This document shows, piece by piece, positions 1 to 64,000 of a stretch of 64,000 nt of DNA. The notes beneath the pieces were generated by a model. That model did not search any database, was not told the DNA's origin, and saw only the letters and a program-made list of their open reading frames with translations. The stretch comes from Trichosphaerium sp. ATCC 40318 (Eukaryota > Protista > Tubulinea): the NCBI GenBank assembly GCA_038496445.1, contig JALMLS010000057.1, positions 1 through 64,000 of the forward strand, written 5' to 3'. Each line of letters opens with the position of its first letter. The first letter of the stretch is position 1. The position numbers were made by a program, and so were the translations under genes.

Positions 1-1855
1 TAACCTTGTTTATGTTCTTGATACAAGTGGTACTCCTGTAAGGCTCACGCTTTGTTGAACTTTCTTCTTTTTTTTCCATTAAAACGTTAGATACTAATTA
101 ACGCTTTTTCAAGTTCATCACAGTATTAAGAGTAAAGGATAATACAAACTACGTTGCACATACTATTACTAATGTAGTGAGTACTCCTGGCTCAGAAAGA
201 ACTTATTTCGTACGTCATACTTGAGTTCCTTTCAAATCACTTAACTATAAACCTAGTGTCTGGAAGATTTAGATGATAATAAATACTATCTGTATTACTA
301 CGATTTCTCATCTGACCTCAAAATTGATCGTGTTACACCATTTGTGGAGCCACCAGTTTCGGCTATTGAATATCAGAGTAAGAGTATTATTAATGAGATT
401 GCGTTTGTTGATGTAGTAATTTTAGGTCTAATATTGTACAGTGTAACAGACCAACCAGGTGTAGACCCAGTTTTTTGGGTATTTGATCCATTTGATACTC
501 TCCCACCTACAGCCGCACCAACGACGTTGCCACCAACTACGCTGGCACCCACAACACTACCACCAACAACGCTGCCACCAACAACACTGCCACCTACAAC
601 GCTGCCACCTACAACACTGCCACCAACAACACTGCCACCTACAACCCTACCACCTACAACACTGCCACCAACAACACTGCCACCTACAACGCTGCCACCT
701 ACAACGCTGCCACCAACAACACTGCCGCCAACAACGCTGCCACCTACAACACTGCCGCCAACAACGCTGCCACCTACAACCCTACCACCAACTACTTCAC
801 CTCCAACGCTCCCTCCAACAACTATACCTACAACAGCGATTCCAACCACTCTCCCACCTACAACAGATGCTCCAACAACGGCAGCACCTACGACAGTTGC
901 GCCAACTACCCAGTCACCTACCACAGAGCCACCAACGACTCGACCTCCCACAACTGTACCACCTACAACAGCGGCGCCATCCACGCTGCCACCCACCACA
1001 GAACCTCCGACAGAGGTACCAACATCGCCCCCAATGGAGGCACCTACACCGGGAGGGCAAGCTTCATTTGCAGCAGTATGTCCAATAGATCCTAGTTGGG
1101 ATGAAGGCAATTGTTCAGTTACTTGCCAACCATTAGAATCGTAAGCACATCGCATATTTGCATATATTACTTATACATTGTTAAGGTGTACTGTTCAACA
1201 ACAACAAGTTGTCGTAGAATCAGAATTATCCCTGAGTTCTACTATTGTCATAGAAGGTAATCTAGTATTCCGCGGAGGTTTCATAAAGATTGAGTTCGAT
1301 GCGGACGATGACGACTTTACTGCTGAAACAAAACGGCAACAAACTAATACTGTTGCGCCTATTCAAACCCTCGATAGAGGGTACGCTATAGTCACAGGAT
1401 GTATTGTTCCTGGCACTGTACGTTACATCATAAACGTTCATTTGTTTAAGTAGAATGTCTGATGTTTGACTTAGGGTGGTTTTGATGTTGATGCAAGTGA
1501 AGAAGAGTTAGCATCAAGAAAAGTAGTACATTTAGCAGAATTTAAAGACAAGGGTTGTCCTCCACTAGAAACAGAAAATATTGCTGTAACCATCAATAAT
1601 CTACCTGATAGCAGATCCTCAAATCTATTTGAAGAACGTACGAAGATCATAGAACAATATATTTTTTTGAAGATAAAAACTAATCATTTCCAATCAGGTG
1701 GAAGGGTTTTTGTGGTATTGTCTGAAAAGAAGGAGGAAACTAAAGAAAATGAAATCCCGTTATGGGCTTTTATTCTTATTGGTACTTTAGGTTGCATTAT
1801 ACTATTTGCAATCATTGTAGGTATAATTATATACTTGCGTAAGAAAAACGATTGA
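1..1855 (+). CDS. Mucin-like type I membrane protein (5' end outside window), multi-exon
   Basis: ORF 344-1144 has a PPTTL repeat stalk followed by a Cys-containing region. Later exons end in a TM helix (IPLWAFILIGTLGCIILFAIIVGIIIYL) and a short basic tail RKKND*. GT-AG introns separate the ORF pieces. Confidence 0.75.
518..796 (+). repeat. Coding 15-bp tandem repeat encoding (PPTTL)n
   Basis: Repeated ccaccWacaacRctg units with synonymous variation. This repeat also explains the antisense and alternative-frame ORFs at 373-1155 and 483-1088. Confidence 0.95.
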
Positions 1856-2300
1856 AGAGAAATTCCAAAATGTGTTTTAAGGCGTGTTAAGTATCAGTAC
1901 GTCAAAAATCGTCGTTTTTATAAACAAAGAGAAATACTGTACCTATGTACCCCAATTTTAAAAGTGCAATGTAAAATAAATTAAAACTAAGTTCAGAAAA
2001 TATAACGCTTCGGTTTTTTTCAAATTGGGTTTCTGATGTGTGATCTATCTTTGTCTTGTTTTTTCTTTTTGTTTTTAGTAGTTTTGAGGTAGACTGCATC
2101 ACAAATTGGAAGCATTTGTGGAAATTTAAGGGAGACAATTTCTTACTACGATGCTTCACACTTTATATTTAGCTAGTTAGTCCATCGCCGGGGCGTTAGC
2201 GAGTAGGTACAATATAGTTATACTATTCAGAGTTTCCTTTTTAGGTTGCTTTGAAACGCGGTACTACACTAAATACAACAGGAGGCTCAAAAACGTAATT

Positions 2301-3785
2301 ATGGGCGGCGTAATTGGTGTTTGTGGACCAACGAATGTAAGGACGCCAGAATCGAAGGCAATAGACGCTCAGCTAAAGAAAGACAACAAGCTACATAATA
2401 CTACTAGTAGGGTTCTAGTACTGGGCGCTGCAGGCTCTGGAAAGTCTACAATTATAAAGCAAGTTGTTTCTATGCACGGCGGTTTCTCACAATCAGATGT
2501 GGGGACATACAAGGATATAATACGTACCAATATTGTTGCGGGGTTCAAACGATTACTGGCAGAAGCAAAAAAGATGGAGTTAAAAGTAGTTCATAAACGA
2601 AAGGAAGCTATGGTAGCAGTTCTTGATGCAAAATTGTATGGTACGCATAATTATTCCGCTTTGGTTTTCAAAAGGCGTTTTGATCATAGATTGGGTGTTT
2701 ATGATATATGGCTTGCTCCGCTATTATACCGCTCGCTGTAGATACACATCGCACAGCGAAGATCTTTTTTGATCGCTCTACAAGTTTTGTTTAATTGGTT
2801 TTTCGCAAATCGAATTGAAACAAGTTTAAATTGTTTGTGATTGATTTAAGAGCGTAGGTGTTCTGTAGTTTTAATGTTTTATTGTAGGCGGTTTGACAGA
2901 AACAGATATTCGCTCGTGCAAAGCATTGTGGGAGGATCCAGTTATAAATAGAGTATTTCAAGCTTGTAGAGCTCAGAGCTTAGAAACTCAGAACTTACAG
3001 TACTTTTTGGACACCGTTATCGATAAAATGCTTTCTGACTATGCTGCATGGACACCAAATGATGAAGATATTGTGAGAGCGCGTCAAAGAACAAGTGGTA
3101 TCAATACTACCGGGTTTAAACATATTGGTCGGTATTGGTTAATGGTTGATGTTGGAGGTCAGAAAAACGAGCGTAGAAAGTGGATTCACGCGTACGTTGT
3201 TTCTTTTGACGGATAATTTTTTTGAACTTTCTTTCGAGAGTCACCCAAACCCTGATCCTTACGCAGTAGTGGGTTAAAATGGCGTATAGCATATTGTTTT
3301 AATCAACCTTTTTTGCGTTAATCGCTTGTTTTGGAATGCTGTCTAAAAACTCTTTTCTCAGGTTCGAAAATACGCATACGATCATGTTTACAACCGCTAC
3401 AAACGAATGGAATATCCCTTGTGATGAAGTTGCCGGAAATACAAAAATGGCGACTTCAATTCAGATTTGGGACGAAAACATCAACTCGCACTATCTTCAA
3501 GACGCTGTTGTAGTACTATTCTTAAATAAGATAGATCTATTGGAACAAACACTTAAAAAAGGGAAATTCAAAGAGACCTATCCAGACTTTGAAGGCGAGC
3601 AGACTATGAAGACTGTGCTTGAGTACATAAAAAACAAATATCTTGAACTTGTATTGCCTGCAAGAGGAGAAAAGCGGGAAGTTATTGTTCATAATGTAAG
3701 CGCTATCAACAAGTCACAGATTATCAGTGTGTTGCATGAAGTACTATACGCTGTACTTAATTCTTGTGGTGGACTTTTATTGTAG
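2301..3785 (+). CDS. Heterotrimeric G-protein alpha subunit (divergent), 3 exons
   Basis: MG myristoylation start with Cys8; P-loop GAAGSGKST; switch I RARQRTSGI; DVGGQ..ERRKW; FLNKID; C-terminal GGLLL. Introns at about 2641-2888 and 3192-3361. Confidence 0.9.
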
Positions 3786-4407
3786 CAAAACTGCTCCAAA
3801 GTCTACCGAAAAACAACTTCCAAAAGGAAGAAAGTCTTGTACAATAAAAACTGTATCTTAGCAACAAATTCATGGTTGTTGACTATCGGGCAAAAAAGAT
3901 AGCGCTACTTCTTTATTTGGTAGTATTCAGGTGAATGTTTCTCTAGCCTTCGGACTAGATAGATAAGCAAAAACTGGAATAACAGATATTTGAAAAAAAA
4001 AAAGACACCACACGACACAGTTAGTATAGGCCTGTTACAAAACTGGTTCAATAACGCCTCTAAGTGAGTTTTGTTGTATCTTATCAAGTGACACCTGTGT
4101 ATCTTGACCGTGCCAAACTTTGTAGGCAAGACATTCGTGCAAGGAAACTGTTCTAACCACAACATGTACTAACTGTTTTTAAATGAAATACCCATCGACT
4201 ATGCAGCCTCTTTAGTAATGTCAGGACAATTTCGTAGTACAACACGTTTTAGATTTTAAGTTTCTAGCTATCATTTGTTTTTCAGGAAATTGTACACTTG
4301 TACTATCCTTTTGGACAGAGAATAAGCAAATTCTTGCTGTGTTTATTCTATAATTACTTGACATTGCTTGTTGCTACTCCTATTCACGTACCTTCCACTC
4401 TACAAAA

Positions 4408-5043
4408 TTATACTATGAATAGCTCACCGCCCTGAGTCCACTTCTTGAACACTCCTCTAGGTTTTCCATTGATAAAATTTGACACTCCAAGTAATTGTCC
4501 ATTTTTATACCACTCCTTCTTCTCTCCGTGTATCTCGCCATTAATATATTGACACTGCTCCCATAATTGACCATTAGCGTGCCACATTGTGTAGTCTCCT
4601 TCAAGCTCGCCATTAGAGTATTGACATTGCTTCTGCAATTTACCATTGCTATGCCACAGCTGATACTCTCCGTGTAGTTTATTGTTTTTGTAACTACACT
4701 TGATACTCAGTTTACCGTTTAAGAACCATCCCTTTTTCTCTCCTTCTTTCTTGCCATTGACAAGTTGATACTGCTCAAGCAATTTACCATTAGTAAACCA
4801 CTTCTTGCAGTCACCTTCAAGCGAACCATGTACAAAAGTATATTGTGTTTTTTCAAATATCAAAAATGCTTCTTCATATTTCATCCATTTCCCGTGCTTA
4901 TTTAATTCACTATCAAACCTTGTAGTTGTTGCCGTTTGTTTAGATAAAATAGGCCATTTTTTGTACACTTCAAAGTCTAAGCGTATAATTTCAAACTGTA
5001 GCTCTAATGGAAGCAACAATAAAGTGTAGCGAGCTTGTTCCAT
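4408..5043 (-). CDS. Intronless F-box-like plus MORN-variant (YwqK-like) repeat protein
   Basis: N-terminal LLLLPLELQFEII F-box-like motif, then about five 24-aa repeats of the form GxxxxWxxNGxLxxxxxYxNGxxxG. Confidence 0.85.
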   Translation of the reverse strand: MEQARYTLLLLPLELQFEIIRLDFEVYKKWPILSKQTATTTRFDSELNKHGKWMKYEEAFLIFEKTQYTFVHGSLEGDCKKWFTNGKLLEQYQLVNGKKEGEKKGWFLNGKLSIKCSYKNNKLHGEYQLWHSNGKLQKQCQYSNGELEGDYTMWHANGQLWEQCQYINGEIHGEKKEWYKNGQLLGVSNFINGKPRGVFKKWTQGGELFIV

Positions 5044-5337
5044 GTCACTTCCCTTGTGTACCTGATTGTTTTGAAGAAACTTGAAGACTTTTCGAAAAAA
5101 AAGAGTTTTTCCTTGATTAAGGCACTTCTCATGCTGAAAGGCTCAACAAGACGTTATGGTAGAGGCACGTTAATGCGTGGTAGCTCGAATAGATACAGCT
5201 TTTTTCTGACAAAGCTTCATGTGTGACAGATGGAGGTTAAAGCGCTTGGCAAGAGCGTTCAGAACTTGGCAAGAAAACAGGTCATTTAGAGACGTTTGAA
5301 TCATCTGATGTTTTATTAAATCATGATCACAATTGAT

Positions 5338-8300
5338 TTAATTTTGCTGTTCGGCGTCTTTCTTCTGTGCAACCATGAGATCAGTAACGAATTGGTTTGC
5401 AACACCAATTGTTTCATCAATATGCTGTTCAGTTACTGGTACACCAGCAGTGAATGCAAGAGATTGTGCTAGCCTGATTGTAGTACGGATTTGACGTCCG
5501 TTAATCTCATATTTGGCAAGGCGTTTAATGTCAAGTCCTTTAATGCTTGCTGTTTCCAATAGATTACCCCAAATCTTTTCACGTGCAGTTTCATCGAGGT
5601 TCTCGTATTTGAGGGCGACTGAAGAGTAAATCAGGGACCGAAAAAACAAAAGAGAAAGAAGCAAAGAAAAATAGCTTTTAAAGAACAAAAAAGAGAGCGT
5701 ACCTGAAATACGTGAGTGGAAGGCTTCATCGAATACTTTGACACGATTGGTTGTCAAGAAAAGTACACCTTGATGATATTCAAGCAAACGCAAGAAGATA
5801 CCAACCTATAACAAGTAAGACATACGAAAAAAACGAGAAAAAAAAACAAGAAGAAAAAACAAGATTGTTGGCTGTGGATCTTTTTTCCTTTCTTCGAAAC
5901 TTTACTTACCATAGCATTACGCATGATAGCATTCTCAGAACGCTTCTCAAGGAAGATATCTGCCTCATCTATAAGGACGACAGCGTTCCAGATACTAGCC
6001 AATTCAAGAATCTGACGTAATTTCTCTTCGAGTTCCTTGGTGTTTGTACCAAGTTCACCAACACTAACAGAATACAATGGCCTATGCAATAACTCTGCAA
6101 TTGCCTCTGCAGTGAGGGTTTTACCTACACCAGGAGAACCATGGAGCAAGAAAATACAACCACCACCTTTTCCAGAGATGATATCGGCAAACGACTAAAC
6201 ACAGATTTAGTGATTTGTAATGCAAGTTGGCGATATTTTTTGAACAAAAAAAAGGAAACTCTTTGTATTCTGGACGCATGTGCAATCTAACAAAATAAAG
6301 CGTTTGAGTTGCTGTTATGCACTCGTACTGCTTGCTTCATGACGAAAAAAGCAAAATGAATACAGCACCCTACGTTCCCTGGTCCTCACGGACCCAAGTA
6401 CTGGCAGGGCCATACCATGCTTATCTTCGCGGTTCGGAAAGAGACACGGAGTTTTCATGGTTGTATGGCCGTATCCAATCGTAAAGGAAACATTTTTGAA
6501 AGTGGTTTGGTCAAAAAAGTGCAAATAACCGAAAAATCAAGTTGTGACCACAAAAGCAACAAAAACCCAAAAAAAAAAGAGGTTGCATAAGCGTATGCAC
6601 TCTCCCGAGAGACATGAAGATTATGTGCGAAATGGTTCATGGGTACCTCGTGTGCGTTCTCTACTAGACTCTTGATCAATTGTTTCTTTTTTGGTGGGAA
6701 GACAAGCTTTTCGAAGGCTTTGTCGTCGTATTTAACAGGAAGCAAGTTCTCAACAACAATTTCACCCCATTTCTTGGCTGAAAAACTAAAACCACCAATG
6801 GTAGGCCAGGTCATGAACAAATGCTCCTCAGGAATGGACTAGAAGAGAAACATTTAGCGAAACAAATGAATGAACGAAAAAGCAAAAAAAATCAAAAAAA
6901 AATAAAAGTTTGTGAAGGAGTACGTACTGCCATTCTAGTACTCGAAGCAGGAGATGTAGAAAATGATCTATAATTTGGATTCATACGCGAAAAACTAACA
7001 CCATCTACCATAACCCTTTGATAAAGTAAGAAACACAGAATAAACTGAGAACAATAATCAGAAAATTTTTTCAGTTTTTACCTTCCGTAAGCTTTTGTTG
7101 AGTTTGTTGTCCACCAACTAAAGGTTATTATGAGCATGTGATATTCCTTTTTTTCTTGCGTACTGTTTCCATTCAATATTGCCTGTGTAGTTCATGTAAT
7201 GTGCGCCTTTAGCGGCTTGCATGAACTTCTTACCACGAGCAATAAGAATTTTTTTTGTTGCCTCATCCAAAGGTCTTACAGGCAGATCCTACAATCATCA
7301 GTTGATAATTTTTTTTCTGATTTTGAAGGAAGTACCTTTAGTGTTTTAACACCTGAGAAGGCAGGGATTGAGTAACTCTCTGATGCTCTGTAGTACGTTC
7401 CACCATTAGATTTAATAACATCGGCAGTGATGTCGAAGGAAGGGAACCAGGATGATCTATTGTATTTGGACGTTTTGATCTTTGCACCAACTGCGTGCTG
7501 TGATACTCCGACTTTTGAGGTAATCTAACCAACTATTAGAGCAGTTTTTCTGAGCGTTTGGTACGTACAGTTGTAGATGGTGCAAAAATACTCCAGAGAC
7601 TGTCGTAGTTGATTTTACCGTCTGTTAACATAGTATTGATCTTCTTACGGATGTCCTCGTACTCGTTCTCCAAAAAGTCGATAAGAGGCTTCAATCGAGC
7701 TCTGTATGTTGCATTCTTTTTGAATTGCTCGAGGTATTGTAGCAGAGCCTCTGCGTTAACTTTCGGGCTAGAACGGCGTAAGAAAACGTATTTTTAGCAA
7801 AGGGAAAATTCAGTGAAGAAAACGAGGTGTACTGCAGCCTAACGCGTACCGTTTCTCGTAAAAGATATCAGAGCTGATGAAATAACGTATGGACTCAATG
7901 AGAACAGTATCATTGAGAACAATCATACATCTAGTATCAACTACAGCTCCTGTGTCTGGATCAATGATCTTTTTACGCTCAACTGAGAATCGTTCGTTGT
8001 CTTTGACGGCCTAAAAAACATCTTGAGTTGTGTTTTTAAGGTAAACATAAACCAAATAATTTTGTTCGGCTCAAAGAGCGTAAAGCAATGTAGTCGTAGT
8101 GGAAAACGTTTGTGAGAATTAAAACCCTTTTAGTGGGCGATTTTAGGCGAAAATGAACGTACGTCACTTTCTTGGTCGATTTCACCGTACGCGTAGAGCT
8201 TTACACCTGGAGAGATACTGTCTCCACAGTTATCTTCAGGTGACATGACTGCGCCTTTCTCAGTGGTGATTCTGTTTATCTTAGCCTTCACTCCGCGTAC

Positions 8301-8532
8301 TTTTTCAAAGCGCTTGCACACCTACAGTGGCGTTAACCGCAGTGTGCGCAAATAATTACTGTACCTCATCCATAACCCATTGTACTGTTTCCTCTGAAGG
8401 TACAGGTACCCAGAAGAGTTTACCAGAGAACGAAACCTGGATACGTATTTTTGGCAAAGGCTCACGCGCTGTACCAGGCAACGAGCTTAATATGGTGTAT
8501 ATTTTCTGAGCGAACTTGGGATCTGTGGCCAT
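5338..8532 (-). CDS. AAA+ ATPase with N-terminal ubiquitin-like domain, multi-exon
   Basis: Spliced product starts MATDPKF. Contains FSFSAKKWGE, DIISGKGGGCIFLLHGSPGVGKTLTAEA (Walker A), VLIDEADIFL (Walker B), FLTTNRV..FDEAFHSRI and a lid segment INGRQIR. Confidence 0.9.
6345..6356 (-). terminator. RNA polymerase III oligo-T terminator of the 5S gene
   Basis: TTTT followed by TTTTTT immediately 3' of the 5S end on the minus strand. Confidence 0.8.
6358..6476 (-). rRNA. 5S: 5S ribosomal RNA gene (119 nt), nested in intron 6195-6646 of the AAA ATPase
   Basis: The minus strand reads GGAUACGGCCAUACAACCAUGAAAACUCCGUGUCUCUUUCCGAACCGCGAAGAUAAGCAUGGUAUGGCCCUGCCAGUACUUGGGUCCGUGAGGACCAGGGAACGUAGGGUGCUGUAUUC. 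Helix I is GGAUACGGC/GCUGUAUUC and helix II is ACCAUG/CAUGGU. Loop C has CCGAAC, loop E has AGUA/GAA, and helix IV is closed by a GUGA tetraloop. Confidence 0.95.
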
Positions 8533-8656
8533 AGTTGAATAACAGACGTTCAATACCAACTTTTCCTTCACAGAACGCTAAAACAGTCTTTTTTTCTGGT
8601 TTTGACTTAAGTTTATTTCTATTTCTTACACGCCAAAAAACGTTATCTTGAGACCT

Positions 8657-11600
8657 CTAATCATAGTCTTCTGGGTCAGCGAGGTAAGCTTGTTTGATCT
8701 TGACGTCCTTCTTGAAGATAATGTTGTACTTTGAACCAGGGCAATCATGTCGCAAGTACAAGCTGTTTGCTACCTATAAAATAGTTAACCAAAGCGAAAG
8801 AAAAAATCTAAAGCAACAACCATACCTTCATAATTAAATTAGCTACAGAGCCAACACAGTCAATCTTCTTTGTGCCACCTCCTTTTTGAGGTACATGTAG
8901 GTAGTAACCTTTCTTATCTTGACGAGTATAAATTCTTTGATGAGTGATAGAATTATCTTTTCTTGTAACCTAATTGTAAACGTGAGTGAAGGTTCTCAAT
9001 ACGAAAAAGAACGAAAAAGAACAAACCTTAGATATTGTGAAAGGCATTCTCTCAGGTTCAGTGGTAGACAAGCGAACCAAAAATGTTCCCTTGCGTTGGT
9101 CTGATAGTCTAGATTCAGAATCTCCTCTGGAGATATCACCATGGAACCACCTAGTAGTTATGAGTAACTAGTATGTGCAAACATGTAACTAGTACTTTTT
9201 GTTGAGTGTATTCTTTGCTTTCTCAACTATCAAAGAGGCCTTGGCATCTACGTTCAAAGGTCCAAACCATTTCAAGAAATACCCAAATTTCTCGATTTCG
9301 CAAACTTCTTCATCGTCCTTCTTTGTGCCTTTAAAAACGAGACGAGTTAGGTTGTTGTCAAAAAAGAAAGGACTCATTTTGCTTACCTAACAGTGCTTGG
9401 AGAGTTTTGTACTCAAGATCAGTTGTAGTGAGTGGACGCATTTTGATGGTGTTACAAAAGGTTTTGATGAATTTGCTGAACTCTACAGCAGTATGTCCAA
9501 ACCAATTGTCTATCCATAGAGTTTGACCATTCTTATCAGATATGGTAACCTGTACGGCACATTTATCGAGTTTTTGGATAATCTCTGTGAATGAAGGTCT
9601 CATAGCTTGATCTTCAGCCCAACACACTTCCATAAGTTCTTGTAGTGGAACTGGAATACTATCATCGAGAGGAGGACGCTCCTAAGCAAAATTGAGTAAA
9701 ATATTCAACATTCTCAATTTTCTTACTTGTTTATCACAAACCGCGGAAACAAACGTGTTGTATGAGTCCATGTCCTCAAAAGGCTCATTTCTGGTAATCA
9801 TTTCCCACAAAACAATACCATAAGAGTAGATATCTACTTTTTCGCTCAAGGCTTTACCCTGAAGTACTTCTGGACTCATCCAGAGTGGCTTGAATGGTAT
9901 TTTAGAAATGCTATGAATGTAATAAATTTTTTACGTACAGTGCCAGGCGCTACGCCATCATCCTTCATGCTCTGAGATCGTTTGACAGCGGAAAGACCAA
10001 AATCGCAAATCTTAACATTCCAGCTATCGTCAACAAGCAAACTAAAAAATCATAAGGATAATGGAAAATATAAAGGACAGTTTAGATAGTACTTTGTAGG
10101 CTTCAAATCACGGTGAATCTACAGGTTTGTAAGTATTTTTCTTTACTATTAATAGCTTAGTACGTACAATTGGTGGTTTAGACAAATGAAGCCAATTCAT
10201 ACCTGTAAACGTTGTTACACAATTGTTTTCAATAAAGCAAATAGGCTTACCTTGAGCTACATCCTTTGCCATTTTGATAATCTGCAATAGACTGATGTCT
10301 ACGTCTTTGTTGTGTATAAGCTCATGCAAATTACCTTTAGACAACAATTCTGTGATGATAGCCAAATTTCCTGGCTCAGTACAGCATCCCATGTAGAGCA
10401 CAATGTTAGGATGACGCAAATGTGTCATAATCTCAACTTCTTTTTTGAACTCTTCAAGTAGATCCTCTTCCAAGTCTTGTTGGAGTAACTGCTTAATAGC
10501 GACTTGTTTACCGCGACATTTTCCATTAAATACCTTTATTGTAAATGTTAGTGTATGACAAAAGAAGAAAAAACTAAATTTTATTTCTACCTTTCCGAAA
10601 CAACCACTTCCGATTTTACTGATGATTTTAATTTCGTGAGGCAAGATTTCAGGAGTCTGGAACTCTCCACTAGCTTCTGAGTTACCAAGTGTTCCAACAA
10701 GACCAACGCGGGATGATGCCTACGTAAGATAAGACAGTGAGAAATTTTTCTTTGATTTACTAAATGCTTACCCTAGTGTCTTTTTTCTTTCCACCTTTCT
10801 TCTTCTTTCCTTTTGCAGGTTTGCCACCCTTCAAAGTAGCCATCTGCTTCTTAATTTCTAGGATATCTTCAGTTTTCAATTTCGTCAAAAAGAATCCGTA
10901 CCATCCAGAACGTTAGTTGTCAAACTTGACTTGTTAATGTCAAATTTAGTTAAATGTTTTTGACGGTCTTCCTCAGGTGTTCCAGCGGCATCATATGCTT
11001 CGCGTAATCCTTGCATAGCTGCTTTGATCTCTGATCGACGTTTATTAGCCATTTCAACAAATTCCTGATGAAAACATTAGACGTTATACTGCTGGTTACA
11101 ATACGCACTCTTTCTTTATTTTCCAAAGCTTTTATGAGATCCAAGGTGTAGCCCAAAGATCCTGCCGTGTAGTTTTCAAGCTTTGCCTCTGGTGTTTCAC
11201 CGAGTCGTTGCATAAGCATCTTGATTCTGTCAACGAGACCAGCGATGTGCGTTTCCCTAAGCATAAAATGAGATAAGAACAAAGGAATTAAGAATTTAGA
11301 CGTACCGTCTTTGTTTTGCTGCTGAAAGCTTTTTAATATTTTGTTGCAATGTAGATATATGATCCTTTGCAGGCGTAGTGCTATTTGGCATGTAGTCTGT
11401 TTCTGTGACACCCAATTCTTTCTTTGATGTTAAGAAATACAGTAATACGAAAGGCGGTACGCTACAAATGGCGAAAAGGATACACAACACGACTTTACTT
11501 TTTCCGCCAAACTATCGAACATTTTTTGACGCCCAGCAACCTGGCTGTTTAGTTTGTCATAAAACTTGTCGTAAACTGCGGCCAACTCTTTGTCTAGCTC

Positions 11601-11684
11601 TTGTAGTTTCTTGTCTGGGTCTTCCCCGAGTTCAGTGCAAAGGTCACGGAATGCCTGTGCTTTGTCGCTTGCCAAATAACTCAT
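8657..11684 (-). CDS. Shk-type tyrosine-kinase-like kinase with C-terminal SH2 and N-terminal MAP65/PRC1-like helical region
   Basis: Kinase motifs IGSGCFGKV, VAIK, HRDLKPTN, DFGLS and GTPLWMSPE; SH2 motif WFHGDIS...GTFLVRLS. The N-terminal exons splice in frame into the kinase. The start codon is uncertain. Confidence 0.88.
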
Positions 11685-13191
11685 CCCTACAGTGGTTGTT
11701 AGGAAACGGGTCGCAAAACCGAATTTTAAAGCATTATGTAACTAAACGTCGTATAGGTAGCTGATGGCACGATGCTAAATAAAAAATAGGCAAAAACAAG
11801 CTACCGTAACGGATTTGCGAGAATAGGTTAAAAATGGAATTTCAAAGCCATAACTACCGCGTACAACACTAATAATAAATAGTTCGCTGCAGAAACAAAG
11901 AAAAATGAAAAAAGAACGTACCAGCAACTTACAAAGCAATCAATAGTATTATCACTTACTCTGCTGCCTATTGTAATAATAAGGGCGTGTGAATGAAAGC
12001 TACAAAAGTCAATTGGGGTAAATCTATTCGTGAATTGACGCCAATCAGTTAAGAACAAGGTTCACAGGAGGATCAAAATTAACAAGGCGAGGAATCAAAG
12101 TTACGCGTAACGTGACTCAGTGTCCTTGTTTTATTTTTTTTGAGAAACGCCATATACGTTTTAATCATGCAAGTGCAGGATATACTCGATCATGGAATTT
12201 GTGAACAAGCCAGCAAAGTCAGCTGACTGATTCCAATTTAGTGGGTTTTTTCGGTATTTGTTACAAAGTTTGAATGTCCAAGCATGCAACACATAAAATT
12301 GGTATTAAACGAAGTTTTTAGTGTAATGACAGAATTGACAGACACCTCAAAGTTGAGATTGTTTTTTTTAAAAGTTGTCGCATGTACTACACAGACTCTT
12401 GGTAATTTCACTTTCTATCTTTATATTGCTTATATATGAGTTCTAGGTGTAGGTTTGTTACAGTTAGCTATTCGGTTTGATCTATATTCATTTTATGCTA
12501 ATATTGTGCACTTAGTCCAATCGTCTGAAATACAGCATCTCCTTCAAGGTACCTATTGGTGATAGCATTTTCGGATTGGTGTCCAACAGGATAATAAAAC
12601 GGATCAAACTTGGATACTATATTGTAATCTGTGATGGCTACAGGCATTGTCATTTTCATAATTCCCGTAATCATTCGATATTTTGCTCTATACACAGATT
12701 GAAGTACTCCATTTAGTTTGATGCATGATCAACAACATCACTGAACACCCCAAGCTTAATATGATATTAAAGTGTTGTAGGATCACGTGCCTTTAAGTCT
12801 ATCAATTAACTCTGAGCCACTCAAACACTGTCTTTGCACTCCCAGTTTTGCTACTGGTCATGCTCAATTTCGGGAAGGAAAATTTGCTCATGTGTCAAAA
12901 CTCGCCAACCTTCATCAATAACTTTGTTAATCTATACTGAGTGCGCGATATTTTAGCGATTTTAGGCTATCACCTACTCCTGCGTCCAGCTGATGCAGTA
13001 ATTGACGCGTAGCTTTACGCGATTTCATGATTGTAACGGTTTGCGTTTATTTTGCGTGAATTTTAAACTATTGGAATAGGTAACAAATGTAGCGGTAAAT
13101 GCGAATAACAAAAGGCAGTATCACTCACAAGTGAAAGTGTTGAGATAACCAAAAAGCAATACATTTTATTCTCCAAGTTATCAGTAGTTAT

Positions 13192-14557
13192 CTATACAAA
13201 CAAAGAATGCGTGTACTTGCGTAATTGCCTTGAATGCAATGTCAGCAACAGCCTTAACAACGCACGTACCATTGCTTTGACTTCTTCATCCTACCGCCAA
13301 CTATTTTACCCAGCCACGGAAACGTTGGATAGTACCAACGAAGTACTGACCCAAACGAGTGTGCTATTCCTCCACCACCAATCGAAAGCAATGTGCATGC
13401 TGATACACGATACCTACAGCTGTTAGAGAGCTATCAAAGTAATCTCCACACCATTCTTGACATGAAGTGATGTTTAGTTTTTGTTCTGCGTATCTAACAA
13501 AGTTCGCTATATTGGATTTACTAAACCAGTATCCCCACTCTCTACTCGGTGACTCTCTACGTACAGGGACATTATTTTTCCTACGACTATGAGCAACAGC
13601 GAAATTAACAAGACGCACGGGTTCTTTATAAGCTTATATAATCGGGGAGGTAACACTGATTCAAGGTGTGGACTACAGACTGGTTAAGGGCACAACGACA
13701 GGTAACCATAATAGGCATGTATGTATCCTATCAGTGACAAAAAGTGTCACTGTTAGAACACGTCCTTTAGCTCATTGTGAGTAAGTGTTGTACCTGTCTA
13801 CCAACTCCAATAAACCACTCTGTTTAAGTTCTTTGATACTAAACTTTTCCCAATCACGTGGTGCTTTGACGTTTAGCCTGTGGGCTACCTTATCTATCAT
13901 AGATTTGATATAGTCATCTTCCAAAAAACGGTTTGGTTTTCGGCTTGAGAGAGGGTTAGAAATCTACTACGTACTAAAACGACAACCTGAATCTCCATAG
14001 TTTCCACTCGTGTTCCGGGTAAATATGTTCAAGAGCACAAGACACTGAATCATTGAATCTGTGGAACTTGTTAAAAATAAACCGTTAACTAAGTGCTACC
14101 TATTGTATAGGATGCCCGTAGCGCCTAATTCTCGCATTCTTCGATGGGTAACAGTGTACCAATCATCCAAGCAGTACAAAGTGAGGCGTTCAGCTAAATC
14201 ATCAAAAAATGCCCTTTGGTTATTGTCACTATTCCAATAGTAGTCTGGTACGGATCTTTTAGCACTTTAGCGAGCTGTAAATTATAGTACAAGCCGTACC
14301 CAAATTTCCACTCTATCCAATCATACGAAGGGTACAGTGACTTTACTATATTAGATACAGTGTAACCATATCTACTACTGTGAGTTTTAAAGATTTTGTA
14401 ATACTTACGTCTTTAACAGCGATGTTCCACCGTGACGTATCACGTCCTTGCGAGTTATAGCATAACAGCTCGCTTTGGTGAATGCGCGTAGTTTTGATGC
14501 GACATTTTCAAACAGAACACGTTGGGCAGCCTTTGAGGCCACCCCATATACACGCAT
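13192..14557 (-). CDS. Uncharacterised Trp-rich helical tandem-repeat protein, multi-exon
   Basis: Recurring unit such as YWNSDNNQRAFFDDLAERLTLYCLDDWYTVT...GATGIL...LEHIYPEHEWKLWRF and YWFSKSNIANFVRYAEQKLNITSCQEWYRVS...GGGGI...YYPTFPW. GT-AG introns. Mostly missed by the ORF track. Confidence 0.7.
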
Positions 14558-14616
14558 CGAGTGACAGGCCTGTTTTTAAGGTCAAATGCAGTCTGTTATT
14601 GTTTTTTGCTTTAACA
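14558..14616. promoter_or_regulatory. Very short divergent (bidirectional) intergenic spacer
   Basis: Only 59 bp between the inferred ATGs at 14557 (-) and 14617 (+). Confidence 0.45.
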
Positions 14617-15841
14617 ATGTGGAGGTTCTCTCAACGCCTCACTACAGGTAAATATACGCGTAAAGTACGATACAGGCGCAATAAGCGAGCTGTACGGTTA
14701 TTTTGCACAGATAACCCTCCGCCTTTGTCAAAACCAAACTATATAACTCCAGAAGAGTACCAAGAACAGTTACAGACAAACAAAGACGAAGAAAACGTGA
14801 ATATGAAATACTCACAGCAAGAGATGAACAAGCTCTTTGAGGAAGAGAGCAAGGCATTTGCCTACGATAAAGCAAAGGCACAAAAAAACGCCAGGCGACT
14901 GTACAGTATTACAGAGGAAAAAATGTTCTTTCCACCAACGAAAGCCTACTTCAGCGACAAGTTCGGTAAAGACCCTGCCGAGGTGTGGTTGCAAGGAGAC
15001 CGATTTGTACTGAAGTATGTACTTCACAACAACCTCACAGAACTCACACTACTAGAACACGAATGGTGGACTTTTCAGGGCCAAACCCTTTTTCGATTAA
15101 AAGCTCTATGAATTTTGCAAAGTTTGGACACATACTATTCGAGTTTCACACAGTAATGAATGACAATGAGCAAGAGTTTTATCTCACTGACTTTACAGCA
15201 TCTTGGAAATGGCCAATTACAGTAACAAGTAAGCCAACAAAAGAGGACTTTATTCTCAAAGAGTCACGTGATTTATTTTTTATTAATGTGTTCAAATAGC
15301 ACCTGAAGGAGAAACTGTGAAAAAAGATTTGTTATTTTATATGAAGGATAAGGACAGAGTGAAAACACTAATGTTGAGCTTGAGGCTTGCCGAAGATAAT
15401 AAAGTGGACGTACAATATGCAAAAGCTGCACGTATGACAGAAGTATTTACTGATCTTAACAGCCGTTTGCCAAAAGGCTGGAAAATGGTATGTTGGATGA
15501 TGAGTACTTTTTGATTTCTTCTTACTTGTCCTCTTAGAATATTTGCTTTTTTTGCCATCATGGTGAGCTTGAACCAGAACGTGGAGGTACGGGTTTTGGA
15601 GATATTGGTTGCTTTAAATACGATGTAAAAATGTTCGAAAAGGTTAGTAGCAGGTGTCAATTCCTTTTTGTATTAATTGAAGTAGCCGAAATCGCAATTG
15701 GAGCTGGTTACACAATGGCAAACTAGCAAGGTAGAATATGTGCCAGAATTTTACACATGTAATAAGTTCAAGACGAGGACAAGACAGCATTCACCTCCTT
15801 TGGAAACAGACTCAGAAGCATTGGCAAGACTTAAAGTATAG
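14617..15841 (+). CDS. DUF6304-like Cys4 protein with predicted mitochondrial presequence, multi-exon
   Basis: Arg-rich, acid-free N-terminus MWRFSQRLTTGKYTRKVRYRRNKRAVRLFC; then AYFSDKFGKD, and LPKGWKMNICFFC...FGDIGCFK...YVPEFYTCNKFKTR, which follows the bacterial DUF6304 motif pattern as I recall it. Confidence 0.6.
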
Positions 15842-15969
15842 GCTTTCTCTACAAACCAAACTATGTATTTTAATTGGTCTTTTACATAAACTGAAATAGC
15901 ACCATGTATTGCACATATTTCACAAGCGGATCATGTTAACATAACTGGTCATTTTGCTTGTTACTTTGA

Positions 15970-16704
15970 TTACATTAGATCCGTGAAAGTTGTTGAACTG
16001 TTGAATGCTGAAGGAGTTTTAAATCTAGTTCTACCATTGTAAATACCGGAGTATTCGATATCAAATTGCAGGAGTACTATGTTCACATCCTTAAAGTCTG
16101 TATTAGACCTCCAGTGGCGTCTCAAAAACCCAACAAATTCTTTAATGTCACAAACTTCGAATCTATAAATGGATTTTGATTAATCTTGAGAAGGTATACA
16201 TAGCATTCGTACTCAGACCAATCTACCCATTTGGCATACGTGGCTTGATTTAACAGTTCCAATAGATACACAAGCAAAGGATACTTAGGTGTTCTTTTCA
16301 CCACTGTTTTACTCTTTGGCACTACAAGAACTGGGTAGTTTGCATTCACGTGCTTCTTTGCATCACGTTGGCAAGCTGTATTGTATTTATAAGAGTACCT
16401 TAAGTATCTGGTGAATATTGTACCTTCACAATGAAGCCAGTGTCTTTCGAGAAAAGAGTCCAAACAGAATGAACTATTGCGTATTTCATTTAACATGAGC
16501 GCTTGTTTTTCAATCTCTGACTGCCAAACATCCAAAGCCTGTCGGTTAACTTTCCTCTTTTTAACCAACCGCTTTTTTCCAGTTGGCCTAATAGTTGTAT
16601 TAAGCCCATGAAGAACGTTTTAGAAGATAAACAATTAGTGAACAAAAAACCGTTTATGCGCACGTGGTAGCTCGTTTCTTTGTGGTTTGTCTTTTTCTCT
16701 TCAT
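15970..16704 (-). CDS. Hypothetical protein with basic NLS-like N-terminus
   Basis: First exon MKRKRQTTKKRAT, ORF 16122-16568 and a final exon. No recognisable domain. Confidence 0.5.
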
Positions 16705-16841
16705 GCCGTTATACCCCTCAAAAGTGATGGTTACTGCAGTTGTACGTCGTTATTCTTTTAAGCCGTTTATGTTTGTTGACCGTTTTTTATTCCTACCCAC
16801 TTTTTAATGTTGCAAATGCTACGTAGACGCAACACTCTGAA

Positions 16842-17498
16842 ATGAGCATTGTCTATGATACTTTTGTAGCTTCTTGTAACAAACTCGTTGAAAAATCGGC
16901 TGAGAGTAGGGAGGACGCATGGGAACTTCGTGATGGAGGCAGCGATTGCTGTTATAATTGTAAAGTATAACTTGTAGTACAGTGACGTTGTAGCCGCTTA
17001 TATTCTTTATAGAAATACCTAGCGCGTACCCACGTATTGCGAAAGCTACAAAGCGACGAAGACACGCCCACTTTTTGTTATTTTGATTACTTTATTGTCT
17101 ATAGTAGTACCTATACTGTCCCAGTACGTCCTACACTGTAATGAGCCGTACATCATCTCACTTCGAAAAGGTTTTGTACTTCAATGTGTACAACTTGGAC
17201 GGATCTCTTTTGACGCCGGAAGAATTCCGTAAAAGCCTTCCACAGCATCTGTCAAATGAAAAGCAAAAATGGAATTTTATTACCCAAGACGTACGCAAAA
17301 TGACACTTTGGTCGCTTCTTATGGTAGTAGGAACACCCAATAACAGGAGTACCTTGTAACTACATACACCCATGCCAAACACAACAAGTAATGGAACAGC
17401 TTCTACAAGGCGCTGCTACCTCTGATTATCTCCTTACGTGGCTTAGTATGTATGGTGCCTTTGTTGGTATTACTGTGAAGCCGCAGTGGCTATTGTAG
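16842..17498 (+). CDS. ATG10: Autophagy E2-like conjugating enzyme ATG10
   Basis: Spliced translation contains IVYSSTYTVPVLYFN, ITQDEHP, the catalytic IHPCQT motif and YLLTWLSMYG. Confidence 0.9.
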
Positions 17499-17637
17499 TA
17501 TCCATTAATAAAGTAGTCGGTACACAAACCGAAAAACTTCAATTATGGACCGACGAAATTTTGTTAAGCAATTCAACCTCTTTCTCCAAATCAAGTTTTT
17601 TGTGCCTTCAAATGCTGTGCAGCGTTATAGTATACCA

Positions 17638-20600
17638 ATGATGTTGCGGAAAAAGAAAGGCAGTGGCCGGCACAAAAAAAAGGCCAGCAAAGCGCTAAAG
17701 CACTGGAAAAAGGTTGTAGGTATTGATAGGAACAGTGACCGCATTCCGCCAATCGTTACAGAGACAGCAGCATATCTAAGAGAGCGTGGTGCGTTGAGCG
17801 TATTTCTTGCGTGATACGCATTTTAAAAGCCTTAGAAATGATGTTAATTAAAATTACTGCCAAAACTAACAACTTGTTTTCAGGACTAGAAGAAGAGGGT
17901 ATTTTTCGCATCCCTGGATCAGCTCAAGAAATAAAGGACGTTAAAAAGCGATATGACAAAGGTACTGCATCGATACCAATTAAGAGCTAAAAAGGGTGCA
18001 GGTAAATCAGTAGATCTTGCATCCATTACAAACAGACACACGGTTGCGGGGTTGTTCAAAGTATTCTTCAGGCAGCTGCCAGAGCCTTTACTTACGTTCG
18101 AACTCTATGACGCATTACTAGCAACTCTTCGTACGTACAATAACGCGATAGACTTTCTTTCTTAATTTGATCAAAGAGCCTTCTGAACTTGCAGAACGCA
18201 TAGAGCGTATACGACAAGTAGTGGACACACTACCACTCGGTAATAAAACGATTCTCAGGTTTTCAATGAAGTTTTTGTATGAAGTGTCATTAAAACAAGA
18301 TGTAAGCTACAAAACCACCTTGACAGACATACATTTATTTTAACTGACACTTTTTTTTCCATTGATCAGAAAAACAAAATGTCAGCTACTAATTTAGCTA
18401 TTGTATTCGCTCCAAATTTGATTCGTACACGTGAAGAAACATATGAGATCATACTCACACACTCTACGCTTGTTAATTCATTAATGACATTACTCATAAA
18501 GCGATACCCACAAATCTTTGAAGTACGTCACAAAGCCATTTTTTTTCTTTTTTTTTTAAAGTTAACTGCACCAAAACCAAGCGAAAAACAGTTGAGTGGC
18601 GTCTATCTTACGAATCTAAATTTTATACAATGACTTCTAATCAAATAAAAGGGAAAGGAGCTTGTGAGTGCTGATCCTAATGAAGGAGAAGCTAAAAAAC
18701 CAGAGTTGATACCACTCAACAAAATCCAAACTATGCAAAGACTTGATAACAAAGGTGCGTTTGGGTTTGGGGTTTTCGACTTTGATGACTTGCTTCCAAC
18801 CGAAACTTGGAGCTCTAAATCTGAGACAACATGGTCTCCTGCACCACCCGTAAAAAGGAAGAAATCTAAATCAAGAAAGACGAAACGCAAATCTACCGCT
18901 ATCGCTAAAAAAAACCCACACGCGAAGTCCAAATCATCTCAGCACACAAAACAACATGTTCGAGGTTAGGGACAACCATGAAGATTCGTATATATTATTA
19001 TTGGAACAACCATTTGAAGTGTAGGTTTTAGAAAGCACGTGACCTACACTTCAAGTATTTGTTTTCTTTTTTTTTTCTTTTCTTCAAAAACCTTCTTTAT
19101 ACATATTTGTATTATTCTGTATTATACCTCTCGGTAGAGTAGCATACTTTTTGTTGTTTGATCAAACAGTACATAGAAACGTTTGTTCGTATAACAAATC
19201 TATGTTAATGCATCTACAGATGAGTCTTTGTTCTGTGCTGTAGATGCAATGCCGTTTGGTTTTAGTTGTCCAACACGTGGTGGAGATAATGCGCTTGACA
19301 CCATGGAGAATTGGGTACTTCAAATACAAACAGGGTTCCTTAAAATTAATGTGAATATGCGCGATTCAGGTGCGTTTTTACCGCCTTTGTTTTTTTGTAA
19401 GAAGAAAATCACTGTGGTTTTAGGACTTATAGATGAGCTGGAATGCATTGATGAGGGTAGTTGAACTCAAAAAAATCCAACTTTTTTATTATTACATACC
19501 TTATTATATATCTCTTTATTTATATTCATAGAACCTCCTACATCTCTTATGACAGGTGGCCCTAACTCCTTTAACTCAAATAGTGCGCCAGGTGGGTTTT
19601 CTTTAGCGTAGAATGCGTTCGGGTTTAGTGTTGGGTTTTATTGCTGGATTACTAATTTTTTTGTTGTCCTTACATTTAATTGAAAAACAATTTTGACTGA
19701 CTTGGTTTTAAGCTGTTAACTTTGCACCTGGTCCAACTGAGATAAAAGAAGCTGAAGATAGAGAGCGAAGCAAGTATGTTTATAAGTTGTTGACCTACAA
19801 CTATGTTGCTTACACCTTTTTACAGATCGTTGGCACAACATCATCACAAAACACCAAAGAAGGGTAGTACTGTAAGTACTCTCACATATGTAATTCAATG
19901 TAGCGATCTAACATGTTTCTAGAAAGGTTCTAAAAAGAAGAAACACCATCGGCGACGGAAGAGTGCGTCTGCTGGCTCCAAAAAGAAGAAACTTAGCCCT
20001 AGAGGTACGAAAAAAAAAGTAACAATCTTACTAAAACTGGTGTAGTGGAGCGTCGTAAAAAGAAAGAACCTCATGAAGTTGAAGACGAAGAAGATCCAGA
20101 GCGTATTAAGCTTGAACAAGAAGCTCTGAACAAAGTGTTTGGATCAAGGAAACAAAACTTTTATCAAACCTTGCGCGTACGTTAAAAAAAAAAAAAGAAC
20201 ATGGCTTCATTTATACTGCCTTTGCCAATTGTGTATTTATACATTATTAATAGGAGGGCCAATTGGTGCTAGCAAAGAATCTTATCGATGAACAACAGAT
20301 TATATGTGATATAAAAGAACTTGAAAAAATGTCTGAGCAAGTACGTGAAGTTGAAGCTTCTTCTGGGAAAAAAAACCAAAAAAAGTTCGTGCATCTTTTG
20401 TATTAACTGAGAACAGGATCGCGCTAAAATGGAGGCTGATATTTCCCATAAGATTGGTACATTAAGACCACGTAAAACAAGAGTAAAGAAAACCATCCTT
20501 GATGGTGATTTTTTCCAACCAAAAGATGCTGGCAAGTAATTCTTTGAATAACTTGTTCCTTCGTACTCATGTTTTTTTCAGTTTCTCCAAAGTCACCTGT

Positions 20601-21695
20601 GCAATCAGTACCACTGGAAGGTCTTGAAGACTTTGCAAAGTACTGGGCTAATCACTATGCTCGCCAAGAGGCTAAAAAAGCAGAAAAGGCTGGATTTGAA
20701 TATAAAAAAAGCTATGATCATTATCATGCTATATTCTATGATCAAGCTCTAGAGAAAGGAAAATTATCACTTGAAAGCAACCCTTCACTAACACTACCTG
20801 ATTCTGAACGAAATGAGATACCTAGTGTATCAGATGAGGTTTCAGACTTGGGCGCAAGGATGTCACTTGCTCTTGATGGTAAGACAGCAGCTGAGTTGCT
20901 TGAAGGTGTTGAAGGCTCTGAATTTGCTCCTGTAGATCAGAAGCGACCACCAAAACCCAGCATGTTAGGTACGCACAGATTTCAGAGCGGTTTTTTTTGT
21001 TTGTTTGGGTTTGAGTAACTAAGCGTTGTTTTGTAGATTTGTCATTACCTCCTCCTCCTGCTAGTGTAAAGATTGATGCCAGCTTATCTCCAGAATTACT
21101 ATCACCTCCTGCTAATATTCCACTGCCACCTCCAATATACTGTACGTCTTTAGGCACTTACAAGCTATCTTTGATTTTCGTGTCTCATATTTCTTAGCGG
21201 AAGAGTCATGGAGTGAAGACGATGATGCAGATGGAGACACTGACGATGAAGATGATGACATCTTCCATGACGACAAGTTTGACGAAGTTGGTACGCTAAA
21301 AGCCAAACAACACACTTAATGTTGTATTGTTTTTTGTATTATTCTAATGTTATTTCGTTAAGAACCCGCGTCACCCCCAGCAGAACCACAGGATCCAGAT
21401 GGTACTTAATAAGCTATAAATTTAAAGTAACGTGAGATCTAACTCGTTCTTTTTTTAATAGCTGTCGCATCTTCAATGCTCTCTGGAGACTTTGGTGATC
21501 TACCTCAATATTTAAGTGGCTTAAAGACCCTTGGACGCCAAGAGCGTACAAAATCTGCTCGTAGACTTCTTGGAACTCTAAAGGTAAGCTTATAAATGAT
21601 GTTATCTTCCCGTGGTTTGTTTTTTTTGACACTTTTGCTCTGCTTAGGCAAAGAAGAAAGGACGTGTTGCTGCAGCCCAGCTCTTTGATTTATGA
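17638..21695 (+). CDS. RhoGAP-domain protein with long low-complexity, Pro-rich and acidic C-terminus (3' half may be a separate gene)
   Basis: IPPIVTET...EGIFRIPGS (arginine finger), VAGLFKVFFRQLPEPLLTF and NKMSATNLAIVFAPNL. Downstream exons continue to AAQLFDL*. Confidence 0.75.
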
Positions 21696-21866
21696 TTGGT
21701 TAAAAAAAAATGTAAATTATTCATTAAATTATACGAACACCTCTTTTTGGATTTAGACTGAAATACGTGTTAAAAAATTCAATGACTGATGTTTGACTCA
21801 AGAGTAAACAGTGACAAAGGACAGTTCTTTTAACACAAAGCACTACGTTTACACTGGTTTTTCGCT

Positions 21867-23298
21867 CTATGGCAAATACGTAGAGGAAAACGCTTCTTGC
21901 CACATATTAAAGGACTGGTTTGTGATTTTTACAATGCATCCTAGAGAGCCAACCATCTTCTTTGTTATTTGAGTACCATCACAATAAATGTAATCAAGGC
22001 TTGTTAAATCAACAATTCCATCATCTGTGATTTGTGAGCAGCGTGTTAGATCTAATTGCTTAACACCAATAAGACTGTTCACTCCTTTGTCTGTTATGTG
22101 GTTACAACTTTGAAGGCTTATGACTTTAACACCAACCAGGTATCTTAAACCTTCATCTGTTACAGATGTGCGATTAAGAGAAATTGCATGTACTCCAGCA
22201 AGTGCCTTCAAAGTAGTATCATTAACACAATCAAGATACGAAATATCAATGACTTTTACACCTGCCAATTGTTTTATCCCATCATTTGTTACTAATCTAC
22301 AACGAGCCAAGGCAATGCGATATACTCCTACCAAACATGATAGAGTATCATCTGTTACTTGTTTACAACTGCGCATCTCAATACAAGGTATACCAGCCAA
22401 AAGTTGTAACACATTGTTTGATATTTGAGTACAGCCATCAAGATTAATTTTTTTGATTTTGTTTGTTGTTTGATTTTGTGTTAACAGATACTTTACTCCT
22501 TCATCTGTAATGAGTTTACAGTGACCAAAAGATATTTCAGTTGCATTTGTTAGTGCTCTTACACTTTTATCTGTAATATCACAGTGGTCAAGATTTATCT
22601 TGTGTACACTACCTGCAATGGCAATGACACCTTCGTCTGTAATAAAGTAGCAATATGTTAGGTTAATGGTGTGAACCCCAGCAAGCGCTTCAAGTCCTTT
22701 ATCTCTTATATTTGTATGTGTAACATCAATTGTATGAATACCAGCAAGTTCTTGAAGCCATTCATCTTTAAAATGCCCATCTGATAAGTCTAGTGTATGA
22801 ATACCATGAAGTGATTTAAATCCAGAATGTATGTACTTGCATCGAAATTTTCTTATTCGTAGTTGCAGATGATGTACACCTGAAATATGTTCTAACATAA
22901 CATCTGTCAATGAAATCCCCTGATCTTTTATTTCAAGGTGATGGACACCAGAGAGATTTTTAAAGTCATCATCACTCATTTTCAAACGATAAATAAGTAT
23001 TTTAGTATTTTTCAAAAGAGGACTTCCACACAGCGTGACTAGATTTTCTCTTGACTTGACAGTCACCGTTAAATACCCCAAATGATTTAAAATGATTGTA
23101 GAAAAGAGTTTACAAACAAACGTGGCAGATATACGGCATTTCTTGCCCAAAAACGCCAGAATACAAAATATAATTTCTGTCGGTAGCTGAAGCAATTCAA
23201 ATGGCCTGGTAATACGTAATTAGGAAAGATTGTGGTTTAGCGAGTAAAAAGCTAGGCTATTGTAAAAAAACGCACTCTAGTGTTGATGTTCGAAGCAT
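21867..23298 (-). CDS. F-box / leucine-rich repeat protein (FBXL-like)
   Basis: Short first exon MLRTSTL, then one long exon with the F-box LLQLPTEIIFCILAFL...FVCKLF and more than 12 cysteine-containing LRRs (VHTINLTYCYFITDEGV). Confidence 0.9.
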
Positions 23299-23431
23299 GC
23301 TCTGTCAGCGCAATTATTTTGTTAAAGAGATGTTGTACACGTGCTTGTATTAAATTGTGACTTAAACAGTGTAACTGTTCAGAAGTGGTTTCAGTGATTG
23401 TTCAACAATTACATTCATTTTGGGTTTGCTC

Positions 23432-24041
23432 ATGTTCAAGAAGAAGAAACGCCCTTCAAAACTATGGAAAAGAATACACAGCTGTTATGACAACAGCCAT
23501 CTGGCAGTCATAGGTCCAAACAGACCCATTACCTCTAACAGTTATATTCAAATTAGACCTGCACTTCATGACATTGCGCAACAGGTAAACTTCTAATCAA
23601 CAAACAACATACATTCAATATCGGGTTTTTTTTTGAAAGCACAGTAAGACCTTGTGTTTTATTTCCTTAAAAAAACAGTTTTTCAAGGCACGGGAGGGAA
23701 ATAAAAAGGTGAAGATTTTGAAGTGTAATTGTAACAGCAAATCTTTTTCCAATGCGCTTGTTTATTTGAAAAAAAATCAGTCTTGACTGTCTCTAACAGC
23801 TGTTCTTTAGCAAAACACAAACATACCTCAATTTTACTACAATCCCAATCGCTGCCGGAGTTACTATGAAACCGGATATTGTGGATACGGCAACCTCTGC
23901 AGGTGGGAACACGGAGAAACTGACTGGCTTCCAAAATACAAGCAAAACGAAGTTTGTAAAGGAAAAGAAAAAACAATTGAGACAATGCATGACGACCCCT
24001 TTATTGCTAGATATGGCCAACGACAACGTGGACTAAAATAA
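23432..24041 (+). CDS. Small CCCH zinc-finger protein (Cwc24/RNF113-like finger, no RING)
   Basis: Exon 23811-24041 reads YNPNRCRSYYETGYCGYGNLCRWEH (C-x8-C-x5-C-x3-H). The first exon is MFKKKKRP. Not in the ORF track; exon structure uncertain. Confidence 0.65.
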
Positions 24042-24238
24042 AATGTATGTACTTTAAACAAATACTTCCATTTTGCACATGTGTTCTAACGTGATGAGGT
24101 TTAACATGTAGTTTAGACCAACCAGATTCGAATAGAAACCAATATTGTACGCCAGAAAAGGAAACCACGTGTTGCTCCATTTTACATATTGTATTGCAAA
24201 GAATGTAGATTATACTACAGAGAAGTATACCCTTAAAT

Positions 24239-24843
24239 CTACGTATCTACCGTTCCTGGGTTGCGAAGAATCTCTCCTTCGTATGTTTTGAGTTGTTTCA
24301 TAAATCCATCATTTGGCTCTACAAACGGCCTCACGGTTCTAATGTGATCTATAGCTTGTTTTATATCGTAACCTTCAACATTCATCACGTATGCAATAAC
24401 TATAGTAGGTGCTCTACTTGCTCCAGCGCCACTAAAACCAGAATTAAAGAGTCACATTTTCATTGATTGAAAGTGCTAAAAACAGGTTTCAACGTATTTT
24501 GTTCTTCTTACATACCAATGAACTAAAACTCGTCCTTTGTTCTCTGGCGCTTCTGAAATGAAAATATTACACTCTTGAAAGTGTTCCCGGATGTTTGTCT
24601 TTTCATTATCCCAGAATGTAAGTACTTTGTACTTAAAACAGTCTACGATCGGAGGAAAAGGCATTGTATCGCATATCATCACAATATGGGTTATTTTATT
24701 TTTATCAAGCGCTTTTTTATCGTTAGCATCGCTTCTTGAGCCCTTTCAGTGCGTTAGAATGTGGTTTTAATGAAAAGAAATGTATGAATAGACAGAATTG
24801 TTTATGACGTACTAAAAACAGACCAAGGCAATACTTCATTCAT
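24239..24843 (-). CDS. Dual-specificity protein phosphatase
   Basis: ITHIV, VLVHCGAGASRAPTIVIAYVM (HCx5R) and RPFVEPNDGFMKQL. There is an apparent +1 frameshift in the first exon. Confidence 0.85.
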
Positions 24844-25288
24844 TGCTTGTACGTGTGTTGTATTATTAACTTGTAATAAATAGGTGGCACAAAACCCCGA
24901 TTGTTCAGTGAACTACTTTAACAGCAATCATGTTTGACGTCTCTCGTAGATGACAACCCTCCTGATTGTACCATTATTCACGCTTCACGCGTGTTACTAG
25001 TTGCAACAACCATCGAGATATACAAACAGAAGTAAAGGAGAACAAAGAAAGACATGATAATTAAGAACTTTTTTTTTGCTTGAAACTTATTATTCTAATT
25101 GTTTTTTTCAAAGTAATATATTGGCTCCTGAACAGAAGGAAAAACTACGTTTAATATCCGTAGAGCGCCACCCAAGAAGCCGTAATGTGCACGCACAGAA
25201 GAAGAAAAAAAAGAGAAAACACAAGGCGAGAAAAAGAGATGAGAGAAAAATAGTAAAAATCAATTTTGTTTCTTTCATGATAACATAC

Positions 25289-25838
25289 CCAACGCAGTGA
25301 CCCTTTTTATGTTCAGATTTAAGTGCCAACAATGCATCAATTTGGTCAATACCAGAGTTAACAGCAAGAGTCTTTGGGATAGCCAAGAGAGCATCTGCAA
25401 GGCATTCTACACCAAGACGTTTACGGCCTTCTACAGATGAAGCAAATTCATGCAAGAAAGCAGAACATGCCATTTCAAAAGCACCACCACCCCAAAAAAC
25501 CGGCGAGTCAGAATCGAGCGAGTACAGTTCACCGAACAGCGAAATAAAGAAACATTTCATTAAAAAAAACAACAAAATTGATTGATTTTGAAAATGTTCA
25601 AGAAAGAAGGCGTACAGGGACAACACATTTATCATCAATGGTGTTTTTAACAGCACGAAGACCATCACGGATAGCATCCTTAATTTGATAGATAGTATGC
25701 TTGTTAGGACCTAGAGAGAAAGTCAAAAAAAATCCTTTTAAATAAAATGCGAAAAAACCAGAATACTTCAAGCTTTGTACCTTTAATCAAGATACTGCAA
25801 GAGTTTGGATTTTTGACGTCCTTTACAAAAGTGTATTT
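25289..25838 (-). pseudogene. CCT6: CCT6 (chaperonin zeta) internal fragment retaining introns
   Basis: [42 protein letters not shown]...VVPGGGAFE...LLAIPKTLAVNSG. No N-terminal or C-terminal CCT exons flank it, and the acceptor at 25492-25493 is GG instead of AG. Confidence 0.8.
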
Positions 25839-26075
25839 AGCAATCCACTGTACATTACCAGCGTCTTTTACTAAATGTGACCTGGATTTGGGTGAATCTA
25901 ATAAACTAGCGCTTGATCTACCATCTAATAAGCATCTAAACTTCATTGTGAGTACGATTTTAAACGCTGAAGGCGGTTGACACTAAAAAAACCGTTAAGA
26001 AACGATTTTTTGTTCTATTGTACGTCCAAATATGAGACCACGCTAAAATCGTTTAGTAGTAGTATCAAGATAAAC

Positions 26076-27696
26076 ATGGAAACGCCAGTATTGAATAAAG
26101 TGGTTGTTATCCCTCATGATACGTCTACAGAGCCATACGAAGTAGAAATATGTATGGAAACCAAAATAATAGAGCACGTGAACACTACACGGTCCAAAAA
26201 AACCTGACTGTCCAAAACAGCATTTGTGAAGCACTTGATTGTGACATGTTAGTGGAACTAAGCGATGACAACGTACATTGAATTATACGAAGTACAAGCA
26301 GAAAGTTGACATTTGTTTACTTAGACACCCTTCGAGATATATGCAAACATGAGGCTCAATGAGATACCAGAAGATGATGCCACCAGATCTGCTCCTATCA
26401 ATAAGAGAGGTCAGCAATAGAAAATGCACAATGGTTTTTTTTTAATCATACTTTACTTGTCACTACTACCTTTCTACTAAGCTTTAAACTCCAGCAACTG
26501 CCTACTTGAATACATTTACAACCGACAAAACAGATGTTAGAGGCAACGCGTTGTTAACAAGATTAGATTACGACAATAAGTAAGATGGTGGGGGTTTTTT
26601 TGAGTTAACAATTTGTTTAGTACGCCGGATGATTTTACACTTTCTGACATGTCTAATGTTCCTTGCCGTCCTGACTTTCTTGAACAAACTACGTTATTAC
26701 TAAAAGGCTGTCCAGGTATCTATGGATTAGATTGGCCCAAGGAAGTAAGTACACCTAAGGCTCTATTGAACATGTGGTGTCAAAAAACAAAAGCTAAATG
26801 CAGCTTTGTTATTGATCCTAGTACTGCTTCAAAACCTCCTTCTTTTCGATACACCTGTACTATAAAAAGTGGAAAAGGTTCAATATTAGTTTCCCAAAAG
26901 CCCGAACCTACGTACAGTACTAAAAAGATGGCACAACACAACGCAGCATTAGCAGTTTTGAGGTACAAGTGTTTTAGTTTGAAACCTAATAAAGTTGTTT
27001 TAATTAAAAGTAGGGTGATATTTCATCTTGATGAACAACCACAAGGCTTGGATGATTCTCCACGTGTAGAAGAGATTAAGAATGTTCCTCTTCTTCCTGA
27101 GCAACAAATAAAGGAATTTCTGACGGACATATCCAATGCATTAACTCAAAGACAGACAGGGAACATTAAAGCAGCTTTAAAAATGCTGAACATTGTACGA
27201 AAATTCTTGTTTGTTTTGCAACAGACCAGTAAAACTGAATAGGTGGAATCCAAGGTGTACACCCTACGGAAACACCTAAAGTCTGATAAACAAAACATAA
27301 ACATAGAATTATTATCACGTGTCGAGAAGATTATGAATGAGATGTGGGTTGAGAAGGCAGATATTTTTTTCGAGAAAGAAGATGATACAAAAGCAAAACA
27401 GTACTGCCAAAAGGTACAACTTTGCCCCTATACTTCGCTGTGTAAACTGTTTGTTTCTTTAGGCATTAGATAAACTAGAGAAGGGTGATAATGAATACTT
27501 GAGAGCAACACTGATTATGGCTCAATGTCACTTGAGATTCGGGAGTACCGAAAAAGCTTCTAAGTTTCTAGCTGTTGCAAAGAATCTGGACAGGAAGAAT
27601 AAACAAGTAAAGGATCTAGAAGAGAAAATAAGAGCAAGAATACATAAGGATAAAAAGCACGTGTCACTACCAGGTTTGCGCGGTATTTTTTCGTAG
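26076..27696 (+). CDS. dsRNA-binding-motif plus TPR-like protein, multi-exon
   Basis: dsRBD signature TPKALLNMWCQK...FRYTCTI...STKKMAQHNAALAVL. C-terminal TPR-like helices RATLIMAQCHLRFGSTEKASKFLAVAKNLDRKNKQV. Confidence 0.75.
26174..26220 (+). other. GC-AG intron
   Basis: The GCACGT donor gives in-frame KIIDICEALDC. The nearby GT donor at 26178 leads to an immediate TGA. Confidence 0.55.
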
Positions 27697-28121
27697 AAAG
27701 AAATTATAGAGATTGTTCAATTGCAAAATAAATAAATCACATACACTTCCAATTGAGATCTCTTATCCAGATGTTTTGCCCACTAAGTAGTACATAATAA
27801 GAAAACAAACAAATGCAGCGTGCACGTGATGCAACTCCTCCAAAAATAGTATTTTATTGCCGCAAACTATTGTTAACAACAAGTGTTGTCAATACATTAG
27901 TACCAGTATACCGAGAAATCAAGTTCTGTTACACTTTAGTATTTTTTCTTTCTGTTTTGAACTGACAAGTTCTGAAAGCAAATGTTTAACAATATCATGT
28001 GGTACTTATAAAAAAAACGTGGTTTGTGGGTTTGTACAACTTTATTATGTTACAAGAACACGGTGGCCAGAAATGAAAAAGAAAAAAACAAATAGGAGCC
28101 ATAAAAATGGGTTTAGCCTCC

Positions 28122-31100
28122 TTATGTTTTCATGCTTAATGATTTCTTTGATGTATTCTTAGACAAACGTCTAGATGATTTCGCTTCTTTCAACGACCTA
28201 CGTGACATTTTCTTGTCCCTCTTCGATTGTCTCTTGTTCGTCTCGCCACCACCCTTACTACTAACATCATCCAAGTCAAGCTTGAACTGCTCAATCAACC
28301 TAAACAACAAAAAACGTCAACAAAAGTCTCCAAGCTCGAGTTCTCTTCTGGTTTTTTGAAGAAAAAAGCAAACTAAGAAATAGCGCTTTTCTTCGCCTTA
28401 AAAGATCTCACGTACGTTCTTATCTTTCTGTGTGCTTTATCTAATTGCTCATACTCACTTGCTGCCTTATCAAAGTTACGCATAAACTCCTCTAAAGTAC
28501 CCAAGTAACTTTCCATACGGTGACAAGGTTCTTCAAGTATTTGAAGAATATCCTTCTCTCCACCACCGCTAGTCTCATACTCCTTAACAAAAATATCAGC
28601 ATCAACAGCAAAAAAACCCTCTCCCTCATCGCCAAAGGAGAAGGAAAAATTATTTCAAGGCGTACCTTGACAGCCATGTCAAATAAATTCTTTGTATCCT
28701 TAATATCCTTAAAAAGAGATACAGGATCTTGTTTATGAAAGTTAACCAAATAGTGCTTATATAATTTGAAGAAACCACCGTTAGCTTGAGCAAGGAATAC
28801 ATCTGATACTTCTTCAGAAGTATCCCATGTGCTAAGTTTTTGTTGAAGAGTAGGAAGAAAGCTTTCAGCGTGACACTTTGCAAGTGTTTCAACATTTGCA
28901 AAGATAACAATAATATCCGTTAAGTTGACGACTTGCTGAGAGTTAGGCAGCTTTGTAAATGTGCGCAGCCGTTGTACAAACTAAATAGAATTATAAGCAT
29001 AAAAAAGAAAATCTATAGCGAAACGAGAGGAAGAAATTGGAGCCCAAACGTACACCTGATACGAATTGTAAGTTGGCAACATAATTTTGCTCTTTTTGAA
29101 CAAGTTCCTCCATAATATGCTTTCTAATATGCGCTTTCTTAGCTGCAGTCTCTTCTACAGTATCTATAGTTGCAGCTAAACAATGTAATATTAGTATTAT
29201 TTTCATTGAGTTGGATCTATAACGCACCTTCAACTTCTTGTACACCGCCTTGCATCAAAGACTCATAAGTCTTTTTACGTTGTTCTTCAATAGCATTGAA
29301 CCAATTTGAGATAATTACTGGTTTTGGCGCATACACCAAGAGCTGTCCTGTAGGTGTCGTAATGACAATATGCTCTACTTCCTTTTCGACACCTAAAAAG
29401 TGGATCAGAGACGCAAACAAAAAAAAAAGACAAAAATAAAGAAAAAGAAAAAGACTTTAGCTTACCTTTCGTCAATTGGATTGCTGCTAAATTCACTGTG
29501 CCTTCAACCTTATACTTCTTCTTTCTCTTTTGCGCCTCTTTACTGTCTTTCGCAAACAACAGTTGATCATTAAGAAGCCAAACTGCACATACATGCGGTT
29601 TTGGTTTTCCCTTTTTTACAACACTTATTGATAGTACACCTTCTTTTACAAAGTAACGTCCTGGTTCATCCAAGTTCTATACAATAAGAATTTAGTTTGA
29701 TAATTAACACTAACTGTTGAGTAATTTATCTTACCGTTTGTAGTCCTTCCAGGCGCTCTGAAAGCTCCTTGAGTTTTCCAGCACTTTCAGCTCCCTTTTT
29801 AGATTTGTTAATGTAATTAGCAAAAACCTCCATCTTTGAGTGAGCTGTCTTGAGGTTGTTGTAATCATCATGAATGGCTGGTGTGTTTTTAATCAAATCC
29901 TGATAATAACATATTAGAATCAAACCAAAACAACAACTGATAAAAGCCAAAGAAAACCCCAGCACAATTGCGCTGTTGCCAACGACGCGGGCTTATATAG
30001 GAAAAAAAGACGTACAGCGAGTAACATGACGTAACGTGGAATACGTTGAACAGGCATGATCAAGTAAGAATTTAAAAACAACCCTTTGAGTAATGGTGTG
30101 CCTTCTTTTTCCTAATAACAAAGTAAGCATCACACATCTTTTTTTTTCAACAGATAACAGTACCTTCAAAAACGAAGCAAATTTTTTGTGGTCCTTCTTA
30201 CGCTTTTCTAGCGTAGCCAAGGCAGTATCGAAATTATTTACATAGTACGTGTACAGTTTGATAAATCGCGTCTAAAATAATCAGACATATCCTTAAACTC
30301 CAAAAAAGAAAATGAAAATATCCCAAAAAAAATAAAAATTGTTCAAAATAAAAATCAAACGTCACGTACACTCTCGGCAAAGATATCACCTATTTTTGCA
30401 TCATCGTTCCACGATGCAACACGCTCAGTAATGGCCACTATTAAACCTTCATGGCACTTTAATATAACTTGCCAGTTACTAAAAATATCCAAGATGTCTT
30501 GTAGTCCTAGTAGCGCCTTTTCTTTGAGTTTTAGATCAGATTCACGCAAAGGTTGTACAAACTCCTATTCTCCAAATTAATATACCACCGCTTAACTCTA
30601 AATATATTTGACTTACTTCATAAATAAGCTTAAGCGACTCCATGTACGATTTTTCTGTAGCAAGAATTTCACCTGCAATACGCTTTCTAATTACAGATTA
30701 ACATAAAATAAAATTCAATTAAAAATTGCAAGTAAAAACGGAAGAAATATCCATAATTAAACAAGGAATATCCACATTCTATCCATAAAACAAAACCTAA
30801 AATTACCTCTGTGCGCGCTGTTTATCAGTGATAGGAACAGCTTCCACTCCAACAGCATGTGCTCTAGTTCTTGTGTGCGTTCCATCTGGTTGTTGAGCAG
30901 CAGGCAGGCCAGGTAATACTGTATTTTTGTAGTAATCGAGAAACCACGTGTGGTAGTTCTCCTCAGCAAATTCAAATGAATTGTCAGTGCAATACTGTCT
31001 GTAGTATGGTCTATAGTATTCGTAATACGCCTGTTGATCATACTGGTCCGCACTCGCAGCAGGTTCTGTACCAGGCGCTGCGGTAGGTGCTGTAGTTGCT

Positions 31101-31741
31101 GCGGGTACAGTCTGTGTAGACTGTACTGGTTGTGTTTCTACTGGTGCTGGCTGCTCTGCGAGCGGAGGCGGTGTTTGAGTTATAGGCGGTGGCGTTTGCA
31201 TGACTGAAGGTGGTGTTTGAGTGGCTATTGGCGGTGGTGTTTGCGAGATTGGAGGCGGCGTGTGGGTAGCTATTGGTGGCAGCGTATGAGCAGCTATTGG
31301 TGCAGGCGTTGGAGTAGCGACCGGCGCCGGCTGAGGAACCTACACATACATGAGTCGATTGATATAATAGAACCATCATACTTGAGCCTGTTCACGCGCT
31401 GCAGCGGCCTCAGCTTGTACAAGCGCTTGATATTTTACAAGCTCCGCATTTTGTTCTTGATAGTACTGATAATATTGTACGTATTGAGGATCGCTTGGAT
31501 CCATCTGTTGTAATTGCAGTGTCACTTCAGTGACTTGCTGCTGGTAGTACTGTTGACAGTATAGATTGTAATTTGGGTCATTTGGATCCCATTGATTCCC
31601 ATCCTTTGAAGGAAGTCAGTCAGGATTTATTGCAAAACTGGATAAATTCAAAATAAATGCCAGAAAAAAACAATTCGTAAAGATTGAACCGTATCAAAAA
31701 CCATTAAATTGCTGGCGTACCGTTTGGGTGTTTTCTGCCAT
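28122..31741 (-). CDS. Dbl-family RhoGEF: Gln/Tyr- and Pro-rich N-terminus, DH-PH, then a second degenerate DH
   Basis: RIAGEILATEKSY, IFSNWQVILKCH, LIMPVQRIPRY, DLIKNTP..HDDY and PH segment RYFVKEG...VWLLNDQLL. Second DH-like block starts HIMEELVQKEQNYV. Confidence 0.85.
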
Positions 31742-32353
31742 TTTTGTTTAATTGGCACTATTGCACAAGAATTACGATGATCAGTATTGACAGCGACGAC
31801 AATAGGCCGCCGTAGTAACGTACGTTGCTTTACTTTTGATGTATAAAACGCGAAGAGAGTATATTTGGTGTTCGTTTCACCACTGATGCCAAATGTATCG
31901 TGTGCACAGTCTATACTTGGTGCTGATCTGTTAAGTTGCTCCAAAGTTGCTGTAATTAATCGTAAGTAAGGATTCTTTGACTATAGCGCGCATTTTAGTT
32001 CAAACAGTGCAGTTTTAACGACGAACAGCACATTAGGGAGATCCCGTGAAAAAAGCCCAAAACAGCATCAAAAATTGAACCCAACGTACGTCTTGATGCC
32101 TTGGTTATATTGCAACAATCAATACAAAGTAAACACCTAAACTATTTTATGGTCAGCAAAGTAGGGTTACGAAAAAGGAGTTAGGGCGTTGAAACGCCAT
32201 TCTCCATGTGTGCTTGCCTTTTTCTCTATGTCGGAGCTTAAATACCAAATGACGCCATTTGACTTAGCTGCTTTTTGGTAACTTGTTGCGAGCACTCTGT
32301 TTCAGTGACTCCGGGCCTGTTTGCAGTGTAGACGCATAAAGTTGGATAATATT

Positions 32354-33633
32354 ATGGAGAAAGATACACTTATCCATTCCGAAAGCACTGATGGTACAAG
32401 GGCGTGTAATAGTACTATCATGTAGCTTATTAGCGTAGAGGAAGAGTGGAAAGCCAATTTTCACAAGTACAAGCATCGGGCTGCTTTATTCGCTTTAGCG
32501 ATAGTCTCGTATGCTATTGGTGCAACGTCAATTCCGTTTGGCTTCTTTATTTTTCTGGCTATCGTAGCTTTGTACGCAGTATACTCGTGTTGCATTACAT
32601 AATCATTTGTATGCTTACTGTTCCATGTAGAGCGCTGTTTATACGTAGACAAGACCAACTCACTTCAAAGATCGAAACAGCAGTAGAACCAATGTGGGTT
32701 AAAGCAATGGACAAAGTGCGCGACGCCAAAAGAAAGCATGAAACGTGTTATTTTATTCTCAAATTATATCGCTTACCACGCATTAGATCGATATGGGCAA
32801 TGACCAAATCAACGCAATATTCCAAAGTATCCTCAAAGAAGAAGCGAAGGGTGCAACCACCAACACTGAAGAAACAAGCCACAAACATCACAAAAAAAGT
32901 AGCACTAGTTCTTCATCACACAGCACCTCTGGGAGTCACAAAAAGCATAGTCACAAGCACAAGAAAAAGGAGAAGCCTGTTCCTAGACCAAAACCTTCTG
33001 GAATCATTAAGGTACAGCTCAACCATCGATCTTTGTATTTTTTTTCTAGCTTCAAATATTAAAACTAACTGAACACCAAGATAACGCTCCTCCACGCAGA
33101 AGATCTTAAAGTGGCAGATATGACACGTTCTGATCCTTATGTACGTGTTATGATGCATATGTTTATCGGTTGCTGATACAGTAATAGGTCATTATGAGCT
33201 TTCAAGGAGATGAGCAGAAATCTGAAGTATACAAGAGGAAGTTGACTTTTGACTTTAAGAAAGATGAACCATTTGCATTTGATGTAAGTCCTGAAAATGA
33301 AGATTATAATTTGGAATTCAAAGTAAAGGATTGGGATGCTATGGGAAAGCATGATAACCTAGGATCGTACGTGTTTGTTTTCTTCTGTTTACCCGATTTT
33401 ATTTTCAGTTTTCTGTGTTTTTTGGCAGTGTTTAACTTAATTTCCTTAGCGCTTCACTTGATATGACAGCCTTGGTAAACTCTCTTGGTCACTCTCAAGA
33501 GGTTGCTATAACACTAGAGAATGTAAAGAAGGGTGTTTTAACCGTGAATATCGAGTATATTCCTGATAGTGTACAAAAAAAACCAGCCTCAGAATCAAGC
33601 GGTTTGAGGAAGAGGACAAAAAGTAGTAAATAG
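32354..33633 (+). CDS. Membrane-anchored C2-domain protein
   Basis: N-terminal hydrophobic hairpin (AALFALAIVSYAIGATSIPFGFFIFLAIVAL), His/Ser-rich linker, then C2 motifs AEDLKVADMTRSDPYV...KVKDWDAMGKHDNLG. Confidence 0.8.
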
Positions 33634-33946
33634 CTACAAGGCTGTTACATAAAAATTTTTACCTAAACACGCAACGCGCAAGATATTGCTAGTGTCACAA
33701 ATCCGTTTATTTGGGAAGTTCCCAAAAAAAGGGGTCAGACGTCAAAAGTTTTGCTCTTCCTCTCCTTTCGTTTGTACTTCTTAGTACGAGCCAACCGTTG
33801 GCCGAAAAAAGATTTATATTTAGCTACAAGACAGGCACTTACGCGTTCATATTAGTTGATCGTTTCGTTGTTTTTTTTTTTTACAGTTGGTAGGTAGTGT
33901 ACAAGAGAATTCTAAATCCACAATCTTGTGCTTCTTATTTTTTTTT

Positions 33947-35215
33947 CTATGTTTTCTTTCCTCTTAGTTGGTCTGTGAGCCACGAGAGGCCTTCACTTAA
34001 ACCTAGTACGTGCGTTCAGTAACGCAACGTAGCTTTAGGAATAAAAACACTTACCATCACCTGTAAGTCCGCACGTGTGCTGAACGTAACACGGCTTTTT
34101 TCTACCAAGGATACCCAAATCAAGGCCGTCACTAGCACGTGATAAACGTTAGAATTCCAATGTGCCTATCACTATTCGCGTACGTGATTTCTTCTAATTC
34201 TAAATGCGAGCCAACATCGCTCTTATTTGCAAGGACAAGAAGATGAGCGCCTGAAAAATATCAGGAGCTGTTTTATTGCGCCAAACCAAATAAATACCTT
34301 TGAGTTCATTCTCAGCCAATAACCTGTGAAGCTCTACCCTAGACTCTTCCAAACGCGAGCGATCGCTTCCATCCAATACCCATATGATAGCGTCTGTGCC
34401 CATAAAATAGCAGTGCTATGTTAAGGAAAAAAGGAAAACGAAAAAAGGGTGCTAGTTATTTCAAATAAATTATCGCAATCTCAAAAGGGATACTGTCTCC
34501 ACCTATTTCAAAAAGTTAGCTCCTTGAAGTATGAACGAGAAAAAACCCTCAAAGATTAAGCTAATACAAATACTGCAATTCTTTATAAAAATAAAGGGCG
34601 TACAAGGGTCGTATTTTGTCCTACAAGCAAAAGAAGTTAGATAATTTTTTTTTGCACTTTCGGAGGTTTGTACCTGGCCACCAACATCCCATACTGTGAG
34701 AGAAAGTGAATTGAACTTTACTTTTTCAACATTGAAACCAACCTACAAAAGCGCAAAAAAACTCAGCGAAGAAAATAAAAAATCAGTGAACTACCGCTTC
34801 AAAACACGTTTTTTTTATATTCATAATTATCTCCTGCATTATCACGTACTGTTGGTATCGTTTCTGTGTAATCGCGTAACTTCATTCTGTACAAAATAGC
34901 TATGAAAATTTCTTAGCTGTTTTACACCAATAGGGATAATAGAGAATGACATGTATCCATTGTTTTTTGCTTTTCGAGCGCAAAGTATGATTTGTTTGTT
35001 TTTTGTTTTTCTCGCCAATACGTACTTGTTTTGCCTGTTTATTGGTTAGAATAATACGTCAGCGCTAGCCCGAAAACGTACCGCTATTATCAAGACCAAG
35101 CATAAGAACTCTAACCTGAAAAAAAGGGTAAACAAAGTAGGATGGCTCATTGAGGAAAGTAATAATTACATACAGCCTCTTTTGATTTGAACAATTTTTT
35201 CCATGCGCCACCCAT
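33947..35215 (-). CDS. Arf/Arl small GTPase with two 9-nt microexons
   Basis: MG start, LMLGLDNSGKT, TIPTVGFNVE, WDVGGQDKIRPLWRHY, LANKSD and TCGLTGDGL. Microexons at 35026-35034 and 34494-34502. Confidence 0.9.
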
Positions 35216-35448
35216 CTGTGTATTATTTATTGCTTCTAACGGAAAAAGTGATATAATGTAGTTCACATATTCTTTGACCCATTGTTTTTCCACCAAATCA
35301 TATCACAATAGCATGGTATAATATCGTAGATAACGTAGGGCTACTTTATAATTTCTTTTAAACTGTGCTATCGAATTTACCGGCCAAAATCCTTCAAAAT
35401 ACTTGACTAGTTGGTAGAGAAAACATAACTCATCGCATTTGAAGTACA

Positions 35449-37823
35449 ATGGTACGTTTAATTTTATAGTGTAAAGTAATTTGTAATGGCATGTTTCGTG
35501 TCTTTAAAAAACCGACATGGCGCTTGTCGTCGCTTCCGAATGGCTTATAAAATGCGTTGGTGAATAATATAACGCTACAGCTGCTTCTAAGCAGTAAATC
35601 ACTAACATTAAAACGATGTGTCGCATTATTTTGTTTTTTTATTTAAATGTAAAACCCAAAACGCCTTGGCTGTTAACGTTGGCGATAAACAGCTAAAACA
35701 GAGCCTAATTTTTGATTGGTATTATTGCCAAAAGCTCACTTTGTACTAGTCGACAATTTCCGTTGCCTCACTTGCGCCAGCAGATAAAGAAGGTTGGTTG
35801 ACTAAGCAGGGAGGAAGCTGGAAGAGCTGGAAAAGACGCTGGATCGTTTTAAAAGGTGAAACATTGTTTTACTTCAAAACAAGAAAGGTATGCGCATGGT
35901 ACAAGCAGTTTTGAACAGTGCTGCGTTAAAATCACATTTGTAATTAAATCACGTTTGCTAACGGAAGCTCCAAATAGGATAAAGACGTTACTGGCACCAT
36001 AGAGTTAACAAAGGATAGCTTTACAAAGAAAGACGATAAAAAAAAATATTGCTTTGCCGTTGGTACAGAAAAGCGCGTTTTCTTTATGTTTCCAGATACG
36101 CAAATTGAACAAGATGAGTGGATGAACACGATCGGTCAGGTAAACCGATAACTTACTAGATCATAATTTCTGTTTTAGATTTTTTTTTTTTCGCTTTTTT
36201 TTTTCCTGTTTTTTTTTGGTTGCGACGTTTACGTCTATTGGTTTAAAAACACGTCATTTCTTTTATAGCGCGTTTGATTAAATTCCTCGTGTAGGTAATC
36301 GACAACTTAAGAAAGCCAAGCAGCGGTCCTGGTGCAGGCGCAATTGCAAAAGGAGGAAGCCCTGAACCCCAACCAACTCCTACTGCCACTGCGTCAGGTA
36401 ATACAGAACTTCTTTTTTTGCTATTAAAGCTCGTTTTAACGTTTTTTGTCTTCGCAGGTCCAATCGCAAAGTTGCGAGCAGCTGTTCAAGTGGTACGTTT
36501 CTTTTCTTCTTTTTTTGATTTGTTTTTGGATTTCTTGATTATACTTGGTTCGTCTTATTGATATCACGTGTAGGTTCCATTCTTACAAGTTGCTGATAGC
36601 AAACCTCTCGAGTTTTGGGAAATCTGGCAGGTGCGCTAGTTCCTCGGAGACTTTTTTTTCCTAATGTCGACATTTAAGGAAAGCATTCCAGAGGAATCTT
36701 GCGTATTCAAAGTCGCTGTAACACTCGATTTATCACAATTATCTTGGCGTTGTGTTGGTACGATATTATTATTACCGGGTTTTTGCCCGCCGTTGTCCGT
36801 TTTTTAATGTTTTTTTTTAAGGACCTCAAAACAAACTTATTCAAAAGATGGTTGATTTCTTCTGGAATGTGGGCGCTCCAGAAACAGAGATTGATCGCTT
36901 GAATGATGTTGGTACCTTGATTAACCCACTACAAATCGGTAGTTGGATTGATATGTCCGCCAAAGGAGGTATGCGAGCTTCATGTGTTTTCTTTTTCATC
37001 GTTTCGGTGAATACGTTTTGATAACACTTTGTAAAGGTATGGACGGTGGTTGGTTCTTCCCTTGCGAATTACCACTTAAATTATCGCTTGAAGCCAGTGA
37101 CCCTGGTGAAGCCACAAAGAAGGTTTCTGAATGGGCGCAAAGTACGTACACGTGAAGTATTTTAATTGTTTATATTAAAAACTTAACCTAGGTCATGGTT
37201 TTGATGCTGCTGTTTGTGTTGGTCGTGATATGGGTGCTGCACCACCTAGGCAAACTCAATTCATCGTACGCAAACTATTAATCTTTCTGCAGACTCACGT
37301 GAACACCTTAGTTTGATATGCTCGAGCCTGAATTCGAAAAACAATTGCAAACAGCAATGTCTGCTTATGATGCCTTCGGCTTCCCTCATCCACCTCAAGA
37401 AGCTATGGATGTAATTCGCACATGTCCTACAGAGTCTAAACTATCTCTAACTGTTATTTGCTCTTCCGAGGGCTTCGTAAAGTTGGGTATGATCACACCT
37501 CCTCCAGACGCCAAGTACGACCTTTTTTATTTAAGTATCCTTCTTTTTTACTTATCTTGTTAATAGTGTCCGCGAACGACTTTGCGCTATGAGCAGTGGT
37601 GGTAACCAAGAGCTCTTGCAGAAATTCGAAAAAGCATTGGGCGCTGACGGTATTGAATTTGTAGAGTACAAGTATCTCGCAAAATCCTTTGGTTATGGTG
37701 TATACAAGGAAGGTTCGTTACTGTTAACAGTAATTTTTTTTTTCATTTTGATTCGTCTGTAATTGACACGTGGTTTTTTTTAATTTAGGATTCGACGTCG
37801 TGTTTCACTACACCTTGGGTTGA
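35449..37823 (+). CDS. PH-domain protein with uncharacterised globular C-terminal domain, multi-exon
   Basis: ATG-only first exon; KEGWLTKQGGSWKSWKRRWIVL...QDEWM. The C-terminal domain includes DFFWNVGAP, GMDGGWFF and VGRDMGAAPPRQT. Confidence 0.85.
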
Positions 37824-38302
37824 TCGGGCAGCATCAAATTTTACTACAACTTCGCTTTGTAGGTGTAAACTAGGACTTTTTCTATTGCATTTATGTAACA
37901 AAATCTATTAAATTTTTGTTCAAACTTGTCTCAGCGTAATGTGTGTATGGTGACTATTTTTTTTTGGGTCAAATTAAGGTGGTCACTGTATTGGTTTGGC
38001 GGAAATGTTTGGTTGACGTTGTTTTCTCTGTTTTGTTAAAACTTCATAAGATACGCTCGGAACGCTGGTAATTGTATTGCAATAAGGGTTTATTGTAGCT
38101 TTATGCAAGCGTTTATTAAAAGTCATTGGTGGCCCTTTGTGTCGCTTTTATACGCATAGGTACTTACTGCATAGTGTTTACGGCTCGTTTGACCATGTTT
38201 GAAGGATTTTTTTTCAATTCCACAAAAGCGCGTTTCGAAGAAAAAACGTGACACTTACTTTGACCGACACTCATAAAACTACGATTACAACAACGAAACA
38301 CC

Positions 38303-41300
38303 ATGCATAGTCGTGTACGAACTACTTTACAGTTAATTATTTATTAATATCGCTACACTAGACAAGTGGAGGTTTTTCTTCTCAATCAAAGAGCAATAGG
38401 TTTGGGCCTAACAAACCAGGGACTTCCCATTTACATTTAAACACTTTGGACGGAAATGCGCAGAGCGGCTCTCAACCGTTACCACAATTGCCGCAAAACG
38501 CATTAAACAGAGTACCAGGGCGATCTAACGCTCAAATGTCGCGTCCTAATTATCAAAATAACGCGAACCGCCAATACGCTCAAAGACAAAACCCAGTCGC
38601 TTCTAAATCGCCTAATTATCGCCCTGGCCAAATTCCCAGAACACAACAAAGTGGCAATTCGCCAAATAATAGTACACCAACTGGATCTCCTCCAAACAGC
38701 GACCCGCGGAACATGACATCCCAGAGTACTCAGTGCGTACCATAAAACGGGCAGAAATGACCCTCAAAGCCATATAAACATATTTTAACTTTTTATGTAG
38801 AAATACAGGACACTTGCAACAGCAACAAAATAGACCACAACAAAATGCCCAACAAAGAAACTACACTCAGAACAGAACGTCTTATAATCAACAGCAAAGA
38901 AATGCAAACGTCCCAAATCAACAACAAAACTCTCAACACCAAGCGCCGCCAGTGAGGCAGACGGTAAAAGCACCTCCTTTGAATAACCAACGTCCAAGAC
39001 AACAGAACAATCAATCACGACCAGGATTCAACAATCAACAAAGAAGTGTTGGCAATCAACAACAACGTGTTCAAAATACATCTCCTCCTTCTTCTCAGTT
39101 GCAACACAATTCACCTCCTACAGTAAAACACAATACTCCGCCAAGTTCTCAACATCAAAAGGCACCTCCTGTCAACAAGGCTCCTTACCAACGTGTGCCA
39201 TATACAAATCAATCAGCTCAAGCAACTAGAGCGCCTCCTCCTGTACAAAATCAGCCTCCTGCTGTTAAACAACCTGTTGTCGATGTACAGAAGTACTTGA
39301 ACGAGATCAACGCCTTGAAGAAGCAACTTGAAGAGCAGACAAAGAAACATAATGAAGTACTAGCTGCCAAGGATAACGAACTTAAATCGTCAAGTCAAAG
39401 TTCACAACAAGCTCTTGCTGCTAAAGACGCTGAACTCAAAGAACTTGCTGTTCTCAAAAAGAAGTTAGATGAACAAGAAGCAAAGCATCAGGTTGCTATC
39501 AAATCGAAGGATGAAGAGTTAAGCGCTGCTAGTCAACTCACTAAAGATGCTCAAGAGAGGAATGAGAAGCTTCTGAAGCAGATTAACGAAGCTACACAAG
39601 CTGCTCAGAAGGAAGTTTCACATAAGAACGATCTGTTGAAGCAAATACAATCTTTGAACGAGAGCACCAGATCGCTGCAGGACAAATTGCAAAACGTAAG
39701 TTAGACATTTGTGTAACTTCTATTCTTTATTGACTTGGGTTTTTATTTAGAAAAACTTGGAGCTTTATGAAGTGCAAAGAAAAGAGGCTAGTAAATCAAA
39801 GATGCTAAAAGAAAACCTAGAGACTGTAACTCATCAACTCGCTTTTGAGGTAAGAACTTACTTTGCATTTTTGCTTTTTTTTCTAAGAAACCTCGTAGAA
39901 ACAAAATGCTTCTAAATTGGAGGAAGAGCTTAGCACTGTCTCTGCTAGGGCCGAAACTGCTACTAAAGATTTAAAGCATAAGACTAAAGAGCTTATGGAT
40001 ACTAAGGCTAAACTGAAAGAAGCAACGTTAGATCTCAAGAAGAAATTCGTGAAATCTCAGGCCGCTACTCCAAAGCCTACAAAGAAACCGAGCAAACCAA
40101 TCATTGTGGATAAGGTAAAACAAGGAATCCTGTAGGGTGATTGAATAGTATTCTTAACTAATCGTAGGAAATGAACGATGTTGTGGAAGAGTTAGATCAG
40201 ATAGAAGAAATTGATGATATTGGAACTCCTGAAGACTTTCCTACTGCTAATGTTGTTCGTATGCCTACTCTTAGAGCTGGTCGTAACAAACCAAGGCTAT
40301 CCAGGAATCGATCAAAAATGGGCACAAAGGTACGTTTAAAATTTATACCACTGTCATCATACACCACTTTCTGACTTTGTTTTTTAGCCTGCTCAGCTAG
40401 ATATGAAAAAAACTAATCATAAACGAAAGAGAGAGGAATCTGTACGTTTAATTTTTGGTTATTGAGGATATCTTTTTGCTTACTTTATCTCTATAGGAGG
40501 ATAAGGACATACGTTCTATTCGTGCTGAGAATGCAAGTCTTAAAAAGAATCTACAGAGGTATAAAACGAGAATAGAGAATGCTAAAAAAGCTCTATCTTC
40601 TGATACTCAAGATACCTCAAACCATATGGCAGTACGTCCCTTAGACTCAATAACTTCACGTGTTTTAAAAATGATGTTTGTTCTAACTTAACTAGGATAT
40701 GGTAGCCAAGAGGTTAGCCAAACAAATCGATGCCATGGAGAACCAAATTATTCAGCACATGTCAGTTGGGTAAGAACGGTTATTTTCTTTGTCGCTATTC
40801 TCATGGTTGTTTTTTTAGGAACCCAGCGAAACGTGTTAGGCATGACAAAGACCTTGAAAATGCTCTTAGAGATGAGAATAATTTATTGAAGAAACAACTG
40901 AACGAAGCACTTCAAATACGAGATACCCTTTCAAAGAAGGTTGATGAGTTTGAAGGTGAAGTACAAATGCAACAAAAGCAAACTGTAGCTCTTGCAGAAA
41001 GAGAGTTACAATATCAAGAGCTTACAGAAAAGGTTAAGGAAGTAACAGGTAAAGAAGTTTGCATTTTCTTTTTGTTTTCTTGTTTTTCGATGTTCTTTTT
41101 GCTCTGTTAACACGTGCTTTAGAATCAAATACATCTCTTGAAGCTTCTCTCCAACAAGAAAGAGACTTAGCTGCTACATCTATAAATAATCTAAACGGAA
41201 AGATAGAAGGTTTAAAACGCGAATTGGTTAGTTAAATATTCTTCAAACAGCTATCAATCTAATTGTTTTTTTCACCAGGCTATTATTGCTGAGGCGTATT

Positions 41301-41536
41301 CACAACAAGTGGCAAAGAACGCATTGTTCGAACAGCAACAGAAATCTAGTGGTACAGATGTTTTTGTAGAGCAACAAACGAATGCACAAAAACCAGAAGA
41401 ACCAGTACGAATTGTTGATGAAACTAGAAATGACAACAGTTCACCTTCTTCTTCTTTTGATCTTGGGCACGAACAAAATCAGCCAAGTCCAAGCGACGTA
41501 GTTGGTTCTATCGGTTCTGCGCCTATGGAAGTCTAG
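38303..41536 (+). CDS. Q/N/P-rich low-complexity plus long coiled-coil protein
   Basis: ORFs 38446-38745, 38814-39704 and later exons are joined by GT-AG introns. Heptad-rich middle and C-terminus. Confidence 0.75.
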
Positions 41537-41784
41537 TTTGTGTAAGACACAATTGTTTAAAGTGCTTGCAACTTGTAAATAAAAAAGACTCTTTAAACAG
41601 TAACTTCCTTTCACTTGATTTACTCAATTGTCACTAATGAAAAGGTTATGTCACGGAACGTGTTTGTGAGCATTCTACCAGGCACCATTGATTCAGATGG
41701 CTTTGAAAGGAAATCTCTTGAGATTGTTTCATTAAGATACTTTTACTACATAAATTGTTTTTTTTTTATTTTACATTTGGTGCT

Positions 41785-42592
41785 TTAGACGTCTACACCG
41801 ACAATGCCCTTTAATGTAGAAATCCAGCTTGTTCTATTATCAATCGTTTCCTCAGCCTTTTTTTTTTGTTTAAACATGCGCCGAAGGTATGATTGTGCTT
41901 CTTTTAAAGAGTTTGTCTTAAAGTAGTCAACTGAAAGATATGTCGCAAACTCAACCACTTCGTTCTGTGATACTTGCAATGGTTCCTTTCCAGTCATAAA
42001 TCCAATTACAAGATCGAAAGGGTACTAGATATAACAAGGATTAGATAAACACTATTATTTCATATTAGAAATCACTCTCATAAGGAGGAGGATGTATGAA
42101 CAAAAAAGTTGTTAACTTTTTTCTGCTGTTGGTTTTCTGTGAAACTCGTACACTAAGATCTTTATCTACAATAGAAACGATGCGCTCAAACGACTCTTTG
42201 TCTTCTAGAAAAACAACAACCACCTGTCCATCAGTATTCCTTGACGTAAATGAGGGACTCGTATTTCCAGCATCATCACGAATGCGCTCAGTGTTCAGGT
42301 CCCTGTCAATATCTGTAATGAGTTGTGTGCGACCTCCAAGCATCGCTACCTGTTCTTCTACTATTGCAAGGAGCTCATCTTGACGGCGTAACTCATCTAA
42401 TATACTTGTGCTTCGTTGGGGCTGTACAGGTGAAAAAGGGTGTAGCAGTGCGTATAATTGCGAATTAAACGCTTCGTACGAAGGATTATCTTTTTCAAAT
42501 AATTTGGCTGGTGTTGCCGTTTTGAACTTTGATTGGGACGTCCTAATGAACATTATAGGAATAAGTGGACGGCTGGCTGTAACCTTGAGTTG
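41785..42592 (-). CDS. Hypothetical protein (5' exon unresolved)
   Basis: ORFs 42065-42553 and 41785-41997 are linked by a GTACGA donor and an AG acceptor. Confidence 0.55.
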
Positions 42593-43147
42593 CTGAGAAA
42601 ATTTATGACGAAGAGAAATTACTTGACTGTGGCAAGAACAAACGTGATAAAAACTACTAGATGAGAACTTTTGTTATGCTATAGAACCGACAAGGCATAA
42701 GCAACAAGAAGGAAGCCTAACGTCTCGGTGGCTCAAACACAACTCGTGGCTTTATTTAAAGCACTATAGCGGTAATTGCACTAAGTACTACAATCGCCAT
42801 TGAGGCTATAAAACACTTGTAGTGAGAAGGGATATAAGCCGTTTATTCCGTTTATTTTACCATACGTATGGATTGTTTCTGACCACTTTTATACCATTCT
42901 ATACATAGCCCCTTTCTCTCTAGATCTTTGCTGTAGTGTATTCGTTGCGGCTCTTCTTGAGCTATATGAAACTTAAACATTTCTTCATCGAAGTGCATCG
43001 ATACCGCTATCGTGTAGATAAGGACCTGGTTTTAGTGCTTGTTGTGACATTAGACATAAAGAAAAGAACTTGTGGAGACGATATTAATTACTATTTTATT
43101 TATTTGTGTATTATGTAATCCTTGTGTTTTGATGGAAAATAGGCACT

Positions 43148-43913
43148 TCATTCGTTGTTTTGGTTTGCAACTAGTGTCTGTACCAAGCGATTACCTTCTG
43201 CTACCTTTTCTGTTAGATGCCCGAAGTATGTTACCAATCCATTGAGAGATTGAGCTTGCAACTTTGCTTCAAGTTCTTCAATACGAGCTTTATATTGCTC
43301 TTTTTCATTGTTCAGTCTGGCATTCTCCGCTCGACTCGCTGTCAAATCTGCACTTAGCTGAGCTACTCTTGCCTCGAGATTGGTGTTGGTTTCTGCCAAC
43401 TGTTCTCGTTTCTGTTCGTTGGCGTTTAGGCTCTCCTTCACAAAATCAACAGTTTGTATAACATCATCAAGCCGCTCATCATCTGTCTTTTAAAAAAGTA
43501 AGTTATCAAAAAAACACTCAGAAGTATCGATTGCCTTCGGTGCGGGGCGCTCTGTAGCCGGTTGCAGGGGTAATGCAACATACGGTTTCATGCACACCAT
43601 CCACTCCCTGCTTAATCTCCAAAGACACTGCGTTTAAAGCGCCCATATAGATTTCATCCAGTTTGCAGCAAAAGATTGATGTTACAGCAAAGAAAATGTA
43701 ACGGTTATTTAAAGGCGGCAGAATTCAAAAAGTTTTTAATTGTGGGATAACAACGTTCAACACTAATTTTGCAAATGCGAGGACGGTTGTTGATATTTTG
43801 CGTGTTACAAGGCTAAAAGTGAGGGTAAAGGTGTAATTTTGATCAAATGTACGTAAACGTACCCAAGACCGCTTTCTTTTAGCGCTGAGCCTAATATTAC
43901 GGCGTTTAGCCAT
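43148..43913 (-). CDS. Hypothetical coiled-coil protein (5' structure uncertain)
   Basis: Terminal exon is heptad-rich (KESLNANEQKREQLAETNTNLEARVAQL). Upstream exons are ambiguous. Confidence 0.45.
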
Positions 43914-45042
43914 AGTTTATGTATTGGTTGCCAATAAAGTTTTAAACACTTGAAATAATCACAAAAGCGCGGGCAACCTATAAAACAACGTACGTGAGTA
44001 AACAAAACAGTGATTAAAAATGCCGTTGACCAAAAGTACAGGTTTTTTCTACTTTTTAGCTAGAAAAGCCACAATGTGTTCATTTACGTTTGGCACATCG
44101 AGCATAGTTTGCGTAGCTACGAGTTCAAACCAGACTCTTGTCCTTGCAAGAGGTCAAGTGTGCAAACGTAACAATGACGGTAAAAGTTGCGTGGCGGACC
44201 AGGTAGGCCTTGGATCACCTTTGGGCTTAGTAAAAAATTAGCAAACATAAAACAATGCAACCACAAGGAGGATCGCTTCACTGTTAAAAATCCAACAATA
44301 GGATCTGGTCGTAGTACAATTGGTTGTTGCAAATATCAACCCATAGCGACAATGTTGGCTTGGGTAAGAATGGAATTGTCTGCAGACAAATAAAAGAAAA
44401 TAGACTTTATCGTCGCTGGCTGTAGAAACTAGAACCGTAGGTTTATTTTTTTGTGAAGGTTCTAACTTAGTGTTAAAGTCTGGCGCGTGATTTGAGATGG
44501 CGTTTTAGAGTAGAAAAGTAGACAGAAAAACGTGGCAATGTGATGAGATGAGTGTAAGGCAGTTGTCGATGCTGTGTCTAATTCTGAAGGATGTTTTGTA
44601 GATCACTCGAAAATGTTTAGTAGTGATTGGTATACCGATAGGGTCATCCGCGTGGTTTCTGTGGAGCAAACTTACCATCTAGTGTTTCACAATAGAAGCT
44701 TGCATATTACATCCTGTCTTTTGTCTTAGTATTTCTGATGACCTGATAGCGAAGTAAAAAGTAGAACTTGAATCACATGTGGCAATAAACTTATGACATA
44801 AGCCAAAACGACTGGTAAAGTGTTGGCTAATTAACAATAAAAAGCGTTACAAAATGTCAATGCAACTTCAACATATTCTCGTGCCAGGAGTTAGTTGAAT
44901 ATTCTTACTATGCAACTGACATGGGCTGAAATTTAGAATTTTAACTGATTACCACACTATGGGTATCATTTCTCTTAACAATAAAAGGCACGTGCCTTTT
45001 TAGTGAGTTTGACTTAAAAATCAAAAGTGAAAAACTAACACA

Positions 45043-46167
45043 ATGTCGACAACGTGGAATTTTCTATTGACTGTAACCTTAGTGGTGACGCTCTCGCTGT
45101 TTGCTCAATTGACTTCAGCTCAGTTAAATCCAAGCGAACGCAAAGCTCTAGTAGATTTCTACACGGCAACAGGCGGCAGCAAATGGTGCGTTATTAGGCG
45201 TTTGTTAAAAAATAACGAAGATTCTAAAGAAGTTGAGAATAAGAGTTTCCTAACTCTTTAAAAGGTATAAACAATGGCCAGTTGATGACCAAACAAGCGA
45301 TCCTTGTATGAATACATGGCTAGGAGTCGGTTGTATTCAAAATCGCACCGTACAGTCGTTAACTCTGACCTCAAACAACTTGATTGGCACAATACCGTCC
45401 TCAATAGGCGAGTTCAACCATCTGTTGTTCCTCTACCTCTCCAGTAATCACTTATCTGGAGAGATTCCAGAAGAGCTCGGCACGCTTACTAGTCTTGTTC
45501 AACTAGGCACGTGTTTTTTGGTTTTTGAAGAAAAAGTTATCTTACTTTCCACTTCAGGTTTGAACGATAATTTGTTGAGTGGTATGGTACCTGAAACACT
45601 TGGTAATCTCGTAAACTTGGACAGACTGTATTTACAACAGAACCAACTTGGTACGTTGGTTAAAGCGTCAACGATTTTTTCCTCCACTTGAATTTTTGTC
45701 TTAAACTCTCAGTTCTCTATTTCTAACACATATTAGAGGGTAGCCTAAACTTTACAGCTCCAATGAAGCATTTATTGTACTTATATTTGTCTAAGAACGC
45801 ATTCTCAGGTAAGCTATTTCTTGACAGCAAGTTGATTTGATTGTTGACTTGAAATTTAGGCAGTATTCCTGATGGCCTCGCTACTCATGTGCAATTACAA
45901 CAACTCGGAATAGATTATAATCAACTTACTGGACCTATTCCACCAGCACTTGGAAAGGCTCAACCCCAATTGCAAGCATTTTACGCCCAGTTCAATGAGT
46001 ATGTGTCAAAAAACTAAGAAAACCGTTATACACTAATTCAACCCTACAGGCTATCTGGACCAGTACCTACTGGTGTATGCGGATTACCAGCTGGTAAGTG
46101 TGATATAACAAACAATGGGTTATATGATTGTCCTCATCCAGCATGTTGTTTCCAACCAGCTTGTTAG
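45043..46167 (+). CDS. Secreted plant-type LRR protein
   Basis: Signal peptide, N-cap ERKALVDFYTATGG..W...DPC..WLGVGC, 24-aa LRRs (LxLxxNxLxGxIP) and a Cys-rich C-cap. Confidence 0.9.
45507..45557 (+). other. GC-AG intron
   Basis: GCACGT...CTTCAG, 51 nt. Removing it restores the exact 24-aa LRR period (LTSLVQLGLNDNLLSGMVPETLGN). Confidence 0.7.
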
Positions 46168-46238
46168 CGTCTTGAAAAAAACCCAATAAAAGCAAAAAAC
46201 TTGTAAACAAAAAAAGTCAAACAAGAAAAGTAAGCAAC

Positions 46239-48616
46239 ATGCGCACGTTGCTTGTTATCTTGCTTATTTCTACAATATGCTATACACATCGCGTCACAAA
46301 TAGTCCGTATCCTTTCTCTAATCAACCAACGCATTTGAGCGTTGTGTCGTTCCAGTCTATGGCACGTTTTACTCGTAAACAAGCGGTTCTAATGGAGTAG
46401 ACGCCAGACGAAAAACTTTTGCTTCAATCGCTACAAGGTTACTTGGTTTCGACTCATTACCACGTGTTGTAACTAACAATACATAGGAATGCTCGCACGG
46501 TCTACGCCAAGGTTATTTCGTATAGACCCTGCTTCTCAACTAGTATTCTTGAACGACATTGTTGAGAACTATAATGTGACTGTCAGTACCGCTAATCAAA
46601 ACAACTTACAGGCACGTGCCTCCAGGTTCAAAAATAACATACAAGAAAAGATATATGACAAGATTGTAGGGCATACTGTCCGAATTTAGGGAGAGTATTC
46701 AAGGCTACTTTCTTTGCGATACTGTAAAGAATACGCACTCTATAATAGCGGCAATTGATATGGCTTCAGTACTACCAGGTATAAGGGTTATTGCAAACCA
46801 TTAATGATTGTGTCAGCGGTTGAAGGCCGTTGGAAATCGATAACCTTTGCACACGATTGTTTCTTCTTACCGTAGTTTAGGTCACGTGGTAGCAACGGCA
46901 GCAACAAAGGCTTTGCTTGATAAAATGTCTATTCCAATGATAAACGATATGTCAGGTTTAACAGAGGAGTGGCCACTTAAAGCGCATGGTAAAGACTTTA
47001 ATACAAGAGTAGTTGCTATTCAGGATATGTCAAAGTTTGAGAGGTAGTTTTGGGACTTTTTATTTTTGTCAAGCTAAAATGCCGCCCTAACAGCACTCGC
47101 TTCTAGTGACTTGGCGGATTACAGTATTTTCGCGGGACTTTTCAGCTTTTACGGGAACTTAAATCCACCAGACAGTATCGCCAAACAAGCCTTTTCAAGA
47201 CTTAGCAGTGAACCCAGGTGCCTTACAAAATACAATCATACGCTATTCGTCACGTGACCATCTATAATAGCGCACTTCTCGGTTGGTACGATGGTACCAA
47301 AACAAGGATATAAAATATGGAAATTCTAACAGGATATTCAAAGGCACGGATGCGGAGAAGGTTCTCGTTACGCTTGCGTCAGAATCCAATACGTTTGTAA
47401 GTCTTACATCAGCTCCATTTTGGATCTACTGAAAACTGTTTCTAAATCGAGAAAGGTTAACGCAGCTGATTGGGCACCAAACTTGAGCGTATACACAAAT
47501 TTTAATCTTGGTCCTTCAATTATCCAACCTGGCCACTCTACAAGTACGTCAGATCCCTTGGTTTTTGTTACTGAGAATGTACAGTACCATCAAATGTCAA
47601 TGTACACAATGTCGCTTTCCTAATGACGGACGGAGATAACATACAATGGTACGTTATTTTTTTGGCAATAAACATAAACCACTAAACCACGTGTAGGTTA
47701 TTAAATGACTTTGCAACTGATACAAAGTGGTATGGATCACCTCAAAGAGGTCAAGCAAATATTGGGTAACAGCTTACAATCATCTCTGTACTTCAATGAC
47801 ATCTAACTGTAGCTGGACTTTTTCTCCTGCTATGGCCGAATTAGCTCCAACAGTTATCAAGTATGTATACAAGAATGCAGCAAACAAGTCAACAGGTAAT
47901 TATAAGGTGTTTGGTTTGTTAGTTTAATTGCTGTGTTGCAGGAAAAGATTTCTTTGTGGCTTCGGCGTCTGGTACGTTATAGAAGTGATAACTTTTGAAA
48001 ACATACTCGATAGGCGTTGGTTATATGTACCCAGATTCGTACAGCGAATCGAACCTTACATCATACGCGACATTGACAGCTGAAATGATGAAAAAATCAG
48101 ACATGAAGATTCTTAATGTTCTGGGTAGTAACCCTGACTCTAAATATCTTTCTCCTCTTCTCGAACAAGACCAAATAGACGCTATAATATATTACTATTA
48201 CGCTGATTACTCAGGATTACAAGGAAAAATCTCATGGGTGAACAATAAACCCGTCATTGGAGGTCGATACAATTTATGGAAAGGGTATGAAGTTTTATTT
48301 TTCTGCTACTATTGTGTTGTATTAAAACAAAGTCTTTAACTCTACTCTTGAAGGTTCGAAACACCCCAAACTTTGGCTAAAAAACTAAATGCACTACCTC
48401 GTGATGTAACAAACGCTGATTCTTATAGTTTGATTCCAGTTCACGTTTGGTACGTAGCTTTTGTAAGAAACTTGTAGTTTTTTCTTAAATATTTCTAATA
48501 GGACCATGTCAGTTGCTGATATTATCACGTGTATTGGTTTATTGGACAATAGTGTAAATGTGGTTACACCGGAAGAATTGGTAGGTCGTATCATACGTGA
48601 TGTGCGCAGAAATTAA
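46239..48616 (+). CDS. Secreted GxGYxYP-family putative glycoside hydrolase, many exons
   Basis: Signal peptide MRTLLVILLISTICYT; LQSLQG, AADWAPNLS, FLMTDGDNIQW, GWTFSPAMAELAP, SASGVGYMYP and YSLIPVHVW. Confidence 0.85.
46612..46669 (+). other. GC-AG intron
   Basis: CAG|GCACGT...TGTAG|GGC is phase 0 and keeps the frame into GILSEFRESIQGYFLC. Confidence 0.6.
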
Positions 48617-49330
48617 ACTACAACCTAAAAATAAAACAAAGAAACATGTTTTCAACTCTGTCTCGAGTTCTTCGATCATTTTTGTAAAACAGTACACTAA
48701 CCGTCGTTTCATTACGTCAGATAAATGCGAACACAACAAAATCTTAAAGAAGAAGCGGCAAAACTGTGAGCCTAGCCTACCATAATACCAACAACAACGA
48801 AGGTAAAAAGTTATTATACTAAACGCAAAAACTTGAGAATATAAAAAAATCCACAGTGCTGTTTTGTAACCTTGGCTCACGGCCTAAATCCTTTCTACAG
48901 TTTGTTGGCTTACCTACCAGTTATAGTTTTCGTTACAATATCAAAAAACAGTTGTACAAGTTCACAAAAAGTTTAAAGCTAACTTTTAGGACCCAAAACC
49001 ACGTGTTGTATTTTTGAAGCAAACCGTACTTGCTGCATGGCATGTTTGCTAGTTAAAGCAAAACCAGAAAGGTACCGTTACTTTTCGAAGAGCTTCTGAC
49101 ACTCCAAATAACACGTGGAGTAGCTCAATAGCTCGGGCATTATTTTTTTCCGTCTAAATTCAGTCATTCTGGATACAAAGGGCAACACCAAGCTTCCATA
49201 AAATACGACAACAACGCTGAATATCTAATCGAGTTATGTGTGGTAGTTTCTCCCTTAAAAACCAACTTTCACGGCCACATTTCACGTGCGTGTGTGTTCG
49301 GGTTTTTAGATACACAGGACATACACAACG

Positions 49331-51816
49331 ATGACAACGCGTCTAATCCTATTGTGTATTACATTGTTTTTCTTCGCACATGCTGCTACAGAGATAGACT
49401 CTGATCTAGTACGTCTATTGTCTCATTTGGATTTAAAAAACCGAATTAAAGGTAAATAACCACTTTGTTAATGTTTGACATTAGATTGCTAGCTTCAAAG
49501 CTACAATTAAGAGTATGGCTATCGCTCCACCAAAAAATGCTGGAGCGTTAGTACGCTCGGTATCCACAAAAGTTCTCCAAGGATCTGTTTCAGGCATACC
49601 TCTCGCGAACGTTACAAAACAAGCCGCCATTTGGGTACAGACGAAATTATTTGCTTTTTAACCGTCACACGTGTTTTTTTAACTTATTTGAGTATTTATA
49701 GGGTTGCACAGGAGCTTGCGCTACTAAATTCCACCAGATAGTTTACAGTAGTAAGACTGGGTTTGATACATTCACGTACAAAGTTGTGGTACGGTATTCA
49801 TTGAATTTTCTAAACAATTTAAGAATGTTTCCTTGTTTATTTGGACCTTTAGAAACTCGCTGGTACTCTTCATGAGTTTGTCGGTGCTGCCCAGAATATC
49901 AAAGGAAAGGTTGATATGGCTTACATGATTGCACAAACTTCTGGCGCTCTCATCCAACAGACACACCGTGTCCTTGTTAAGGAATGTCACCACATCTTGT
50001 TCGTCAAAGTCTGCCATCACAAATGGAAGACTCTACCACGTGGGTTTACAGCCGCTGAGTTGACTGACATCGAGGATGATTTAGAAGCTACTGGATACAA
50101 AGCTCTTTTGGCCAAGATTGACAAGGAGCCGCTGAGTCTTCATAAAGACGGGCTTGACTTCTTGAGAAGTGAAGTTGTACGTTCTTTTTCTTTAACTGTT
50201 TACGACTTATTGGTTACATATAGACACCTCTCGATGACGAAACTTTGCTGGACGACGCTATTCGTGCTATGCTCGCACGTATCCCAGACATAAAAAAAAG
50301 CTTGAGCAACAGCACCTTCGAAGTCATTCGCCGTCTCACCGGTCGTGGCTTTACCTACTTTAAACAACATGCCGATGTCCAGTATGTAAAGGAAGTTATG
50401 CACAGCAGTTTCGATCCATACGTCAAAGAGATGTTGACTATCTTGAACGTTCCTGGAAAGTTACAGGGGTACGCACAAGTCTTTTAACTGGCAACCCAGA
50501 GTTCGTTCACTGATGTTCGTTGATTTTTTTCGTAGCGATCTCACTAAGGTTGTTAACACTTTGAAATTCGCCGATTCCAACGAGTGGATTAAGTTCTCTG
50601 TACTTTTCAACACTGACGGAAAGAGTTCAGCAAGAGAACTCGCTATATTTGGTCGCCACAATCCAGATGACACGTGCGTTTTAAGTCGCTTGTAAATGAT
50701 AGAATTTTCTACTAATTCTATTTTTAGCTACGACTTCCTCCACGCTGCCCTTGAAGTTGAGTTTGAGTTTGCTCCTGACTTGTTTGTTATCCGCGAGAGT
50801 AAGAGCTACCTCGGAGGCGCTTTTGGATCTGATAAGGATCACATTGTATTCCGCCCACATCACATCACAATCAAAGAACTCGATGAAGTATTCGCCTTTT
50901 TCAATATTGTCATGCTTGAGAAGACAGCTTTCGTCATGCACATAATCAATGATGATGGTGCTGTTATCGCTTTAGATGATGGAGAGAACGAGAGCGATGG
51001 ATGGTTGAACTCAATTATCAAGAGTATCACAGGCGGTAGCTTCAGTGAACTCGTAAACTTGCTCGAAAAACTACAATCTGGCACAAACTCAGAAATTGTC
51101 AAAGAATTCCGTGGACCAGAAAATGGATTTGCTAATCTTGGTGAAGATGCCTTTGTACGTTCTTTTCAAAAATCACAATGTGCTGGTGTAATTTAATGGT
51201 TTGAGTATAGGTATGGAAAATAAATGGTCTTGTAGAGTCCAAACTAAACGACTTTTTGAACGAACTTGGTGGTATTATGAATATCCCTAAAGGTCACGAA
51301 AAAGATTGGAACTTTATCAAGTCACTGATCCCTTACTCTGATGAACAAGAATGGATGAGTTACAAAATGCTTTTTGATATGAAGAAAGGAGGAGAAGCTC
51401 ATTATGCCGCATTCATGGTTAACCACAATACAACTTCTAAAAAGTACAATTTCGTAGTTTGCAACTTGGAAGCAACTTTCAAAGTACGCTCTATCCGCTC
51501 TTCTTTAGCTTTTGATTCCTTACCTTTCTTCATTAGCTCGCTCCTGATTTGTTTGTTGTACGTAAATCTACAAGTATATTGGGTGGTTTGTTCTCTAGTT
51601 CGAAGGACGTCATTGAAGGTACCCACGTCTTTTTTTTGCATAAAAATTGTTTAACATTTTGTGTTAGAGCGCCCACGTGGTATCACAGAGACTGATATGA
51701 ATTTCGTATTTGACTACCTTACTATTGTACAATTCAAGAGATTTGCTGATTTGCTTGGCATCGCAGCAACGAACCCTCCACCTATTAAGGATGTCCAGTA
51801 CTACTTGACTGACTAA
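49331..51816 (+). CDS. Secreted protein of unknown function with three internal repeats
   Basis: Signal peptide MTTRLILLCITLFFFAHA. Repeat modules end in PRGFTAAE, PHHITIKE and PRGITETD. Confidence 0.8.
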
Positions 51817-52044
51817 GACCAAAATAAAGCACTAGTCAAGACCCAAACTTGTTTAATTCGTGATTGCTATGTTCACGTTGAAACTACAAAAAGAACAATG
51901 TCAACTAAGTTTGTGAGAATGTCTAATCTACACTTTGGTTCCTCCACCAGCCAGGTATCAACAGTATATTTCACATCTTCTCATGTACTATGCTCACCAT
52001 ATAAACTGAGACTGATTGAAATAAAATGATGTTGCTTATTTATT

Positions 52045-52543
52045 TCAATTCCTGTCATACACAAAAATAGTAGCGCCTGGATGACCAGGCACAACGCCTC
52101 GGTCTATAGACTCGTGATCAGCATCAGGTAGGACTCCAACAAACTCGTAAGGTGTATCATCCATTGTTTGGTGGCCATCTAGTAACAATCAATTAGTTTT
52201 TACTTCGCTAACTGAGGTGCACCTTTTAAATCATCATATTTTACGGTCAACACTTGGCCAGTAGTGGTAATCAAAAACAGTTTATCTTTAAAAACATAAG
52301 CACTTAAAATTAAAGATTCAAAGTTTGCTTACCTGGGTCACTTTCCTTAGACACCAAGCGTCTAAAGGCATATCTGGTACCTCCTGTAATAAATTTGGAT
52401 ATTTTTCTAGGTGGCATTCCGGCGCTAGCTAATGATACTACTGTGATTGATAAGTACTAGTCTTCCAACAAAAATTGTAGTTGTTGTAGTACTGATTACG
52501 TACAGAAAGCGCATATGCAGATTAGATACAATTTTGAATACAT
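52045..52543 (-). CDS. Small secreted hypothetical protein, 4 exons
   Basis: Phase-consistent splicing gives MYSKLYLICICAFLVSLASAGMPPRK...VPGHPGATIFVYDRN*. Not in the ORF track. Confidence 0.6.
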
Positions 52544-53337
52544 TGTGTTCGGTGGTAATGAGGACGAGTGGCGATTGTTGTTTAATAGCTGTTGAATGGT
52601 GGAAAAAACGGAACTTAAAAAACATGTTTTGTCAACTTAATCTACAGATTGATAAATATCAATCAAGTGATTGATGTTTGTGGTAATTGTGTTCCAACAA
52701 ATACCCAAAGATCAAAGACCATTCAAAACCATTGATAAATACAGTTCCATGTCTTATGACTGATTGAATTACACGTTGCAAATAATAGTTTTCCATTCAT
52801 TAAACTTGGTTTCAATCATTCAATTTCTATCAGTTCATCAATCAAATGGCCATTTTGAAGTGCTGTATATACTCTGTAGCTAGCGTAAGCTTATTCTATT
52901 CCATTATTTTCAATACCTTTGGTTTTCAATCACTCTTTCTTGTTTCAACATTGATTGATGTTATGATCGATTTAATATTGCATCTGATAAAAATCCCATT
53001 GCACTTATTTCTACGTCTACTGGCAGTTCAAAAGTTTACGCTTTCAATAGCCCAAGACAACACAAGGATTTTTTTAATTGCGACGGCATACAAGCCTTGA
53101 ATAGCCGTATTTTTGTACATGCTAAGCGCAAATACAGTTATGCCTAAACTGAAAAAAAAAAACTGCTTGAACATTCTTGTTGGTTTCCTGATTACTACTG
53201 CTTTACTGGCAACAAGAAAATGTTATTAAGTTTAAGTCTACCTTAAATTTACGATAGTAATTTGCCTTGGAATGAGGTAGTAAACACATAAAGAGAAAAA
53301 CTTAAACTCATTGCAGGGAAGCATAGCGCTTTATTGA

Positions 53338-54203
53338 CTAGTCGGCTTGGCAGCAGTAGCGGACCTTCATATCAGGGCATCTACTATCATTTTCGCTGTT
53401 GACACATACAAGACCACCAGTGGGTGTACACGGAACACTATAAGTCACAGGTGGTGTTATGTCGGACCAGTTTTCTTCGGTTGCCACAGATACACATTCT
53501 GCTTGTGTAGGAGGCTTTGCATTGAAGTTTCGTGGGCATACTATTCCTCTATTGAATCGCTTGTGGTTGTACGTAGACTCATACTCACCAGACCCGATGG
53601 TCGGTCGCTGTTGTACCTAACAGAAAAAGAAGATGAGATGTTGTTCACCTGAGTTCAAAACCTATGTACCATTTACTCCACGTGCCAGTGCAAGAAATAG
53701 GTTCGCAGCAGTATCTCACTTTCATATCTGGACACCGTTTCGTATTCTCTCTGTTAACACACTGGAATCCGCCTGTTACTGTACATGGAGCACTAAAGAC
53801 ATAGTCTCCGTATTCTCTCCAATCTGCTCCGTAAAATAATTCACACATTGAACATTTGAAGCTTGGTATCCGTCCGGGCCTTTTTCTGTCAGTATATTGC
53901 TTTAAGAGAATGTACGTACATAGAAGACCTTCGTTTATTCGTCTATGGTTAACTGTTGACTCATACTCGCCATTCCCAGAAGGAACATCTGCATCGAACC
54001 TGTTTTAACCTTTTAGAATATACTGTAGCACGTGTTTAACTCACCATTTTGACCAGTTATCCGATGCGCAGAATGGTGTAGGATAAGCTAAAAGAGATGC
54101 AATCAGAGGGGTTACGTGTACACAACAACGCACTTTGCGAGAGTACAAGATGCTGAACGGAAAGACAACATAAAATGCTAAGAATCAAAGCGTTGTTGTA
54201 CAT
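53338..54203 (-). pseudogene. Secreted tandem WxxW (mucin-2/CILP-type) domain gene with two single-base frameshifts (pseudogene or consensus error)
   Basis: Two repeats of WSKW.....PSG.GEYEST...C...C...CPDMKVRYCC. Aligning the two repeats requires one extra G at about 53829-53830 and one at about 53593-53595. Confidence 0.7.
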
Positions 54204-55383
54204 ACTGTTTGATGTGCAATAAATGTTTTTTCTCGTACACAATGTGAGCAAAACAAGTATGATCCACTATGTAGCTAGACTGGTATCTGTTTTTCTTTGA
54301 ATTACCCTTTTAACCTATCGTGGTATTGAGCAATACTAGCTTTGGCTGTATTACCTATCTCTACAATAGTGAGGCACTATGTTGTTTTGTGAACACGAAG
54401 CTTATGATTGGTTATCTCCATCCAACAATGAAACACTATAGTCTTGTTATGTGAACAATAAAATCAGTTGTAAAAGTATTTATGTTAGCGCTTGTGTATT
54501 TTTTTTAGTCATATCATGCAAGTATTGTTTTTTATTTTAGTAAGACATATCTTTGCTTTTTTTTTCTTTGGTGAGATTATATGATCATCATCTTCCAACA
54601 GTGCTGTTAAATCTTATCCTGATAGCTCTTAGAAAACCTACTGTAAACTTAACCGGTGAGGTCGATTCGTAACCTGCTCCAAGACAAATCTGAGTGACGT
54701 GTGTTTGCAGTCTTTGGCATGGCATTTTCTATCCTTTTTGGACACTTCCAGTGATTGGTACAACCACCAAGAACAATTGGTAGTACATGTAGTGATCGCG
54801 GTAACCTCTATGTATCGGACTGAGGAGTTTGTAAAACTTAGAACTGTTTTTTTGTACACAACTACATTACAGACAGGCCTTTTAAGACTTGTAAAGTGCA
54901 GGGTATTTTTTTACTACAACTACACTTTTTAGCCTGTACAAGTAAACATTTAGGCTTTGGAACCTATTAACGTAGTACGTAATTTCTACAATTCCACACA
55001 ATTGTACTTCATCAACTTTGGACAAGGCAAACTGTAACAACTCAAAAAAACATAATTGTCGCTTCCACTCATCATGTAGAACTATTGTATTCTAAAGAGC
55101 ATGAGAGTGTTAGGATGAAGAAAACAAAGGCGGTTTTAAGCAATCCAACTTTCAATTTCACCATAGGTATCACCCAGAAAAGTTGTACACCAGTTCTAAA
55201 CACAAAGTAAAACACTCGTAGTTGGAAAGTATAAGCAATTAATCTGCATTAACTATTAACGCCTTTGGTTATTACATAGTTATTTATGCCAAGCGTCAAA
55301 GCGCTTCAGCTCCACTTGCACACAGCGAAAATGTGTCGACAACATTCTAGTTGTAGTTTGTTTTGTACGCCACACCCTGGTAT

Positions 55384-56786
55384 TTACACGAAGTATTCAC
55401 AACGCGCAGATATCCCGGGTCCATTTTCTTCATAGTCTTCCTTCATAATCCATTGAGAGTCAAAGGTAGAAAGAGATGACAAAATGGATCCACCAATCCA
55501 AACCGAATACTTGCGTTCGGGAGCAGCAACTACTTTAACTAAAGATGACTCCGGAAGCAAATTCTTAAGGTCCTTGGTAACACGGTCTTCCAACCCCTTC
55601 ATCAATGTATTACCACCAGCAATGATGATATTCGTCAGTAAGTCCTAACAGAATAAAATGAGAAAAAAAACCAACAAAGCGCAACAAAATAAGGTACCTT
55701 TCTTAAGTGAATATCACATTTCATCACCGAGTTGTATATACTCTGAGGAATCCCAGGCTTATCAACACCCACCAAACGTGGATTAATTAGTGCTTCAGCA
55801 CATCTAAATCTTTCACTAGCAATCGTAACCTTAGCGCCATCAGGAAGCTCATAAGATTTATCAAGGGATGATGACATTGAACATTCTTTTAAATCGGCAT
55901 CATAATCACGTGCAACGTAAGCCAACTTTTCCTTCATGTCACGAATGGTTTCAAGATCTGAGGTGCTGCTGAAATCGTAACCTCTTTCGCATAGAAGCCT
56001 AGCTAAATAATTTGTGACATCTTTACCGCCCATCGGTATTCGTTCAATCGCATGTGGAATCACTCTGCTTTCATACTGAGGCATATAACTTGTAACACCA
56101 CCTCCAGACGAAACAACTATACCAGTAGCTCTACCTGATGCCATCAATATTAATGAAGTGTCAAGAGCAATATAGGAGCATGGCACTTCGAAGGTTTCAA
56201 ACAAGAGTTGAAAGTATTTCTCTCTAAAAACAATTAATTCCAACACTTGTTATTAACTTGCAAGTACAAAAACGGCATTTACCTATCCGCCAATGATCCC
56301 ATTGGAGAGTCAGTGATCATCAAAGGATGCTCAGTTGGCTCCATACGCATTTCATTTCTAAGCGTATGGTGTAGTAAGTCCTCCATGTGGTCCCAATTTG
56401 TTACAAGTCCGTTTTTGACAGGAAAGGTTAAGTCTAGTAAACCCCTTTTTGCCATTGCCTCGTCACCAATATACTTTCCTATTAGCGCGTAAGCTACCGT
56501 ATGCACAATTTTGTTAAGCTCAATTATCTGAATTGAGTTTAACAAGAGCCACAACGTACGAGAGGTGTTAGCAAATGTTCCAGAGAAACAAGGGTACTTA
56601 GGTGAACCTACTACAGAAGGAAATACGGTCCTCGGAGCATTTGAGCCTGAAAACCCTGCAATCACTTGGCTAGAACCCATAGTGACGATAACTGGCGTAG
56701 CTTCTGCAAAAAAGACGTTATCAACTGATAAATCTATAATACGAACCCGTTAAGCGTCTTTTTTTGCAAACGGTCCTTTCTTTCAT
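55384..56786 (-). CDS. Divergent actin / actin-related protein
   Basis: [41 protein letters not shown] and [21 protein letters not shown]. Phosphate-loop residues are substituted. Confidence 0.88.
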
Positions 56787-56843
56787 TGTATAATAAGATT
56801 ATTGCTTTTGTACAGACCTGCGTTGACGAGTTGAGTAGAGCTG

Positions 56844-56856
56844 ATATTCAAACCAT
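56844..56856 (+). repeat. Left target-site duplication ATATTCAAACCAT
   Basis: Identical to 57978-57990. Confidence 0.85.
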
Positions 56857-57977
56857 ACCAAAAAGTTCGCAAAAACGAAAACCAAACATTCTGGGATAAA
56901 AGATGGATTACTGAATCTACAGGACCAGCTAAATACGAACGTATAGACATGCACACATCTAACTTAATATTTCAGAGGAATGAAGCTGAATATGGAAGGG
57001 TACAAGACTTTATATTTCGGCTCAAGACAAATAACCTAATAGCATAGCTACAAATATAGGAACACCATCCAACTACATAGAAAAATATATGACAGAAATG
57101 TATGATGATGATAAATGCGAATTATGTAACCTAGAAGAGGACGACGAAAGAGAAATAGAAGACGTAAAACATTTCAACTACTGTGACCCAGAAAACACAT
57201 TTTACTATTCAACTGGTGAAGTCATAGGTCAAGTAACACAACACCTCATAAACACAAAAGGCACCTTAGAAGGTATAGAGAAAGCAATTCCGATCACTGG
57301 ACATTTAGAAAATAATGGATTTAAAAGCGTGCTAACTCCACTCTCCAAAGATCAAGACGAAAACAATACCCCACTACACGACCGAATTTTCAATCACACT
57401 AACTTATTCGTCAAATACAGAAACCCAAATAGGAAAATATCACCGGAATTATGGCTATTAGCCATACTAGGATTCAACAAAAGAGAGTACACTAAACACC
57501 ACTTTGCAATTACAGAATGTATGTACAGAGACTCGATGAAATACCCAACTTTCTACAACAAAAATACACTGGCGCTATTAAATGAAGAATACAACAAACA
57601 GCTAACACACTCTTGCTTTGGATACGCTACAGATTACACATTTCTTGGCCTATCTACACAATTCATTAGGGAACTAGCTGTAGACAAATCCACCAATAGG
57701 CTACTCCGGAGGAGAGCGAAAGAGATGGCACATATGATACACCAAATAGAATTATATAAAAAGTATATAATTAACAGGAAAGCAAATCATGCGATCAAAC
57801 TTAAAAGAGTAAAAGAACGAGCGAGGAGGAACGGAGAGGAATATATGATCAACGAATACACATAACAAAAAAGTAAAGAGGACATTTCCCAGGCTAAGGC
57901 CTGTGTTGTACTATATATGTAACGCGAAATGTGCTCGACTAAAGTAAAACATAGTCAAATAAACCAAACAAACAAAC
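56857..57977 (+). mobile_element. 5'-truncated non-LTR (LINE-like) retrotransposon fragment
   Basis: A-rich intronless sequence encoding FIFRLKTNNL, a frameshift near 57040, then CELC-x14-H-x3-C (RT C-terminal zinc knuckle) in ORF 57089-57865. It has a 3' UTR, AATAAA at 57958 and a (CAAA)3C tail, and is flanked by 13-bp direct repeats. Confidence 0.8.
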
Positions 57978-57990
57978 ATATTCAAACCAT
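57978..57990 (+). repeat. Right target-site duplication ATATTCAAACCAT
   Basis: Identical to 56844-56856 and directly follows the (CAAA)n tail. Confidence 0.85.
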
Positions 57991-58665
57991 TTCTGAAAAA
58001 GCCTTCCTCGCTTTTTTTTCAGAATTGAGTTGAGATTCAGTACCAGCTTCAATACTCGCCATTTCTTCTCATTAAGCTCAAGATTTTGCAAGATACTACG
58101 AGTTGTGTTTCTTCGTGAGTCAATGTACATTTTGGGTCATTTTACGTGCCATTCCTATAAAACCGTTAGTTGTTTTTGTATGTTTGTTGAGTTAGCTCAA
58201 CCGAACTAACTGGGCTTGTTTAAGGTTTAGCATCGAGCCAACAGGGTTTAATTGTCACAAACACATGCAGCTAGGTTAATTGATACATCAACTGAGTTTG
58301 ACATCCTCAAGCTTTCGAAATGTAGTAAACACGTACGGTTTACTACAAAGTTTAATCTTTGAACACGGATTGCATCTGAGGTTCATTCACAGAAAATAAA
58401 TCATAGACACCGTAGAAGTGAATAGGTGTCCTTGTTGCTTTGGAAATGGATAGATCTATTACATCAATCTTGGCGTCCAATTGCCTCTAGCATAGCGGTA
58501 ACAAATATTCACTGTAAACGTGTTGGGGATTCCCTATTCAAAGAATGAAGTTTGCCAATTACTGCATCGTTACTATTATATTGTAATGCAAAATCTCAAC
58601 ACTCGCAACACCTCTAGCAGAACCAAAGGTAACAACTATCCGCACAATATTGTAGAAAAAACAAA

Positions 58666-59034
58666 ATGAACGCAGTGGAAAAAGAGGTACTTTCTATTAC
58701 TACGCTACTTGTTATTCTTGTAATTGAATAATAGCACACGCATACTGGTGACAATGGAGTTCTTATCAAACGTTATATTACCCTTGGTGGTGAATACCAC
58801 GGTCTTTATGAGGAGTTCTATGCCAACGGAAATAAAAAAGTTCAAGTTACCTATGTGAAGGGGGAAAAGCACGGATATAGTTATAGATACAATATCAATG
58901 GAAGACTACTCGAGGAAGGTATTTATGATAAGGGATTGCAAGATGGAATATGGATTGAATATGACGAAAATACAGTAGTGACAAAAAGGACTCGATGGGA
59001 AGATGGAGCATTTATTGAAGTACTGTACCCCTAA
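58666..59034 (+). CDS. Small MORN-variant (YwqK-like) repeat protein, 2 exons
   Basis: MNAVEKE, intron 58687-58734, then ...GEYHGLYEEFYANGNKKVQVTYVKGEKHGYSYRYNINGRLLEEGIYDKGLQDGIWIEYDEN...*. Absent from the ORF track. Confidence 0.8.
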
Positions 59035-59557
59035 AATCGTTTGCACGTGCTGACTATGGCAGGGCTACTTAACGAGCAGTCCTTTTAATCTACATATACG
59101 AGGCACCTTACGCTGCTATTTGAAATATATACTGTTGAAACTTGTGTACCAATGACTATTGTTTGTTTCCTCTTTCTTATTTTTTTATCGTGTTTTGAAT
59201 TGTTCTTGACCGAAGTAAATGAATTAATGTTTTGTTCGTTGCCCAGGTAGCCTAGGGTAAGCTTATTTCCAATATTATGTGTTTATGTATCATTCTTAAT
59301 TCTTAGGCGGACGTACAGGCATCCTTACACAGATTGTCCATATCAATGAAGAATGTGCGTCCCTTTTTTTTTTTTTGAGAATATTTTCAACAACTAAAGT
59401 AGCCTATGTTAAGCTTGTCTCGAGAACCTGAACCCAAGTGGTTGAGCAACATATAGCTTCCAACTAGTTCAGTTTAGGACTGTGTCATAATTATCTATTG
59501 TGAACTTAGAATAAAGCAAACTTAACTCAAAACTGACATATTCTCGTTGTAAACTAA

Positions 59558-61553
59558 ATGTCCTGTCTCGAGAAGTTTGGAAATTTTCATGTTTGCACAG
59601 CGTTTTTGATCAAGCTTATAAGTAACATGCGCGACAGACTGATATATCCTTTTCTACCTTCAATTGCTGAGTTACGGATTGGGAAAGATAATAAACAAGT
59701 CCCAACTTACAATCAATTTATAGGGCGTTATCTGTACCTAAAGAGCAACTAGCTCTTGCTATAGCTATTGCAGAAGGAACAGGTTCGTGTCAAATACTTT
59801 AACGCATTGATCTTACTCTAACGCTCGGTAGGCGTATTCACAATACTTACAGGTACTATTGTGAGCGTAATATGATGTTTTTAAACGAAAAAGGTCCTCT
59901 TGGAGATAATTATGGATATAAGATAATCTTATTGGTTTCCATGGGTGTGTTGGTGACTGTTGATCGTATTTGCCGACTTATTTACGCTTATAGTCGGTAC
60001 ATTCCTTAGTTGTATTCTCAACTTCTTCACCTACTCCTTTCCACGTACAAAACAATTCTTTCAACTTTCTTTTTACTGGTCACGTGACATACCGTTTTCT
60101 TATTTTATCACTTTTAGTTTTCGTCGCTGGTTTGATGCTATTTAGTCTTGCTGCTAGTCCACTAAAAACAGCTGTACAGGTTCGCTCGTCCCTTAACTGT
60201 ACGCCTTTAACAGTTACAAATAGGCAACTGTTGGGTTGCATTCAGAGAGAGTAGGATGGTTCGCGTTTTAGATTTTAATGTTTTTTGCCTTTATTCACAT
60301 CAGTAACAAGCTACACTGGGATTATGGAATCTAGTTGGGCTATCTCAAGTCTTATTGGGTTTCCTTTATTTGGATTAGTTCAAGCAAAGCTTGGTTTGCA
60401 TTGGGTATTTGTTATTATCGGCGTATGTTATGTACCGCTTTTCTTTGCTGTACTATACTTCTTCCCGCCAACTTTGCTATGCATATCCAGGACTCCTGCC
60501 AAGGTATGTTGACACTGTTAATTTCATTTGCAGTGATAGATAGCAACGCTACCATCACCGAACATTTATCGCTTCAACAGTTCTTTTTTATTCATATTGG
60601 ACTACTTTGTTGGTGGTTAAATCTATGACTACAATTAACATATTTACCTTATATTTTCTCTTAGAGACACGCTTCTAAGATTAGTACATATCAGCAACTA
60701 AAGAGTATTTATGTCGTTGCTTTTACAAACGTATCTTGCTTACTACTTTGTCTTTCTTGTTTTTTGTATTATGTATGTTTTTATTATATCTATTCTTCTA
60801 TTGGTAATCTCTTTGAAGACACTTTCGGTTTAAGTGTAGAAAACGTAGGATTCGTAACGATATGTATTGGTGCTTCTGAGTTAACATCAGCATGTACAAC
60901 TGAACACATGAAAAAAGAAACCCACAAAACAGGAATGTAATTGACTATTTTGTATAGGTATTTCTATGTACGTACTTGATAGATTCGACTCCTGGTGGGT
61001 ACACACTATAGTCTTTGGTTATCTCTCATAAATATATAGACGACAGGATTTGGTGTTACATCAGCCACATTAGCAGCAGGTATATTTATACTGTTGGGGT
61101 TCACCAAAAGCCTTCCTGCTACAGTTGTTGGATGTATGCTTTTCTTTTTGTGCAATGAGTTTGCCTTTATTTCATACATTAAGCTATTCACAACACTATC
61201 ACCACGAGTCAGGAATTCTATATTATCGCTTTTTACTGTAGTTGGAGCTTTAGCTAAATTTGCAGCTGTTGCGTCTGGCCAATACTTATGGGACCTTGGT
61301 AAGTGATGTTGTATTTAAGTCCATAGTTTTTTACTTGCCATCACTAATTTGCTTGACTTTTCCCTTTGATTTATTAAAGCCGATTATTAATACCTTTACA
61401 GGTGGCTTCTATGCTGTTGGTGGTGCTGGAGCAGGATGTGGTGTATTGGCTGCTATCGTATTATTGACAGTAAGTTGTCTTCCACAAGTAAGAAAACAGG
61501 AAGATGACGAAGAGGACGAAATTTCAATGCTACTCACTTCAGTGACTCTATGA
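59558..61553 (+). CDS. Major facilitator superfamily transporter, many exons
   Basis: Many TM exons: RLIYPFLPSIA, GIMESSWAISSLIGFPLFGL, NEFAFISYI...SPRVRNSILSL and GGFYAVG. Confidence 0.8.
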
Positions 61554-61735
61554 CCATGCAACACGCGAATACAAAAATGCATACTGTAGCGTAGTTTTAC
61601 GACGAAAATAAACGCAAAAAGGTCATAATTGAAATCTATTATCTGATACATTGTGATCTGTCTATCGTAAAGACAACAAAACCAACAATTCCTAAAGCAT
61701 GTTCGTTTTATTTTCTTTCTACTCTTTATAATTAT

Positions 61736-64000
<2,265 letters not shown>

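What the first reader, a model, noticed from the sequence alone, without database searches (positions are those of the whole stretch)
6195..6646. Intact 5S rRNA (Pol III) gene nested in sense orientation inside a spliceosomal intron
Seen: most introns here are about 40-100 nt, but this AAA ATPase intron is 452 nt and holds a full 119-nt 5S sequence at 6358-6476. All helices pair, helix III shows a compensatory change relative to the usual eukaryotic pattern (UC/GA in place of AC/GU), and an oligo-T terminator follows. Known: 5S genes are usually in tandem arrays, linked to rDNA or other repeats, or dispersed intergenically, and they have internal Pol III promoters. Inference: this lineage may disperse functional 5S genes into introns of protein genes. 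That implies Pol II/Pol III co-occupancy, or processing of 5S from the excised intron as for snoRNAs.
Basis: partly seen in the sequence, partly recalled or inferred. Interest (0 to 1): 0.8.

Follow-up and report, generated by a model that had tools for sequence, protein, structure and literature searches.

The report
5S rRNA gene inside spliced intron
A complete 5S ribosomal RNA gene sits, pointing the same way as its host, in the middle of a spliced intron of an AAA ATPase gene in an unidentified protist, and it most likely works as its own small RNA polymerase III gene.

Summary
Rfam's 5S model matches window 6357-6476 on the minus strand over its full length (93.7 bits, gathering score 38, E 5.6e-19).

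The surrounding 452 nt (6195-6646, minus strand, GT..AG) is a real intron. Transcript contigs from four runs of four studies join 6647 directly to 6194. They also confirm ten further introns of 43-152 nt in the same gene. The host is a 12-exon DUF7025 / AAA / AAA_lid_13 ATPase on the same strand.

The 5S body has no run of four or more T. It is followed at once by T4-GC-T6. In one RNA-derived run, contigs from other 5S loci match this copy with no listed difference in the body. They stay similar from about -42 to +11 and then diverge completely.

This favours a conserved, self-contained Pol III unit (upstream block, internal promoter, terminator) over a pseudogene, a SINE or an intron-processed RNA. 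No transcript ends could be seen, so the mode of expression remains inferred.

The scan had already found the same layout on other DNA of this genome: at least 16 notes on 5S, plus tRNAs and a U4. All are described as sense-oriented and I did not check them. I found no published report of intronic 5S genes.

The parts
6357..6476 (-). 5S rRNA gene, 120 nt, full length
   Evidence: Rfam RF00001 at 93.7 bits, E 5.6e-19, model 1-120/120. It folds at z -3.6 and has no run of T4 or longer inside. Contigs from other 5S loci in run X1 show no listed difference in this body.
6345..6356 (-). Pol III terminator-like T4-GC-T6, directly after the 5S 3' end
   Evidence: Read from the sequence. Three X1 contigs with different downstream flanks stay matched up to 6345/6346, that is through this element. 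TTTT starts at 6.4% of intronic positions in this gene, so one copy alone is weak evidence.
6489..6518 (-). Upstream block, about -13 to -42 from the 5S start, shared with another 5S locus. It contains an A-rich CAAAAAT at -22 to -16. Candidate upstream promoter element.
   Evidence: An X1 contig from another locus matches 6349-6518 with 7 differences. Four are listed, at -2, -4, -6 and -12. Beyond -42 the contig runs on unlike the window. A role as promoter is inferred, not shown.
6195..6646 (-). Host intron 9, 452 nt, GTACCC...TTTAG, phase 0. The 5S lies 170 nt from the 5' splice site and 162 nt from the 3' splice site.
   Evidence: The joint 6194|6647 is present in one contig in each of four runs from four studies. 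GT..AG ends and distances come. Without splicing the reading frame runs into a stop at about 6455 (ORF 6455..6820).
6647..6838 (-). Host exon 9 (64 codons)
   Evidence: Joints 6838|6928 and 6194|6647. The frame is open. No Pfam hit.
5910..6194 (-). Host exon 10 (95 codons), AAA core with the Walker A motif GSPGVGKT
   Evidence: Pfam PF00004 AAA, E 1.7e-15. Joints. Homologues at 74-87% identity are AAA fragments.
5291..8554 (-). Host gene: 12 exons, 11 GT..AG introns, CDS 8532 to 5338 (1986 nt by addition of exon lengths, i.e. 661 codons plus stop). DUF7025 / AAA / AAA_lid_13 type ATPase.
   Evidence: mRNA contigs of 2040-2052 nt cover 5291-8554. Splice-site check. Pfam exon by exon: DUF7025 on exons 4 and 5 (E 0.017 and 5e-4, collinear), AAA on exon 10, AAA_lid_13 on exon 12 (E 2e-4).

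Best explanation
This is a functional, self-contained 5S rRNA gene. It has a type 1 Pol III layout: an internal control region inside the RNA-coding part, a short conserved upstream block, and an oligo-T terminator. It lies co-directionally in the middle of an ordinary spliceosomal intron of a DUF7025-AAA ATPase gene.

Pol III most likely makes the 5S from its own start site and stops at the T4-GC-T6. Pol II reads through the whole unit, and the spliceosome removes it with the intron.

It is one of many dispersed 5S copies kept identical in their body. It sits in an intron because in this compact, intron-rich genome the intergenic spacers are very short, so introns are the main place where about 175 nt of extra DNA is tolerated. 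The shared orientation would then reflect selection against head-on Pol II/Pol III encounters or against antisense effects.

Shown: gene intact, intron spliced, same strand, terminator present, body identical to other loci. Inferred: Pol III transcription of this copy, promoter role of the upstream block, and the reason for the orientation.
For: - The 5S match is full length and high scoring, and helix III keeps its pairing through changes on both sides.
- The intron is spliced precisely in four runs from four studies, and all 11 introns are GT..AG.
- The 5S body has no run of T4 or longer, while the intron flanks have nine such runs in 332 nt. T4-GC-T6 starts at the first base after the 5S.
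- In X1, contigs from other 5S loci match this copy with no listed difference in the 120-nt body. One differs at 4 of the 12 positions just upstream (-2, -4, -6, -12), matches again to -42, and is unrelated beyond -42. Other contigs match through the terminator and are unrelated beyond +11. This is the pattern of a unit under selection or conversion whose limits coincide with promoter and terminator.
- Neighbouring transcripts lie within about 50-250 nt of the host mRNA ends, so intergenic space here is small.
- In C. elegans, 44% of tRNA genes lie in introns and are Pol III units influenced by the host promoter (PMC4999229), so nested Pol III genes are an established kind.
Against: - No RNA ends, 5' triphosphate or Pol III occupancy could be examined, because all runs were assembled contigs.
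- A T4 directly after the gene is expected by chance at about 6% of intronic positions.
- The candidate upstream element lies at -22 to -16, nearer than the roughly -25 to -30 TATA-like boxes of 5S genes known from fungi and plants (own knowledge).
- If the sense orientation reported for all other noted loci (unchecked) holds genome-wide, it is stronger than the 56% seen for C. elegans intronic tRNAs. That would fit dependence on the host transcript at least as well.
- In C. elegans, same-strand intronic tRNAs show lower Pol III occupancy.
Confidence: 0.65

Rival explanations
1. The copy is intact but silent or nearly so. It has a perfect sequence, but its Pol III transcription is suppressed by Pol II passing through it. 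The cell's 5S would then come from other loci. Its identity to other copies would reflect recent duplication or gene conversion rather than use.
For: In C. elegans, intronic tRNA genes have lower Pol III occupancy, lowest on the host's strand. The host gene is expressed in all four runs. No read evidence ties mature 5S to this particular locus.
Against: The flanks beyond -42 and +11 have diverged completely while the body shows no listed difference. That argues against recent duplication and for maintained sequence. If most or all 5S loci of the genome are intronic, as the unchecked notes suggest, some of them must be active.
Confidence: 0.2
2. The 5S is made by Pol II. It is transcribed as part of the host pre-mRNA and trimmed out of the excised intron by exonucleases, as intron-encoded snoRNAs are. 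That would explain why the copies point the same way as their hosts.
For: The 5S is on the same strand as the host and sits centrally in a spliced intron. Unchecked notes describe only sense-oriented 5S, tRNA and U4 genes in introns of this genome. Run X1 holds contigs joining 5S to flanks beyond the terminator, as expected from Pol II read-through RNA, though DNA carry-over would give the same.
Against: A terminator and an upstream block are kept at other loci with unrelated flanks, and neither is needed for a processed RNA. There are no internal T4 runs. The whole intron shows no special fold (z -1.25), and the flanking 13-nt inverted repeat is A/T-rich and unremarkable. 5S demand is far above what an ordinary mRNA host would supply (own knowledge). 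The sense-only picture may be a reporting bias of the first readers.
Confidence: 0.1
3. It is a 5S-derived mobile element, retro-pseudogene or introner-like insertion rather than a working gene.
For: A 9-nt direct repeat, TATGCACTC, lies at 6316-6324 and 6594-6602 on either side of the 5S. The intron is three times longer than any other in the gene.
Against: An exact 9-mer repeat occurs in 43% of shuffles of the region. Similarity to other loci ends at -42 and +11, not at that repeat. The full-length 5S has no LINE-like or tRNA-like tail and no A-tail. Nothing else in the intron matches Rfam. The splice sites are not part of the shared unit.
Confidence: 0.03
4. Assembly artefact: a collapsed 5S repeat wrongly placed inside the intron.
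For: None of the four runs gave a contig that bridges from the unique intron flanks (6195-6344, 6519-6646) into the 5S unit.
Against: The RNA joint skips exactly 452 nt with GT..AG ends, so genomic DNA of that length lies between the exons. The same layout is noted at many other loci. The runs laid were RNA-like, so intron cover was not expected.
Confidence: 0.02

Closest known systems
Intronic tRNA genes of Caenorhabditis elegans (Sagi et al. 2016, PMC4999229)
   Same: Independent Pol III genes lie nested in introns of Pol II genes and are read through and spliced out by the host. The host promoter influences them.
   Different: Those are tRNA genes (type 2 promoter), not 5S. Only 56% are co-oriented with the host, and the intronic share (44%) equals chance. 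Here the nested gene is a 5S, and every case noted so far in this genome is described as sense-oriented (unchecked).
Dispersed single-copy 5S rRNA genes (Neurospora, Schizosaccharomyces pombe, Acanthamoeba). Own knowledge.
   Same: Solitary 5S units are scattered over the genome. Each has an internal promoter, a short upstream element and a T-run, and the bodies are kept alike while the flanks differ.
   Different: As far as I know those copies are described as intergenic. This one lies inside a spliced intron, co-oriented with its host.
5S genes linked to other repeated genes (rDNA units, spliced-leader RNA, U2 snRNA, tRNA arrays)
   Same: They are unusual 5S neighbourhoods catalogued in protists. 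Examples are the SL RNA-5S-U2 repeat of Diplonema (PMC10161547, which cites Drouin and Tsang 2012) and the Entamoeba tRNA arrays that include 5S (PMC2652664, abstract).
   Different: Those are tandem arrays of RNA genes. Here there is no tandem repeat. It is one copy inside a protein-coding gene's intron, and the only Rfam match in 64 kb.
Intron-encoded snoRNAs and mirtrons
   Same: A small structured RNA lies on the sense strand of a host intron.
   Different: Those lack their own promoter and terminator and are cut from the spliced intron. This 5S keeps a terminator and an upstream block shared with other loci.
5S-derived SINEs (SINE3 type). Own knowledge.
   Same: They are 5S-like sequences dispersed in introns.
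   Different: SINEs have a degenerate 5S head fused to an unrelated body and tail. Here the match is a full-length, high-scoring 5S with nothing attached.

Membership tests
5S ribosomal RNA (Rfam RF00001) | Covariance-model score above the curated gathering score, over the full length | tested here: met
   93.7 bits against 38, model 1-120/120, not truncated.
5S ribosomal RNA (Rfam RF00001) | Helices I-V pair, with conserved loop sequences | tested here: met
   One non-standard pair only (A25-A53). Helix III pairs 30-48, 31-47 and 32-46 differ from the consensus on both sides and still pair. Fold z -3.6.
Pol III type 1 gene (5S type) | Oligo-T terminator at the 3' end and no T4 run inside the gene | tested here: met
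   T4-GC-T6 at 6356-6345 and no internal run of T4 or longer. The element is shared with other loci.
Pol III type 1 gene (5S type) | Internal control region (box A, intermediate element, box C) bound by TFIIIA | tested here: inconclusive
   The box A and box C regions (GAAGAUAAGC, AGUACUUGGGU) follow the Rfam consensus. TFIIIA binding cannot be tested here.
Pol III type 1 gene (5S type) | Transcript starts at +1 with a 5' triphosphate; Pol III occupancy | not testable with these tools
   Only assembled contigs were available, so no ends can be seen.
Spliceosomal (U2-type) intron | GT..AG ends and precise removal from mature RNA | tested here: met
   The joint 6194|6647 is present in four runs from four studies. 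The ends read GTACCC...TTTAG. An ACTAAA branch-like motif lies about 12 nt before the AG (by reading).
Intron-processed small RNA (snoRNA-like) | Sense orientation in a spliced host intron | tested here: met
Intron-processed small RNA (snoRNA-like) | No promoter or terminator of its own | tested here: not met
   A terminator and an upstream block are present and shared with other loci. Their function is inferred.
5S-derived SINE or retro-pseudogene | Degenerate or truncated 5S part, foreign tail, A-rich end, target-site duplication | tested here: not met
   The 5S is full length and intact with no tail. The 9-nt flanking repeat is at chance level.
DUF7025-AAA ATPase (host gene) | DUF7025, AAA (PF00004) and AAA_lid_13 domains in that order | tested here: inconclusive
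   AAA is clearly met (E 1.7e-15). DUF7025 (E 5e-4 and 0.017) and AAA_lid_13 (E 2e-4) fall below the Pfam cut-offs when exons are scanned singly, but they are collinear. The joined protein was not searched.

The most novel reading that the evidence does not exclude
In this protist, small-RNA genes (5S, tRNAs, even U4) may be obligately co-oriented inside introns because their expression depends on the host's Pol II transcription. Either 5S rRNA is matured from spliced-out introns, which would make it a Pol II-made 5S, or Pol III can load only on templates opened by host transcription. Either case would couple ribosome and tRNA supply to a set of mRNA genes.
Probability: 0.12. Interest if true: 0.9.

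Novelty: new variant of a known kind. Interest (0 to 1): 0.6.

Why it matters
5S rRNA is the one ribosomal RNA made by Pol III. Its genes are known as tandem arrays, as passengers of other repeats, or as dispersed intergenic copies.

A genome where intact 5S genes sit co-directionally inside spliced introns of ordinary protein genes would add a new arrangement. It would also give a natural system for asking how Pol II and Pol III share one template, and whether a host promoter licenses or throttles a nested 5S gene, as it does for C. elegans tRNAs. A strict sense bias, if it holds genome-wide, would raise the further question of whether host transcription or splicing contributes to 5S production.

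Taken alone, this locus is one well-documented instance. The value lies in the genome-wide pattern, which still needs a proper census.

Tried and rejected
- **Other 5S loci through spurious ORFs.** I searched the 69-aa ORF that runs through the 5S with the word search. There were no candidates.
- **Exact-product look-ups.** Three window ORFs (the MORN gene, and the exon 9 read-through ORF with two starts) are not on record, so no DNA of this genome or of close strains could be fetched.
- **Metagenome scans.** A 30-nt species-specific 5S stretch and a 20-nt degenerate 3' stretch both gave 0 hits.
- **Relatives of the host exon.** The best fragments are only 74-87% identical, and the only top hit with a species label is a nucleariid. 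Two fetched loci (L001, L002) hold no 5S or any other Rfam family. They are too distant to say anything about the orthologous intron.
- **Naming the organism.** The MORN protein has one distant hit at 38% identity. The Protostelium genome paper describes a similar architecture (8-8.5 introns per gene, median 46-50 nt, more intron than intergenic DNA). The window's 38% GC does not settle it, and I make no claim.
- **Literature.** There is no paper with 'intronic 5S', and none combining 5S rDNA with 'located within an intron'. Broader searches gave nothing relevant. The Physarum genome paper does not mention 5S.
- **Mobile element with target-site duplication.** Rejected, because the 9-nt repeat is at chance level.
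- **Special fold of the whole intron.** Rejected, at z -1.25.
- **Joined spliced protein.** Neither built nor searched. Exons were searched singly by reference.

Full report
**What is there**

Rfam's 5S model matches window 6357-6476 on the minus strand over all 120 model positions (93.7 bits, gathering score 38, E 5.6e-19). Only one pair is non-standard (A25-A53). It is the only Rfam match in the 64 kb, even at E up to 0.1. ARAGORN finds no tRNA gene.

The RNA alone folds into the three-armed 5S shape at -45.7 kcal/mol, z -3.6.

Compared with the model consensus, helix III pairs 30-48, 31-47 and 32-46 are changed on both sides and still pair.

**The host gene and the intron**

On the same minus strand lies a 12-exon gene. 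I laid contigs of four public runs from four different studies on window 5200-8700. Each run holds a transcript contig that joins 6647 directly to 6194, skipping exactly 452 nt with CT..AC ends on the plus strand, which is GT..AG on the gene's strand. The same contigs define ten more introns.

All eleven introns begin with GTA and end with AG. Their lengths are 43, 152, 82, 44, 47, 46, 66, 89, 452, 104 and 84 nt. The 5S-bearing intron is therefore three times the next longest.

Adding the exon lengths from the ATG at 8532 to the stop at 5338 gives 1986 nt, a whole number of codons. This is arithmetic only: I did not build or search the joined protein.

Scanned exon by exon, the gene shows three Pfam domains in order:
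- DUF7025 on exons 4 and 5, collinear, E 0.017 and 5e-4;
- AAA (PF00004) on exon 10, E 1.7e-15;
- AAA_lid_13 on exon 12, E 2e-4.

This is the orphan AAA+ ATPase type that Pfam knows mainly from fungi. Without splicing, the frame of exon 9 runs into a stop inside the intron (ORF 6455..6820).

The 5S lies 170 nt from the 5' splice site and 162 nt from the 3' splice site.

**Signs that the 5S is a unit of its own**

- Directly after the last model position come T4, GC and T6 (6356-6345).
- The 120-nt body has no run of four or more T. The intron flanks have nine such runs in 332 nt.
- A T4 at a given intronic position is expected about 6% of the time, so this copy alone proves little.

Run X1 adds more. 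Besides the spliced mRNA, it holds several contigs that match the 5S region and then run on into unrelated sequence. One contig matches 6349-6518 with seven differences. The four listed ones lie at -2, -4, -6 and -12 relative to the 5S start, and none is listed inside the body. Beyond -42 that contig is unlike the window. Three other contigs stay matched down to 6345/6346, the end of the terminator, and then diverge into different sequences.

So other 5S loci of this organism share an identical body, the terminator and a block at about -13 to -42. The bases next to the start and everything outside have drifted apart. That is what selection or conversion on a promoter-to-terminator unit would leave. 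It is not what a recent segmental copy, a SINE or an introner would leave.

One caveat applies. Logan contigs collapse repeats, so 'identical body' means that the dominant 5S sequence in that run equals this copy.

**What could not be seen**

All runs on offer were assembled contigs. No transcript starts, ends, strand or level could be read. No contig bridges from the unique intron flanks into the 5S unit, so the placement rests on the assembly and on the exact 452-nt gap between exons.

Contigs in X1 that carry 5S together with sequence beyond the terminator could come from unspliced Pol II transcripts or from DNA carry-over. They do not decide the question.

**Most likely mechanism**

I take this to be an independent Pol III gene nested in a Pol II gene (confidence 0.65). 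Pol III would start at 6476 and stop at the T-run. Pol II would read through, and the spliceosome would discard the unit with the intron.

Why an intron? Around this gene, neighbouring transcripts or ORFs begin within about 50-250 nt of the mRNA ends. Introns make up 37% of the gene's span. In such a genome introns are the main neutral space.

For comparison, the two published Protostelium genomes have 9-10.5 Mb of introns against 22-26 Mb of coding sequence in 38-40 Mb (PMC5804921). I could not establish that the window comes from such an organism.

The closest documented system is C. elegans (PMC4999229):
- 44% of tRNA genes lie in introns, which is no more than chance;
- 56% are co-oriented with the host;
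- the host promoter affects the nested gene;
- same-strand copies show lower Pol III occupancy.

**Rival explanations**

- **Intact but largely silent copy (0.2).** Suppression by Pol II passage is plausible from the nematode data. It is hard to generalise if most 5S loci are intronic.
- **Maturation from the spliced intron, as for snoRNAs (0.1).** This would neatly explain a strict sense bias. It leaves the conserved terminator, the upstream block and the absence of internal T4 unexplained.
- **Mobile element (0.03).** The 9-nt direct repeat flanking the 5S appears in 43% of shuffles. It also does not coincide with the limits of similarity between loci.
- **Misassembly (0.02).**

**Earlier scan notes**

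The scan had already found this layout on other DNA of the same genome. At least 16 notes describe 5S genes in introns of UPF2, a CTD phosphatase, eIF4G, SMG7, SIN1, ABCE1, NMD3, CAF-1 p60 and others. Two of them were followed up. Further notes describe tRNA genes and a U4 snRNA nested in sense. No note mentions an antisense or intergenic 5S.

First readers would flag sense intronic copies preferentially, and I could not check any of these loci. I treat them as leads only.

**Novelty**

Full-text searches found no paper with 'intronic 5S' and none placing 5S rDNA within an intron. Broader searches returned only arrays, linkage to SL or U2 RNA or to tRNA genes, SINEs and pseudogenes. The library lacks most subscription journals, including Drouin and Tsang 2012 on protist 5S arrangements, so absence there is not proof.

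I rate the locus a new variant of a known kind: Pol III genes nested in introns are known, but not for 5S. The interest (0.6) rests mainly on the genome-wide pattern.

**Dead ends**

Attempts to fetch other 5S loci, the source genome, close relatives or the organism's name all failed.

Noticed in passing
window 5338-8532, minus strand (all 11 introns of the host gene): Nine of the eleven 5' splice sites read GTAC (mostly GTACGT or GTACGC) rather than the usual GTAAGT or GTATGT. This may reflect a lineage-specific 5' splice-site consensus, and possibly a matching change in U1 snRNA.
   Followed up: no
window 4408-5043, minus strand: A 211-aa MORN-repeat ORF (Pfam MORN_2, E 7.8e-21) starts only about 250 nt beyond the host mRNA's 3' end. 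Its only relative in the word search is 38% identical, and the exact product is not on record.
   Followed up: partly
window 6236-6248 and 6506-6518: A 13-nt A/T-rich inverted repeat (92% complementary) brackets the 5S. One arm lies in the upstream block shared with other 5S loci. The whole intron shows no special fold (z -1.25), so it is probably chance.
   Followed up: partly
window 6316-6324 and 6594-6602: An exact 9-nt direct repeat, TATGCACTC, lies on either side of the 5S, 278 nt apart. It looks like a target-site duplication, but 43% of shuffles give such a repeat.
   Followed up: yes
window 5557, 5773, 6012, 6713, 7199-7396: Runs labelled organism C differ from the window at about 1% of exon positions. 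Runs of organisms A and B are essentially identical to it. Several strains or closely related taxa therefore share this spliced gene. Their DNA could show whether the 5S is in the same intron.
   Followed up: no
window 2893-3785 (plus strand) and 9358-10040 (minus strand): ORF translations look like pieces of a G-protein alpha subunit and of a tyrosine-kinase-like protein kinase, both split by short introns (read by eye, not tested).
   Followed up: no
L001 (ENA ERZ25039557 contig_23777), 6001-6501: A 166-aa AAA fragment 72% identical to host exon 10 lies on a 102-kb metagenome contig. Its neighbours carry bacterial-looking families (ACR_tran, DDE_3 transposase, HMUDK_hel). That is an odd context for this eukaryote-type AAA core.
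   Followed up: no
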